Assembly (NCBI GenBank): GCA_003208875.1
Contig: QCUR01000001.1
Coordinates: 64,001 to 128,000, forward strand
Direction: 5' to 3'
Length of the DNA stretch: 64,000 nucleotides
From: Prochlorococcus sp. AG-679-M23
GTDB taxonomy: Bacteria; Cyanobacteriota; Cyanobacteriia; PCC-6307; Cyanobiaceae
Shown here: positions 1-64,000 of the stretch, piece after piece
How the letters are laid out: each line of letters starts with the position of its first letter
Position numbering within the stretch: the stretch's first letter is position 1
Notes under the pieces: generated by a model
The model's input: the letters and a program-made list of their open reading frames with translations, nothing else
What the model was told of the DNA's origin: nothing
Databases searched by the model: none
Translations under genes and position numbers: made by a program

Positions 1-363
1 GGTTCTGAATCAGAAGAACAAAATAATTTTATGGAAGAAATTAAAGAAGAAGAATTTATAGAAGAAGAAGAAGAAGAGTATGAAGAAGAACTTGAATATG
101 TAGAAATTAAAACTGCAAGAGAAAAAATAAATAATAAAAAACAACTTTATTTGGATAATGACTCCTCTGAACAATTAAACAATCAAACTGATGAAGAAAA
201 TACGACAGAATTTGCTGTTAAAAGGTCATCTATGTCTAATCGGGCTTCAAAGAGACCTATTCAAAGGTCACAAGAACCTTTAGATATTGAACCTGTTGAA
301 GAGAAAAAAATAGTTATAGAAAATCCTCAATCAGAATCCGTAGAAATTGATGATCCTTGGTAA
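1..363 (+). CDS. C-terminal acidic tail of a conserved cyanobacterial protein, probably PRC-barrel domain protein (5' truncated by window)
   Basis: Frame is open from base 1 to stop at 361-363; Glu-rich tail ending DDPW; identity inferred only from recalled synteny. Confidence 0.55.
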   Translation, partial: GSESEEQNNFMEEIKEEEFIEEEEEEYEEELEYVEIKTAREKINNKKQLYLDNDSSEQLNNQTDEENTTEFAVKRSSMSNRASKRPIQRSQEPLDIEPVEEKKIVIENPQSESVEIDDPW

Positions 364-374
364 TTATTTAGTAA

Positions 375-1643
375 TTAACTAAGTCTTTTGATCGAATTAA
401 AAATTATGTAAGCTAATTTTTTAACTGCACCAGTTTCCCCTCGTTGTTTTGATAAATTATCTTTTTGCTTTTTTAAATATTTTTTATTTTTTATCAGAAA
501 TATAGCTTCATTAGCGATTTGTTTTGGTGAAATCTTGCCTATTCTTTCTGGGATAATTAACTTATTAGCTTTTATATTTGGCCAAGCAAAAAATTTTTTC
601 TGCTTTAAGTGCCAATTTTTAATTAAAAAAGTGAAGAATTTATTGATAAAAGAAATTTTCCCAATTATTCCGAAGATACCGTCCCAAGCGTTCATTACAT
701 TCAAATGTTGAGTGGGTAGAATAACTATCATAGGTAAAGTAAGCGAAGCTAATTCTGCAGTATTTGCTCCAACTGTGGTAATTGCAAGATCACATTTTTT
801 TAGTACTTCATAGCAAGGATGTTTATTTATTAAATAAATTTTAGTATTATTTTTGGTTTCAATAACATAATCAAAAACGGAACTTTTAATTTGTTTAATT
901 TGTTTTATTTTGGAAGAATAATATTTTGTAATGGGATTTTTATTACTTTGAAAGAATAAATATTCGCTTGTACTTGTAGTTGGCGCTATGGGAATAATTA
1001 AATTAATATTTTTATTGTTTTTATGAATATGATCAGCCATTTCAAGAAAGAAAGGAATGCCTACTGTAAGCTTTGCTTTTTTAGAACCTGGTAGTAAAGC
1101 AATCCAATTTTTTTCTTCAAGATTTAAAGTAATTTCTTTTTTATTCGTAATGTCTGCCATTAAATCGCCAATAATTTTACATTTATATCTATATTTTGAT
1201 GGAATGCTTTTCTTGACGTTTTTATTCATTGCTGCAATTACATTGTTCCAACGTGGCCATCTTGAAATCCATTCAGCATATGTGATGTTGATATAACCTA
1301 ATCTTTTTGCTAACAAAACACTCCAAAATTGATCCCCTCCAAGAAAAATAACGATCCCTTTTTGAGGCCATTTTGCATATTGAGTAGGCCTGATTAATAA
1401 TTTCCAAAAAGTATTTGCTTCTGTAACTAATTCAAATTTGTGCCATGATTTTGCAACTTCATATTCTTTACCAGTAGCATTTGGACACGGTACTAAAACT
1501 AATCTTATGGAGAAATTCAGTTTATCAATATTTTTCGAATCATTATTTATCTTATTTAAATAATCCACTACAGGCTTTACCCACGTTGATAATTCCCCAG
1601 GCCCATTAGAAATAATTACAACTGCAATTGATTTTTTTTTCAT
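375..1643 (-). CDS. lpxB: Lipid-A-disaccharide synthase (LpxB)-like glycosyltransferase
   Basis: SNGPGE N-terminal motif, LLPGSK, TTVGANTAE; start moved to ATG at 1643 because the longer ORF (to 1709) overlaps tRNA-Leu. Confidence 0.75.
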   Translation of the reverse strand: MKKKSIAVVIISNGPGELSTWVKPVVDYLNKINNDSKNIDKLNFSIRLVLVPCPNATGKEYEVAKSWHKFELVTEANTFWKLLIRPTQYAKWPQKGIVIFLGGDQFWSVLLAKRLGYINITYAEWISRWPRWNNVIAAMNKNVKKSIPSKYRYKCKIIGDLMADITNKKEITLNLEEKNWIALLPGSKKAKLTVGIPFFLEMADHIHKNNKNINLIIPIAPTTSTSEYLFFQSNKNPITKYYSSKIKQIKQIKSSVFDYVIETKNNTKIYLINKHPCYEVLKKCDLAITTVGANTAELASLTLPMIVILPTQHLNVMNAWDGIFGIIGKISFINKFFTFLIKNWHLKQKKFFAWPNIKANKLIIPERIGKISPKQIANEAIFLIKNKKYLKKQKDNLSKQRGETGAVKKLAYIIFNSIKRLS

Positions 1644-1668
1644 TGCAGTTAATCCAAAATACATTAAA

Positions 1669-1750
1669 TGCGGACGGCGAGACTTGAACTCGCAAGGCCT
1701 AAGCCACACGCTCCTTAGACGTGCGCGTCTACCAATTCCGCCACGTCCGC
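1669..1750 (-). tRNA. tRNA-Leu (anticodon AAG)
   Basis: Minus strand GCGGACGTGGCGGAATTGGTAGACGCGCACGTCTAAGGAGCGTGTGGCTTAGGCCTTGCGAGTTCAAGTCTCGCCGTCCGCA; GCGGACG/CGTCCGC acceptor stem, CACGT-CTAAGGA-GCGTG anticodon arm, long variable arm, GTTCAA T-loop. Confidence 0.96.
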
Positions 1751-1803
1751 AAAGGGTTTTCGAGCACCAGCGGGTGTCTAAACTATAAAAATATCATACA
1801 TTA
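1710..1803 (-). repeat. Direct repeat copy 1 (promoter/leader + 5' half of tRNA-Leu)
   Basis: 1710-1765 matches 3364-3419 at 52/56; weaker similarity continues to ATACATTA at 1796-1803 and 3450-3457. Confidence 0.9.
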
Positions 1804-1861
1804 TTGACTGAAATTAGGGGTGCAGTCGACGCATCCGCCATATAAAGTAAAGTTTTTAGTT

Positions 1862-3154
1862 TTAGAATTTAAACGCTGCTTCAACCCCTATCGCAGTCCA
1901 ATCATAGAGATAAAATTCGACATCATCAGTAGTCGTTGTACTTGCATGATCAGTAGGCAATGTAATAGTAATTCCAGGCTTTATTTGTAGTGAATCGTTA
2001 ATATTATGTGTGTAGTAAAACTCCACATAACTTCCTATTTCATCGCCCGCAATTTTATTTTCATTCAAGTCTGGGATTTTATAGAATGGATATGTTCTCC
2101 AAGACGCTGAAAGTACTCCATTTTCTATTTCGTGATCTACGCCAAATTGAAAATCAGCAATATGATCAATATCTAATCCTATAGCTTCGACATCAACTAA
2201 GTTAGTCGTAGCACTTAAGGTAGTTCTATTTGTAGGTCTCCAATAACCTCCAATCGAAGTATTTATATATCCTTCATCAAGTGGTCCTGTAATTCCTAAT
2301 TCATTGCACGCATCTGTAACTAAATTATCAACAAGATTACATAGGGAATCTGATTTAGAGTATATAATTCCACCTCCGAAATTTGTGGCGTCATATCCTA
2401 AAGAAAGGGTTAATACATCTATCCCCTCTTTTGTTAAAAATCCAGAACGAGTTGAGGCACCAGTACCAATAATACTTCCAGATAGATTGAGCCCGTTATC
2501 GAATATTTTTGCTACTGCTATGCCAGAACCCGTACCTTGAGTTACATAGTAATTAGATTTAAGTCCAGAATAACCACCTAAGAAAAACTCATCTGAATAT
2601 GTAGATGTAGTAGTTGGCATTAAGTCATCAACATCTAGTAATGTTCCTGTTGCAATTTGCCAACTTCCTAAAGGAAATTGATAATAAAGCGATGTAACTT
2701 TTAGAGTATCACCGCCAGAGTTGGAGCTATCAAGAACAAAATTAGCCCCTGAGAAATCAGAACCTCCATTTCCAGCTTCTATACCAATATATAAATTATC
2801 TTCACCGTTAATACTGGTATTAAGATCGATATCATAAGCGTAAGTTGCAGTAACTGCCTCAGTTCTGTCGCCTTGCTCGACAGCGCCCACTTGAAAAGAA
2901 GCAGAGCCCCTCATAGTGGTTGTTTCAGAAAAAGAACCAGCTTCAAAAGTAGTTAATTGTATTTCTGATCTATCTAAATCTTTTTTAGTTACTTCAATTT
3001 CTTTAACAGGATTGAATTGGTGAATACTTCGAACTGCCTTTGATGAAGAGTAACTAGAAACTTCTATTAAATTAGTTTCACCTGCTGTGATGGATAATGG
3101 AGATAATAAACCTAATGCTGCTGGAGCTACCAACAAATTTCTGAAAAGTTTCAT
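1862..3154 (-). CDS. som: Som-type (OprB-like) outer membrane porin lacking SLH domain
   Basis: Signal peptide MKLFRNLLVAPAALGLL, FEAGSFSETTT motif, DLNTSINGEDNLYIGIEAGN, LYYQFP, C-terminal beta strand ending AFKF. Confidence 0.8.
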   Translation of the reverse strand: MKLFRNLLVAPAALGLLSPLSITAGETNLIEVSSYSSSKAVRSIHQFNPVKEIEVTKKDLDRSEIQLTTFEAGSFSETTTMRGSASFQVGAVEQGDRTEAVTATYAYDIDLNTSINGEDNLYIGIEAGNGGSDFSGANFVLDSSNSGGDTLKVTSLYYQFPLGSWQIATGTLLDVDDLMPTTTSTYSDEFFLGGYSGLKSNYYVTQGTGSGIAVAKIFDNGLNLSGSIIGTGASTRSGFLTKEGIDVLTLSLGYDATNFGGGIIYSKSDSLCNLVDNLVTDACNELGITGPLDEGYINTSIGGYWRPTNRTTLSATTNLVDVEAIGLDIDHIADFQFGVDHEIENGVLSASWRTYPFYKIPDLNENKIAGDEIGSYVEFYYTHNINDSLQIKPGITITLPTDHASTTTTDDVEFYLYDWTAIGVEAAFKF

Positions 3155-3363
3155 TAAATTTCACACACAAAATTTTAATAAGCATATTTTTACAAAATTC
3201 TTTCTAGAAAACTAGCACTTGTCTTCCAATCAAATTAAAAAAAGAAGGTTATTTTCCTCATCCGCCGTACGTATTCAACTGTTGCAGATGTGGATGGTTG
3301 AGAAATAATAAAGGGACTGGCGTTTTAATCTAATCCCTGTATGGGTGCATTATTTTTACGCCT

Positions 3364-3457
3364 GCTCCTTAGACGTGCGCCTCTACTAATTCCGCCAAGT
3401 CAGCAAAGGGTTTTCGAGCGCAAGGGTGTTCTTGAACCACTAAAACAAAATACATTA
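3364..3457 (-). pseudogene. Degenerate 5' half of tRNA-Leu(AAG) with leader (direct repeat copy 2)
   Basis: Matches tRNA nt 1-41 with 4 substitutions (tRNA nt 3, 7, 18, 24), ends just after the anticodon loop; 3' half absent. Confidence 0.85.
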
Positions 3458-3711
3458 ATCGCATTAATTTGCGATAATATTTTACAAATCTGCTAGGTTT
3501 TAATTCTTAAAACATTGGTTTTTAATTAACTAAGTTTTAAATACTAAATAATGACTAATTTTTTCTATTGCATAAATAAATAATTATCCACATATAACGT
3601 TTTAGGTTGTATTGTTAACCAATGCATTCTTGAAATTCAAAAATTTTATTGAATACTCTTTAAAGTATTTTCAATTTAAATTAATTTTTATTTCTTTAAT
3701 TTAATTTTGTA

Positions 3712-5061
3712 ATGGTTGAAAAAGTTTTAATTGCTAATCGTGGAGAAATAGCTTTACGAATTATCAGAAGTTGTAGAGAGCTTGATATTGCAACTGTTGC
3801 TGTTTATAGCACTGTAGATAAAAAGGCTTTGCATGTGCAATTAGCAGATGAAGCAGTTTGCGTTGGGGATTCACTAAGTAACAAGAGTTATTTAAATATT
3901 CCAAATATCTTAGCTGCTGCTACATCAAGAGGAGTTGATGCTATTCATCCTGGTTATGGTTTTCTTGCGGAGAATGATAAATTTGCAGAAATGTGTAACG
4001 ATCATGGCATAACTTTTATTGGTCCATCTCCCAATGCTATTAGATCAATGGGAGATAAATCTACTGCTAAAGAGACAATGGAGAGAGTCGGAGTACCAAC
4101 TGTTCCAGGAAGCAAAGGTTTATTGTCGAATGTTGAGGAGGCCTACGAAATGGCACAAGAGATTGGATATCCCGTAATAATAAAAGCTACAGCTGGAGGA
4201 GGAGGTAGAGGAATGAGATTGGTTGAAAATAAGGCTAACTTAGAAAAAATGTTTAAAGCAGCTCAAGGAGAAGCAGAAGCGGCATTTGGAAATGATGGTT
4301 TATATATGGAGAAATTTATAAAAAAGCCAAGACATGTAGAAATTCAAATCCTTGCTGACAGGTCAGGTAATGTGGTTCATCTAGGAGAGAGAGATTGTTC
4401 TGTACAAAGGAGACACCAAAAATTATTAGAAGAGTCTCCCAGTCCAGCTATAAACCATTCTCTTAGAAAAAAAATGGGTAATGCAGCCATTGCTGCTGCA
4501 AAAAGTATTAGTTATGAAGGGGCGGGAACTGTTGAATTTTTAGTAGATGATGATAATAATTTTTACTTTATGGAGATGAATACCAGGATTCAAGTGGAAC
4601 ACCCCGTAACTGAAATGGTTACTGGTGTTGATCTAATCGCTGAACAAATCAAAATAGCTGGAGGTGACAATTTAGGATTTACTCAAGACGATATTCAATT
4701 AAACGGTCATGCTATTGAATGCAGAATTAATGCTGAAGACCCCTCACATAATTTTCGCCCATCGCCCGGCAAAATAACTGGATGGCTGCCTCCAGGAGGG
4801 CCTGGAGTAAGGGTTGATAGTCATGTTTATACTGGTTATGAAATACCCCCATTTTATGATTCACTTATAGGTAAATTAATAGTCTGGGGTAAAGATCGTA
4901 ATACTGCTATTAAAAGAATGAATAGAGCTTTAAATGAATGTGCAGTAACAGGAATCCCAACAACAATTAACTTTCATTTATCTCTTCTCAATAAAAGAAA
5001 ATTTATGGAAGGCAAAATTCATACAAAATACGTTGAGGAAGAATTATTACCTAACTATTAA
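3712..5061 (+). CDS. accC: Acetyl-CoA carboxylase, biotin carboxylase subunit
   Basis: [42 protein letters not shown]. Confidence 0.98.
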
Positions 5062-5078
5062 TGAAATATGATACCTTC

Positions 5079-5384
5079 TTAACTTATACTCTGTTGGATA
5101 GCTAATTTGATTAAACCTTGTTGACCAACTAATATTTCTCTTAGAAAACTTATTATTCCTATCCAAATTACTGGACTAACATCGACGCCTCCAATGGGAG
5201 GAATCAATTTTCTTGTAAAGTTTAAAATAGAACTTGTTGGGATTGCAATTAATAACCAAAAACCTTTATTTAAATCAACTTTTGGGTACCAAGTTAATAT
5301 TAATCTTATTAAAAAGACTAAGGTTAGAAATGATAAAAGAATTCCTAGGGTAAGATCTAAAGCATGTAAATAATTTTGAGACAA
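5079..5384 (-). CDS. YggT/Ycf19 family membrane protein
   Basis: RLILTWYP...RKLIPPIGGVDVSP motif. Confidence 0.9.
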   Translation of the reverse strand: MSQNYLHALDLTLGILLSFLTLVFLIRLILTWYPKVDLNKGFWLLIAIPTSSILNFTRKLIPPIGGVDVSPVIWIGIISFLREILVGQQGLIKLAIQQSIS

Positions 5385-5474
5385 TGAAATAACAATTATT
5401 TAATCCATCTTAATAAATATCCCATAAGTTAGGATTTAATTCGTATTATAAATTCAGAATTTAATTTTAAAAAA

Positions 5475-5663
5475 GTGATTCAAATTTCAAATCTGATATT
5501 AGCGGCTGATGTTTCCCCAGAAGTGGCTGGTAGTTCTGGTTTTAATATGATAGCGAGTTTCTTCGCAGCAGCATTACTTATAGTTATTCCAGCAGCAGCT
5601 TTTTTGATCTTTGTTAGCCAAAAAGATTCACTTGAACGTACTTCAGCTACACGTAGACGCTAG
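5475..5663 (+). CDS. psbX: Photosystem II protein PsbX
   Basis: Single TM ending [18 protein letters not shown]; located between yggT and ycf66. Confidence 0.88.
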
Positions 5664-5741
5664 TTTTTATAAAAGTTTTAAGTAAACTATATATAAAGGT
5701 GTTTTATTGCACCTTGAAAAAATAAGTTTTGGAGAAAAAAA

Positions 5742-6674
5742 GTGGTCAATGCTAGTCTAAATTGGGCGAGTATTGTAGGCATCGTACTAGCTGTATGTGG
5801 GGGCGGCCTATATTTTTTGAGGTCATTTAAACCTGCGCTGGCAAGAGATTATGATGTTTTCTTTGCGGCAATAGGTCTTTTATGTGGAGGAATATTATTT
5901 TTTCAAGGATGGAGATTAGATCCTATTTTGCAATTTGGGCAGTTTTTGTTAGCAGGAACGACGGTATTCTTTGCATATGAAAGTGTTCGATTAAGAGGTG
6001 TTGCAACTGACCAAGCAAGAAGATCTTCTTATTTTGAAGATGATCAGATTCCAGATATGCCTAGAAATTCTTCTAGAAATAGATTTAATGAGGATTATGA
6101 TCAATTTGAAGATTCTGATAGACCTTCTAGAAGATTCAAACCTCAAGATGATGATTTAGAAGATGATTATATGGAAGGTAGATCGCAAAGGAGAAATATA
6201 TCGAGAACTATCCCTGAGTCTGCAGTAAGCAGGAGGCGTCCTTCTTTGAGAGATTCTAATCGATTTGAGAATGATGAACCTAAGAGAAGAAGAAATCAGC
6301 CTGAAGATAATCGGATGAGAAACGAGGATAGAAGAGGAAGTTTTGGAGAAAGAAGATCATCAAGAAGTGAAATCAAAAGAGGCTCTCGGCCATTATCTAA
6401 TCAAGAAGTTTCTAGAAAATCAAATAATACCTCTCTTAAGGATTCTTCTCCCTCCTCTAATAACACAACAAGATCATCTATAAGATCTCAGACTACAAGA
6501 GAAAAAGTAGAAGATGCATCATTTTCTTCCAATATAAATGAAGTAAAAAAGCCTCGTCAAACAAGAAGTACAGCTGCTAGTGCAAGATCAACCTCTAAAA
6601 ATAAAACTGGAAGATATACTGTAGGCACAAAAAAAAATAAACCCAGAGATAACAGCTCTAGATTTGATGACTAA
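5742..6674 (+). CDS. ycf66: Ycf66 family protein with long Arg/Ser-rich disordered tail
   Basis: LARDYDVFFAAIGLLCGGILFFQGWRLDPILQFGQFL. Confidence 0.92.
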   Translation: MVNASLNWASIVGIVLAVCGGGLYFLRSFKPALARDYDVFFAAIGLLCGGILFFQGWRLDPILQFGQFLLAGTTVFFAYESVRLRGVATDQARRSSYFEDDQIPDMPRNSSRNRFNEDYDQFEDSDRPSRRFKPQDDDLEDDYMEGRSQRRNISRTIPESAVSRRRPSLRDSNRFENDEPKRRRNQPEDNRMRNEDRRGSFGERRSSRSEIKRGSRPLSNQEVSRKSNNTSLKDSSPSSNNTTRSSIRSQTTREKVEDASFSSNINEVKKPRQTRSTAASARSTSKNKTGRYTVGTKKNKPRDNSSRFDD

Positions 6675-6908
6675 TTAAAATATCCCAGCCCAATTAAGAA
6701 ATGATTTTTGACTTATTAATTCAATTAAAATAATTGTTAAAAATCCAAGCATTGCAAATCTTCCATTTGTTATTTCTGAATAATTGCTCCATCCAAACTT
6801 ATATCTATCTTCAATTTCAATTGATTGCTCATCAATATTAATTTCTTCAGAATTTGTTTTTTCTACATCCATAGTTTCCTCATTATTTTGTTCTTGATTT
6901 GAATTCAT
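6675..6908 (-). CDS. hli: High-light-inducible protein (HLIP)
   Basis: FGWSNYSEITNGRFAMLGF (ExxNGRxAMxG). Confidence 0.92.
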   Translation of the reverse strand: MNSNQEQNNEETMDVEKTNSEEINIDEQSIEIEDRYKFGWSNYSEITNGRFAMLGFLTIILIELISQKSFLNWAGIF

Positions 6909-6917
6909 GATTTTAAT

Positions 6918-8900
6918 CTAATTTTTAAAATTATACTTATCTGTAGTAAATAATTTCCAGTCTCCTTTTCCATTTAATTCTAAAATGTTCTCATGAAAAT
7001 CCTTTAAACTAGGCCTATGTCCCACACTTATCAACGATAATTCTCTGTCTCTTAATAAATTATATAGTTTTTTTTCAGTTTTAATATCTAGTGCACTAGT
7101 AGCTTCATCTAACACAGCAAATCTCGGAGAATTGAGTAATAATCTGGCAAAGGCTAATCTTTGCTGCTCTCCTAATGAAAGTATTCTTGGCCAATCTTGT
7201 TTGACGTCAAGGTTGGGATATCTATCAACAATAGAATTTAAATTTACCTCATTAAGAACAGAAATTAAGTGGTCATCACTAAATTTGTCAACTTCTGTTG
7301 GATAACACAATTGTTCCCTTAAAGAACCCAATAGCATATAGGGTTTTTGAGGTATAAAAAGCAAATCACCTGTCTTTGGTTTTTTAATCGTTCCTTGATT
7401 GGGTTCCCATAATCCACTGATCATTCTTAATAAAGAGGTTTTGCCACAACCAGATGGGCCTACCACTAATAATGATTGATTTGTTTCTATACTCAGATTT
7501 AAGTTTTTGATAATAGCTTGATCAGATCCAGGCGGGAAAAGATCAGCATTGTTGATAAGGATAGAAGAATAATCAGAAATTATATTTTGATTGTCTATCG
7601 GCTTGGTTTGACTGATACTTTCAACTTTTGACTGAAAACCCTCTAATCTTCCAATTCCTGCTGTGAACTTTGCAAGTTCCTCTATTTGATTAACTATAAA
7701 AAATAACGAACCCTCTACCATCCCAAATGCAAAGCTTGCTTGAATAAATCGACCATAATCAATATCTCCTCTAAAGTAAGGAATTGCCATTATTAGATAT
7801 GGAAAGAAGTTGCCAGCATAATTAATAGAACGTCTCATTACATCAATAATTACTCTCCAAATTATTAGTAAGTTAAAGTTTCTTACCACTTCTCCCAATC
7901 TTCTCTCTGTTTCACTTTTTTCTGGTTTTTCACCCGAATAAAAAGCTATTGATTCAGCATTATCTCTAATATGAACTAATCCATATCTAAAGTCTGCCTC
8001 ATATCTAAGTTGATCGAAATCAATTTTTACAAGATTTTTTCCAGCAATTAATAAGATAGCAGTAGCAAATGCTGCGTATCCAAATAATGAAAAGGTTAAT
8101 GTTGTACTAATGCTCCATAGTATTAGAATGTTCAGAGAAAAAGTAAGAAGTGCATCAAAAACTCCCAAAGTAAAGGATAAGCTTTGACCAGTAAAAGCTC
8201 TGGTATCATCTGTTATTCGTTGGTCAGGATTATCTACATCTGTTTGTTCTTCATCATTAGGATTTAGTTGGTAGTATGCTTTATTAGTCATGTAGTCTTT
8301 AACTAAGCTTTTTGAAAGCCAATCTCTCCAAATTATTCCTAATTTATAAGTAAAGAATATTTGAGAAACCCGAATTGGGAGCGCTACAGCAAAGCAACAA
8401 GCATAGATTCCTAAAATCCTATAAAATCCATCTTGTTGTTTCTCTACTAAAGCATTTGTTAAGTCTCTAGCAATAAATCCTATTCCTGCATTAATTCCAT
8501 TTACTGCCAAAAGCATTAATACTATGACTGCTAGGAATAACCAATGTACCCATCTGCGATTCTTAAGTTGACGCCTTAAACTAAAAAAACTTCCTGAACC
8601 GATAAGAAATAATCCTGAAAACAATAATCCCCACCAGCCAGACCATATTGTATTAACAGTATTAACTACTCCTCCAAAATATTTATCAAGAAAAATAGGT
8701 TGAATGCTTTCAAAAAAACTAATTATGCCTGTAAGGCCTACAAGAACAATACCGCCTACGCAAAATAAAAGAGATATTAAAAGCCATATAAATTGAAAGC
8801 CATTACATTGATCAATCGGTAAGAAAAATGGTTGGGCTAATCTTCTTAACTTTTGTAGTTGATAAAATATTTTAGATTTATTTTGCACTACATTATTCAT
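6918..8900 (-). CDS. ABC transporter, fused permease/ATPase (ABCD/YddA-like)
   Basis: DNPDQRI, EADFR, NAESIAFY, GPSGCGKTS, LSLGEQQR, LDEATSALD. Confidence 0.93.
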   Translation of the reverse strand: MNNVVQNKSKIFYQLQKLRRLAQPFFLPIDQCNGFQFIWLLISLLFCVGGIVLVGLTGIISFFESIQPIFLDKYFGGVVNTVNTIWSGWWGLLFSGLFLIGSGSFFSLRRQLKNRRWVHWLFLAVIVLMLLAVNGINAGIGFIARDLTNALVEKQQDGFYRILGIYACCFAVALPIRVSQIFFTYKLGIIWRDWLSKSLVKDYMTNKAYYQLNPNDEEQTDVDNPDQRITDDTRAFTGQSLSFTLGVFDALLTFSLNILILWSISTTLTFSLFGYAAFATAILLIAGKNLVKIDFDQLRYEADFRYGLVHIRDNAESIAFYSGEKPEKSETERRLGEVVRNFNLLIIWRVIIDVMRRSINYAGNFFPYLIMAIPYFRGDIDYGRFIQASFAFGMVEGSLFFIVNQIEELAKFTAGIGRLEGFQSKVESISQTKPIDNQNIISDYSSILINNADLFPPGSDQAIIKNLNLSIETNQSLLVVGPSGCGKTSLLRMISGLWEPNQGTIKKPKTGDLLFIPQKPYMLLGSLREQLCYPTEVDKFSDDHLISVLNEVNLNSIVDRYPNLDVKQDWPRILSLGEQQRLAFARLLLNSPRFAVLDEATSALDIKTEKKLYNLLRDRELSLISVGHRPSLKDFHENILELNGKGDWKLFTTDKYNFKN

Positions 8901-8936
8901 ATTTTTTCTATATCTTTATAGTAGTAGATTATATCT

Positions 8937-9224
8937 TTATGAAGATGATTGACCAAATCCTATTAGAGAAAGTGCCCAATCAGGAAGGTTAAAATATGTT
9001 AATAATTTTAAATCAAATTCATGGACCTTAATAATCGACATATCCATAAGCCACCATATTAGAAAAGGTAAATTAAATAAAATCTGTAGTTGCCATTTGT
9101 AAGTTAATACTTTCCAAATTTTAGTTAAAACTAACTTCTGAGGTTCATCTAAACTCTCCCAATTTGAAGCAATTAGATCTAGTAAATTTTTAGATTTATT
9201 ATTAAGGGATTCTGGAGAATTCAT
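8937..9224 (-). CDS. Hypothetical membrane protein
   Basis: 95-aa ORF co-oriented in the def-HIT-ABC run. Confidence 0.7.
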   Translation of the reverse strand: MNSPESLNNKSKNLLDLIASNWESLDEPQKLVLTKIWKVLTYKWQLQILFNLPFLIWWLMDMSIIKVHEFDLKLLTYFNLPDWALSLIGFGQSSS

Positions 9225-9270
9225 GTTTAATTTTTCTTATTTATAGCTAAAAAGAAACTCTTTTGAGAGT

Positions 9271-9612
9271 TTAACCAGGCGGCCAACTCATTTTTCTACC
9301 AGCTATGAAATGTATATGTAAATGAAATACGGTTTGTCCAGATTCTTCACCGGTATTGATAACAGTTCTCCAATTTTTTAATTTCTTAGATTTGGCAATA
9401 TTTTTTCCTATTAAAAGAAGATGTCCTAATAAATCTTTATCTTCTTCCATACACTCGCATAAACTGACTAATGGTTTTTTAGGAATTACTAAAAAGTGAA
9501 CTGGAGCTTGAGAGGCAATATCATTAAATGCTAAACAAAGCTCATCTTCATGAAGCTTTTCGCAGGGAATCTCACCATTTATTATTTTGCTAAAGATCGT
9601 AGTTTCAGCCAT
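9271..9612 (-). CDS. Histidine triad (HIT/HinT) nucleotide-binding protein
   Basis: TIFSKII, GQTVFHLHIH, C-terminal WPPG. Confidence 0.95.
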   Translation of the reverse strand: MAETTIFSKIINGEIPCEKLHEDELCLAFNDIASQAPVHFLVIPKKPLVSLCECMEEDKDLLGHLLLIGKNIAKSKKLKNWRTVINTGEESGQTVFHLHIHFIAGRKMSWPPG

Positions 9613-9632
9613 TGTTTTATTGAATAATTAAA

Positions 9633-10238
9633 TCAGTTGATTGGTATTACATCTTTTTGATGAAATCCTTCTTTGATGAGTTCTTTATTCAAATCTTCTT
9701 TTGAAGTAACTCTATCAACAAATAAAACTCCATTGAGATGATCCATTTCATGTTGAATGCATCTTGCTAAGAGTCCATCAGCTTTCATTTTTCTTGGCCT
9801 GCCCATTTCATCTCTAAATCTTAATTTAATTGTTGATGGTCTTACAACGTTTAAATAAACTCCTGGGATACTTAGACAACCCTCTTCATATGAATTTAAA
9901 GTTGTTCCATAATCAGTAATTTCTGGATTTATTAAAATTAATGGTTCAGCAGCAGCATCTTCAAAATTTACATCAATTACAAGTAGCTCTTTCTTGATTC
10001 CTATTTGCGGAGCAGCAAGTCCAATTCCTTTGGCTGCATACATACTTTGAAGCATGTCTTTAGCTAAATTTCTTATGGAATTATCAACTTTACTTATTCT
10101 TTTAGCATTTTCTCTCAATACATCATCACCAAGTTTATATATTTCTAGTGATGGAGTTCCTGTTTGTTCTTTAGATACCTTTTCTGTAGGACTGTTTGCT
10201 TTTGACTTTCTTGCTAGTTGTGAGAAATTGTTTGCCAC
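9633..10238 (-). CDS. def: Peptide deformylase
   Basis: GIGLAAPQIG, EGCLSIP, QHEMDHLNG. Confidence 0.98.
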   Translation of the reverse strand: MANNFSQLARKSKANSPTEKVSKEQTGTPSLEIYKLGDDVLRENAKRISKVDNSIRNLAKDMLQSMYAAKGIGLAAPQIGIKKELLVIDVNFEDAAAEPLILINPEITDYGTTLNSYEEGCLSIPGVYLNVVRPSTIKLRFRDEMGRPRKMKADGLLARCIQHEMDHLNGVLFVDRVTSKEDLNKELIKEGFHQKDVIPIN

Positions 10239-10317
10239 GGTAAAAAAAATTATTTACTCAACAGTTAAGCTATAAAAATATTAGCACTTTAAATACATCT
10301 TGAAATAAAATTTCTAA

Positions 10318-12246
10318 ATGAATAATTCTAAGAATTTAAAAATTAAGCAAATAGATAAAAAAAATATATCTTTTAAAGAGTTATCTCTTATTAAGAATAT
10401 AATCTTCTGGGTAGATATTATTCCTGGAGATCAAACACATAAAAATGCTATTTTTGCCAAGCCATTTAATGATAAAAATGCAATTCCACAGAAATTAACG
10501 GGCGATAATTTTTATATTAAAAGCAATTTTCATGGTTATGGGGGGAAATCATATCAATGTATAGAGGTGAATGATCAAATTTATTTGATATGGGTCGATC
10601 AACTTTCAAAAGCAATGTGGTTAAAAATTTTAAAAGTCCAAGAAAAAGTACCTAAAAAGGATAATGAATATCTGCTATGCGAAATGGAACCAAGACAACT
10701 GACTGAGTCAATAAAAACCAATTTTGATACTTCATTTGTTATTTCTAAAAACAATCTTTTATTCGGTTTATGTGAGATAAAACATAGAGATTATTTATTC
10801 TCATTAAATTTAAAAAAAACTAAACAAGAAATCCGCATAATAAAAAGATTTGATAATTTTGCGGGGAATTTATCTTCTAATATTTCAGCTGATTTATTTT
10901 CCTGGATAGAGTGGAATGCTGGCTCCATGCCTTGGGAAAGAAATGAGCTATTTTTTGCAATTATTGATAATAATGGAGAGATACAATACATAAAAAAATT
11001 TTCTAATAAATTTGTTAATGAAGAGAAAAATGTTTCTTTCTTTCAACCTTACTGGATAAGTGATACTACTTTAGTCTGTTCTGAAGATAGTTCAGGCTGG
11101 TGGAATTTATTATTTCTCGATTTAACTGATATTAAAAATATTATTCTAAAAAAAAGAATAATTAAACCTTTGACTGAGTATGGATCCCCTCAGTGGGTTT
11201 CTGGAATTTCATTTTTTTCTGGAAATATTGAAAATCTATTTTGTGTTGCAAAAAAAGATAATAGATGGGTACTAGAACATTATCAGAATTGTGAATGTAT
11301 TAAAGAATTTAAATTACCATTTTGTTCAATAGGTGATTTAGATGTTTGTGATCGAAAATTAGTTATTAGAGGTAGTAGTTTTGGTTCTTTCGACGAATTA
11401 TTTGAGTTTGATTTTGCAGAGAAAAGCCAAACTAAATTATTAAATGAGATATTCCTTGAGTCTATAAACGAATATTCAAGACCAGAATCTTTTTGGTTTA
11501 AAGGTTTTAATAATCAACCCACACATTCTTTTATTTATAAGCCTCTATTTGAAAGATTTATTAAGTCACCATTAATCGTTAAGGCACATAGTGGCCCTAC
11601 TGCTTGCTTTGATGGGTCTTTCAATTCGGAAGTGCAGTATTGGACTTCGATAGGATTTACAGTTGCGGAAGTGAATTATGGTGGTTCCTCGGGTTTTGGA
11701 AGAGAGTACAGGGAGAGATTAAATTATAAATGGGGCATTCTTGATTCATATGATTGTAAAGTATTGGTACTTGATTTAATTAGGTTAAATATAGTTGATA
11801 GCACCAAAGTCGCAATTTTAGGCAATAGTGCTGGTGGTCTAACTGCAATTAATGCTTTATGTGAAGGTGATTTGTTTAAAGTAGCGATTTGTAAATATCC
11901 TGTTTTGGATTTAAACGATATGCATCAACAAACTCATAGATTTGAGAAAGGTTATTTAAATTCTCTTATAGGTAGATATTCAAAATTTCAAAATGAGTAT
12001 CAACTTCGATCACCAATTTTTAAAATTAATCAATTAAAAAAACCAGTTTTATTATTTCATGGAAAAAAAGATTTAGTTATTTCATATAAAAAAACCCTGC
12101 AAATCAAAGAAAAACTTCTTAAAAATAATAAAAATTCAGAAGTCATAATTTATGAAAATGAAGGTCATGGTTTTAAAAATACTAATAATAAAAAACAAGT
12201 TCTTATTAAAACTCAGGAGTTTTTAGAGAAAACTTTAAATATTTAA
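10318..12246 (+). CDS. S9 family peptidase (prolyl oligopeptidase/dipeptidyl aminopeptidase-like)
   Basis: HSGP, GNSAGG nucleophile, HGKKD, EGHGF. Confidence 0.9.
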   Translation: MNNSKNLKIKQIDKKNISFKELSLIKNIIFWVDIIPGDQTHKNAIFAKPFNDKNAIPQKLTGDNFYIKSNFHGYGGKSYQCIEVNDQIYLIWVDQLSKAMWLKILKVQEKVPKKDNEYLLCEMEPRQLTESIKTNFDTSFVISKNNLLFGLCEIKHRDYLFSLNLKKTKQEIRIIKRFDNFAGNLSSNISADLFSWIEWNAGSMPWERNELFFAIIDNNGEIQYIKKFSNKFVNEEKNVSFFQPYWISDTTLVCSEDSSGWWNLLFLDLTDIKNIILKKRIIKPLTEYGSPQWVSGISFFSGNIENLFCVAKKDNRWVLEHYQNCECIKEFKLPFCSIGDLDVCDRKLVIRGSSFGSFDELFEFDFAEKSQTKLLNEIFLESINEYSRPESFWFKGFNNQPTHSFIYKPLFERFIKSPLIVKAHSGPTACFDGSFNSEVQYWTSIGFTVAEVNYGGSSGFGREYRERLNYKWGILDSYDCKVLVLDLIRLNIVDSTKVAILGNSAGGLTAINALCEGDLFKVAICKYPVLDLNDMHQQTHRFEKGYLNSLIGRYSKFQNEYQLRSPIFKINQLKKPVLLFHGKKDLVISYKKTLQIKEKLLKNNKNSEVIIYENEGHGFKNTNNKKQVLIKTQEFLEKTLNI

Positions 12247-13520
12247 GAATTTAGTTTTAAAAAACTAATAGTTTCCTTAAGTTTTTCGATAAAAGTATTT
12301 ATATCTTCTTTGGTAGTTGTGAAATTCATACTAACTCTAGCTGTTGAATTTATTCCGATATGTCTATGCAGAGGTTGACAACAGTGATGTCCACTTCTTA
12401 TACAAATACCTTTAGAATCAAGAATTTCAGCGATATCGTTCGAATGTATTTCTTTAACATAAAATGTTGCTAATGATGCCCTGTTAGGATCTATTCTCGG
12501 AGAAGGACCTATTATTTCAAGATCCTCTATTTGATTTAATTTTTTAAATAAATATTTTGTAATCTCCTTTTCATATTCACGGATTCGATCTAACCCTATA
12601 TTGTTAATGTAATTAATCGCGGCAGCTAATCCTATTGCTTCAGCAATAGCTGGAGTACCAGCTTCAAATTTATGAGGGAGTTCAGCCCAAGTACTTTTCT
12701 CTTCAAAAACATCTTGAATCATCTCACCACCACCAAAAAAAGGAGGAATTTTTTCTAAAATTTCTTTTCTGGACCATAAGAAACCTATGCCTGTTGGACC
12801 ACATAGTTTATGTCCTGAACCGGCTAAAAAATCTATACCTAGTTCATGAATATCTAACTTTTGATGGGCTAAACTTTGACAAGCATCAAGCAGAACTAAA
12901 GAACCCTTATCCTTAGCTAATTTAGTTATTTCTTTTATTGGATTACAGCACCCCAAAGTGTTGCTTATATGTAATAAGCTTACTATTTTTGTTTTCGTTG
13001 TTAATTTTGACTTGAAATCATTTATATCTAATTTTCCGTCTTGATCTATGCCCACAAATTTCAGTTTACATTTGTTTTTTGCAGCTACCATTTGCCAAGG
13101 AACAATATTACTGTGATGCTCCATTATTGATAGAAGAATTTCATCATTCTTTTTTAAAGTAAATTCTCCCCATGATCTGGCAACCAGATTTATAGCTTCA
13201 GTTGCATTTCTTGTAAAAATTATTTCCTTTGTTGAATAAGCATTAATATATTTTGCAATTAAAGATCTTGAATTTTCAAACTCTTCTGTTGCTTTTGCAC
13301 TTAATTGATGAGCTCCTCTATGAACATTTGCATTGAAATTCTTATAGTATTCATCAATTTTTTTAAGAACTTGGATTGGTTTTTGGGTTGTTGCAGCATG
13401 ATCTAGATAAATAATTGTATTTTTGCTTTTGAAACTATTTTCTAATAAAGGAAAGTCTTTTTTATCTATTAAAGGCAGGTTTTTTTTATCAATTCTCGGG
13501 AAATTTTTAATTGTTTCCAT
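12243..13520 (-). CDS. sufS: Cysteine desulfurase SufS
   Basis: YLDHAATTQKP, SGHKLCGPTG, RSGHHC. Confidence 0.96.
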   Translation of the reverse strand: METIKNFPRIDKKNLPLIDKKDFPLLENSFKSKNTIIYLDHAATTQKPIQVLKKIDEYYKNFNANVHRGAHQLSAKATEEFENSRSLIAKYINAYSTKEIIFTRNATEAINLVARSWGEFTLKKNDEILLSIMEHHSNIVPWQMVAAKNKCKLKFVGIDQDGKLDINDFKSKLTTKTKIVSLLHISNTLGCCNPIKEITKLAKDKGSLVLLDACQSLAHQKLDIHELGIDFLAGSGHKLCGPTGIGFLWSRKEILEKIPPFFGGGEMIQDVFEEKSTWAELPHKFEAGTPAIAEAIGLAAAINYINNIGLDRIREYEKEITKYLFKKLNQIEDLEIIGPSPRIDPNRASLATFYVKEIHSNDIAEILDSKGICIRSGHHCCQPLHRHIGINSTARVSMNFTTTKEDINTFIEKLKETISFLKLNS

Positions 13521-14737
13521 TAATTTTCTTTTAAAATTTTATCAAGCAAATCCCATCTCTCTTTTGAAATAGGAATACTTGAAATAATTTCTTGTATATA
13601 AGAACTTAATTGTAGTTTACTTGCTTCTGCTAACGTGAGTCCTCTTGATCTCATATAGAAAAGTTCTTCTTCGTTTAATTGTGAAATGGTTGCACCATGT
13701 TTGCATTTTACATCGTCAGCAATTATTTCTAATTGAGGTTTAGTGTCTATTTTTGCATGTCTCGATAAAAGTAGATTCCTACTTAATTGTGACGCATCGG
13801 TCTTTTGCGCAATTTTTGGAACAATGATGGAACCTTCAAAGACTGCATGTGATTTATCATCTGCCAAGGATTTATTAATTTGATCTAAAAATCCATTAGG
13901 ACCGTTAAATTGAATTTTTGTATAAGTAGCTATTTGGTCATTATTTTTTGTTATTTGAATTCCTTTTAAATTTGTTTTAGCATTTCCATCTAATTGATTA
14001 ATACGGATTTCAAATCTTGCATAATTAAATTTAAAATGAAGTGATCCTAGGCTGTACTCACTGTTGGTCTTTTGAATTACATTTAAAGAATTTAATAAAT
14101 TAGATTTGCTTTCTCCATAGGAAACTACACCATGATTAACCGAAGTATTTTCTTCTAGACACAAATAAGTTGATTGAGATAGTGAGGAATTTTTGTTTCC
14201 GAGATTAATTTGTATTAGATCGACCTTAGTATTCTTTTCAAAGAATAAAATAAGTGTTTTAGCATTAAAAGAGTCGGGTGAGGAAGCACTAAATATCTCA
14301 AGAGGAGGAATTTTATTACCAGAAATATTTAAACCTAAGATGTTTTCTTTAGAACTTAAACAATGATTTAGTAAGTCACTCCAATGATCATTTTGATCAG
14401 AATTAGATATGTTTTTTTTTATATAGTCTACTATTTCGATCTCTTTTAATTTTTTTATTGAATAGTTTTCTTTTTCTAAATTAATTGAGTTATTCTCTCC
14501 GATAATCAGTCTAATTATATTTTGAGAGGCTTTTTTATATGGGAGATTAACTTTAGATTCTTTATTCTTACTTGAATGGTCTAAAAAACTTGAAAATTTA
14601 GATTTATTTGAAAGTCTCCAGTATTCACTTTTGATATTTGGTAATGGATTTGATTTTAATTTATCAAGACAAATTTTTTGTATTTCAGATGGATTACTAA
14701 TTAATTCATTCTTTTTGATTTCTTCAATAATTTGCAT
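13520..14737 (-). CDS. sufD: Fe-S cluster assembly protein SufD
   Basis: KPQLEIIADDVKCKHGAT, LFYMRSRG; position in suf operon. Confidence 0.94.
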   Translation of the reverse strand: MQIIEEIKKNELISNPSEIQKICLDKLKSNPLPNIKSEYWRLSNKSKFSSFLDHSSKNKESKVNLPYKKASQNIIRLIIGENNSINLEKENYSIKKLKEIEIVDYIKKNISNSDQNDHWSDLLNHCLSSKENILGLNISGNKIPPLEIFSASSPDSFNAKTLILFFEKNTKVDLIQINLGNKNSSLSQSTYLCLEENTSVNHGVVSYGESKSNLLNSLNVIQKTNSEYSLGSLHFKFNYARFEIRINQLDGNAKTNLKGIQITKNNDQIATYTKIQFNGPNGFLDQINKSLADDKSHAVFEGSIIVPKIAQKTDASQLSRNLLLSRHAKIDTKPQLEIIADDVKCKHGATISQLNEEELFYMRSRGLTLAEASKLQLSSYIQEIISSIPISKERWDLLDKILKEN

Positions 14738-14741
14738 TGAT

Positions 14742-15527
14742 TTATTGCTCTTTTATAAAATTATCAGTCCATTCATATCCATTTTTTTCAAGTTCTAGGG
14801 CAAGATCACTGTCTCCAGTTTTTATTATTTGACCGTCTGCCATTACATGTACATAATCGGGCTGTATCTCGTCTAATAATCTCTGATAGTGAGTGATTAA
14901 TATAATTCCGGTTTGTTCATTAGATATCTTCTTAATACCTGAGGCAACTATCCTAAGTGCATCAATATCTAAACCTGAGTCAGTTTCATCCAAAATTGCA
15001 ATTTTTGGTTCTAATAATGCCATTTGTAATATTTCATTCCTTTTCTTTTCTCCACCTGAAAATCCTTGATTAATACTTCTCGATAAAAAAGCAGAATCCA
15101 TTTTGACTAAGTCTAGTTTTTCTTTTACTAAGTCTTCAAAATCAAAAGTATCAAGTTCTTCTTTATTAAGAAATTTTCTTCTTGCATTTGTCGCAACTCT
15201 AAGAAATTCTAGATTACTTACTCCTGGAATTTCAATCGGATATTGAAAACCTAGAAAAATACCAGATTGAGCTCTCTCTTCTGGCTCTAAAGATTGAATA
15301 TCGTTTCCAGTAAATTTTATTTCACCTTTAGTTATTTTGTATGATGGATGACCCGCAATGATCTTGGAAAGAGTACTTTTGCCACATCCATTTCTTCCCA
15401 TGATTGCGTGAATTTCGCCAGGATTAACTGAAATGGTAACACCTTTTAAAATAGGAAGATTTTCTATAGATGCAAAAAGATTATTTACTTCTAATATTGG
15501 ATCTAGTTCTTTCGTTTTGCTTTGCAT
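14742..15527 (-). CDS. sufC: Fe-S cluster assembly ATPase SufC
   Basis: [29 protein letters not shown]. Confidence 0.97.
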
Positions 15528-15548
15528 CGCACTTTAGAGATTAATTGA

Positions 15549-16991
15549 TTATCCAACGGAACCTTCTAATTTGAGGGCAAGGAGCTTATCTGCTTCAGCC
15601 GCAAATTCCATTGGTAGTTGATTGAATACATCTCTACAAAAGCCACTTACCATCATTGATACAGCCTCTTCAAATTCAATACCTCTGCTTTGTAAATAAA
15701 AAAGTTGATCTTCAGAAATTCTACATGTACTTGCTTCATGCTCAATTTCTGAATTTGGTTGTTGAGATTGAATATAAGGAAATGTATTCGCAGCAGCTTG
15801 ATCGCCTATTAACATTGAATCACATTGACTATAGTTTCTTGATCCAGAAGCTTTTGAACCCATTTTCACTAGACCTCTGTAACTATTAACCGAATTACCA
15901 GCACTAATACCTTTACTAACTATTGTTGATTTAGTTCTTGGACCGATGTGAATCATTTTTGTACCTGTATCGGCTTGTTGAAGGTTATTAGTAAGAGCTA
16001 CAGAATAAAATTCCCCTACCGATTCTTCTCCTAAAAGAAGACAGCTAGGATATTTCCATGTTATGGCAGATCCTGTTTCAACTTGGGACCAACTTATTTT
16101 ACTTCTCTTACCTAAACATTTTCCCCTTTTGGTGACAAAATTAAAAATTCCTCCAACTCCCTCTTCGTTTCCAGCATACCAATTTTGTACTGTTGAATAT
16201 TTAATTGAGGCATCGTCTAAGGCAATAAGTTCTACTACCGCCGCGTGCAAAGTATTGGTATCAAACATTGGAGCTGTACATCCTTCAAGATAGCTGACGG
16301 AGCTATATTCTTCTGCGATGATTAGAGTTCTTTCAAACTGACCAGAATCCCCACTATTGATCCTAAAATAGGATGAAAGATCCATCGGACATTTAACCCC
16401 TTTTGGGATGTAAACGAATGAACCATCACTAAAAACAGCAGAGTTTAATGCAGCAAAGTAATTATCATTTGCCGGTACTACAGAACCTAAATATTTTTCT
16501 ATTAAATGTGAGTAATTTTTGACTGCTTCACTTATCGAACAAAATATTACTCCATGCTCGGCAAGTTCTTTTCTGAAGGTTGTTGCAATTGATACACTAT
16601 CAAATACTGCATCAACTGCAACGTTTGTAAGTTTTTTTTGTTCAGTAAGAGGAATTCCTAATTTATCAAAAGTTTCTAGGAGCTTGGGATCAACTTCATC
16701 TAAGCTAGAGATTTTTTCTTTTTGTTTGGGTGCAGAATAGTAAATTATATCTTGATAATCAATCTTTTTGTAACCTAGATCTGCCCAGTTAGGCTCCTTC
16801 ATTTTTTGCCATTTCCTAAAGGCATTAAGTCTAAAATTAAGAAGATATTCAGGCTCTCCTTTTTTTTCTGAAATTAATCGAATTGTATCTTCATTTAGCC
16901 CTTTGGAAATCTTTTCAGTTTCGATATCGGTAACGAAACCATATTTGTATGGTTCAGATACGACATCTTTAACTAAATTTTCACTTACCAT
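15549..16991 (-). CDS. sufB: Fe-S cluster assembly protein SufB
   Basis: [24 protein letters not shown]-terminal LEGSVG. Confidence 0.98.
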
Positions 16992-17087
16992 AATTTCTAT
17001 AAATTAATCTATTACAATTAGTTTTCTATACTTTAGCTATATATGTGCCCAATATTGAGTTTTTATCCTTAATTAAATCAAAAATTA

Positions 17088-17450
17088 ATGTCTAATCAAA
17101 CAAATTCTTTTCCAAGTCCGTTAAGCGATGAGATCGCGAAAAATATAGATCAACTGAATTTGCCCATAATCAAAAAGCACCATGTCAGATTGCTTGCTCA
17201 CTGTCTTGAAATCTTCAAAGAAATAGGAAAAGATGAAAAATCCCTATTTGAAGAAGATGAACTCCTTAAAAAATGGTGTGAAAAAAAATCCCAAAAGTTC
17301 AATGATAAAAATTTCAATCAACTTTTTTATGAACAAATGTCTCTTGCTGCTAAAAAAATAAACTTTTTTTCTAAAAGTATTAAAAAAAATTTCAAAGAAT
17401 TGGAACTTGACGATTTAATCAGTTTAGTTGAACAAAATCAGGAAAATTAA
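17088..17450 (+). CDS. Conserved hypothetical protein, divergent from sufB
   Basis: 120-aa ORF with KHHVRLLAHCLE motif. Confidence 0.75.
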   Translation: MSNQTNSFPSPLSDEIAKNIDQLNLPIIKKHHVRLLAHCLEIFKEIGKDEKSLFEEDELLKKWCEKKSQKFNDKNFNQLFYEQMSLAAKKINFFSKSIKKNFKELELDDLISLVEQNQEN

Positions 17451-17714
17451 TATGAAGTGATCCCGAAGAAAAAATATATTTTTGTTGAGTTCTTAACAAT
17501 TCAAGGTAATAAAATTTAAAAAAATAGAAAATTAATTTACAAGTTATAGATTTCTAGATTTCTTAAAAATTCAATTATACCAGTTATTTATAAGAAAATT
17601 GTAAAATTTAGAAACTTGGAAGTAGTCAGAAGATCCTGACGACTGCCTCTAATGTCACCCAAACTGCAAAAAAAAAGAACATACTGATCCCATGCAATTT
17701 ATGGAGTTTTAAAA

Positions 17715-18821
17715 GTGGTTGATGGGATCAAGAATAAAGAATATTTACTTAGTCTAACCCTCAGACAACTGCGACAAGAAGCTAGTAAATTATCTGTCCC
17801 TTTATACAGTAGAAAGACAAAAGCTGTACTCATTGATCTCATTCATAAATATCAACAAAATTCTTCTAAAACCTACAATAAAACCTTACCAAAAAACTCT
17901 TCTCCAAAAATCTCTAATCTTTCTTCTCAATCAGCAAAAGAAGAAGTTTATACAAAACTAGTATTTTTGCCTAGAGACCCTGAATGGGCATATGTATTTT
18001 GGCAAATTTCAGAAAGTGATAGAGATAAAGCTCAGTCTTTAGGTGCTAATAAATTATGTCTACGTTTATATGACGCTTCAGGTATTGGTGAAGGGAATCT
18101 AAATCAAGGTACTTTAAGAGAAATTGCTGTAGATAGTCATAGTACCGAATGGTATTTGCCCATTCCTCTAGCGGATAGGGATTATAAGGTTGAATTGGGT
18201 TACAAATATGGCTTTAAATGGATGTCATTAGCTTTTTCCTCTGTAAGTCATGTACCAGGTACACAACCTTCAGAGCAGATTTTAGATAAATTTGTTCCTT
18301 TTAACTTAGACACTCCTTCATCATCTGAGCCTCCTTCGATTTTGAAAAGCCCAAAGGTACAAGAAGCTAATGGTTTGCATGAGCGCTTATACCAAGCAGC
18401 AACAAGTTTTCCTACAAGAAGAAAAGTAGGTTCTGAAGAATTCATGGAAAACATGAATTCAAAAAATTTAAACTCAAATCTCACTGATTCTGGTGCAGGA
18501 CAATGGTCTTCAGGCTTAAATGAATCTGGTAGTGGAATAGTTAAAAATAAATCTTTTTGGTTAGTTGCTGATTCGGAATTAATTGTTTATGGAGCAACAG
18601 ATCCATCTGCCAAATTAACTATTGGTGAAGAAGAAGTTCCTTTGGCTGCAGATGGTACTTTTAGGCTTCAAGTTCCTTTTAGGGATGGCTCTCAAAAATA
18701 CGAAATTAAAGCTGTTGATGCTTCTGGTGATCAAGAAAAAAGTATTACAATGAAATTCGATAGATTTACTCCTCTTGACGATACAAACGATAAAGATAAT
18801 GCTGAGACAGAATGGTTTTAA
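17715..18821 (+). CDS. DUF4912 domain protein with N-terminal Rho-termination-factor-N-like motif
   Basis: LTLRQLRQEASKLSVPLYSRKTK; FLPRDPEWAYVFW; FWLVADSELIVYGAT. Confidence 0.85.
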   Translation: MVDGIKNKEYLLSLTLRQLRQEASKLSVPLYSRKTKAVLIDLIHKYQQNSSKTYNKTLPKNSSPKISNLSSQSAKEEVYTKLVFLPRDPEWAYVFWQISESDRDKAQSLGANKLCLRLYDASGIGEGNLNQGTLREIAVDSHSTEWYLPIPLADRDYKVELGYKYGFKWMSLAFSSVSHVPGTQPSEQILDKFVPFNLDTPSSSEPPSILKSPKVQEANGLHERLYQAATSFPTRRKVGSEEFMENMNSKNLNSNLTDSGAGQWSSGLNESGSGIVKNKSFWLVADSELIVYGATDPSAKLTIGEEEVPLAADGTFRLQVPFRDGSQKYEIKAVDASGDQEKSITMKFDRFTPLDDTNDKDNAETEWF

Positions 18822-18833
18822 ATAAATAAATTA

Positions 18834-19004
18834 ATGCTAAAAAAATTTGTTGCTCTTACCCCTTTATTTGGAGCTTTAACTTTCCCTTTGATAGTTCCTA
18901 TTACAATTTCTAAATTTGGAGTCAATTATGGAATTCTAAGTGCATTAGTTGTTTCCTCCTTATGGTTTATCGCTATGTTAAGAACATCCGAAATGCCCCA
19001 TTAA
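18834..19004 (+). CDS. Small two-helix membrane protein (56 aa), missed by ORF track
   Basis: Hand translation MLKKFVALTPLFGALTFPLIVPITISKFGVNYGILSALVVSSLWFIAMLRTSEMPH; fills the gap between DUF4912 gene and pgm. Confidence 0.75.
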   Translation: MLKKFVALTPLFGALTFPLIVPITISKFGVNYGILSALVVSSLWFIAMLRTSEMPH

Positions 19005-19037
19005 TTTAGTTAGATTTTTCTAAGTTTTATAGAATTT

Positions 19038-20675
19038 ATGCCTGAAGTTAATGTTATTAATATAATAAATCCTTTTCTAGATCAGAAACCAGGCACTTCT
19101 GGTTTAAGAAAAAGTACTTTGAAATTTCAAGAAGAGCATTACTTAGAAATATTTATAGAAGCAATTCTTAAATCACTTAAAAATCTCCGAGGGTCAACTT
19201 TAGTTGTCGGTGGGGATGGTAGATATGGGAATATCGAAGCAATCAAGAAGATTATCCAAATATGCGTAGCTCATAAAGTTGGAAAAATTATTATTCCAAA
19301 AAGTGGTTTATTATCTACGCCTGCAGCATCTCATTTGATTAGAAAAGAAGAGGCTCTTGGAGGAATTATTCTTTCGGCAAGTCATAATCCTGGTGGTATT
19401 GACGGGGATTTCGGAATTAAATTAAACACTGCTAATGGTGGGCCTGCTTCTGAGTCAATTACAAATCAAATATTCGAATATTCTCAATCACTTAAGAGTT
19501 ACAAAATTAGCAATATTAAAATCCCAGACTTAGATAAATTTGGTGTATTCTCGTTTGGTGAAACTTCATTAGAAATAATTGATGGATTAAAGGATTATTC
19601 AAATTTAATGGAGAATATTTTTGATTTAGATCAAATAAGTGATTTTTTGAAAAAGGATTTCTCTTTAATTTTTGATGCAATGAATGCAGTTACTGGTCCA
19701 TATGCAAAAAATATTTTTGTTGAAAAAATGGGTCTCATAGATGATTGTGTCATGAATGGAATACCCCTAGAGGATTTTGGAGGTTTACATCCTGATCCAA
19801 ATCTTACTTATGCGTCTAAATTGGCTGATTTATTATTAGTTAAAAAAGCTTATAGTTTTGGGGCTGCATGTGATGGTGATGGTGATAGAAATATGATCTT
19901 AGGTCAGGGATGTTTTGTAAATCCGAGTGATAGTCTGGCAGTTATTACTGCTAATACAAATTGTGTGCCAGGATATAAAGATGGTATTGCTGGTGTTGCA
20001 CGATCTATGCCTACGAGTTCAGCAGTAGACTTTGTTGCTAGTGCTTTAAATATTCCTTGTTTTGAGACACCAACTGGATGGAAATTTTTTGGAAATCTTT
20101 TAGACTCTAATTTAATCACTATTTGTGGAGAGGAAAGCTTTGGAACTGGTAGTAATCATGTCAGAGAAAAAGATGGCTTATGGGCGGTTTTATATTGGTT
20201 ACAAATTTTAGCTGTAAAAAATTGTTCAGTTAGTGAATTAATTCAAAACCACTGGAAACAATATGGAAGAAATTATTATTCAAGGCATGATTATGAAGCT
20301 ATTCCTTCTACTATTGCAAATCAAATATTCAATAATTTATCTTCTATGCTTCCAAGTTTAAAAAACAGTAGGTTTGCTGGAAATCTAGTAAAACAAGCAG
20401 ATAACTTTGAATATTTAGATCCAGTAGATAATTCTATTAGTAAAAATCAAGGATTAAGAATCATACTCGAGGATAATTCCAGAGTAATCTTACGTTTGTC
20501 AGGTACTGGTACAAAAGGTTCAACTTTAAGATTATATTTCGAAAAATTTGCAAGTTCTCAAAATAATTTAGCTTTAAATCCTCAAATTGCTCTAAAAGCT
20601 TTAATTAATGATTTAGATCATTTATTAAATATTTCAAAACTTACTAAAATGGAAAAACCTACTGTTATTACATAA
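19038..20675 (+). CDS. pgm: Phosphoglucomutase
   Basis: QKPGTSGLRK, SASHNPGG, DGDGDRN, CGEESFG. Confidence 0.97.
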   Translation: MPEVNVINIINPFLDQKPGTSGLRKSTLKFQEEHYLEIFIEAILKSLKNLRGSTLVVGGDGRYGNIEAIKKIIQICVAHKVGKIIIPKSGLLSTPAASHLIRKEEALGGIILSASHNPGGIDGDFGIKLNTANGGPASESITNQIFEYSQSLKSYKISNIKIPDLDKFGVFSFGETSLEIIDGLKDYSNLMENIFDLDQISDFLKKDFSLIFDAMNAVTGPYAKNIFVEKMGLIDDCVMNGIPLEDFGGLHPDPNLTYASKLADLLLVKKAYSFGAACDGDGDRNMILGQGCFVNPSDSLAVITANTNCVPGYKDGIAGVARSMPTSSAVDFVASALNIPCFETPTGWKFFGNLLDSNLITICGEESFGTGSNHVREKDGLWAVLYWLQILAVKNCSVSELIQNHWKQYGRNYYSRHDYEAIPSTIANQIFNNLSSMLPSLKNSRFAGNLVKQADNFEYLDPVDNSISKNQGLRIILEDNSRVILRLSGTGTKGSTLRLYFEKFASSQNNLALNPQIALKALINDLDHLLNISKLTKMEKPTVIT

Positions 20676-20709
20676 TTTTTAAAGTGATTTATTTGTTAGA
20701 TTAAAAAAT

Positions 20710-21999
20710 ATGGAGTCAGATAATTTATTTAGTAATAGTTATCGATTACAAAGTAACGCGCCATTAGCTGATAAATTAAGACCAAAAAACTTAGATGACT
20801 TTTTCGGTCAAGAATCTATCTTAGGAAATAATTCTTTATTGAGAAATTCAATCTTGAATGACAAGGTTGGTAATATTATTTTTTCTGGACCACCTGGTGT
20901 AGGTAAAACAACTTTAATTGAGATTATATCTTCTAATACTCGTTCCTCTTTAATTAAGTTGAATGCTGTTTTGTCTAGTATTAAGGAGTTAAGAACTGAG
21001 ATTGCTAATGCGAAGGAAAGGTTAATTAGTACAAATAGGAAAACAATTTTATTTATTGATGAGGTACATAGATTCACCTCAGTCCAACAAGATGCTTTGT
21101 TGCCCTCAATTGAAAATGGCACCATTACTTTTATTGGTGCTACTACAGAAAACCCTTTCTTTGCAGTAAATAAAGCTCTAATTAGTAGATCTCGTATTTT
21201 CTCATTACATCCTCTAAATAAAAATGATTTGAAGAAAATAATTGAAAAAGTAATAAATTATTACTCTTGCCTTCAAGATTCCAAAGCTATTGAAATCAAA
21301 GAAGAGGCAATGAATCATTTAATAAAATTTTCTGGAGGGGATGCCAGGAATCTCATAAACGCTTTAGAGTTTAGTATAAGTATTACCAAGGAAAATAAAG
21401 AAAATATAGTTGTTATTGATCTTCCAATAGCTGAAGATTCAATCCAAAAGAAAAATATTGTATACGACAAAAATGGACAAAACCATTTTGATGTTATTAG
21501 TGCATTTATAAAATCTATTAGAGGTTCAGACCCAGATGCGACTTTATATTGGCTTGCCAATATGGTAGAAGCTGGTGAAGATCCAAATTTTATTTTTAGA
21601 AGACTTTTGATTTCTGCTTGTGAGGATATAGGTCTTGCAGATCCTAATGCAATAGTTGTTGTGCAATCATGTTGTGATGCTTTTGATCGAGTTGGTTTCC
21701 CTGAAGGATTATTTTTTCTTTCACAAGCTTCTTTATATTTAGCAATTTCTCCAAAAAGTAATAGTACCAAATCAGTTTTTAAAGCGGTAGAAGCAATTAA
21801 GGCTACTCGTTTATCTTTAGTTCCCAATCATCTGAAAAATAATGCTAGTAATTACTTAAATCCACATAATTATCAAGGGAAGTGGTTGCAACAAGAATAT
21901 CTGCCAAAAGATTTAAAAGGAATGAAGTTTTGGAAACCAAAAGATTCTGGATGGGAAAAAAATAAATATGAGGATTTACAAAAAAAACAAAAAAGTTAG
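20710..21999 (+). CDS. rarA: Replication-associated recombination protein A (RarA/MgsA AAA+ ATPase)
   Basis: PLADKLRP, GPPGVGKTT, DEVHRF, GATTENP, SAFIKSIRGSD. Confidence 0.94.
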   Translation: MESDNLFSNSYRLQSNAPLADKLRPKNLDDFFGQESILGNNSLLRNSILNDKVGNIIFSGPPGVGKTTLIEIISSNTRSSLIKLNAVLSSIKELRTEIANAKERLISTNRKTILFIDEVHRFTSVQQDALLPSIENGTITFIGATTENPFFAVNKALISRSRIFSLHPLNKNDLKKIIEKVINYYSCLQDSKAIEIKEEAMNHLIKFSGGDARNLINALEFSISITKENKENIVVIDLPIAEDSIQKKNIVYDKNGQNHFDVISAFIKSIRGSDPDATLYWLANMVEAGEDPNFIFRRLLISACEDIGLADPNAIVVVQSCCDAFDRVGFPEGLFFLSQASLYLAISPKSNSTKSVFKAVEAIKATRLSLVPNHLKNNASNYLNPHNYQGKWLQQEYLPKDLKGMKFWKPKDSGWEKNKYEDLQKKQKS

Positions 22000-22652
22000 A
22001 CCATTTTTGAGCTGCAAATAATATTAGGTATAAAGCGACAGGTATCTTTATAAGCTAAAGAGATAGTCCATTTATATAAATTAATTTGGGTAAATTTTAA
22101 CTTCAGTTTCTTCTTTTTATGAAATAGGATTTTGTCATTCTCAGAATATTGCCATTCTTTTATGTCTTCAGCTAACTTGCCATGGTCCCATTTTATGGCG
22201 GCCTCAACTGCACACCATTGATTTAAGATGGTTTTTTTACATGATTCGTTCTTAGTATTTGAACTATTAGATTTGAAGAAATATTTTTTTGCTAATTTCG
22301 TATAATTGAAATCTCTATCAAGTCTCTCAATATCAATCCCAATTTTTTTTTCATGCCAAACTAATATAATTGCATCATCGCAATGACTAAAACTACAATA
22401 CCCCATCCCTTTTGGTAATTCAGGAGGTTCTCCTGGATTTGCAATTAAGGGTACCTCTAATGGATTTAAATTGAACAGATTTCCCAAACATTGTCTTGTA
22501 TAAGCTCTGCTTTCTAAAAAAATATTTGCTCTAGGTCTAGAAAGCTTTTTTGCGATTTCAAGTTCTTTCAGTGTTGCGACATCTTGTACACCTTTTATCT
22601 CATGAAACCAGATTTTTGGTATTTTATATTCATAGTTATTTAATAATGTCAA
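21996..22652 (-). CDS. 4'-phosphopantetheinyl transferase (Sfp type)
   Basis: SFSH, IGIDIE, WCAVEAAIK. Confidence 0.88.
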   Translation of the reverse strand: MTLLNNYEYKIPKIWFHEIKGVQDVATLKELEIAKKLSRPRANIFLESRAYTRQCLGNLFNLNPLEVPLIANPGEPPELPKGMGYCSFSHCDDAIILVWHEKKIGIDIERLDRDFNYTKLAKKYFFKSNSSNTKNESCKKTILNQWCAVEAAIKWDHGKLAEDIKEWQYSENDKILFHKKKKLKLKFTQINLYKWTISLAYKDTCRFIPNIICSSKMV

Positions 22653-23119
22653 TGGCTCTTAAGGTTGGTGATAAAGCACCAGAATTTAATTTAAAAGACT
22701 CTTTTGAAAAAGATGTATCTTTAAAAGATTTTAAAGGTAAAAGAATAATACTATATTTTTATCCAAAAGATAATACTCCAGGATGTACTAAGGAGGCTTG
22801 TAATTTTAAAGAAAATTGGGATTTACTTAAGGAAAATAACTTCGTAGTTCTGGGAATTAGTAAAGATAGCGCTGCTTCACATCAGAAATTCATTGAAAAA
22901 TTTGACTTACCTTTTGTTCTTTTGACTGATCCTGAACCTTATAAAACATCTTCTGATTATGATAGTTATGGCCTTAAAAAATTTATGGGAAAGGAATATA
23001 TGGGAATGATGAGAAATACTTTTTTAATTGATGTTGATGGTAAAGTCGAAAAAATTTACTTTAAGGTTAAAGCAGCTATTATGGCAGACCATATTATTTC
23101 AGATTTAGGATTAAGGTAA
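22652..23119 (+). CDS. bcp: Peroxiredoxin Q / bacterioferritin comigratory protein
   Basis: YFYPKDNTPGCTKEAC; start placed at ATG 22652 (MALKVGDKAP). Confidence 0.95.
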   Translation: MALKVGDKAPEFNLKDSFEKDVSLKDFKGKRIILYFYPKDNTPGCTKEACNFKENWDLLKENNFVVLGISKDSAASHQKFIEKFDLPFVLLTDPEPYKTSSDYDSYGLKKFMGKEYMGMMRNTFLIDVDGKVEKIYFKVKAAIMADHIISDLGLR

Positions 23120-23124
23120 ATATT

Positions 23125-23805
23125 CTAATGATTGAAGTGTGTGATCATACCTTGCATAACTAAATTAGGGGCGATAATAATTTCTTCTTTTTTTTGCTTT
23201 AATAGACTACCAATTAATTCAGAGTCGCCTCCGCACATAATCAAAATATCCTTAGTAGGGTTAAATGATAAATTAATCACACCCATTAGAGAGTTAGATA
23301 CTCCTTTTAACATTGAATCTTCTGTATTAATTAAAAAATCTTGAAGAGGAATATCATATTTTTTAGGAGCTTCGAGATTCTTGGTGTATTTCTCCATAGA
23401 TTTTAGCTGTGTCAGAAAACCAGGTGTTATTTGCCCACCGATAATAGAACCTTGTGCAGTTAACTTCGTAAGAGACATAGTTGTTCCAAAATCTGCTATT
23501 AATAATTCTTTTCTGGATGGGTTATCTATTATTCTTAAAGCTTCCAAACAACCAAGAGCTCTATCAACCCCAAAATGATTTGGAAGGTTTTTTAATTTAA
23601 TATCTTGAGTTGAGATTCTATTTTCTTGCTTAAGACACAAATCTGGTAATTCCCCTACTGATGCCCAAATTAAATTATTTAAATTGATATTTTGAGGCAT
23701 ATTATTATTTTTTTGTGTGTGAAAAAACTTATACTTTGTTTGTAAATTTTCTGCCCAGTGAAGCCTGCTATTGCCAACTAAAAGGAAATTAATATCATCG
23801 ATCAT
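23125..23805 (-). CDS. coaX: Type III pantothenate kinase
   Basis: VGNSRLHW, GVDR, ADFGTT, GGQITPG, CGGD. Confidence 0.9.
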   Translation of the reverse strand: MIDDINFLLVGNSRLHWAENLQTKYKFFHTQKNNNMPQNINLNNLIWASVGELPDLCLKQENRISTQDIKLKNLPNHFGVDRALGCLEALRIIDNPSRKELLIADFGTTMSLTKLTAQGSIIGGQITPGFLTQLKSMEKYTKNLEAPKKYDIPLQDFLINTEDSMLKGVSNSLMGVINLSFNPTKDILIMCGGDSELIGSLLKQKKEEIIIAPNLVMQGMITHFNH

Positions 23806-23822
23806 AGTCCTGAAAGAAAAAT

Positions 23823-24551
23823 TTAATTTTCAGTATGGATTCCACATTCTTGCTTCATCCCGCCAAATCTTGTTGTCCTGCCCTCGTTATCAATACTTTC
23901 AGGAGAACTGGAATGCCAATCTCCAACAGTTGAATAACCTTTTGAGAAAAGTGGATGTGACGGTAATTGATTTTCTTTCATGTAATAAAAAATATCTTTG
24001 TTTTTCCAGTTGAGTAAGGGCCTTAAAGCAAGTCGTTTGCGTATTACGTCAACAAAATTCATTTTATTCCTATTATTCGTTTGTTCCGATCTCACACCGC
24101 TAGCCCAGCAGATTATGTCGTGTTTATCTAAAGCATTTTCTAAAGGTTTAATTTTTCTTATGTCATGGTATTTATCTAAATCACTAGATTTATTAGTTTC
24201 CCAAAGTTTTCCATAAAGGGATTCCATTCTTGCTGGAGATAGCTCACTTTGTAAAACCTCAATTTCTAAAGATAAATCATTAATTAGTCTCTCTGCATAC
24301 TTATAAGTCTCTGAGGGTAAGTAACCTGTGTCTATCCAAAAAATTTTAATTTTTTTTTCTAGTGAGTATTTATGCACCATATGTAAAATAACTGATGACT
24401 GTATCCCAAAGCTTGTTGTAATAGCAAAGTGATTATCAAAGTTTTTATAACCCCATAATATTATTTCTTTGGGGGTCATATCTTTTAATTTTTTATTATG
24501 TTCTTCTAAATTAAGTTGAATACTTTCTAGCGTTTTCTCAATCATTATCAA
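23823..24551 (-). CDS. cysH: Phosphoadenosine phosphosulfate reductase
   Basis: TSFGIQS, DTGYL, GYSTVGD, C-terminal ECGIH. Confidence 0.95.
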   Translation of the reverse strand: MIMIEKTLESIQLNLEEHNKKLKDMTPKEIILWGYKNFDNHFAITTSFGIQSSVILHMVHKYSLEKKIKIFWIDTGYLPSETYKYAERLINDLSLEIEVLQSELSPARMESLYGKLWETNKSSDLDKYHDIRKIKPLENALDKHDIICWASGVRSEQTNNRNKMNFVDVIRKRLALRPLLNWKNKDIFYYMKENQLPSHPLFSKGYSTVGDWHSSSPESIDNEGRTTRFGGMKQECGIHTEN

Positions 24552-24640
24552 AGGTAGTTAGGGATTAGAGGTTATTTCGCTCAGTTTGAATATTATTCGT
24601 TTAATTTAATAATACATTTAGGTTTAACAATATATCCTTC

Positions 24641-25825
24641 ATGAAATCAATAAAAAAACCAATAGTAATAGTTGGCGCAGGCTTTGGAGGTATGACAGTT
24701 GCTTCAAACTTAAAAAGACTTAATCCTTCTTTGCCAATCCTAGTCGTTGATTCTGAAGCAAACTTTATATTTAAACCTTTAATGTATGAAGTTTTAAGCG
24801 AAGAATTATCAATTTGGGAGACTGCTCCTGAATTTTCAAATATATTTTCAAATTTAGGTATTACTTTTCTAAGAAATTGTTTAACTAAAATTAGATTTGA
24901 TGAAAAGATTCTCGAATTTAGTGATGGTTTAAATATAGGTTATGAATGTTTGATTCTTTGTACAGGATCCTTATCTAGTAATTTTTCAGTGAAAGGCGTA
25001 GATGAAAATTGTTATTTTTTTAATAATTTAAATGATCTAAAAAAATTAAAGTCGTTTTTACAAAAATTTCAGAATGACAAAATTAAGAGAAACTTATTTG
25101 TAATTGGAGCTGGTCCTTCTGGGGTAGAGATCGCATGCAAAATTAATGATGTATATAAAAATAAATTTGATATAAGTATTGTTGAAAAGTCTAATGAAAT
25201 TTTAGGTCGAAATAAGATTTTTAATCGAGAAGAAGCGGAGAAAGCTTTAGAAAGAAGAGAAATAAATGTTCTTTTAAATTCAACTGTTCAAGAAATTTCT
25301 GATCAAAAAATTAGTATTTTGGATGATTCTGAGATTAAAGACTTAGATCAAGATGTTGTGATCTGGACAGCTGGGGTCAAACCTAACCTTCCATACATTG
25401 ATGAACAAGTCACACAAAAAGACGGAAGAATTCTCGTGAATGAAAATTTTCAGATAGATAATTATGTAAACTCTTTTGCTATTGGAGATATTGCAATCGT
25501 TAAAAGTATGGAGGATTTGCCTTTGACCGCTCAAGTTGCCATGCAACAAGGAAATCATCTTGCTAAAAATATCGAATTACTCTTTCAAGAAAAAGAGCTT
25601 TTACCTTTTGATTTTGAGGACAATGGTGAAATGATTAGTTTAGGAATTGGTGAAGCATCCATTTCTGCTTTAGGTGTAACTTTATCGGGTAAATTAGCAT
25701 TTGAAGCAAGAAGATTGATTTATGCTTCAAAAATGCCTGATATTAGTAAAAGCTTAAAATCTACCGCTTCTTGGTTATTTCAAAAAAAATCTACTATAAA
25801 TAACCTTATCAATAAAAAACCATAA
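24641..25825 (+). CDS. ndbB: Type II NADH dehydrogenase-like FAD-dependent oxidoreductase
   Basis: GAGFGG, GAGPSGVE, WTAG, IGD, TAQVAMQQG. Confidence 0.8.
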   Translation: MKSIKKPIVIVGAGFGGMTVASNLKRLNPSLPILVVDSEANFIFKPLMYEVLSEELSIWETAPEFSNIFSNLGITFLRNCLTKIRFDEKILEFSDGLNIGYECLILCTGSLSSNFSVKGVDENCYFFNNLNDLKKLKSFLQKFQNDKIKRNLFVIGAGPSGVEIACKINDVYKNKFDISIVEKSNEILGRNKIFNREEAEKALERREINVLLNSTVQEISDQKISILDDSEIKDLDQDVVIWTAGVKPNLPYIDEQVTQKDGRILVNENFQIDNYVNSFAIGDIAIVKSMEDLPLTAQVAMQQGNHLAKNIELLFQEKELLPFDFEDNGEMISLGIGEASISALGVTLSGKLAFEARRLIYASKMPDISKSLKSTASWLFQKKSTINNLINKKP

Positions 25826-25884
25826 ACAAGTTTAAACTCTTGTGACCTATTGTTTATAGGTATATTGAGTTAAATAAGTTTGAT

Positions 25885-27693
25885 ATGAATCTGATTTCTT
25901 TTTTTAGTAATAATTTAGATGCACTAATAACAGTATTAGTTTTATTTCTGTCATTAATTTTATTTATAAGAAATACTATAGCTCCTGAATTAACTGGTTT
26001 ATTATGCGTTGGAATATTTATTGTCACTGGAGTTCTAACCCCTGAAAAAGCCTTATCTGGATTTGGAAGCCCATCTTTAATCACTTTGATGGGTTTATTC
26101 GCAGTCTCATCTGCATTATTTAAAAGTGGTGCGTTAGACAGAGTAAGGGAACTTATATCTTCTGAAAATATTAAAACACCTAGAAAATTAATTTTACTTA
26201 TAACTTTTTTAATAGCTCCAATATCTGGAATCGTTCCTAATACGCCAGTTGTAGCATCCCTTTTGCCTTTAATTGAAGGCTGGTGTGAACGACGAAATAT
26301 TTCACCTTCCAAAGTCCTTTTACCTTTATCTTTTGCAACTCTATTAGGAGGAACACTTACATTATTAGGTAGCTCAGTAAATCTGCTAGTAAGTGATATT
26401 AGTCAGCAATTAGGCTATGGGTCTCTTGAATTATTTAGCTTGACTTCAATAGGGATTCCAGTTTGGTTAATAGGCACAACATATATGATCTTAGTCTCTG
26501 ACGTTCTTTTGCCTGATAGAGGAAGAAATAAAGATTTTATTAAAAATGGTAATATGAATATCTATTTTACAGAAGTTACCATTCCTTCTTCCTCCGAATT
26601 AGTTGGCCAATCAGTAAGAAATAGTAGATTACAAAGAAGATTTGATGTTGATGTTCTTGAGTTGCAAAGAAACGGAAAAGTAATATTACCTCCTCTTGCA
26701 GATCGTAAATTTGAGCCTGAAGATAGATTGATAGTACGTGTTACGAGGGCGGATTTATTACGATTACAACAAGAACATACAATTTTGTTAGCTGAAAATA
26801 AGAGATCTATTGTCGGTACAAATCTTCTCTCTAATGAAGAAGGTACCAAAACTTTCGAGGCTTTGCTCCCTTCAGGATCAACTTTAGCAGGAGCAAGCTT
26901 GAGAGAACTTAGATTTAGGCAACGTCATAATGCCACAGTTTTAGCCCTCAGAAGAGGACAACAAACTGTTCAGGAAAGATTAGGTCAAGCCGTTTTAAGA
27001 GCAGGAGATGTTTTGTTACTTCAGGCACCTTTAGACTCAATAAGAGGTCTGCAAGCAAGTAACGACTTATTAATTTTAGATCAATTTGAAGATGATTTAC
27101 CATTTTTAATTAGAAAACCAATTGCAATTGCAATTGCAATTGGTATGGTTCTCTTGCCTTCTCTAACTAGTATTCCATTAGTAGGGTCAGTTCTTTTAGC
27201 AGTTATAGCGATGGTTGCTTTTGGATGTTTGCGTCCTGCAGAAATACAAAGGTCAATTAGGTTAGATATTATTTTATTATTAGGTTCACTATCAAGCTTC
27301 AGTGTAGCTATGCAAGTCACTGGATTGGCAGATCTAATAGCCATAAATTTGGATTTTGTCCTAAGTGGAATGCCACTCTATTTTGCTTTAATAGTAATTT
27401 TTATATCTACTGTAATACTTACTCAATTTATAAGTAACGCTGCTTCTGTCGCGTTGATATTGCCTGTAGCTATTCAGTTTTCAAGCGTTCTAGGGATCTC
27501 ACCAAATGCCCTGATAATGCTTGTATTGTTCGGTGCAAGTCAATCATTCTTAACTCCAATGGGTTATCAAACAAATTTAATGGTTTATGGACCTGGGAGA
27601 TATAGATTTTTTGATATTGCAAAATATGGGGCGGGTTTAACACTTATAATGTCTTTGATTGTACCAGCTTTGATAATTTTAAATTTTAAATAA
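25885..27693 (+). CDS. SLC13/CitT family permease with TrkA-C domains
   Basis: Multi-TM; LGGTLTLLGSSVNL; two internal TrkA-C repeats; TPMGYQTNLMVYG. Confidence 0.9.
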   Translation: MNLISFFSNNLDALITVLVLFLSLILFIRNTIAPELTGLLCVGIFIVTGVLTPEKALSGFGSPSLITLMGLFAVSSALFKSGALDRVRELISSENIKTPRKLILLITFLIAPISGIVPNTPVVASLLPLIEGWCERRNISPSKVLLPLSFATLLGGTLTLLGSSVNLLVSDISQQLGYGSLELFSLTSIGIPVWLIGTTYMILVSDVLLPDRGRNKDFIKNGNMNIYFTEVTIPSSSELVGQSVRNSRLQRRFDVDVLELQRNGKVILPPLADRKFEPEDRLIVRVTRADLLRLQQEHTILLAENKRSIVGTNLLSNEEGTKTFEALLPSGSTLAGASLRELRFRQRHNATVLALRRGQQTVQERLGQAVLRAGDVLLLQAPLDSIRGLQASNDLLILDQFEDDLPFLIRKPIAIAIAIGMVLLPSLTSIPLVGSVLLAVIAMVAFGCLRPAEIQRSIRLDIILLLGSLSSFSVAMQVTGLADLIAINLDFVLSGMPLYFALIVIFISTVILTQFISNAASVALILPVAIQFSSVLGISPNALIMLVLFGASQSFLTPMGYQTNLMVYGPGRYRFFDIAKYGAGLTLIMSLIVPALIILNFK

Positions 27694-27698
27694 ATAAA

Positions 27699-29102
27699 GT
27701 GAAAATAAAGAACGTTGTTTATAAATTAAAAGAAATATACAGAAAGTTATCTGTACCTCAATTCACAATTGTCACGGGTTTAATTATTATTATTTTTGGA
27801 ACCTTAATTTTAAGTTCCCCATTATGTTCTTCAGCGGATGTGGGTCTTTGGGAAGCATTCTTTACGTCTACTTCTGCAATAACCGTTACTGGATTAACTA
27901 TCATTGATATAGGGGTTGATTTAAATATTTTTGGGCAAATTTTCTTGGCTTTAATGCTTTTATCAGGTGGTTTAGGCTTAATGGCTATTACAACTTTCTT
28001 GCAAGGATTTGTTGTGAAAGGGACTCAGCTTAGAACTAGATTGGATAAAGGCAAGACTCTTGATGAATTTGGGGTTGGTGGAATTGGTAGAACTTTTCAA
28101 AGCATCGCTATTACTGCAACTTCTATTATTTCTTTTGGAGCAATAGTATTATATTTTTTTGGGTTTTTAGAAATTCAAAATAATTGGCAAAGATTATGGT
28201 CTGCAATTTTTCATAGCATTTCTGCATATAACAATGCAGGTTTTTCTTTATGGTCTAATAGCCTCCAAGATTATCGATCTAATTTTGTTGTTAATGTTGT
28301 ATTTATTTTTTTAATTGTGATGGGAGGACTTGGTTGGAGAGTTATTGACGATATATGGAGTAATAGAAAAAATCTTTCATATAAAAAATTAAGTCTTCAT
28401 TCTAGATTAGTAATTAGGACAAGTTTTTCCTTAATAATGTTTGGATCATTAGGTTTCTTCGTAACAGAGACATTATTAAATAGTCAATTTTTTAGCGATC
28501 TAAATTTCTTTGAGAAAATTTTATCATCTATTTTCGAGACTGTGAGTGCAAGAACAGCGGGATTTACAAATTTTCCAATATCTTTAAATTCAATATCAGA
28601 TACTGGTCTCTTGCTACTAATGACGTTGATGTTTATTGGAGCTAGCACCGGTGGTACTGGTGGAGGAATCAAAACTACAACTTTTATTGCCTTAATGGCA
28701 GCAACTAGATCAACGTTAAGGGGACAAAAAGATGTAATTATTAGTAATAGATTAATTTCAGATAAGGTTATTTTGAAAGCAGTTGGAATAACTGTTGGCT
28801 CTTTACTTTTTGTTCTCTTGATGGCTATGTTATTAAGTACTACGAATACTTTTATTAAAAAAGAATCATTTACATTTCTGGAAATTCTTTTCACATGTAT
28901 TTCTGCATTTGCAACTGTAGGTTTTGATATCGGTTTGACAGCAAAATTAAATCATTTTGGTCAATTTATTTTAATTATTGGTATGTTCGTGGGAAGACTT
29001 GGGATTCTTTTGCTTTTAAGTGCTCTGTGGCAAGCTCTATATAAGAGTAGAATAGAAAGACAAAAAAGAATTGGCTATCCGAAAGCTGATCTTTATGTTT
29101 AG
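27699..29102 (+). CDS. ktrB: Trk/Ktr potassium uptake permease (KtrB/TrkH)
   Basis: Four pore loops TVTGL, NNAGF, RTAGF, ATVGF; GGTGGGIK. Confidence 0.92.
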   Translation: MKIKNVVYKLKEIYRKLSVPQFTIVTGLIIIIFGTLILSSPLCSSADVGLWEAFFTSTSAITVTGLTIIDIGVDLNIFGQIFLALMLLSGGLGLMAITTFLQGFVVKGTQLRTRLDKGKTLDEFGVGGIGRTFQSIAITATSIISFGAIVLYFFGFLEIQNNWQRLWSAIFHSISAYNNAGFSLWSNSLQDYRSNFVVNVVFIFLIVMGGLGWRVIDDIWSNRKNLSYKKLSLHSRLVIRTSFSLIMFGSLGFFVTETLLNSQFFSDLNFFEKILSSIFETVSARTAGFTNFPISLNSISDTGLLLLMTLMFIGASTGGTGGGIKTTTFIALMAATRSTLRGQKDVIISNRLISDKVILKAVGITVGSLLFVLLMAMLLSTTNTFIKKESFTFLEILFTCISAFATVGFDIGLTAKLNHFGQFILIIGMFVGRLGILLLLSALWQALYKSRIERQKRIGYPKADLYV

Positions 29103-29120
29103 CCTTTACTAATATTTATT

Positions 29121-29825
29121 ATGGCTGATTGGTGGCAATGGTCTCAACAAAAAGAAGAGCAATCTCTAACTTTCGCAGTTGTAGGAGTTGGAAGATTTGG
29201 AACGGCTGTTTGTAGAGAACTTATAAGCAATGGTGTAGATGTTTTAGCTGCAGATGCTTCTGAGAAGGCTATTGATGATTTAAGACAATTAGAACCTTCT
29301 ATTGAAGCCAGAGTAATAGATTGTACTGATGAGGAATCAATGAAGGAATCAGGTATCTTAGAGATGAATACAGTTGTGGTCGGTATTAGTGAGCCTATTG
29401 AAGCAAGTATTACTACTACTCTTATTGCTAAGGATAGTGAAGGAACAAAAGTAAAAAGAGTAATTGCAAGAGCCACAAGTGATTTGCATGAAAAGATGTT
29501 AAAAAGAGTAGGTGCTGATAAGGTCGTTTTCCCTTCTAGAATGCAAGGTGAAAGGTTAGGTTTAGAACTTGTTAGACCAAATCTAATTGAAAGATTAGAA
29601 TTGGATAATCAAACTGGAATAGATGAATTAACAGTTCCAGAAGAATTTATTGGTAGATCTTTAAGAGATTTAAATTTAAGAAAAAATTATTTAGTTAACG
29701 TTCTTGCTGCTGGTCCTCCAGAACAATTAACAGTAAATCCTCCTGCGAAATATATTCTTGAGAGAGGAAATATTTTGGTAGTTATGGGGAAAACTTTAGA
29801 TTTACAAAAATTACCTCAAAATTAA
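29121..29825 (+). CDS. ktrA: Trk/Ktr potassium uptake NAD-binding subunit (KtrA/TrkA)
   Basis: GVGRFG Rossmann motif; follows ktrB. Confidence 0.92.
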   Translation: MADWWQWSQQKEEQSLTFAVVGVGRFGTAVCRELISNGVDVLAADASEKAIDDLRQLEPSIEARVIDCTDEESMKESGILEMNTVVVGISEPIEASITTTLIAKDSEGTKVKRVIARATSDLHEKMLKRVGADKVVFPSRMQGERLGLELVRPNLIERLELDNQTGIDELTVPEEFIGRSLRDLNLRKNYLVNVLAAGPPEQLTVNPPAKYILERGNILVVMGKTLDLQKLPQN

Positions 29826-30134
29826 TTATTTATTCTCGGATTTTTTCGTATATCTAATCCTTTGAGGAGCCCCTTTTAATCTTTTAATACTATGTCTTTC
29901 TAATGTATCCCGGAAATACTCGGTATTAATTGTAGTTTCTGATGTTTGTGATTTTGCTTCTCTTTTGAGACGATTTTTAATTCCTTGCTGAATTAATACC
30001 TTGGCCATATTGCTGACAGTTCTTGATTCATTCTCAGCTAAAATATTTAGTTGCTCACAAATCAATTCTGGAAGAACTACCTGTATTCTAGGGGATTTTG
30101 GCTTCCCATTAGTTGAGTTTTGGCGGGTTGCCAT
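29826..30134 (-). CDS. Ribbon-helix-helix (CopG-like) DNA-binding protein
   Basis: RIQVVLP-helix-AENESRTVSNMAKVLI strand-helix-helix pattern. Confidence 0.8.
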   Translation of the reverse strand: MATRQNSTNGKPKSPRIQVVLPELICEQLNILAENESRTVSNMAKVLIQQGIKNRLKREAKSQTSETTINTEYFRDTLERHSIKRLKGAPQRIRYTKKSENK

Positions 30135-30153
30135 TAGTCAAACTGAATAACTG

Positions 30154-30211
30154 TTACTTATTAGTATACACAGTTAGTCAAGGGTAGTATCTTTGTGTAT
30201 ATTAATAGTAA
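30154..30211. promoter_or_regulatory. Imperfect inverted repeat in divergent promoter region, putative operator
   Basis: TTACTTATTAGTATACACA (30154-30172) and TGTGTATATTAATAGTAA (30194-30211); one mismatch, one gap, 21-bp spacer. Confidence 0.55.
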
Positions 30212-30250
30212 GGATATAAGCCTTTGATTAATTTGTTCCTTGTGTAAATT

Positions 30251-30589
30251 ATGAAAAATTCAAGAAATCTTGATTCTTCTCAAAGATCAACAATTGATAA
30301 AAAGAAAAAAAAATTAATACAGTCTGAGCCTTTAAGTAACGAGAATAGTGATGTATTAGTATCTGCAGTGATCAGTCCGTATTTGTTGACACATCTGCAT
30401 CAAATTTTGCAACGTTCTGAATATTATGCTCAGAAAGATGGAAGAATATCTCATGCTGCTAATTTTGCAAAGCTTAGGAAAGTTCTATGTTTAGATGCAA
30501 GAAGTATGGCAGATGCCTCAGCCAAAGAAATAAAAGATACTGATCATGATTTTTCTATAAATAAAAATAATGAACAAAATGTAGCTTGA
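30251..30589 (+). CDS. Conserved hypothetical protein, possibly divergent RHH-like
   Basis: 112-aa ORF; VLVSAVISP...AQKDGR...NFAKL resembles the neighbouring RHH. Confidence 0.75.
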   Translation: MKNSRNLDSSQRSTIDKKKKKLIQSEPLSNENSDVLVSAVISPYLLTHLHQILQRSEYYAQKDGRISHAANFAKLRKVLCLDARSMADASAKEIKDTDHDFSINKNNEQNVA

Positions 30590-30624
30590 GGGAATAGTCT
30601 ATAGATATCAATTAATAGAAACTA

Positions 30625-30855
30625 ATGACTAGTAATGTTGAAAAACTCTACAATTTAATAGCCGATGATTCAAGAAAAAAACAAAGTTTATTTTTGATGG
30701 CTCTTAATAATCCAAAATCAGCTCTTGAAAAAATTTGCGAGATTGGTAGAGAAGTAGATATTCAGGTTACTAGAGAAGAGGTAATAGAGTATTTGTCGAC
30801 TATTGATGACGAAGCAACTAAATTATGGTTGATCAAGGCTCGAGGAGGTCTTTAG
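30625..30855 (+). CDS. Hypothetical protein, Nif11-leader-like
   Basis: 76 aa, helical, ends KARGGL. Confidence 0.7.
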   Translation: MTSNVEKLYNLIADDSRKKQSLFLMALNNPKSALEKICEIGREVDIQVTREEVIEYLSTIDDEATKLWLIKARGGL

Positions 30856-31005
30856 CAAAAGATTTTGTGTAGTTCCTTCTTTTAATGTTGGGGTTATTCT
30901 TTTGTTGTAACCTCCACCACCAGCCAATGTCCAAAAAAACCAGTAACTTGGAATTGCCAATGCTGCAGCTATGAAAATTACCACGATTTGTTCTATTCTT
31001 TTCAT
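30823..31005 (-). CDS. Small single-TM hypothetical protein
   Basis: Hydrophobic N-terminus IVVIFIAAALAIPSYWFFW; 3' end overlaps the convergent ORF by 33 bp. Confidence 0.6.
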   Translation of the reverse strand: MKRIEQIVVIFIAAALAIPSYWFFWTLAGGGGYNKRITPTLKEGTTQNLLLKTSSSLDQP

Positions 31006-31076
31006 ATAACAATTTTATTCCACAAAAATTATTTTGGTAAAAAGTCTCTAAGTTTGTAAATTCAATTTTTTTAAAA

Positions 31077-32699
31077 GTGATTAGATTTGATAATGTAAGT
31101 AAAATTTACTCTACTGATGTTGTTCTAAAAAATATTAATTGGGAAATTAGGAAGGGAGAAAAGATAGGGTTAGTTGGTTCTAATGGAGCAGGTAAATCTA
31201 CCCAGTTCAAAATCTTAATTGGAGAGGAGGATCAAACAAGTGGACTTGTTCATAAAGAAGGAAGTCCCAAAATTTCCCACTTAAAACAGGAATTGGATTG
31301 TAATTTAAATCGAACAGTCAGAGAAGAGTTAGAAAGTTCTTTTAAAGATATTCAAGTAGTTTCAAATAAACTTCTAGAGATTGAAAATGAAATGAAATTT
31401 TTAGAAATTAGTAAAGACTCTGAAAAACTTGATCATCTTGTAAATCAACTAGCCAAATTTCAAGAAAAGTTTGAAGTTTTAGGTGGCTATCAAATGCAGG
31501 CAGACGTAGAGAAGATACTGCCAAAACTAGGTTTTTCTCAGGATGATGCAGACAAATTGGTAGGTAATTTTTCTGGGGGTTGGCAAATGAAAGTTGCTCT
31601 TGGAAAAATTATTTTGCAAAAACCTGATTTACTTTTACTCGATGAGCCAACTAATCATTTAGATTTGGAAACAATTTTTTGGCTAGAGGAATATTTAATA
31701 TCTCTAAAAATATCCATCATATTAATTAGTCATGATCGATATTTTTTAGATAAACTATGTAAAAAAATTATTTTTATAGAAAGAGGAATTTCTGAAACAT
31801 ATAATGGGAATTATTCTTTTTTTATTGAACAAAAGTCTTTAAATGAAGCAACTCAAATTAAAGCTTTTGAGTTGCAGCAAAAAGAGATTGAAACACAAAA
31901 AAAGTATATTGAAAGATTTCGAGCTAGTGCGACAAGGAGTACTCAAGCTAAAAGTAGGGAGAAGCAATTAAAAAAGATTGTAAAAATTGATGCACCTATT
32001 TCAAGACTAAAAAGTCCTTCTTTTAATTTTCCTGAGTGTCCGCGTTCTGGTAAATTAGTTCTTCAAATTAAGAATTTATCTCATAGTTTTGAAGAAAAAA
32101 TACTATTATTTGATGTCAATTTAAAGGTTTCTGCAGGAGAAAAAATAGCAATTTTAGGTCCTAATGGATGTGGTAAATCTACTTTGTTTAAGTTGATTAT
32201 GAAAAAAATAGAACCTGAAATAGGAGAAGTTAATTTAGGTAAACATAATATAATTACAAGTTATTATGAGCAAAATCAGGCTGCAGCACTTGCTGTTGAA
32301 AAACAGGTTATTGATTTAATATATTCAAAAGCACCAGATTGGTCTCAACAAAAAGTAAGGACATTCTTAGGAAGTTTTGGCTTTCATAATGATGCTGTTT
32401 TTAAACATGTTCAACAACTTAGTGGTGGCGAAAAAGCTAGATTAGCATTGGCTTTGATGATAATGAATCCAAGCAATTTTTTACTTCTTGATGAACCTAC
32501 AAATCATTTAGATTTACAATCGAAAGAGAATTTGGAACTAGCAATAAATAATTATACTGGAACAGTATTTATTATTTCGCATGATAGATATTTTATTTCT
32601 AAAGTTGCAAATAGAATTATTGAAATTAAAGACTCGAAATTATTATCTTTTAATGGTAATTATGAATATTTTTTAGAGAAGAAAAGAAGTACAAAATAA
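31077..32699 (+). CDS. ABC-F family ATPase (tandem ABC domains, no TM)
   Basis: GSNGAGKST, FSGGWQMK, DEPTNHLD twice, [17 protein letters not shown]. Confidence 0.94.
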   Translation: MIRFDNVSKIYSTDVVLKNINWEIRKGEKIGLVGSNGAGKSTQFKILIGEEDQTSGLVHKEGSPKISHLKQELDCNLNRTVREELESSFKDIQVVSNKLLEIENEMKFLEISKDSEKLDHLVNQLAKFQEKFEVLGGYQMQADVEKILPKLGFSQDDADKLVGNFSGGWQMKVALGKIILQKPDLLLLDEPTNHLDLETIFWLEEYLISLKISIILISHDRYFLDKLCKKIIFIERGISETYNGNYSFFIEQKSLNEATQIKAFELQQKEIETQKKYIERFRASATRSTQAKSREKQLKKIVKIDAPISRLKSPSFNFPECPRSGKLVLQIKNLSHSFEEKILLFDVNLKVSAGEKIAILGPNGCGKSTLFKLIMKKIEPEIGEVNLGKHNIITSYYEQNQAAALAVEKQVIDLIYSKAPDWSQQKVRTFLGSFGFHNDAVFKHVQQLSGGEKARLALALMIMNPSNFLLLDEPTNHLDLQSKENLELAINNYTGTVFIISHDRYFISKVANRIIEIKDSKLLSFNGNYEYFLEKKRSTK

Positions 32700-32868
32700 C
32701 TATTTATGTTTATCTTTTAAATATTTTATTCTTGTTTATTTTTTTAGTTTTGAAGAATAGCTTTTAGAAAACTTTACAATCCTCTAGGCAAGATCACTTA
32801 TTTATCTTTACAGACTTCATAACTTTGATTAATGTAAGAATTACGAATTTGTTTTATCGAGAATACTT

Positions 32869-33012
32869 ATGAAAAAGTATGATTTAAAAGAAAGTAAATA
32901 TGTTACTTCTGATCCAGTAGAAAGTTATTTTGAGTGTATTTCTAGTTGTGATATTTCTGATGGTATTTGTATCTCTCAATGTGTAGAAATACTCAGAGAT
33001 GATGAAGGTTAA
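32869..33012 (+). CDS. Small acidic cysteine-rich protein (47 aa, twin CxxxC), missed by ORF track
   Basis: Hand translation MKKYDLKESKYVTSDPVESYFECISSCDISDGICISQCVEILRDDEG. Confidence 0.7.
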   Translation: MKKYDLKESKYVTSDPVESYFECISSCDISDGICISQCVEILRDDEG

Positions 33013-33020
33013 AAAATTTT

Positions 33021-34169
33021 TTATTTTGTTAAATTAGTAATATCTATAGGTTTAACTTTTAATTTAATAATTTTATTTTTTCTTTTTAAGGTTATATTTA
33101 TAAATTTATTAATTCCGTTGTTACTTATTTCATTGATAACATCTGAAGAATTATTAATATTTGTTTTCCCTACTTTTAGGATTATGTCATTAATAAAGAT
33201 TCCGCTCTTTGCAGCAGGGCTATTTGGGACAACGTATCCTACTTTTACAATACTTTCATTCGTCTCAAAATAATTTTCGTCTATTAAGTTGATTCCAATC
33301 ATGGGATGTATTACTTTTCCATTTTTTATTAGTTGTGAAGCGATATTTTTAGCTTTATTTATTGGGATTGCAAAACTTAAGCCTGCCCCAGGGCCTGATC
33401 TAATAAGAGTATTAATACCAATAACTTCTCCCTTACTATTTAATAATGGACCCCCAGAATTGCCAGGGTTTATTGCTGCATCTGTCTGAATTAATTCAAA
33501 CTTTTTATCATATATTCCTAATTGTGAGACATTTCTATTTAAGTTACTAATTATTCCTAGGGTTACTGTATTTTCTAGTCCAAATGGATTACCAACAGCT
33601 ATTGCCCAATCACCAACTTCAATTTTTGTTGAATCACCTAACTTTGCTTTTGGCCAAGGTCCTTTCCCTTCAAGCTTGATAATAGCTAAATCAGTAAGTA
33701 AATCTTGTCCTATTAACTTCCCTTTATATTTTTTTCCATTTGATAAACCAACTATCAACTTTTGTGATTTATTAACAACATGTGCATTAGTCATTACGAG
33801 ACCATCTCCGAATATAAAGCCGCTTCCTTGGCTCTGTTCTATCCGTGGTTGATTTTCAGGAGGTAATTGTAAGCCGAAGAATCTTTCAAAATACGGATCT
33901 AAGAATATTCTTGAATCTCTAGAAAATTGTCTATTTTCAACAAATCGTTGAGTGTCAATAGTTACTACTGAAGCCCCTGTTTTCTTTACTGCTTTTGTTA
34001 TGAAAGATATATTTGAAATTTTAGATTCTTCATTAAGATTTTGATTTACTATGGGCTGAGATATTACATTTGATTTATTAATTAGGCCAACTGTTAAAAA
34101 GGATAGGAAGAATAGTTTTTTAAAAGAGAATTTTATAAATTTTACTTTTGTGATTGTCTTTGAAAACAT
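33021..34169 (-). CDS. HtrA/DegP-like serine protease with PDZ domain
   Basis: GSGFI, TNAHVV, DLAII, QTDAAINPGNSGGPL. Confidence 0.95.
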   Translation of the reverse strand: MFSKTITKVKFIKFSFKKLFFLSFLTVGLINKSNVISQPIVNQNLNEESKISNISFITKAVKKTGASVVTIDTQRFVENRQFSRDSRIFLDPYFERFFGLQLPPENQPRIEQSQGSGFIFGDGLVMTNAHVVNKSQKLIVGLSNGKKYKGKLIGQDLLTDLAIIKLEGKGPWPKAKLGDSTKIEVGDWAIAVGNPFGLENTVTLGIISNLNRNVSQLGIYDKKFELIQTDAAINPGNSGGPLLNSKGEVIGINTLIRSGPGAGLSFAIPINKAKNIASQLIKNGKVIHPMIGINLIDENYFETNESIVKVGYVVPNSPAAKSGIFINDIILKVGKTNINNSSDVINEISNNGINKFINITLKRKNKIIKLKVKPIDITNLTK

Positions 34170-34317
34170 TGGTTTATAATTTATTATTTATGTTAGTGAT
34201 AATTACACAAATCGCTAAAATTATTTGGTAAATAGAAGAATATCTTTCTTGAAATTAGCTAAATTTATTTTTTTCGAGCTATTATAGATTTTAAGTAATA
34301 ATGAATTAATAAACTTA

Positions 34318-34581
34318 ATGTCTTTCTTATTTCCAATAGTTTATTCAGCTGCTCTAACCTATTTAGTTTGGAAGGCTTTTAAAGTAATGTCAAACGGTTG
34401 GGGAGCACTTGATAAACAGCCAAATAGATCTTACAAAACAAATATCAAAGAAAAGAAATATACCATCCATCCTGAACTTCTTGATAAATCTGGAAATATA
34501 ACTCAAGAAGAATTACTTACAGTAAGGTTTTCTAATGATACAGATTCAACTCTGGAAGAAAAGGGAACTACAACTGATTAA
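34318..34581 (+). CDS. DUF2973-like membrane protein
   Basis: N-terminal TM, IHPELLDKSGNIT.EELLTVRF. Confidence 0.75.
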   Translation: MSFLFPIVYSAALTYLVWKAFKVMSNGWGALDKQPNRSYKTNIKEKKYTIHPELLDKSGNITQEELLTVRFSNDTDSTLEEKGTTTD

Positions 34582-34612
34582 ATTCATTAAGTAAATTTAT
34601 AAGGATAAAAAT

Positions 34613-34996
34613 TTGGAATTAAGAACAAAGATTGTCTCCGGAGTTATTAGATCACTCAAGTTACCGCCTAGGTTCCGTCTTAAAATGGTTAAAGAAGATC
34701 CTGTCAGACTAGAATTAAGTCTAACTCCTTCTTATGGAAAAAATCCAGTAATAGTTGGAATAGTTGAGTCTCTGGATTTAGTTGCTAGGAGAGATAGAGA
34801 GGGAAGAATGCCAAGAGATTTACAAGGAACTTGGGATTGGACTGTAAGACATGGGAAAGTAAGCACTGGTGGTTGGAACCCAATGCTTAAAGAAGCTCTC
34901 CAAACTATGTTTGAAACTGGCTTGCCTGCGATAATATATGAAGAATTAACTGGAGACGAGTACAAGCCAGTAGATGGAATAAGACATGTTAGATAA
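34613..34996 (+). CDS. Conserved hypothetical protein
   Basis: 127-aa ORF co-oriented between DUF2973 gene and hli; TTG start. Confidence 0.75.
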   Translation: MELRTKIVSGVIRSLKLPPRFRLKMVKEDPVRLELSLTPSYGKNPVIVGIVESLDLVARRDREGRMPRDLQGTWDWTVRHGKVSTGGWNPMLKEALQTMFETGLPAIIYEELTGDEYKPVDGIRHVR

Positions 34997-35064
34997 ATCA
35001 TGAATTTTTTACATAAATTCAACCTTCAAACGCTAAAATATAATTACTTTTGGATTAAATTATT

Positions 35065-35211
35065 ATGAATGAGGATAATCAACCAAGATTTGGTTTTGTC
35101 AACTTTGCTGAAACTTGGAATGGCAGAATGGCCATGATGGGAATATTGATAGGTTTAGGTACAGAATTAATTACAGGACAAAGTATTCTAAGACAAATTG
35201 GGATTGGTTAA
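35065..35211 (+). CDS. hli: High-light-inducible protein (48 aa), missed by ORF track
   Basis: Hand translation MNEDNQPRFGFVNFAETWNGRMAMMGILIGLGTELITGQSILRQIGIG. Confidence 0.93.
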   Translation: MNEDNQPRFGFVNFAETWNGRMAMMGILIGLGTELITGQSILRQIGIG

Positions 35212-35240
35212 TTTTTTCACAAGAAGTATTTTAAGAATCA

Positions 35241-35567
35241 TCATTTGATTTCTTCTGCTTTTACTTCAATTGTAGTTTCACTAGGGTTTTGCAAACTTTC
35301 AGAGGTTTTTAAATTTGTATCTTTTAAATCTGCACCACAATTCATGCAGGTATTGTTAATTCCTAAAGTTATAGTGCCACATTGATTACAAGTATTTACT
35401 TTTGACTTTAAGGAATTAAAACTTATCAATAAAACAAAAAGTATTAAAAGAGCAATTAAAAATAAAAGTAATAAAATATTTCCTACAAGACTTAAAAAAA
35501 AGTTAAATCCAAAAAGGGCAATGAATATAAATAAAATTAAAGTATAAGTAACTAAATTTTTGTTCAT
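35241..35567 (-). CDS. Membrane protein with zinc-ribbon (CxxC-x10-CxxC)
   Basis: Two TM helices followed by CNQC...CMNC. Confidence 0.8.
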   Translation of the reverse strand: MNKNLVTYTLILFIFIALFGFNFFLSLVGNILLLLFLIALLILFVLLISFNSLKSKVNTCNQCGTITLGINNTCMNCGADLKDTNLKTSESLQNPSETTIEVKAEEIK

Positions 35568-35600
35568 TTTAGAAAAAGATACATTTCATTTTTTTAGGAA

Positions 35601-36512
35601 TTAATTTTTTCTTTTCCTGCTTGTTAAAGACATACTAGCTATAACTACACTCCAACATTGTCCAAAATATAAAATAACTCCTAATAACCATACCCATAAA
35701 GTTAGTACTAAAAAACCTCCAATAAAACCATATGCTTGAAACCTTGCCCCAAGGGAAAGAATACTTTTACTAACTGCTAGATTAAGAGTAGTTAGTCCAA
35801 TTCCAATCAGAATTGAACCAGGTATTAGTGGTTTTAAAGGAACTTTTCTACTCGGCAATAGTGCTTGAAGTAATAAAGCCATTAATGAAAATCCCACAAG
35901 TGGTAAAGCAAATTGACCAACTTGTAAGAGTGGTAATTTCATAATGAATTCAGAAACAAAATTACTAGAATTTGATATTTTTTCTAAAACATTAGTTGGA
36001 ATCATTCTGAGATTTGCACTGATTTGATCTAATACCATTAAAAAACCTATAAAAAATACTATTAAGAAAGCTTCAATTCTGTTCCTAAGAAATCTTGATG
36101 CTTGCTCTTGCCAGGCAGAGTTTATTCTTCTTGAAGGTAGCTCGTCTTCCCAAAGCCTATCTGAACCTCTTTGAAGTGATAAGTAAGCGTTGCCAGCAGT
36201 AAATAGTAAAAACATAGCTCCTAAAATACCTGCTCCAAAGCCTTGGTCAATTAATTTAAATAATGTTGTTTCAACTAATTCAACAACCGATGGAGGTAAA
36301 ATTTGAGCGGCAACAGATATTATTTGTTGATCTAAACCATCTTGTTTACCTAGAAACCAGGAAGCTATTGAAAGAGAAATAAGGAGTATTGGAAAGAATG
36401 ACTGAAGTGTGTAATAAGCAAAAGCAGCGCTTAAATCAATACAATCTGATTTACTCCATCTTTCACAAGCTCCCCATAAACTTTTAATAATCCATGTTGT
36501 ACTGCGCTGCAT
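35601..36512 (-). CDS. YihY/virulence factor BrkB family membrane protein
   Basis: SAAFAYYTLQSFFP; YGFIGGFLVLTLWVW; start placed at ATG 36512. Confidence 0.9.
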   Translation of the reverse strand: MQRSTTWIIKSLWGACERWSKSDCIDLSAAFAYYTLQSFFPILLISLSIASWFLGKQDGLDQQIISVAAQILPPSVVELVETTLFKLIDQGFGAGILGAMFLLFTAGNAYLSLQRGSDRLWEDELPSRRINSAWQEQASRFLRNRIEAFLIVFFIGFLMVLDQISANLRMIPTNVLEKISNSSNFVSEFIMKLPLLQVGQFALPLVGFSLMALLLQALLPSRKVPLKPLIPGSILIGIGLTTLNLAVSKSILSLGARFQAYGFIGGFLVLTLWVWLLGVILYFGQCWSVVIASMSLTSRKRKN

Positions 36513-36601
36513 ATTAATTCTCTTCAAATACTTATCCCAAAATCTTTTTTATTGTATCCAATAGGGATATTTTTCAAGTCTTTTATATATTTATGATGCA
36601 A

Positions 36602-37399
36602 CTAATTATCCAATAATAAATTACCCCATGGTCTTAATACTTTCATTTTTTCTTTTGTTCTAGAGGCAATTAATGGGAAATTAGTATCTTGTAAATCTTG
36701 TTTTGCAGTTAAATGCATAGGGTTTATTTCTAACCATTCAATTGAACAATTTAGCTCCTCAAGTAATAGCCATGCTGCCGCAATGTCCCATATTTTAGGA
36801 GTCGATTCTATTGCTCCAAAAGTTTGTCCCATTGCAACGCTTGTTAAATTTAAACTGGATACACCAAGAAGTCTTATTTTCCCAGGAAATATAGAGCTAG
36901 GATTTTTTTGTAAAATTTTAATAGATCTACTGCATAAAGACACGCATTCACTTTTTTGATTATTATTAACCTCAATTTTCTTGTTGTTAAGCCAAACACC
37001 TTCTCCTTTGATGGCTACAAATTTTTTCTTTAATGTAGGAATGATTAAAAAAGAAGATTGAGGGGCTCCATCCACAAATCTTGCTACCGAAATAGACCAA
37101 TATGGAATTCCTGCAGCAAAATTTGTCGTCCCATCAAGAGGATCTACTATCCAATAAGCATTTGTATCAGGAACTAACTTTCCTCCCTCTTCACTAAGAA
37201 CCCCTTCATTCGGAGCAATTTTAGATAGAGCCTCTACTATAGTTTTATCGCTCCATAAATCACAACTTGTTATTAATGAACCATCTGACTTGTTGCTAGC
37301 ACTGATGTTTCCAAAATCTTTTAATTGGCGATCACTAACCAATTCAAACAAAGATTCTAAATCTTTTAACTGAAGACTGGTTAAATTATTTTGATTCAT
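36602..37399 (-). CDS. Inositol monophosphatase family protein
   Basis: SEE, WIVDPLDGTTNF, WDIAAA; start placed at ATG 37399. Confidence 0.92.
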   Translation of the reverse strand: MNQNNLTSLQLKDLESLFELVSDRQLKDFGNISASNKSDGSLITSCDLWSDKTIVEALSKIAPNEGVLSEEGGKLVPDTNAYWIVDPLDGTTNFAAGIPYWSISVARFVDGAPQSSFLIIPTLKKKFVAIKGEGVWLNNKKIEVNNNQKSECVSLCSRSIKILQKNPSSIFPGKIRLLGVSSLNLTSVAMGQTFGAIESTPKIWDIAAAWLLLEELNCSIEWLEINPMHLTAKQDLQDTNFPLIASRTKEKMKVLRPWGNLLLDN

Positions 37400-37401
37400 A
37401 T

Positions 37402-38832
37402 TCAGATATTGCAAATAGATTGAATGTCATTTTTGATAAGATTATTTTTCTCGTTACAAATATTACTTATTTCAAGAAAAGTAAATCTTACTAATTCATC
37501 TAAATTTAAATTGTAATTATAAATTGAATCAATTTTTTTTGAATTAGCATTACTTAACTCTTTTTGTCTTATAAGAACATCTTTTAGTGTAGATATTCCT
37601 ACGTCATATCTTAATCTTGCTAATCTTAAGGATTCTTCTGTAGAAGAGATTTCTTTTAGAGATGAAAGAATTTTTTCTTCATTTAATTTTAAATTCAAAT
37701 AGGCTTTACTGATATTTGTCTTTAAAACATTTTCAAGATTTTTATAGGAGTAATCCTCCGATTTTGCATCAGCTTTGCTTGATTTATATAAATTTTTATT
37801 TTGACCGCCGTCAAAAATATTCCAACCAAAATTTAAGCTTACAGTATTTGTATATGAAGATCCAGATTTTTCAGGGTCTATTTTGACTGACAATGAATCA
37901 CCCTTAGAAAACGAACTAGTAAACGTATTACTTAGGTAAACATTTGGCTTGTAAACATTCAAATAATTCTTAGCTTGATTTTCTTTGATTGATTTTTTTA
38001 GATTAATATTTTTGAGGGAAAGGCTATTTACTAAACCCTCATTAATATTCTTGTTTAATTTATGGTTCCAGAAACCTATTAATTTTTGCTTTTGATTAAT
38101 CTCGAAGTCCCCATTTATATTTAAGATTTCTTTTAGTGCAATTTTATTAATCTGATTCTGAATTTTTTTCTCATTTAGTGATTGCTTATCTCTAGATAAT
38201 TGTGCTTCAGCTTCAAGAACCTCAAATTTTGTTCCTATCCCTGCATCAAATTTTGACTGAGCATCTTTCAAACTAGTAATTGATAAATCAAGAGATAATT
38301 TTTTGTTTTTAATATCCTGATAAGACTTTTGTAGTTTGTGATATCTAGATTTTGCCTCTTTTATTAGATCTTTCTTTTTAATCTCATAATTATTTTTAGC
38401 TATTTCGTAATTATTTCTAGCTATTTTAATTTCAGATCCCCTTAGAGGGTCTATTAAGTCTAACTTAATATTAAGGGATGGATTTGCTGAAAATTGCGAA
38501 GTTTTTGTAGTCGATGAACTACTGTTATAATTTTTGCCTGAAACATATTTAGGTAATCCACTGGCTTGCAAATCTAATGAGGGATATCTTTTAGCGATTT
38601 TGCTCGAAAGAGTAAACGTTGTTGAATTGACTAAACTTTCTAATGCTTTAAGTTCTTGATTATTCTTTAGAGTAATATTACCTATTTCTGAATAATTAAG
38701 GAATATTTGGTTTTCGTTTTCTTGAAGGATTTCTTCAATATTATTATTGACCTTGCTTAATAGTGCTTCTTGAGAATTAATATACAAACAAAAAGGCAAA
38801 ACTAAAATTGGATGTATAAGTTTTCTAAGCAT
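37402..38832 (-). CDS. tolC: TolC family outer membrane efflux protein
   Basis: Signal peptide, YPSLDL, FDAGIGTKFEVLEAE, WNIFDGG, YDVGISTLKDVL. Confidence 0.88.
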   Translation of the reverse strand: MLRKLIHPILVLPFCLYINSQEALLSKVNNNIEEILQENENQIFLNYSEIGNITLKNNQELKALESLVNSTTFTLSSKIAKRYPSLDLQASGLPKYVSGKNYNSSSSTTKTSQFSANPSLNIKLDLIDPLRGSEIKIARNNYEIAKNNYEIKKKDLIKEAKSRYHKLQKSYQDIKNKKLSLDLSITSLKDAQSKFDAGIGTKFEVLEAEAQLSRDKQSLNEKKIQNQINKIALKEILNINGDFEINQKQKLIGFWNHKLNKNINEGLVNSLSLKNINLKKSIKENQAKNYLNVYKPNVYLSNTFTSSFSKGDSLSVKIDPEKSGSSYTNTVSLNFGWNIFDGGQNKNLYKSSKADAKSEDYSYKNLENVLKTNISKAYLNLKLNEEKILSSLKEISSTEESLRLARLRYDVGISTLKDVLIRQKELSNANSKKIDSIYNYNLNLDELVRFTFLEISNICNEKNNLIKNDIQSICNI

Positions 38833-40237
38833 AATTAAGTATTTCTTTTGTTTTAGATAAACCTATTAGATTACTAATAATATCATTTGTATCATCAAGA
38901 ACGTGAATATTAGTTTTCAGTTTATTTGAAACTTCAGTTATATTTTTGTCATCCAAAAACAAATCACTGTTAAGCTTTAACATTATTGATGGTATAAATA
39001 TACTTTCTCCTAGATCCTTATGTTGTAGTCCAGTAATTAGATCTTCACCAGTTAAAAGCCCTGTTACAACTTGATCTTGCCCCCAGTAAACACTTGGCAA
39101 GCCATATAGATTAATTTTGAGGCCATCAATTTTATTAAGTTTTTTCACTGTTGGAAGCAGTGCTTCGTAAACTAATTTCCCAACAATCCAACTGACTTTT
39201 CTTTGTTTATCAATTTTTTCAGGAAGAGATTTTGTTTTAGTTTCCAATGTTTTAAGAAAACTTCGTATTGAACCAACTCCATTAGATTCTTGGGGCATAT
39301 TTTCATATGTTTTATAGCTTGGTAATTTGAGACCAGCTATTAAGTACCATTCGTCGGCAAGCCAACAAAAGCGAGTTCCAATACTTTTTTGTAGAGAGGT
39401 TTGTATTTTTTCCACTTGTTGAATAATTTTTCTTGCATATTCTTTGCTTATCGCTATTAAGCCATCGTTTTCAGGCCTAAACTTTGTTAGACCTACTGGA
39501 ACTATGGCTGTTGATAGTACCGTTTTAAAACTTTTTTTATAAAATTTCGCAAGATCGTAAATAGATTTTTCTAAGATTTTACCATCATTAATTTCGGGAC
39601 ATACAACTATTTGCGCGTGTATCTGGATTGAATTTTGTTCTAACCATTCAATTTGATCAAGAATTTGACTTGCTTTTTTATTTTTTAATAATTGTTCTCG
39701 GGTCTTTGGGTCAGTGGCATGTATTGAAATAAAAAGCGGTGATAGTTTTTGAGTCGATATTCTATTCCAATCATCTTTATTTAAATTGGTTAGCGTTAGA
39801 TATGAACCATATAGAAAACTTAATCTATAGTCATCATCTTTTACGTAAAGACTTTTTCTTTTGCCATTTGGTTGTTGATCTATAAAGCAAAAAGGACACT
39901 TATTGTTACATTGTTTGATTGAGTCAAATAATGCATCTTTGAAATTAATTCCTAAATTTTCGTCTTGATCTTTTTCAATACTAATGTTGTGAATCTTCTT
40001 GTTTTTATCCAATACCGATATATCTAAAATTTCTTCACTAATTAGAATCTGATAATCAATTAAGTCTCTAGGTTTCTTACCATTAATACTAATAATTGAA
40101 TCACCTGATTCAAAGCCTATTTCTTCAGCAATAGAATTACTTTCGATACTTTCAATTTCTGCTGGATTAATTTGGTAGTTAATATTCGGAATCAAAAGAT
40201 CATTAGAATCCTCTTTATAATTAATTTCTTTCCACAC
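38825..40237 (-). CDS. PDZ + radical SAM Fe-S protein (TIGR03279/DUF512 type)
   Basis: CNNKCPFC, KDDDYRLSFLYGSYLTLTN. Confidence 0.9.
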   Translation of the reverse strand: MWKEINYKEDSNDLLIPNINYQINPAEIESIESNSIAEEIGFESGDSIISINGKKPRDLIDYQILISEEILDISVLDKNKKIHNISIEKDQDENLGINFKDALFDSIKQCNNKCPFCFIDQQPNGKRKSLYVKDDDYRLSFLYGSYLTLTNLNKDDWNRISTQKLSPLFISIHATDPKTREQLLKNKKASQILDQIEWLEQNSIQIHAQIVVCPEINDGKILEKSIYDLAKFYKKSFKTVLSTAIVPVGLTKFRPENDGLIAISKEYARKIIQQVEKIQTSLQKSIGTRFCWLADEWYLIAGLKLPSYKTYENMPQESNGVGSIRSFLKTLETKTKSLPEKIDKQRKVSWIVGKLVYEALLPTVKKLNKIDGLKINLYGLPSVYWGQDQVVTGLLTGEDLITGLQHKDLGESIFIPSIMLKLNSDLFLDDKNITEVSNKLKTNIHVLDDTNDIISNLIGLSKTKEILNYA

Positions 40238-40423
40238 AATTAAAGACCAATCTTTTATCTTTATATTTATTGTAAACTCATATAAGACTCGAAGTATATT
40301 AAATACTCTTAAAATATTAAATATGGTTAATTTATTTCAACTATTAAATTAATAAAATATGTCATCTGCATTTTTATTAAACTAGACCTAAATTAATTCA
40401 AAAATTTTAAAAGCCTTAATGCA

Positions 40424-41191
40424 TTGGAAGAATTAATTACTAAAAATTTAGAAGTGAATGATAATTTGAAACCTAGATTTCATAGTGGATTCGATATTGT
40501 TAAAAGTACTTTTTTATCTAGACCAATTGCTTTAAGACTATGGTCATCTTTTTTTGTAATTTTGCCAATTTTTGTACAGGCACCATGGGTTAGATTTGCT
40601 CCTATTAGTGCTCTTTGCGCTACTTTTTTTATACTTGCTGCGGCTTTTTTATTGTCTAGAAAGGAGGGAGATAAATGGTTTATTGTAGGATCGTTATTAT
40701 TAGGAGTCTCGGGAAGTTGGCTTGGAGGTTGTTTATTTTGGGGCTGGTTAAGTGCTTATCCTATTCTCCATATCCCAGTTGAAGCAGTGGCATTGCCTCT
40801 TGCAATTGTCGGATTGGGAACAAAATGGAAAATAGGTTCAAGTTTTTATATCTCGTCTTTATTTGGAACGGCTATTACAGATTTGACAATATTTTTGACA
40901 GGAATAATGGATCAATGGAAGGAGGTTATTATTGCGGATTCTGATAATGCTCCATTAATACTTCAGAAAACTTCCGAAAATCTTATTCAGTTTAAATCTT
41001 TGTCTATTATTATTGTGGCGGCATTAATACTCTGGTTAATATCAAAAGAAATTTTTAATTATGCTATATCTAATTCGATAAATGGGAAGGCTTTTTTAGT
41101 ATCAAGTTATGTAATTCAAACTACCTTAATTGTTGATGGTATTTTTGTTGTGTTAGCAATTATTCAGCCAAAACTAAGTGGTTTGGTTTAA
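40424..41191 (+). CDS. DUF3120 family membrane protein
   Basis: PIFVQAPWVR, GSWLGGCLFWGW, HIPVEA. Confidence 0.8.
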   Translation: MEELITKNLEVNDNLKPRFHSGFDIVKSTFLSRPIALRLWSSFFVILPIFVQAPWVRFAPISALCATFFILAAAFLLSRKEGDKWFIVGSLLLGVSGSWLGGCLFWGWLSAYPILHIPVEAVALPLAIVGLGTKWKIGSSFYISSLFGTAITDLTIFLTGIMDQWKEVIIADSDNAPLILQKTSENLIQFKSLSIIIVAALILWLISKEIFNYAISNSINGKAFLVSSYVIQTTLIVDGIFVVLAIIQPKLSGLV

Positions 41192-42858
41192 TGTTAAGAC
41201 CGCCATTTTCGCAAGAATCAATATCTATTGATAAGTGGGATGTGATTGTCATTGGTGCAGGAGCAGCTGGTTTAATGACTTGTTTGGAATTGCCAGAAAA
41301 TTTAAATGTCCTTCTTTTAAATAGGAATACAAGTAAAAGATCATCTAGCAGATGGGCCCAAGGAGGGATTGCATCAGTAGTTAGACCTGAAGATTCTTTT
41401 GCTCTTCATGTTGAAGATACCCTAAAAGCTGGAGATGACTTGTGTGACTTATCTGCTGTTGAAATGCTTGTGAAAGAGGCTCCTGGTTGCGTAAATAGGT
41501 TACAAAATTTAGGTATGATTTTTGATCAGAGCTCAGATCAATTATCAACAACTTTAGAAGCTGCTCATTCTTGTAGAAGAGTTTTGCATGTTAAAGATAG
41601 AACAGGTAGAGCACTTGTAGAAGTCTTAGAGGATCATATCGAAAACAAGGAGAATATTTTGCATTGTAGAGGTGTGAGAGTAACAGAATTGCTTATTGAA
41701 AATGAAGTATGTAGGGGAGTTCAGGTATTAGATGGATCTAATTTATATTGGATTACTTCTAAAGCTGTTGTTTTAGCCACCGGCGGAGGGGGACACTTAT
41801 TTACTAATACTACAAATCCTGCCCAATCTGCTGGGGAAGGAATTGCTCTTTCATGGAAAGCTGGAGCTGTAATAGAGGATTTAGAATTTATTCAATTTCA
41901 TCCTACAGCATTAAAGTTTTATGGTTCTCCCTGCTTTCTAATCTCTGAAGCCCTTCGAGGCGAGGGAGCAGTTCTCGTTGATAAGAATGGTGAGAGCCCA
42001 GTAATGCATTTGGAAAATGGCGATCTAGCTACAAGAGATCAAGTTAGTAGAGCAATTATGAATAATATGCAAGAAAACGATGTTGATCATGTTGGTCTGG
42101 ATTTAAGATTTATTGATCCAGAAAAAATTGTAGAAAGATTTCCTACGATTATAAGTAGATGTCAAGATTATGGAGTTAATCCTTTAAATGAGGTGATTCC
42201 TGTTGCGCCAGCAGCTCACTATTGGATGGGAGGTGTTCATACCGATTTAAATGCATCTTCTACAATGAAAGGATTATATGCCGTGGGAGAAGTAGCCTCT
42301 ACAGGAGTGCATGGTGCAAATAGACTAGCTAGTAATTCGCTTATGGAATGCCTTGTATTTGCAAGAAAAATGTCTTCTATCGAGTTGAATGCTCCTTATA
42401 ACTTAAGAGGATTAGATAGATATACTAAGGAAATTTTTATGGATAATCCAAAGGAAGATTTTATCTTAGGTGTTTCAGATAAAATTGATTGTTTGAGAAA
42501 ATTATGCTGGTCTAATTTAGGTGTCTCCCGTAATAAAAAAAATATGACTGAACTTTTAAAAACTCTTCAATATGAGATAGATCAACTACAAAAAAATCCC
42601 TTACTTGAATGTCTTAATAAAATAGAAATTGATCAAAAATTGAAACTAAGTGAGCCAAATAGGAGAGGACTTAATTTATTGCTTGATTTGCATAATAGAC
42701 AAATTACAACATTGCTATTGTTAAAAGCTTGTCTTTTTCGAGAGGAAAGTAGAGGAGGGCATTATAGGGATGATTTCCCAATTAAAGAAACATCTTGGAA
42801 ATGCCATACTAGGCAGCAACTAAATCACGAAATAATTAAAAGGTTTATTAAAAATTAG
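41191..42858 (+). CDS. nadB: L-aspartate oxidase
   Basis: GAGAAG, WAQGGIA, QFHPT, LISEALRGEG, HGANRLASNSL. Confidence 0.96.
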   Translation: MLRPPFSQESISIDKWDVIVIGAGAAGLMTCLELPENLNVLLLNRNTSKRSSSRWAQGGIASVVRPEDSFALHVEDTLKAGDDLCDLSAVEMLVKEAPGCVNRLQNLGMIFDQSSDQLSTTLEAAHSCRRVLHVKDRTGRALVEVLEDHIENKENILHCRGVRVTELLIENEVCRGVQVLDGSNLYWITSKAVVLATGGGGHLFTNTTNPAQSAGEGIALSWKAGAVIEDLEFIQFHPTALKFYGSPCFLISEALRGEGAVLVDKNGESPVMHLENGDLATRDQVSRAIMNNMQENDVDHVGLDLRFIDPEKIVERFPTIISRCQDYGVNPLNEVIPVAPAAHYWMGGVHTDLNASSTMKGLYAVGEVASTGVHGANRLASNSLMECLVFARKMSSIELNAPYNLRGLDRYTKEIFMDNPKEDFILGVSDKIDCLRKLCWSNLGVSRNKKNMTELLKTLQYEIDQLQKNPLLECLNKIEIDQKLKLSEPNRRGLNLLLDLHNRQITTLLLLKACLFREESRGGHYRDDFPIKETSWKCHTRQQLNHEIIKRFIKN

Positions 42859-43783
42859 AATCGCCCTCATATTCAGTCATTATTGCTAAATCATTTAAAT
42901 CTTTGACTCCACTATATATTTCACCATTAATCTCCCATGATGGAAAGCCTTCAATCTGTTTTTCTCTGCAAAGTTTATATTGATTATCTTTACCGTCTTG
43001 TGCGCATTCTATAATCGATAACTCTTTAACTGCTTTTTTGCCAAATAGTTGTTTTTGATCATGGCAATGTGGGCACCAGTATGCGCTAAACATTTTAATA
43101 TTATTATCACTTAAATATTTAGCAAACTTAATTTTCTGGGGTGAGCTAGTTGTAGTGATTGCAGGAGATACTTTTTCTATACTTTTAGAAATATCAATTG
43201 CATTAGAAGGGTCAACACTATTTGACCATATCAATCCCCCAATAAGAACTGTTAAAACAACAATAAATCCTCTGTAAAACATAGGCTCTCTACTTTCAAA
43301 CTTTGCACCAATCATAGAGATAATAAAGATCGAAATAGATAAAATTGCCGAAAGAATACAAAAAAAACAATAAGCCTTGATTTTAAAGAACATAATATTT
43401 AGCAAAAGGATGCTAAACACAGAAGAAGCACAAGAGATTAAAAATATTGCCCACCATATAATCTTATTTAATTTTTCTTTAGGAGAAACTAAATTCAGTG
43501 ATAAAAATATTGAAAATCCTAGTATTGAACCATAAGTAATAACTCCTGCTAATGAGAGAGGAATATTGTATTGACTATTCTCGAATAATGTACCCCAAGG
43601 GCTATTTAAAACTGTTTCGCAACCATTTTTGATTCCAGGACATGAAAGAGAGTTAAATAATCCCCAATTTTTCAAGGTAATAGAGCCTGTATCAACTAAG
43701 CCAATGGTGCTCAGAATAGCAATTATAATTTTTGGCCATTTCAGATCTTTTTTATTTTTACTTTTTAAAGTCTTAAGAACCAT
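42848..43783 (-). CDS. Vitamin K epoxide reductase-thioredoxin fusion (thylakoid DsbAB/LTO1-like)
   Basis: C..C pair, CFFC in TM part, C-terminal WCPHC thioredoxin domain. Confidence 0.92.
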   Translation of the reverse strand: MVLKTLKSKNKKDLKWPKIIIAILSTIGLVDTGSITLKNWGLFNSLSCPGIKNGCETVLNSPWGTLFENSQYNIPLSLAGVITYGSILGFSIFLSLNLVSPKEKLNKIIWWAIFLISCASSVFSILLLNIMFFKIKAYCFFCILSAILSISIFIISMIGAKFESREPMFYRGFIVVLTVLIGGLIWSNSVDPSNAIDISKSIEKVSPAITTTSSPQKIKFAKYLSDNNIKMFSAYWCPHCHDQKQLFGKKAVKELSIIECAQDGKDNQYKLCREKQIEGFPSWEINGEIYSGVKDLNDLAIMTEYEGDSNF

Positions 43784-43888
43784 AAGTCTGTTATCTTTGT
43801 TATTTGCAGAATCTATCCTAATATTATCTTTGAACGAGACTTATAAACAGTTTCTTTGTTAATTATTTCTTATATTTATCTAAATTAC

Positions 43889-45253
43889 GTGAAGCAAAAT
43901 AATCAAAAGGTAAAGGATAAAAAAATTTCAAAGGTTGCTTTTAGTCACGTTGGCTGTGAGAAAAATCTTGTTGATACTGAACATATGCAAGGGTTATTAG
44001 ATAAGGAGGGATATGAAGTAGGAAATGATATAGGAGATGCGAATGTGGTTGTAGTCAATACTTGTAGTTTTATAGAAACAGCTAGAGAAGAATCTATCAG
44101 GAAAATAATTGAATTTACTGATCAAGGTAAAGATGTAATAGTTGCTGGTTGTATGGCCCAGCATTTCAAAGAAGAACTTTTAGATGAAATACCTGAAATA
44201 AAAGCTTTAGTAGGAACTGGTGATTATCAAAAAATAGCTAAGGTTATCAATCGAGTAGAGAAAGGGGAAATTGTTAATGAAGTTTCAAAAATACCTGAAT
44301 TTATTGCAGATGAAAAAATTCCACGCTTTGTAGATAAAAATAAATATGTTGCTTATCTTCGTATCGCTGAAGGGTGCGATTATAAGTGTGCATTTTGTAT
44401 TATTCCTAAGTTAAGAGGGCCTCAACGCAGTAGAGATATAGAATCTATAGTTTCAGAAGCAAAAAATCTCGCAGCTCAAGGGATTCAAGAAATAATACTA
44501 ATTAGTCAAATTACAACAAATTATGGTCAAGATATTTATGGTAAACCTTCTTTAGCAAGACTATTGAAAGAACTGTCTAAAGTTTCAGTTCCTTGGATAC
44601 GAATTCATTATGCATATCCAACTGGTTTAACTGATGAAGTTATTAAAGCTTTTAAAGATTCAAATAATATTGTTCCCTATTTTGATTTACCTTTGCAACA
44701 CAGTCATCCAGATGTTCTAAAGAGTATGAATAGACCTTGGCAGGCTTCTTTAAATGAATCAATATTGAGTCAAATAAGGGAGCAAATACCATCTGCTGTA
44801 TTAAGAACAAGCTTAATTGTTGGTTTTCCAGGAGAAAATCAAAAACATTTTCAACATCTTTTAGATTTTTTGCATAGGCATGAGTTTGATCATGTTGGCG
44901 TTTTTATTTTTTCTCCGGAGGAAGGAACAAGTGCTTTCGATTTGCCAAATAGGGTACCTTCAGAAGTAGCTGATGCGAGAAAAGATAATATAATATCCAT
45001 TCAACAAAATATTTCTAAGAAAAAAAATCAGTTATATGTGGGTACTACGCTTAAAGTATTAGTAGAAAATATAGCTGAAAATAAAAAATTGATAGGACGT
45101 TCCTTTAACTTCGCTCCTGAAATAGATGGCAATGTTATCTTATCTATTAAAAATAATGAAGATAAAAAAAATTATATCGGTAAATTTGTTGAAGCAAATA
45201 TTTGTTTTGCGGATGAATATGATTTATATGGAGAGGTTATAAAAACTTTATAA
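43889..45253 (+). CDS. rimO: Ribosomal protein S12 methylthiotransferase
   Basis: [35 protein letters not shown]; start placed at GTG 43889. Confidence 0.95.
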
Positions 45254-45259
45254 ATTTTT

Positions 45260-45352
45260 TTAAATTAATTTAACTGCTCTTAAAAGTTTATCTAATAAGA
45301 AAGCGGCTCCAAAACCAAAACCTAGAAATGCAAAATAGAAAATGATGTTCAT
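45260..45352 (-). CDS. petL: Cytochrome b6f complex subunit PetL, missed by ORF track
   Basis: Hand translation MNIIFYFAFLGFGFGAAFLLDKLLRAVKLI; LRAVKLI C-terminus is characteristic. Confidence 0.85.
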   Translation of the reverse strand: MNIIFYFAFLGFGFGAAFLLDKLLRAVKLI

Positions 45353-45417
45353 TTATCTTTTATATTTTTATTTAATTTAGCACCTCATTAAGAATTAGAA
45401 TTCTTTCGTTTAATTTC

Positions 45418-45804
45418 TTAATCTTGAATGTAGGGTAATTTTTTGTATAAGCATTCTTCTGCTTTTTGTAACTCTCGTCCTAAATATAAGGCATGATCAA
45501 ATCTAGATATTAGATCATTACGCTTTTCTGTTATTGCTATTCCAATCTCTTTAGCGCTAATTCCTGTGAAGGTCTCATTACAAGTTTTGATTTCTTTTGA
45601 GTCACATTTAATAGGCTCATTAGTTTTTGGATCTATTGCATATCCTTCTTTATTAATAGTATTTAAATAATGTTCTAAGATGATTTGTTTTGTCTCCAAA
45701 TCTATCTTTATAATAAAATATCCATTTGGGTCTAGCTCAATATATCTATTAGATAAATCATTATCTATATCTATTTTTTTTTCAAATATTTTAATAAAAT
45801 CCAT
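45418..45804 (-). CDS. DUF4346 domain protein
   Basis: LDPNGYFII, DHALYLGRELQKAE, YIQD. Confidence 0.85.
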   Translation of the reverse strand: MDFIKIFEKKIDIDNDLSNRYIELDPNGYFIIKIDLETKQIILEHYLNTINKEGYAIDPKTNEPIKCDSKEIKTCNETFTGISAKEIGIAITEKRNDLISRFDHALYLGRELQKAEECLYKKLPYIQD

Positions 45805-45868
45805 CTTCAAATTTTTAATAAAATTATATTATTAATATAAACAATTATCAGATCAAATAATTTCTATT

Positions 45869-47023
45869 TTATTTAAAAGGAATAGAATTATTTTCTAACT
45901 CAATTTCTTTCAAAGTTTGAAAATTAACTTCATTTAACCAAGGGGTAATTATATTTTTCATATTTTTGTTAAACCATTTGTGAAAACTTTTAGCACCTTT
46001 TGCATAAAACCCTCTTCTTCTTTTATGTTTACCTCCTGCTCCAGGATCAAAACTTTCAATGTTATTTTTTATTGCCCACTCAATAGGCTGGTAATAGCAT
46101 AATTCAAAATGTAAGTTAAGTACTTCTTCTTGACTACCCCAATATCTACCCCATATATATTTTTCATTTTTTATACACATTGACATTGCAATCGTACTTT
46201 CAGGATCATTTCTTGATGCACTAAAAAACAATAGATTTCTTTTATTTTCAAGAATGTTTTCAAAAAATTCAGAGGTAAGATATTTGCTACCCCATACTCC
46301 CCATCTCAAACAATGCTGCTCGTAGAAATTATGCATTTTTTGAAGCATTTCTAGATTTATATTCTCCTCTGTATGAATTTTGATCTCGAGGTTTTGTTTT
46401 GTAATTGATTTTCTTTCTTTTTTAATGTTTTTTCTTTGATTAGAATTGAATCTGGATAAAAAATCATCAAATGTCTTTTCCCCATTATTCTTCCATTCAC
46501 TACTTGTATTTATCCATTCCTGATATCCTAAGGATTGGAGATGTTTTCCCCAATCTTCTTTTACATATAAGAAATTGCAACTCAAGATATTATTTTTCAA
46601 AGCAAAGTCATCAATATGTTTTATTAATGAATTTGTAATCTCAATTTTATTTCTATTTTCTTTATATAAAAATTCATATCCATTAATAGGGCTGTAAGGG
46701 CTCATCCCAATGAGCTTAGGATAATAATTTAAATTTAAATCTTGAGCTAATTTTGCAAAGGATTGATCAAAAATAAATTCTCCATAACTATGATTTTTAA
46801 GAAAAAGTGGAGCTATTCCGCATATTTCTTCATTTTCATAAGCAACAAAATATAAAGGTTGCCATCCAGTTTGTCTTGAGACACTTTTCGATAATTCAAG
46901 GTTATAGAGCCAGTCCCATTCGTAAAATGGATTGTTGATTTCTTTTCTTAATTCATTCCATGTTTCTTTATTTATTTCTTGAATTGATAGTTTAATTTCA
47001 ATTTTGTGCTTAATATGATTCAT
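45869..47023 (-). CDS. GNAT family N-acetyltransferase (FemAB-like/DUF482)
   Basis: HSYGEFIFD, GRYWG, LHFELCYYQPIE, GAGGKHK. Confidence 0.88.
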   Translation of the reverse strand: MNHIKHKIEIKLSIQEINKETWNELRKEINNPFYEWDWLYNLELSKSVSRQTGWQPLYFVAYENEEICGIAPLFLKNHSYGEFIFDQSFAKLAQDLNLNYYPKLIGMSPYSPINGYEFLYKENRNKIEITNSLIKHIDDFALKNNILSCNFLYVKEDWGKHLQSLGYQEWINTSSEWKNNGEKTFDDFLSRFNSNQRKNIKKERKSITKQNLEIKIHTEENINLEMLQKMHNFYEQHCLRWGVWGSKYLTSEFFENILENKRNLLFFSASRNDPESTIAMSMCIKNEKYIWGRYWGSQEEVLNLHFELCYYQPIEWAIKNNIESFDPGAGGKHKRRRGFYAKGAKSFHKWFNKNMKNIITPWLNEVNFQTLKEIELENNSIPFK

Positions 47024-47035
47024 ATTTTTTTTACT

Positions 47036-47698
47036 TTAATCATCTTTAGTTTTTCTTGTGTAATGAATATATATTTCATTTCTCTCTAATTCTTGAATCG
47101 ATTTTATATTCCAAAATTGCTTTAAATTAAAAATTTTATTTGTTTGTTCAGCAGGTATCCATGTAAATTTCCCTCCAATAATTCTTGGGGCTATTGTAAT
47201 TTTGATTTCATCAATCAAATCTTCTTTTATAAAAGAATTTATAAGATTTGCCCCACCAAGAAGTGCTAGACGATTGATTCCAGCTTTTTTAATACTTAAC
47301 AAGGTTTTACTCCAGGAATTTTTGTAGAAAATTTCTTTATCAAAATCTTTAGTCTCTATTGCATCTTTTTTATTAGAGCTGATTAACCATCTTTTAATTG
47401 GTTGATTGAAATAATTCCAATCTTTTTTAAATTTTTTGCTGTTGGAGGCCACTATAGAAATAGGCTGATTTTTTGAAATTTTTATTTCGCCATTTTTACA
47501 ATGATTTTTTACTAAATATGTACTTTGATGAGCTTTTAGAGTTCCCAATCCAAAAATGGTAGCGTCAACTATTGATAAGTTTTCATCTAACATTCTCCTA
47601 TCTTCCTTACTTCCAAGATGAGATTCACCTCCACTTGGGAAGGCAATCCTTCCATCTAAACTAGAAGCGATAATCATCGCTATGCTTGGAGTATTCAA
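47036..47698 (-). CDS. RibD C-terminal-like (DHFR-fold) reductase
   Basis: ASSLDGRIA, GLGTL, LLGGANL, LIDEIKITIAPRIIGG; no deaminase domain. Confidence 0.85.
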   Translation of the reverse strand: MNTPSIAMIIASSLDGRIAFPSGGESHLGSKEDRRMLDENLSIVDATIFGLGTLKAHQSTYLVKNHCKNGEIKISKNQPISIVASNSKKFKKDWNYFNQPIKRWLISSNKKDAIETKDFDKEIFYKNSWSKTLLSIKKAGINRLALLGGANLINSFIKEDLIDEIKITIAPRIIGGKFTWIPAEQTNKIFNLKQFWNIKSIQELERNEIYIHYTRKTKDD

Positions 47699-48621
47699 GC
47701 TTGAGCAACTAAAGAGTTAGTAAGATTTCTTTGCAAAGAATTTGGTACACTTTGTTCAACATAAATTTCTGCAGCATTATTTGGGCTCTCTTGAAGTTTT
47801 ATCTTGTGCAGATTTGCTCCAATTTTTTTAATCGGAGATGAGAGAATATCAGCAATGTGTAGTGCAATATTTTCACATGTTGGGACGCAAGTTTTAAAAT
47901 ATTCGATATCTTTGTTTAAGAAAGTATGATCAAAAGGTTCAACTATAAGATCATCAATAATTGCTTGTAATGAAGGTAAATCACATATCATCCCAGTTCT
48001 TGGATCAATTTTTCCTCGGACAGTTACATCGAGAAAATAATTATGTCCATGTCCATTTATTCTGGCACATTTCCCATAAATCTTCTTGTTTTCATCAAGA
48101 GAAATCTCATCTTTTGCTAATCGGTGAGCAGCATTAAAATGACTTTGAATTGTTAATAAAGCTTCCATGTTTTTTCCGTAGTAATCTGCCCATAAAGTTG
48201 GGCTTTCATAAAGTCTTAAACTTGTAAGAGGTAGTTCATCTTTTAAACGATTCCAGATAACTTTAACTAAAGCCTCAGTCGTTGGAAGAATGCCTTCTTG
48301 ACTATGAATATTAAATTCAGGCCATACGTCATTTAAAAAACGAAAATCTAATTGTCCAGTGACCTTATTCTTAATAGAATGTTTTACATCAGAAAGATTA
48401 AGGACCATTCCATCCGAGTCAAGTTTGCCCCCCATTGATACGATAAGTTCGTAATTATGGCCATGTCCTGGAGCTATACTACATTTCCCAAAAAGTGAGA
48501 AATTATCTTCTGAGCTTTTTTCAGGAAGCCAATAACGATGACTCGAACTAAAACAGGCACGTCGAGTTATGACGCATTCACGTCCCTGGCCATGTAATGG
48601 TTTGGTATGTGTAAAAGTCAT
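47695..48621 (-). CDS. Dual-domain 6-pyruvoyl-tetrahydropterin synthase (PTPS/QueD family)
   Basis: Two tandem domains: CSIAPGHGHNY...PTTE...LYES and CARINGHGHNY...PTCE...LQES. Confidence 0.92.
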   Translation of the reverse strand: MTFTHTKPLHGQGRECVITRRACFSSSHRYWLPEKSSEDNFSLFGKCSIAPGHGHNYELIVSMGGKLDSDGMVLNLSDVKHSIKNKVTGQLDFRFLNDVWPEFNIHSQEGILPTTEALVKVIWNRLKDELPLTSLRLYESPTLWADYYGKNMEALLTIQSHFNAAHRLAKDEISLDENKKIYGKCARINGHGHNYFLDVTVRGKIDPRTGMICDLPSLQAIIDDLIVEPFDHTFLNKDIEYFKTCVPTCENIALHIADILSSPIKKIGANLHKIKLQESPNNAAEIYVEQSVPNSLQRNLTNSLVAQA

Positions 48622-48671
48622 AAATGTCTGTAATAATACTATCTTAAGGTTTTATATACTCTTTTGTCTGT

Positions 48672-49229
48672 ATGGAAAAATCTATTATTGAGAAAACAAA
48701 CAAAATAATTAAAGGAAGAAGTATATATTTGATAGGTATGATGGCTAGTGGTAAATCTAAAACTGGTCCAGTATTAGCCGAGTTATTGAGGTATAAGTAT
48801 ATTGACCTGGATAAATTAATAGAGAATATAGCAAAAAAAACAATTAATGAAATGTTCCAGGAAGATGGAGAAAAAGCATTCCGAGAACTAGAAACAAATT
48901 GCTTAAAAGAAACAATTAAAATCCCTTCTTTAATCGTTTCTACTGGTGGAGGAATTATTTCTAAACCAGAAAACTGGGGTGTTTTAAGGCAAGGAATTAT
49001 TATTTGGATTGATACAAAGCAAGAGATTGCTCTTGAGAGGTTGAAAAAAGATATTGACAATAGACCTCTTTTACAGGGAAAAGATTTAAGTGATTTATAT
49101 AACCAAATTTTTCAATCTAGAAAAAAATTATATTCTCAGGCTGACTTAAGAGTTGAGGTTAATAAAGAAGATGTTGATGAAGTTGCAAAACAAATAGTTT
49201 ATGGAATTTACAAAAAAATTATAAATTAA
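48672..49229 (+). CDS. aroK: Shikimate kinase
   Basis: GMMASGKS, GEKAFRELE, STGGG, RPLL. Confidence 0.95.
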   Translation: MEKSIIEKTNKIIKGRSIYLIGMMASGKSKTGPVLAELLRYKYIDLDKLIENIAKKTINEMFQEDGEKAFRELETNCLKETIKIPSLIVSTGGGIISKPENWGVLRQGIIIWIDTKQEIALERLKKDIDNRPLLQGKDLSDLYNQIFQSRKKLYSQADLRVEVNKEDVDEVAKQIVYGIYKKIIN

Positions 49230-49483
49230 TCAGGTTCTACTCTCACAGCAAACCATTTAATAACGAATCCAAATTTTATTTCTAATTCATAAGTACTTTC
49301 TAACAATTCTTCGAGAAATTCCTCATTGGAATAATCTTTTTTTTGATATATAGTTGATGAATCAACCTTATGAAGCCAATTTTTTAACCATAATATTGCT
49401 TCTTTTTTAGTTACTATTTTTTCTTTTGAATCTGGCTCTAACAATACAAAATGGTCTTCAGATCTTATTAATGGATTAGACAT
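49226..49483 (-). CDS. Chlororespiratory reduction protein 7 (CRR7)-like
   Basis: PLIRSEDHFVLLEP, C-terminal WFAVRVE. Confidence 0.8.
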   Translation of the reverse strand: MSNPLIRSEDHFVLLEPDSKEKIVTKKEAILWLKNWLHKVDSSTIYQKKDYSNEEFLEELLESTYELEIKFGFVIKWFAVRVEPD

Positions 49484-50192
49484 GATTAAAAATTTTTTAG
49501 GATTAATTATTTTTCTAATTATTCAAGTAATTTCTTTAGATAATGCATTTGCTTTCAATGATCATAATGTAAAAGAATTTTTAGATGAAAGAGAAAATTT
49601 ATGGCCAGAACTATACTTACCAAATTTTAAATTTTCAAATACTTCGAGAGATTTAATTTATCCTAATTGGTTTGAGGGTAATTGGCTTGTTACTTCTCAA
49701 GATTTAGAAGATGAGTCTCAAGCACCAGTGATTTACAAAGTAAATTTTTTCAAAAATAATTTAAATGAAGTTATTGGTAATCGATCAAAAAATTCTGAGT
49801 CAATTGGTAAAGCGATATTTGGTGATACTTTGATTAAAGTTGTTAATGATCCTAAATCAATTAATAAACAAATTACTTATTTAAAAGATGATTTATATAT
49901 TGATTCAAGGATCACAGGAAGAAATCAAATTCAAGATGATGATATGTTTTTTGCTGACGAATTAGTTATTCAAACTCTTCATAAACCAGGAGCATCTAGG
50001 GTTAATCAGGTCGAGACAATTAGTAAATTTCAAAAATGTAATCGTCATAATTCCAATGCAGAGAATACTTTAAAACCTAATATCTGCGGTTTTCAATATA
50101 TTGCTACATACGGTTCAAAAGTTGGAGATCCCTCAGTGCATGCAATTAAAACTAGTAAATTTAAATTATCGTTTGAATTTATTGAGAATTAG
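49482..50192 (+). CDS. Conserved exported hypothetical protein (DUF6816-like)
   Basis: Signal peptide, DLIYPNWFEGNW. Confidence 0.7.
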   Translation: MIKNFLGLIIFLIIQVISLDNAFAFNDHNVKEFLDERENLWPELYLPNFKFSNTSRDLIYPNWFEGNWLVTSQDLEDESQAPVIYKVNFFKNNLNEVIGNRSKNSESIGKAIFGDTLIKVVNDPKSINKQITYLKDDLYIDSRITGRNQIQDDDMFFADELVIQTLHKPGASRVNQVETISKFQKCNRHNSNAENTLKPNICGFQYIATYGSKVGDPSVHAIKTSKFKLSFEFIEN

Positions 50193-50904
50193 CACTAAAA
50201 AGATATTCTTCTATGTTGTTTCTCCAAATAAATATATTTTCTAAATAAGGATTATTTATGTATTCTTGACAACCTTCCCCTGAAAGAATTGGTCCCGATG
50301 ATTTTGGAAATTTAAGAAGAGATAATTGTGCAGCAATTGCAATATCAGCTATTGATAAATTATCGCCTATTAAATATTTTTTATTAATTAGGGCTTTAGA
50401 TAAAGCCTCTAATATTTTTTGCAGTTCTAAATTGTCTTTGGTAGAAAAAACTACATTAGAAATTTTACTAAGATTTTTAAACGGTAATTTATCAACTAAA
50501 CCTTTTACTGAAGATGGTATTTCGTCTGGAAGTAAAGCAGTGCGTAGTTGTGGATTCTCTATTGCTGATTTAATCAGAGCTTTTCTACAAGTTGAAGCCA
50601 TAGTAGTATCAGCCCAATCTTCTATTAATTTGCATTGTGCAAACAATAAAGGATCTTCTGGAAAAAGTGGATTATTATCATTTTTTTTATTTATATATTC
50701 GCAAATAATTGTAGAGTCACTAATAATTTGATCATTATCATCAACAATTATTGGGACTTGTTTTTGACCTGATATCTTAAAGATTTCAAATTGACCTAAG
50801 CCTGGTGTAACTTCTTCAACTCTATATTGCAATTTCTTAGCGTGAAGAGCCATTCTTGTCTTTAAGCAAAAAGCGCTATGTCTAAATTGATATAATGTAA
50901 TCAT
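50179..50904 (-). CDS. Glutathione S-transferase family protein
   Basis: SAFCLK, QKQVP, DSTIICEY, LSIADIA. Confidence 0.92.
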   Translation of the reverse strand: MITLYQFRHSAFCLKTRMALHAKKLQYRVEEVTPGLGQFEIFKISGQKQVPIIVDDNDQIISDSTIICEYINKKNDNNPLFPEDPLLFAQCKLIEDWADTTMASTCRKALIKSAIENPQLRTALLPDEIPSSVKGLVDKLPFKNLSKISNVVFSTKDNLELQKILEALSKALINKKYLIGDNLSIADIAIAAQLSLLKFPKSSGPILSGEGCQEYINNPYLENIFIWRNNIEEYLFSANSQ

Positions 50905-50949
50905 GCTGTTTAATGTTTGTTAAAACTTAGCTAAAAAAGTAATCAAATT

Positions 50950-51162
50950 GTGGAGCTAATGGGCCAATTTTTCTCTAATGTTGCAAGATATCCTAAGTAT
51001 TTAATTTCTATTATTGCTGGAGGATTAGTTGCATTACTAGAACCTTTATTTAAAAACAGATCAAATCCATTAACATTGGTCGGTTTAATTTCTTCAGTAA
51101 TAAGTGCCTTCATAACATTTTATTTCGTACTAAAAGCAATGACTAATCCAATCAACTTATAA
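50950..51162 (+). CDS. DUF751 family small membrane protein
   Basis: FFSNVARYPKYLIS; upstream of rbfA. Confidence 0.82.
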   Translation: MELMGQFFSNVARYPKYLISIIAGGLVALLEPLFKNRSNPLTLVGLISSVISAFITFYFVLKAMTNPINL

Positions 51163-51167
51163 CAATA

Positions 51168-51557
51168 ATGCCTAATAATTATCGGATTGCAAAAGTTTCT
51201 TCTTTGTTGAAAAAAGAGATAACTCTTATTTTGCAGAATGATTTGGAAAATGATCTATTAAGGAGTAATTTCATTAATATTTCAAAAATAGATTTATCAG
51301 GAGATTTGCAATTTTGCAAGATTTACATAACTTCAACTGCTGAAGAAGCAATAAGAAAAGAAATTGTTGAAGAATTAAATCTTGCTAAGAGCTATATCAG
51401 GCATACTTTAGGTCAAAGAATAGAGATGAGACGAGTGCCAGAAATGACTTTTAAAGACGATACAGTATTAGAGAAAGGATTGTCAGTACTCAAGCTCCTT
51501 GCGGAATTAAAAAATAAAAAACATAATCAAGATTCAAAAGTTGAGGGAAATAATTAA
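51168..51557 (+). CDS. rbfA: Ribosome-binding factor A
   Basis: RIAKVSSLLKKEI, SGDLQFCKIY, RRVPEMTF. Confidence 0.94.
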   Translation: MPNNYRIAKVSSLLKKEITLILQNDLENDLLRSNFINISKIDLSGDLQFCKIYITSTAEEAIRKEIVEELNLAKSYIRHTLGQRIEMRRVPEMTFKDDTVLEKGLSVLKLLAELKNKKHNQDSKVEGNN

Positions 51558-51558
51558 A

Positions 51559-52350
51559 ATGTCTGAGCTCTCTTTGAATCAAAAAAATATAATTATTACT
51601 CGATCAAAAGATAAGATATCTGATATAAAAAAGTTATTCACTGATAAAGGAGCTCAAATATTTGATTTTCCAGCAATTGATGTTGGATATCCCGATGATT
51701 TAAATCCTCTTGATGATGCCTTAAGCGAAATTAAAGATTTTCACTGGATTATTTTTACCAGTAGTAATGGAATACAATTTGTTGATGAGAGATTAAGAAA
51801 TTTAAATACTTCATTAAAAGAATGTTCGAAGAAAATAAAAATTGCTGTAGTAGGGGAGAAAACTTCCTTAACTCTAAGCGATTTAGGTATTGAGGCTGAT
51901 TTCGTCCCCCCAGAATTTGTAGCCGAAAGTTTAATTGAAAATTTTCCTGTATCAGGATATGGACTCAGAGTTTTTTTGCCAAGAGTTCAATCAGGAGGAA
52001 GGAATTTCATAGCTGATGAATTCAGGAATTCTGGTTCGCGTGTTGTAGAGGTTCCAGCCTATGAAACAAGATGTCCGGATTCAATTCCTATAGAAACAAT
52101 AAATGCTATCTCTAACAGAAAAATTGATGCAATGGTTTTTTCAAGTGGTAAAACAGTATTAAATTCTTCTTTCTTGCTTGAAAAAGAATTTGGGGAAAAG
52201 TGGTTAACCTATCTAGAAAATGCAAAATTATTAACTATTGGACCTCAAACTTCAAAAATGTGTGGAAAAACTTTTGGCAGAGTTGATAGAGAGGCGGTTA
52301 AGTACACTTTTGAAGGATTATTAGATGCTGCAATTGATATTTTTAATTAG
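51559..52350 (+). CDS. hemD: Uroporphyrinogen-III synthase
   Basis: IITR, WIIFTSSNG, AVVGEKT, AYET, FSSGK, IGPQT; start placed at ATG 51559. Confidence 0.93.
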   Translation: MSELSLNQKNIIITRSKDKISDIKKLFTDKGAQIFDFPAIDVGYPDDLNPLDDALSEIKDFHWIIFTSSNGIQFVDERLRNLNTSLKECSKKIKIAVVGEKTSLTLSDLGIEADFVPPEFVAESLIENFPVSGYGLRVFLPRVQSGGRNFIADEFRNSGSRVVEVPAYETRCPDSIPIETINAISNRKIDAMVFSSGKTVLNSSFLLEKEFGEKWLTYLENAKLLTIGPQTSKMCGKTFGRVDREAVKYTFEGLLDAAIDIFN

Positions 52351-52813
52351 TTAATTCATTGTTATAATTTTTTTCTACTAAATCTCGAAATCTATCAATA
52401 TTTGCTTGTAATTCATTAGTTACCATTTTACCCAAAATTTTTTCTTCCATAAATCGAGCAATCATTCTAGGTAATTCGTAGGTAACAGCTAAGTTTACTG
52501 ATGTTAATTGGTCTCCTTTTGATTCAAAAATAACAGAACCCTGAGTTGGTAATCCTCCAATAGATTTCCATTTTAATTTATTTTTCTCAATCCTTTCTGT
52601 TATTTGTGCCTTCCATTTAAATTTGAATCCATTAGCAGCTAAAGTCCATTCAGTCAGATCAGGTAAAGTTGATGTCTCTTGATCAATTGTTTTTACCGAT
52701 TCAATCCAGCTCATCCACAGAGACATGGAATCCAAATCACTCCAGGTGTTCCAAACGTTATCTAATGGCGCATTAACAATTGTAATTACGTCATGTTTAA
52801 GCCAAGTACCCAT
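52343..52813 (-). CDS. SRPBCC/polyketide cyclase-like protein
   Basis: VNAPLDNVWNTWSD, WKAQITE; downstream of crtQ. Confidence 0.85.
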   Translation of the reverse strand: MGTWLKHDVITIVNAPLDNVWNTWSDLDSMSLWMSWIESVKTIDQETSTLPDLTEWTLAANGFKFKWKAQITERIEKNKLKWKSIGGLPTQGSVIFESKGDQLTSVNLAVTYELPRMIARFMEEKILGKMVTNELQANIDRFRDLVEKNYNNELTN

Positions 52814-52815
52814 AG

Positions 52816-54270
52816 TTAGCTGACCGCAAGATTCTTTGCTAATTCAGCTTTCTTATCTAAAATTGCTGCTGCTGCTAGATGACCGCTCATAGTAGCCCCC
52901 TCCATTGAATCTATATAGTCTTGTTTTGTATAACTGCCTGCCATAAAGAAATTTGATATTGAAGTCTTTTGATCAGGTCTATATGGGTCCATACCTGGCG
53001 ATTCTCTATAAAGTGATTGTGGAACTTGTACGACATTACTCCAAAGCAATTTTAGATTTTTCGAAGAAGGAAATAGGCGACGCACTTCAGAATCAATTTC
53101 TTTAGTGATTCTCTCTGTTGATCTACCCATCCAACGATCTCCAGGAGTCAAAACACATTGAAGTAAAGATCCCATTCCTTCCTTTCTATAATCTACGGGA
53201 CTTGCTAAAGCTAAATCTGCGAAACAACTGAAAGATGCATCTGCTGAATATAAAAGATTATCTAAACCCGTAGGGTTTTTACTTTTGTTATCGTTTTTTA
53301 ATTCGGTAACCCATCCATCATATCTTAATTGAATTGTCGCTACTGCAACAGCTCTGAGTTTTTTTAAACCCTCAAACTCCTTAAATTGATACCATTCTTT
53401 AGGAACTATTTTTTTAATTCCAGGAACATCACAAGCAGCGAGAAATGTATCAGCAAATATAGCCTTTGGGCCCTCAGGAGTGGATATTTTAAGTTGCGTG
53501 ACCGAGTAGGAGGAAGATTCTTTTTCAAAAATAATTTCGTCCACCTTATGATTTAAGTGGATTTTGCATCCTTTTTTTGTTATGTAATCAACGATAGGTT
53601 TTGTAAGCCATTTATGAGGGGATCCTTTTAAAAGATTAAGTTTAGAGGCTTCAGTCTTAGATGCAAACATCATAAAAATAGTTAACATGCATCTTGCCGA
53701 AATATCTTGACAATTTATGAAACCTAATGCGTATGCAATTGGATCCCACATCCTTTCAAGACTTCTTAAGCTTCCGCCATGATTTAAAAACCATTCTTTA
53801 AAGCTAATTTTATCTAAGTCTCTTATTATCTTCATTGCACCCTCGTAATCTACTAATCCTCTAACTATCGGACTAGTTCCTAAAGCTAATGCATTTCTTA
53901 ACTTATCTACCCAAGTCAATTGTTCTGTAGTGAAAAAAGCCTTTAGACCGTTAAAAGGGGCTCCTAAGGCAAATCTAAAATCCAAAGATTTTAAATCACC
54001 ACCTTTATTTACAAATAAATGAGTATGTTCTTTCGGAAGCAAATTATCTAATGCTCCAACTTTTTTCATGAGTTTAAATAGATTTGCATAGTTATAAAAA
54101 AATACATGTAATCCCATCTCTATGTGGTTACCATCTTTATCTTCCCAACTTCCAACTTTTCCGCCCCAGAATGATCTGCTTTCGTAAATCTCTACTTCAT
54201 GTCCTTCATCAACTAGGTTAACTGCCGCTGTTAAACCTGCCAAGCCAGAACCTACTATTGCTATTTTCAC
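52816..54270 (-). CDS. crtQ: Zeta-carotene desaturase
   Basis: [31 protein letters not shown]. Confidence 0.95.
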
Positions 54271-54369
54271 TTTTTTTATAGATTATAACAAATCAACTTT
54301 GTATATTGCTTGAAATATGCATGATGTGTCTATATTTTTTATAGTGTAGTTATACGTTTATGTGTATTT

Positions 54370-54762
54370 ATGGAAAATGTAAAAATAGAAGAAAAAATAA
54401 AGACCTCAGATGACGGAAAGGGAATTTTAATAACCAATGATGCCATAGAGCAAATATCTTCTTTATTGAATAATCAGACTGATAAGAAAGCTCTCAGAGT
54501 TGGGGTAAGATCTGGAGGATGCAGTGGTATGAGTTATACGATGGATTTTATTGGTGGAGATGAAATAAATGCAGATGATAAAGTATATGATTATTCATTA
54601 AGTTCCGAACAAACCTTCAAAGTAATATGCGACCCAAAAAGTCTTCTATATATTTACGGCATGCAACTAGATTTCAGTAAAGATTTAATTGGTGGAGGTT
54701 TTAATTTCGTTAATCCTAATGCTTCACAAACTTGTGGCTGCGGAAGCTCTTTTGCAGTTTAG
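54370..54762 (+). CDS. iscA: Iron-sulfur cluster assembly accessory protein (IscA/HesB)
   Basis: GGCSGMSY, TCGCGSSF. Confidence 0.93.
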   Translation: MENVKIEEKIKTSDDGKGILITNDAIEQISSLLNNQTDKKALRVGVRSGGCSGMSYTMDFIGGDEINADDKVYDYSLSSEQTFKVICDPKSLLYIYGMQLDFSKDLIGGGFNFVNPNASQTCGCGSSFAV

Positions 54763-54770
54763 AAAAAAAT

Positions 54771-55199
54771 ATGACAGATGACATTAATCCAATTGAATCC
54801 GATTTCAATGCTGCCTTATCTAGATATCAAGATGGCCAAGAGTTAATACCAATTGCACAAGATTTTCAAAAAATCATTCAACAAATACCCAACCACTTTG
54901 CTGCTTGGACTTGTTTATCTTGGTTGCAGCTTCTATTGAAGAATAATGAAGAAGCATTAGCAGCAGCTAGAGAAGCGGTTCGCTTAAATCAGCAAGACCC
55001 GCAAGCAAGAATGAATTTGTCGTTAGCTCTATTGGCTACAAATAATAAAGGTGTTAGAGAGCATGTTCAATTAATTAAAAAAATGGCAATGATGATGCCT
55101 GATGTAAGGACAGAGTTAAAAGAGTCAGTTGAAGATGGATTTAATAGATATCCAAACTGGCCAGAATTAACCAAAATTAATAAATGGTTAGAATTTTAA
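54771..55199 (+). CDS. TPR-like conserved protein
   Basis: AAWTCLSWLQLL, EAVRLNQQDPQARMNL; start placed at ATG 54771. Confidence 0.8.
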   Translation: MTDDINPIESDFNAALSRYQDGQELIPIAQDFQKIIQQIPNHFAAWTCLSWLQLLLKNNEEALAAAREAVRLNQQDPQARMNLSLALLATNNKGVREHVQLIKKMAMMMPDVRTELKESVEDGFNRYPNWPELTKINKWLEF

Positions 55200-55200
55200 A

Positions 55201-56400
55201 TTGTCCAGAATTTTACTATTAAGTAATGGACATGGAGAAGATATATCTGGTAGTTTATTAGCCAAATATTTTGTAAAGAAAGGTGATCTTGTAGATGCAC
55301 TACCTATTGTGGGTGATGGTGAAAATTACAAAAAAGTAAATATAAGAATAATTGGTAAAACCAAAAAATTTAGAACTGGTGGTATTGGTTATAATTCTTT
55401 TAGAGGAAGAATATTCGAAATATTTGGAGGACAAATAATTTACTTTTTTAAAAAATTATATTTGTCTTATAAATTAAGAAATAAATATGATTTTTATTTA
55501 GTCATTGGAGATATAGTTCCTGTTTTTTTTGCATGGTTTGCTAAAAAAGATTTTTTTACATATTTAGTAGCATACTCTAGTCACTATGAGGGAAAATTGA
55601 AACTACCTTGGCCTTGTAAGTTTTTTTTAATTTCAAAATATGCAAAAAAAATATATGCCAGGGATTTTCTAACAGCAGATGATTTAACTCAACAATTAAG
55701 AAAAAAAGTATCTTTTTTAGGTAATCCATTTATGGATAAGTTTTCTTCTTTTGAAAATAAATCGAAAATCGTTCCTTTTAATATTGGGTTATTTCCTGGA
55801 AGTAGATTTCCTGAACTTTTAGATAATTTGAAATTAATTTTAGAAGTTTTAGAGACAATGTCTAAGTTACAATATTTTGAGAATATCGCATTCAAGTTTG
55901 CCATAGTAAAAGCTCTTTCTATGGAAGAAATTAGGCAGATACTAAATCAACGAAAATGGATTTATATAGAAAAAAAAGGAAAAAATGATGGTCTAGAATT
56001 TACATATGGATTCATTACGATTAATTTGAACTGGAATTTGTTTGAAGAAATATTATTTGAAAGTAATTTCGTAATAAGTATGGCTGGAACTGCATCAGAG
56101 CAGGCAGTCGGTTTAGCAAAGCCAGTTATTCAAATTGAAGGCAATGGTCCGCAATTTACAAAATCTTTTGCAGAAGCTCAAAGACGATTACTTGGTAGAT
56201 ATGTTTTTTGTTCTACCCATTATATAAATAAGAAAGATCAAATAAATCAGACAATAAATCTAATCCTTAAAGTTATTTATCTGATAAAGCTAGACAAAAA
56301 GTTTTTGGTTTCTTGTCATGATAATGCAAATCTAAGAATCGGAGAGAGTAATTCATGCCTTAAGATAATTAATGATATAAAAGGGTTTCATGAAAAATGA
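55201..56400 (+). CDS. Lipid-A-disaccharide synthase-related protein (TIGR03492-like)
   Basis: LSNGHGED, GNPFMD, FPGSR, MAGTASEQ, FAEAQRRLLG. Confidence 0.85.
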   Translation: MSRILLLSNGHGEDISGSLLAKYFVKKGDLVDALPIVGDGENYKKVNIRIIGKTKKFRTGGIGYNSFRGRIFEIFGGQIIYFFKKLYLSYKLRNKYDFYLVIGDIVPVFFAWFAKKDFFTYLVAYSSHYEGKLKLPWPCKFFLISKYAKKIYARDFLTADDLTQQLRKKVSFLGNPFMDKFSSFENKSKIVPFNIGLFPGSRFPELLDNLKLILEVLETMSKLQYFENIAFKFAIVKALSMEEIRQILNQRKWIYIEKKGKNDGLEFTYGFITINLNWNLFEEILFESNFVISMAGTASEQAVGLAKPVIQIEGNGPQFTKSFAEAQRRLLGRYVFCSTHYINKKDQINQTINLILKVIYLIKLDKKFLVSCHDNANLRIGESNSCLKIINDIKGFHEK

Positions 56401-56666
56401 CTAAACAGAAATCTGAATCAAAGTTGAAAGTGATTGTTGATAATTTGTTATTGATAAATTTATTCGTTGTTATTTTTTTTGCAATATTTTTTATTTTTGC
56501 AGTAATTATGCAAATTAATGGAGTATTTATTTTCCTTAATATTTTTCAGAATCTTTGGAATCCACTCATCACACCTTTAATCACTATTTTAATTGTAAGT
56601 GCAGTAGTTAATGGAATTAATTCTTGGTGGAGGCGTAAATGGCTTTCTCAAGAAGAGGATATTTAA
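56397..56666 (+). CDS. Small two-TM hypothetical protein
   Basis: Translationally coupled to upstream gene (ATGA overlap); hydrophobic. Confidence 0.7.
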   Translation: MTKQKSESKLKVIVDNLLLINLFVVIFFAIFFIFAVIMQINGVFIFLNIFQNLWNPLITPLITILIVSAVVNGINSWWRRKWLSQEEDI

Positions 56667-57549
56667 ATTTATATATTTTTTCTTGTAATTTAATGCTGAT
56701 CACTTTTTGGCCCTCTAGTACTAATTTTGCCCCATCACCTAATAATAATTTCAGTATTGATCCTGGCACTGGGAGTAGATCTGGTCTTTTGAGGCATCTA
56801 CCTAAAGTTTTGGAGAAATACTTCATTAATACTGGCTCTGGTGCAACAGCGTTATATACCCCGGAAAATTGTTTATCTACTAATGCTTTAATTATTAATC
56901 CACATAAATCACTTCTATGAATCCAACTCATCCATTGATTCCCATCTCCGATTGGACCTCCCAGTCCAATTTTAAATACTGGAAGCATTTTTCCTAGTGC
57001 ACCTCCTTCTGCTTCTAAGACTATTCCGATTCTGAAAATTACTAATCTTGAGAAAAATGGTTTTCCGTTCGCAACTTCCTCCCATTTATTGCAAAGGTCA
57101 GCTAAAAAATCGTTACCACTCTGACTATTTTCATTGAACTCTTGAGTTAAGCTTGTCCCATAAAACCCTATTGCCGAACCATTTACTATGACTTTTGGAT
57201 TGATTCTGGATTTTTTCAGGGTTTCCATCAAAAACTTAGTTGTATTAATCCTGCTTTTTTTTATCTCTTCTTTTTGAACATCAGTCCATTTTTTATCTGC
57301 TATTGGTTCACCTATTAAATTAATTATTCCATCAGAATCTTTTAAATTGCTTAATAGATTTTCATTGCTCCAATTTTGTTTTTTTGAAAGATCTATTTTA
57401 AGAAATTTAAATTTATCTAGCGGAATATTTATCTTCAAATTATTAATATTTTTTCTACTGATAATGCAAAGTTCGTGGCCTTCTTTGAGTAAAGCTGGGA
57501 CTAACTCTTTTCCCACAAAACCCGTACATCCAAGGAGTAGCAGACGCAT
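56617..57549 (-). CDS. TIGR01777 family NAD-dependent epimerase (ThyD/YfcH-like)
   Basis: GCTGFVG, NLIGEPI, SAIGFYG, GLGGPIGDGNQWMSWIH. Confidence 0.9.
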   Translation of the reverse strand: MRLLLLGCTGFVGKELVPALLKEGHELCIISRKNINNLKINIPLDKFKFLKIDLSKKQNWSNENLLSNLKDSDGIINLIGEPIADKKWTDVQKEEIKKSRINTTKFLMETLKKSRINPKVIVNGSAIGFYGTSLTQEFNENSQSGNDFLADLCNKWEEVANGKPFFSRLVIFRIGIVLEAEGGALGKMLPVFKIGLGGPIGDGNQWMSWIHRSDLCGLIIKALVDKQFSGVYNAVAPEPVLMKYFSKTLGRCLKRPDLLPVPGSILKLLLGDGAKLVLEGQKVISIKLQEKIYKFKYPLLEKAIYASTKN

Positions 57550-57690
57550 ATTTTTAATTATGTAATAAATCTAGACTATTTAAATTTTGTATCGATTGTA
57601 ATTATTATGGTGTAATCAATTTAAAAAAAATTAATGAAAAAAGTTTTTGTATAATATATTTAGAAATCTATTAAATTAATAAATCTCATC

Positions 57691-57933
57691 ATGACTGAGT
57701 CGATACCCAAGAAGCTCCTTAAGAAAGGAAGCTTAGTCTTTATAGATAAAAGTATTTATAATGAAAGTGTCGAAGCATTAGCTAGTGATCAAGATTTACC
57801 TAGTTATATATTTGAAGGTCCTGGGGAAATTCTAAGTATTAAAGAAGAATATGCTCAAGTAAGGTGGCGTCGTCCAGTACCAGATGTTTGGTTTAAATTA
57901 GACCAAATTAAAGAATATATAGTTTCAGAATAG
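57691..57933 (+). CDS. ndhO: NAD(P)H-quinone oxidoreductase subunit O
   Basis: LKKGSLV, SVEALASD, YIFEGPGE, RRPVPDVW. Confidence 0.92.
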   Translation: MTESIPKKLLKKGSLVFIDKSIYNESVEALASDQDLPSYIFEGPGEILSIKEEYAQVRWRRPVPDVWFKLDQIKEYIVSE

Positions 57934-57937
57934 TTAT

Positions 57938-58615
57938 TCAAGAAATTATAGATTTTTTATCATAAGCCATTTTTGATTGTATTCTTTTTGCTTCTTTCAT
58001 CATTTCTTTTCCATCAAATAAATAATCATCTACATATCCTTGTGTGTACTTATCCAGTTCCGATAAAGCATCTTTAACTTGAGAAAAACAATGATAAAGA
58101 TCTAAACCTAAAGAGGATATTGAATTGGGCACAGATATTGACTTATAAAGCTTATCAACTTTTTCAATTTTTCTTTGGGAAACGGTAATGTAACTGCAAA
58201 AATTATCCATCAATTCTTCATCATATGGATCAGCAGATAGTTCTTTAATTTCTTGACTCAAAGGTTTGATTATTTGGGTAATAAATCTATTGGTAGGATT
58301 ATAAATATTTTTAATCCAATTTTTAACTTCATTATCTTTTATTGTAGAACTATATTTTGTTGTATTAACTTTCTCTTCCCAATTTTCATTCCTGAAATTA
58401 GATGATTGTTTTAGTGAAAATAGGGTTTTATCATATTGTTCTTTTTTAAAAGGATCATTAAGAGTCTCCCATGCATCTTGTATTGCAAGAAACCTATCTT
58501 TTTCACCTCCTGCATCGGGGTGATGTTGTTTAACTAAGCGACGATAAGAAGATTTTATTTCACCTTGAGTTGCATTTTCCTTTACCTCTAATTCTTTATA
58601 AAGATTTTTGATCAT
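57938..58615 (-). CDS. DnaJ (J-domain) protein
   Basis: N-terminal J domain with HPD motif. Confidence 0.9.
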   Translation of the reverse strand: MIKNLYKELEVKENATQGEIKSSYRRLVKQHHPDAGGEKDRFLAIQDAWETLNDPFKKEQYDKTLFSLKQSSNFRNENWEEKVNTTKYSSTIKDNEVKNWIKNIYNPTNRFITQIIKPLSQEIKELSADPYDEELMDNFCSYITVSQRKIEKVDKLYKSISVPNSISSLGLDLYHCFSQVKDALSELDKYTQGYVDDYLFDGKEMMKEAKRIQSKMAYDKKSIIS

Positions 58616-58631
58616 ATCTAAATACCCTTGC

Positions 58632-59600
58632 CTATAGATAACCGTCTTTTCTAGCTTTAATTACAGTATTTGATTCAAACATTGCTGTAGATAAGTATCT
58701 TTCACCAAAACTCGGAAGAATCACTATTAATCTTTGATTAATAAGCTCTTCCCTTTGACCTATTTTGATTGTTGCTGCCAAAGCAGCTCCGCTGCTAATT
58801 CCTGATAAAAGCCCCTCTAATCGAGCTAATAACCTCCCATAATAAAATGCTTCGTCATCATCTATCTTGAAAATTTCATCTATTAATTGAGTATCAAGTA
58901 CCTTAGGAACGAAGCCTGCACCGATCCCCTGGATAGAATGAGAACCAGCTTTTTCTCCTGAAATTACAGCGCTTTTTGCGGGCTCTACTGCATATATTTT
59001 GCAATTTGGATTGACTTTTTTTAGAAATCGAGAACATCCAGTTATGGTTCCTCCAGTGCCAACTCCGGTAACTAATCCATCAATAGTTTGATTAGATTGG
59101 TCCCAAATTTCTTTAGCTGTGGTTCTTTCATGAATTTCTGGATTTGCAAGATTTTCAAACTGATTAAACTGAAAGCTATTTGGAATACTTGAAGATAATT
59201 CACTTGCTAAATCTAGAGCACCTTTCATTCCTTCTTTGCCTGGAGTGAGTTGTAATTCTGCCCCATATGCTCTTAGCATTGCCCTTCTCTCAATACTCAT
59301 AGTATCTGGCATAGTTAATATCAATCTATAACCTTTAGCTGCTGCAACCATTGCTAAAGCAATTCCAGTATTTCCACTTGTAGCCTCAATTAATGTTGTT
59401 TTCCCCGGTGAAATTAAACCATCTTTTTCAGCTGAATTTAACATCGAATAAGCAATACGATCTTTGACAGATGCTGATGGATTAAAACTTTCAAGTTTCG
59501 CTATTATTTCTGGATGACAATTACAGTATTTTTTTATGCGATCTAATTTTACTAATGGTGTGTTGCCAACTAAAGAAGTAATATCACCTGCTATTTCCAT
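58632..59600 (-). CDS. cysK: Cysteine synthase A
   Basis: GNTPLV, NPSASVKDR, TSGNTG, GTGGT, GERYLST; start placed at ATG 59600. Confidence 0.96.
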   Translation of the reverse strand: MEIAGDITSLVGNTPLVKLDRIKKYCNCHPEIIAKLESFNPSASVKDRIAYSMLNSAEKDGLISPGKTTLIEATSGNTGIALAMVAAAKGYRLILTMPDTMSIERRAMLRAYGAELQLTPGKEGMKGALDLASELSSSIPNSFQFNQFENLANPEIHERTTAKEIWDQSNQTIDGLVTGVGTGGTITGCSRFLKKVNPNCKIYAVEPAKSAVISGEKAGSHSIQGIGAGFVPKVLDTQLIDEIFKIDDDEAFYYGRLLARLEGLLSGISSGAALAATIKIGQREELINQRLIVILPSFGERYLSTAMFESNTVIKARKDGYL

Positions 59601-59757
59601 GGAGAAAATTTCTACAAAATTAAATTTGTTCAATATTAGTTTAAATGTATTTATATGTCTTTTATAAAAAAATTTTAAATTGAACTTAATTTCAAAACAA
59701 CTTCTTAGAAAAGATTGTTCTATAGTTTGTTTATAATATAAAATTTACAATTCTTTT

Positions 59758-60027
59758 ATGTATTCTCTTGAAATAAGTCTAAGATATTCCCCCTTTCCCC
59801 TTTCAATTCAGAAGAAAGAGTATGAGGATATTAAAAGAATCTATGATGAAATCAAAGATTCTATGAATAGTGATAACCAAAACTCTTCTTTAATCGAATT
59901 AAGTTGTGAAAAAGTTCAGGATAAATTGATAACTGTTCTTGCTAAAGAAGTTATTTCTGTTCAGATATATGAAAAGTCAGCAGTTGCTGGTGGATCAAAA
60001 AGACCTGGATTTTCCTTAGATATTTAA
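59758..60027 (+). CDS. Conserved cyanobacterial hypothetical protein (UPF0367-like)
   Basis: PFPLSIQKK, ELSCEK, C-terminal RPGF. Confidence 0.78.
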   Translation: MYSLEISLRYSPFPLSIQKKEYEDIKRIYDEIKDSMNSDNQNSSLIELSCEKVQDKLITVLAKEVISVQIYEKSAVAGGSKRPGFSLDI

Positions 60028-60028
60028 A

Positions 60029-60712
60029 ATGATCGAGATCGAGGATACTTTGCAAAATGGAGTACCTAATGTAACTTTCAAAAATGTCAGTTTTTCATGG
60101 CCAGGAAAAAATGAGCATGTAATAAATAATTGTAATTTTTCTATTAATAAAACTGGGTTATGGATGATTGTTGGTAAAAATGGAAGCGGAAAGAGTACCT
60201 TGCTTAAGTTAATTAATGGACTTCTAAAACCAAGCAATGGAGTCATAAATAAATTAGCGAACATTGGGATGGTTTTTCAGAATCCTGATCATCAAATATT
60301 AATGCCAAACTGTAGGAGTGAACTTCTTCTGAATATTAATCAAAATTTAAGTAGAAAAGATATTTCTAATAAAATTGATATTGCTCTAAACAAGGTTGGA
60401 TTAGCTGGATTTGATAAAAGGTCGATTCATACATTAAGTGGCGGTCAAAAACAACGTTTAACTATTGCATCTTCATTGATAAGTGATAAGAATTTCATTC
60501 TTATGGATGAGCCCACAGCGCTATTAGATAGTTCTAGTCAATTAGCAGTTTTAAAAATAATTAAGGGCCTTACAAAGAATAAAAGAAACCCATTCACTGC
60601 TTTATGGATTACTCATCGTTTAGAGGAATTAAGTTATGCAGATGCAGTTGCAGAGATGAAGAATGGAAATTTATCAGATTGGCAGAAACCATTTAACTTT
60701 CAATATAATTAA
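60029..60712 (+). CDS. ABC/ECF-type transporter ATP-binding protein (CbiO-like)
   Basis: GKNGSGKST, VFQNPDHQ, LSGGQKQR, MDEPTA. Confidence 0.9.
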   Translation: MIEIEDTLQNGVPNVTFKNVSFSWPGKNEHVINNCNFSINKTGLWMIVGKNGSGKSTLLKLINGLLKPSNGVINKLANIGMVFQNPDHQILMPNCRSELLLNINQNLSRKDISNKIDIALNKVGLAGFDKRSIHTLSGGQKQRLTIASSLISDKNFILMDEPTALLDSSSQLAVLKIIKGLTKNKRNPFTALWITHRLEELSYADAVAEMKNGNLSDWQKPFNFQYN

Positions 60713-60761
60713 GGTTTACCCCTTGTCATAAGGTACATGTAAGAGTTAAATTTTTATATGT

Positions 60762-60833
<72 letters not shown>

Positions 60834-60859
60834 TTTATTTCTCCTTAATAAGAGGTATT

Positions 60860-60881
60860 GAGATCTTCGGGTCTCTTTTTT
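60860..60881 (+). terminator. Rho-independent terminator after tRNA-Asn
   Basis: GAGATC-TTCG-GGTCTC hairpin followed by a T run. Confidence 0.75.
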
Positions 60882-60945
60882 ATTTGAAATACAACTAACT
60901 AAAGAGGAAAACTTTAAAAGCGCCTCATAACCCACTTCTAAAGAA

Positions 60946-61305
60946 TTAATCATCCCACATGTCTTGTTTAATCTGTTCGATATTATTTTTTTCAAGCAAT
61001 TCTAATCTATGCTCTTTTGAATCTTCTTCAAAATTTTGTAAGTTTTCGTTGTTTGCAAATTTTTGTTGAATCTCCAAAATTATAATCTCAAATTGATCAC
61101 CATAAAATTTAGACATTTCCATCCATGCTTCCATTTCCTCCTCTTTTCCAATTGTGTCGTTTATCTGATGGCTAATTATTTCTAAAACAAATTCTTTTAA
61201 CTCTCTATGGCTCATGCATTCAACTTTTTTTTGAATATAAAGTTCTTTGAGATGTTGTAACTGCTTTTTAGATAAATCGGTGTAAGTAATAGATTTCTTT
61301 TTCAT
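60946..61305 (-). CDS. Conserved hypothetical protein
   Basis: 119-aa helical ORF ending DMWDD. Confidence 0.75.
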   Translation of the reverse strand: MKKKSITYTDLSKKQLQHLKELYIQKKVECMSHRELKEFVLEIISHQINDTIGKEEEMEAWMEMSKFYGDQFEIIILEIQQKFANNENLQNFEEDSKEHRLELLEKNNIEQIKQDMWDD

Positions 61306-61730
61306 TAATATTCAGTTTGTTTTTATAATTAAGTTAACAATTAGCATCTAAAAAAGATTTTCAGTCACAAATAATTTACATATTATTCTACGAAAAAAAT
61401 CTAGTTTAAAAACAAAAGATTTAAATTGGTATGATAACAATCACCTGAATTTATTACTTTCATATATTTTAATATCCATGTTTTGATTAGAATTTATCTA
61501 CCATTACTTGCCGATTTATATTGAATTATTAAGTAATTATTAAGCAAATCGAAAGAATTCATAAAATTTATATTTTCTTTTTAGTTGATATTTCCCTCTA
61601 ATCCCTTGAAGTAATTAGTTTTTTTATTGTAATAACTTATATAAGTCTTTAAATTAGGTCTGCAATAAATGCAAAATGTTGAGAGAATCGTTATACAAAA
61701 TCTTAATTTCAGTTTAATAATCGGTCAGAT

Positions 61731-62486
61731 ATGAAAATTTCAATCCTATTAATAGAAGATGATCGTGATATGCGTGAATTAGTATCTGGTCATCTTGAGC
61801 ATTCTGGTTTTGATGTTCAAAAAGCTGAAGATGGTATTAAAGGTCAAGCTTTAGCTCTTCAATATTCTCCTGACTTAATTCTTCTAGATTTAATGTTACC
61901 TAGCGTTGATGGTTTGACATTATGCCAAAGACTGCGGAGAGATGAAAGAACTTCAAATATTCCCATATTAATGATTACAGCTTTGGGTGGACTTAAAGAT
62001 AAAGTTACTGGATTTAATTCAGGTGCCGATGATTACATCACAAAACCATTTGATTTAGAGGAATTATACGTTCGTATTAAAGCTTTATTGAGAAGAACTA
62101 ATAGAGCACAATTGAATTCAACTAATCAACAAGAAATTTTAAATTATGGACCTCTTACTCTTGTTCCGGAAAGATTTGAAGCTATTTGGTTCGAATCTGC
62201 CGTAAGACTTACCCATTTAGAATTTGAGCTACTTCACTGTTTGCTGCAAAGACATGGTCAAACAGTCTCTCCAGCACTGATATTAAAGGAAGTATGGGGT
62301 TATGAACCTGACGATGATATAGAGACAATTAGAGTTCATGTAAGACATTTAAGAACGAAATTAGAACCTGACCCTCGCAAGCCAAAATATATAAAAACTG
62401 TTTATGGAGCGGGATATTGCCTTGAGCTACCTGCGGTAGCTCAGGTTGATAATGGTATGCAAGAGTTTGCTGAATCTACAAATTAA
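61731..62486 (+). CDS. rpaA: OmpR-family response regulator RpaA
   Basis: [48 protein letters not shown]; next to holB. Confidence 0.92.
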
Positions 62487-62515
62487 AACTTAATCAAATG
62501 AGTAATTAAGTAAAT

Positions 62516-63475
62516 TTACAAATCTTCAATTGATATTTTTAATAAAGTTACTTCCCATGCTAGTCGTGGTTGTATAAAACCTTTAAGATGTACCTTCAAA
62601 TCTTCTAGTTTTTTGACTATGTTTTTGTTTCTAGTTTTTGCCCAACATTTTTGTTGTACAAAATTTATTAAAAACATTTGTTGATCAATATCTAGTTCTT
62701 CAGATATTAATTTTGTTATTTTTAGTATTTCTAAATTATCACTTAATGGAAAGTCCAGGTTTTCTTTAATTGCATTTGGTAATTGGTTCCAAATTTTTAT
62801 ATCTTTCAGTATTTTTCCTGGAGAGCCATTTGCTGAATTAATAAAATATTCTAAATCTATTTCTTTATAAATATCAAAAACTGTAGAATCTAAATTATTT
62901 CTTATGAAAATCTCAAGCTGTTTATATGAAAAAGATTTAAATCTTATAAGTTGACATCTTGAGATAATAGTATCCAAAAGTAAGTTTAACCTAGAAGTTA
63001 AAAGAATAAATATACCGTTAGAGGGCTCTTCTAGTGTTTTTAAAAGACAATTAGATGCTGCTTCATTCATAAGGTGAGCATCATCAATTAATACAATTTT
63101 TCCACCTGATTCAATGGATTTTTGACCTAAAAAAGTCTTTAAATTTCTAATTTGCTCTATCCTTATTGTTTCTTTATTATTTTTTGTAGGTTCAGCTTCT
63201 GAACGATTTATAAGATTACCTTTAAAAAAATAGGTAGGCTCAATTAATAAGAAATCAGGGTGGTTTTTATCTATGATTTTTTTTTCAATGTTTGAATTAG
63301 ATGAATATTTATTAAAAATTTCCATAATAAATTTCATAGCGGTTTGTTTTTTTCCTATACCTTCCGGACCATAAAATATATAACCGTTGGAAAATGCTTT
63401 TCTCTTAAGTATGCTTTCTAGATTTTCATTAACTTCCTTATTAATTAAAAAATTCTTAGCTTTAAGATCAATCAT
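62516..63475 (-). CDS. holB: DNA polymerase III subunit delta'
   Basis: [30 protein letters not shown]. Confidence 0.94.
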
Positions 63476-64000
63476 TGTTTACTCGAGAAAACTTGTTTAG
63501 TAAGGTTTCTTTTATTTCATTAGTGATAGTATTTATATCCTGTGCAGCAGATATTGTTGTCCAATTTTTTTCTTTTGCAATCAACTTAAAACCTTCATTA
63601 ACTTTTTCTAGGAATTTTATCCCTTCAGATTCCATCCTATCTGGAATAAACTTTTCCCTTCGTAATACACTTTCTTCTGCTGAAATTTCTAGAAAAATAG
63701 TCAGGTCTGGGTATTCTCCTCGACAAACAATAGATTCGATATTTTTGATAATCTCAAGATTTATATTTCTACCATAACCTTGATAAGCAAGTGTAGAGTC
63801 ACAAAATCTATCGCTAAGTACCCAGTCTTGATTTTCTAAAGCAGGTGATATGGTTTTGGAAATATGTTCTGCTCTATCAGCAGAATAAAGCAATAATTCA
63901 GCCAGAGAAGAAGGTTTATTATCTTCATTATTATCAAGTATTAAATTTCTAATTTTTTTTCCTAATGAGCTTCCTCCAGGTTCTCTAGTTTTTACTAATT
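63468..64000 (-). CDS. tmk: Thymidylate kinase (5' truncated by window)
   Basis: Frame stays open to window end: TREPGG...[27 protein letters not shown]. Confidence 0.95.

Follow-up and report, generated by a model that had tools for sequence, protein, structure and literature searches.

The porin gene that lies between two copies of the 5′ half of tRNA-Leu(AAG) in Prochlorococcus sp. AG-679-M23 is very probably framed by the attachment sites, attL and attR, of a T7-like cyanophage integration system. That phage-attachment origin is common to the two leading readings of the island, an integrase-less cassette with T7-like cyanophage arms that is handled by phage integrase in trans, to which an even chance is given, and an inert prophage scar. 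The island, which resides in the window analyzed here (the whole stretch of 64,000 nt), runs from the host promoter through attL, the P′ arm, the host-type cargo, the P arm and attR to the tRNA 3′ half (Table 1).

Table 1. Features of the tRNA-Leu(AAG) island and its flanking genes, in window coordinates
Feature	Positions	Strand	Basis
lpxB-like gene, flank downstream of the tRNA	375-1643	minus	Pfam LpxB, E 4.9e-10
tRNA-Leu(AAG), intact, rebuilt at attR	1669-1750	minus	Rfam; ARAGORN gives 1668-1751
attR core (15-nt leader + tRNA nt 1-41)	1710-1765	minus	Direct repeat
Putative live tRNA promoter, proximal part; -10-like TATGAT at 1798-1793	1766-1811	minus	Resembles another high-light host clade
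Distal P arm, phage-like; arm repeat GGCGGATG at 1839-1832	1812-1840	minus	Locus comparison
Cargo, 430-aa outer-membrane porin, Prochlorococcus som/OprB-like group	1862-3154	minus	ORF, HMM, relatives, structure model
Porin 5′ region, not phage-like	3155-3258	minus	Phage homology stops +103 from core
Phage P′ arm	3259-3363	minus	Match to phage locus L036 (86.6% over 97 nt, E 2.9e-29)
attL core (dead 5′ half + leader)	3364-3419	minus	Four changes
Host's original tRNA promoter	3420-3457	minus	Matches own-clade empty sites
accC, flank upstream	3712-5061	plus	ORF + Pfam

An earlier note on this DNA had described a direct repeat of 52/56 identical positions, composed of leader and tRNA nt 1-41, with a porin gene and no integrase between its copies, and the repeat and ORF searches bear this out. 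The two cores are part of a longer repeat (1710-1803 and 3364-3457; 94 nt, 81% identity), by far the longest among 46 repeat families in region 1-8000, and the attR core ends just beyond the anticodon loop. The four mismatches within the first 56 nt (1748/3402, 1744/3398, 1733/3387 and 1727/3381) correspond to tRNA nt 3, 7, 18 and 24. Their structural positions had been offered as evidence that the accC-side copy is dead, an argument that fails given that nearly every position in a tRNA 5′ half is structural; that copy is nonetheless dead, because the 3′ half is absent from it. The only long ORF between the copies is that of the porin (3154-1862, minus strand, 430 aa). The ORF list contains no integrase within the island, and tblastn with three phage integrases finds none elsewhere in the genome, apart from an integrase-tail trace at the AAG site. 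Besides the tRNA, Rfam detects no RNA family in 1600-3750.

The exact 41-nt tRNA half is present in six IMG/VR contigs, so that the tRNA part of the repeat does occur beside an integrase in phage DNA, where the earlier note had proposed to look for the repeat. In all four contigs with ORFs listed, the tRNA half has an integrase on one side and a T7-type RNA polymerase on the other, a context that has Pfam support for one contig (L030); three further contigs display the same order, and phage loci of this kind account for 11 of 16 metagenome hits. Over 42-47 nt, the tRNA part of the attR core agrees fully with the attP cores of six phage loci. Every attP that has these arms and enough flanking sequence lies behind a phage integrase and ahead of RNA polymerase. 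The phage attP is composed of a P arm with promoter, the leader and tRNA 5′ half, and a P′ arm with hairpin and arm repeats. The locus shares with this T7-like cyanophage att system the tRNA half and the arms located inside both repeats, in the order attL-P′ ... P-attR.

That the inner ends of the island are phage attachment arms had escaped the earlier note. Support for the P′ arm is strong (E 3e-29 to a phage locus): searched without the core, the 106 nt behind the dead copy match 10 of 12 phage loci and nothing else in their own genome. The P′ arm contains an arm repeat at 3266-3259, a second repeat that is partly decayed, and a hairpin (3338-3312) followed by a T-rich tract. The hairpin is 88.9% paired across 14 sequences; its covariation is not significant, being no higher than in shuffles, its folding z-scores are likewise not significant, and a terminator scan makes no call. 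The P arm is short and chimeric here, and strong in two related cassettes (G186 and G116). The segment at 1812-1840 is too short to give a BLAST match alone; positions -90 to -63 match 12 phage loci at 15-21 of 28 sites, versus 6-13 of 28 for host loci. The repeat in the P′ arm, CGGAYG, recurs in phages at about -85, +2, +128 and +141 from the tRNA start, and is, to judge by its position and conservation, a candidate integrase arm site.

Similar comparisons with cultured phages give partial matches. By blastn, five T7-like Synechococcus phages match tRNA nt 1-29 only, none matches the AAG loop, and the P′ arm has no meaningful match in the cultured-phage collection. P-SSP7, for which a 42-bp match has been reported (Sullivan et al., PMC1079782), and P-SSP3 match Leu(TAA), SS120-1 matches Leu(CAA), and S-TIP37 matches another Leu loop. 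The earlier note did not count this tRNA among the island hotspots, which holds for AAG itself, unmatched by the cultured cyanophages searched, and does not hold for leucine tRNAs in general, the first halves of which are a published cyanophage target (Shitrit et al., PMC8776855). In most AAG-type phages, the integrase frame extends some 60 codons through the P arm and tRNA half (L030:3006-4118, L025:3006-4094 and L028:3006-4091) to end at the TAA of the anticodon loop, whereas in the L029 type it is shorter. This extension is open in every extended type read and is possibly under selection.

Relatives with a single copy of the tRNA 5′ half represent empty sites. Among 285 Prochlorococcus genomes, 23 have an upstream sequence of the same type as this genome and are taken as its own subclade; at the AAG site, six of these are filled and 17 are empty, the latter providing the empty attB expected of a T7-like att system. 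The earlier note had made its reading hang on the existence of such sites, and had regarded the island as a fixed remnant; it is polymorphic, not fixed. No second copy exists in 35 loci from other high-light-type genomes, which were picked by score rather than randomly, and the interval in one such genome (G226) is longer. Upstream of the tRNA, own-clade empty sites match the accC-side copy; thus, this copy is the host original and the live promoter is incoming, as the earlier note had proposed in suggesting that a new promoter and 5′ half arrived at the anticodon loop. Phage arms are absent from the empty sites inspected. On a tree of the flanks (26 rows), the filled alleles are non-monophyletic (p-AU 3e-42; at least three changes). 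However, left-flank and right-flank trees conflict, and so non-monophyly provides no count of integrations.

The promoter regions of the two copies differ in origin. Positions -61 to -15 of the live copy match other-clade hosts best (44/47), with at most 32/47 for own-clade empty sites and at most 30/47 for phages; in sequence, the live promoter is a chimera of phage and other-clade parts. A promoter consensus scan performs at chance level here, and the promoter, arm-site and terminator functions are predicted from position and conservation. The -10-like TATGAT is found in 16 of 17 empty sites, and is replaced by TATTTT (3452-3447) at the dead copy. This hexamer is altered in four of the six filled genomes (L076, L077 and L078; window 3447-3452), with an identical TATTTT in this genome and G118, perhaps reflecting selection against transcription of a half tRNA. 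Just upstream of the host's original promoter is an inverted repeat with perfect arms of six pairs (3458-3475), also present in own-clade empty sites, that could be a site for protein binding or resemble a terminator in both orientations. In two high-light host clades, the tRNA-Leu(AAG) leaders align in register with the P arm of the phages (window 1751-1811; L010-L020 and L086-L110), and the native upstream sequence of G080 is unrelated to it. This likeness could mean either that phages took a host promoter or that host promoters descend from an old phage arm. A phage-arm origin of all high-light tRNA-Leu(AAG) promoters was considered and set aside, since sequences that are similar and in register are compatible with either direction.

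The cargo is host-like. A Pfam search of the porin gives no match, and its score against NF033921 (por_somb; E 3.6e-10) lies under the family cut-off, while 366 relatives at E 1e-30 or better are found among 7999 candidates. The structure model is a beta-barrel (pLDDT 70) with Foldseek matches to general porins at E 1e-12, and a signal peptide (identified by eye) and C-terminal Phe accompany the barrel, as in som/OprB-like porins. Its codon usage is host-type, with a GC3 of 0.20 compared with 0.20-0.21 for lpxB and accC and 0.33-0.38 for three phage genes. The possibility that the porin is a phage gene was rejected on this host GC3 and on a PHROG search without a match. Peptide patterns, which detect close relatives only, reveal no porin relatives in viral contigs and likewise none in genome contigs, and the sole relative among phage records is a distant myovirus porin (27%). 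A search for a donor locus was equally negative: the 21 relatives at other loci (41-66% identity) have no arm or tRNA half nearby. The genome contains three more porin paralogues (G000:C3:109707-113672 and 175043-176248), with 33-39% identity to the cargo. Contigs of an RNA run (X14) cover part of the porin; DNA carry-over is possible, and hence this is no evidence for expression. A raw-read run (X20) leaves the island uncovered.

The same frame can be recognized at the AAG site elsewhere. A search with the P′ arm recovers it in seven of 285 genomes, many of which are incomplete. G220 carries a porin with 70% amino acid identity to the one described here and an attL matching at 56/56; G186 contains a 154-aa ORF and an integrase tail of 56 codons (86%); and G116 contains a Ysc84-domain protein and an integrase tail, the tails of these two genomes spanning 56-61 codons. 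G117 and G118 are cargo-free and about 220 bp long, and G080 has the same frame. Host-side junctions are also present in five of 16 metagenome loci (L143, L145, L149, L156 and L157). L143 has a G220-type porin together with the nt 3 and 7 changes of this genome, L145 and L149 are cargo-free (227 bp), and L156 and L157 derive from hosts of another clade. In L157, the first codons of the RNA polymerase remain, along with two ORFs and an integrase tail; a 268-aa endonuclease-like cargo protein is encoded there (L157:160-963; phrog_3322, E 2.6e-34). The cargo-free scars of G117, L145 and L149 are joined at the shared repeat, and so plain deletion occurs. In G226 (L091, G226:C20), the live tRNA lies behind a phage-type P arm without an attL and with about 400 extra bases, and this arrangement is a late decay stage.

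Allele comparisons point to several processes at this site. Between this genome and G220, porin DNA is 72.8% identical and the flanks are 95.0% and 97.2% identical. In one run (X10), the locus is covered in full at about 96%, the porin allele being the same and the P′ start different; this mosaic and that of L143 mean that homologous exchange would by itself be enough to spread and mix alleles. At the AAG site, P′ homology ends between +103 and +113 in five of eight cases and the P arm starts between -81 and -89 in four of six, and alleles outside those ranges retain more phage sequence. Perfect attL cores exist in G220, G077, G061 and G304. The copy in this genome is decaying, as its four core changes, its broken arm repeat and hairpin pair (one of each) and its dead -10 show, and is probably grounded. 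No excised circle or rejoined attP was found in eight viral and 16 metagenome AAG loci, nor an excised circle in 51 viral TAA loci. Four runs yielded no back-going joint, a weak search, mostly of contigs. Rare or transient forms would escape all of these searches.

A second 5′-half copy in this genome resides at tRNA-Leu(TAA) (L200; G000:C4:120349-121938). Its core is that of P-SSP7, and its P′ arm is P-SSP7-like (E 1.6e-29; 76.7% over 180 nt, core included). Its cargo, encoded on the opposite strand, is a YadA-anchor protein of 372 aa, recognized at the Pfam cut-off. Cassettes of this kind, 636-1590 bp in length, occur in seven of 206 genomes including this one, and the other six contain other cargo. 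P′ homology ends at the arm repeat in all seven, and the live side starts at the arm repeat in six, as judged by pattern. A host-type promoter is situated behind the phage arm repeat in 6/7 TAA cassettes, versus 0/47 readable phage P arms. RNA polymerase lies downstream in 50 of 51 viral TAA loci, and one of the loci is a host-phage junction. In one record (L253), a host promoter is joined to the Leu(TAA) half, followed by the P′ arm and RNA polymerase, and this represents a true host-phage attL junction.

Tyrosine integrases cross over within the core, and crossover at the anticodon loop is a common pattern. Probably, a phage tyrosine integrase crossed over at the anticodon loop here as well, the incoming element replacing the tRNA 5′ half and promoter, in line with the published T7-like case. 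The P arm would then give the rebuilt tRNA its promoter and so would have to stay, and the P′ hairpin could serve to halt read-through from the displaced host promoter. The first cassettes may have formed from an integrated phage through loss of the phage body and uptake of a host gene, after which repeated excision and re-integration by the integrase of infecting phages would have trimmed them to the outermost arm repeats, with homologous recombination swapping alleles as well. In its fullest form, this proposal describes a family of integrase-less cassettes of 0.2-1.7 kb, with minimal T7-like cyanophage arms at two or more Leu tRNAs and mostly cell-surface genes as cargo, that infecting phages, through their integrase, excise, carry from one Prochlorococcus clade to another and integrate anew; it is tentative, with rather less than an even chance of being correct. 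Mobilization in trans is favored by repeat-bounded homology at two tRNAs, promoter swaps that spare the repeat, several perfect cores and the other-clade promoter of this copy. The lack of a circle in 75 att loci and four runs, the deletion scars and the homologous mixing count against it.

The same observations could be accommodated by an inert prophage scar that became a landing pad, a reading that falls somewhat short of even odds. In this view, the cell would have survived integration by deleting the phage body, the P arm would have been kept as a promoter, host genes would have been recombined in later, and alleles would now move by homologous recombination in the flanks only. Such a scar fits a decay series that runs from integrase and polymerase fragments (G186, G116 and L157) through cargo-free forms (G117, G118, L145 and L149) to G226, as well as the mosaic alleles, the decayed attL of this genome and the fact that no circles were seen in the loci and runs searched. 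However, it gives no reason why, at two tRNAs, cargo-bearing alleles retain the P′ arm past the hairpin and as far as the outermost arm repeat, nor for a promoter replacement that spares the arm repeat. In most cases the outermost arm repeats are where homology ends, which suggests integrase acting in trans rather than inert scars.

A remnant of a tycheposon, or of a similar host-range element that encodes a tRNA-Leu integrase of its own, is very improbable. The earlier note had compared the repeat with partial 5′-half tRNA repeats left by tycheposon islands, and tycheposon activity does leave partial tRNAs and integrase-less cargo (10.1101/2020.12.28.424599). Tycheposons also resemble the cassette in their tRNA target, partial far-end tRNA, small host-type cargo and organism, and differ in the tRNAs used, in their own integrase family and in their replication genes. 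Partial tRNA-Pro copies are found in this genome too: four partial copies of tRNA-Pro(TGG) are arranged in tandem (G000:C3:118804-122030), and these are 3′ parts. A single partial tRNA-Thr(CGT)-like copy is located at G000 C2:235577-235623. The seven tycheposon targets are Pro, Ser, Ala, Thr, Arg, Met and tmRNA, and the word Leu is absent from the preprint's main text (10.1101/2020.12.28.424599); the target here is Leu(AAG). The island contains no tycheposon integrase or replication genes, which a remnant could have lost, but its arms are of the T7-like cyanophage attP/attB type and every attP that shares them has the phage gene context described above. In addition, a search run without a positive control finds no relative of the phage integrase at E 1e-12 in 285 genus genomes. 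Least probable of all is single-crossover homologous recombination with a circle of other-clade Prochlorococcus DNA, or a local duplication, without integrase: a live promoter like that of another host clade is consistent with it, but it leaves unexplained why 105 nt of phage P′ arm adjoin the dead core, why the break falls at the anticodon loop and why the same frame surrounds different cargo. Of the two routes entertained in the earlier note, integrase action therefore stands and plain single crossover does not.

The phage-handled cassette can be placed among several known systems. Duplication of the 5′ side of a tRNA by T7-like phages is already known. Integrase-dependent recombination has been shown for the TAA and S-TIP37 sites only, according to the available text of PMC8776855, and T7-like cyanophages are described as integrating transiently, with no stable lysogen or intact prophage in the available portions of PMC1079782 and PMC8776855. 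In contrast to the integration of P-SSP7 and S-TIP37, the AAG island is a lasting cassette without phage genes at a different target, Leu(AAG). T7-like pelagiphages have attP in the same place, between integrase and RNA polymerase, and likewise supply the tRNA 5′ part in a different host; no cargo-bearing remnants are described for them in the accessible text of that preprint (10.1101/410191). CIMEs, as far as the available text describes them, have similarly lost integration genes while attL and attR are kept around cargo (PMC5704250), and the present island, with both att sites and neither integrase nor transfer genes, resembles them in this respect. CIMEs originate from ICEs or IMEs and are mobilized in cis in tandem, whereas the cassette described here derives from a lytic-type phage, its helper would be an infecting phage, and no tandem element is present in the filled genomes read. 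Grounded (defective) prophages are comparable as non-excisable remnants that host new genes (PMC6379469, in the part available). Unlike these, the island has no intact phage gene, retaining attachment arms only, and a single host-type porin occupies the place of the phage genes that a prophage would have between attL and attR. The literature searched (open-access papers and preprint main texts) yielded no report of lasting, cargo-bearing, integrase-less cassettes that have the arms of T7-like cyanophages, and none of the AAG target.

The reason that lytic T7-like cyanophages possess an integrase has been an open question since 2005, and the suggestion that integration might bring new genes into hosts was made without examples in the available text of PMC8776855. 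The cassettes are chromosomal records of such integrations that survived and were inherited (six of 23 genomes in one subclade), and they point to a further target tRNA that is used by uncultured phages. Viruses that are supposed to be purely lytic thus leave behind lasting gene cassettes in the ocean's most abundant phototroph. Export or a surface location seems likely for four cargo proteins (the porin, the YadA-anchor protein, the Ysc84-domain protein and the 154-aa protein with a hydrophobic N terminus), and such cargo may bear on uptake or phage recognition. The twin cassettes at the TAA site make a direct test possible with a cultured, engineerable phage. If a family mobilized in trans does exist, the integrases of lytic phages would gain a lasting role in host gene flow, and an essential tRNA would depend on a promoter region derived from a phage.
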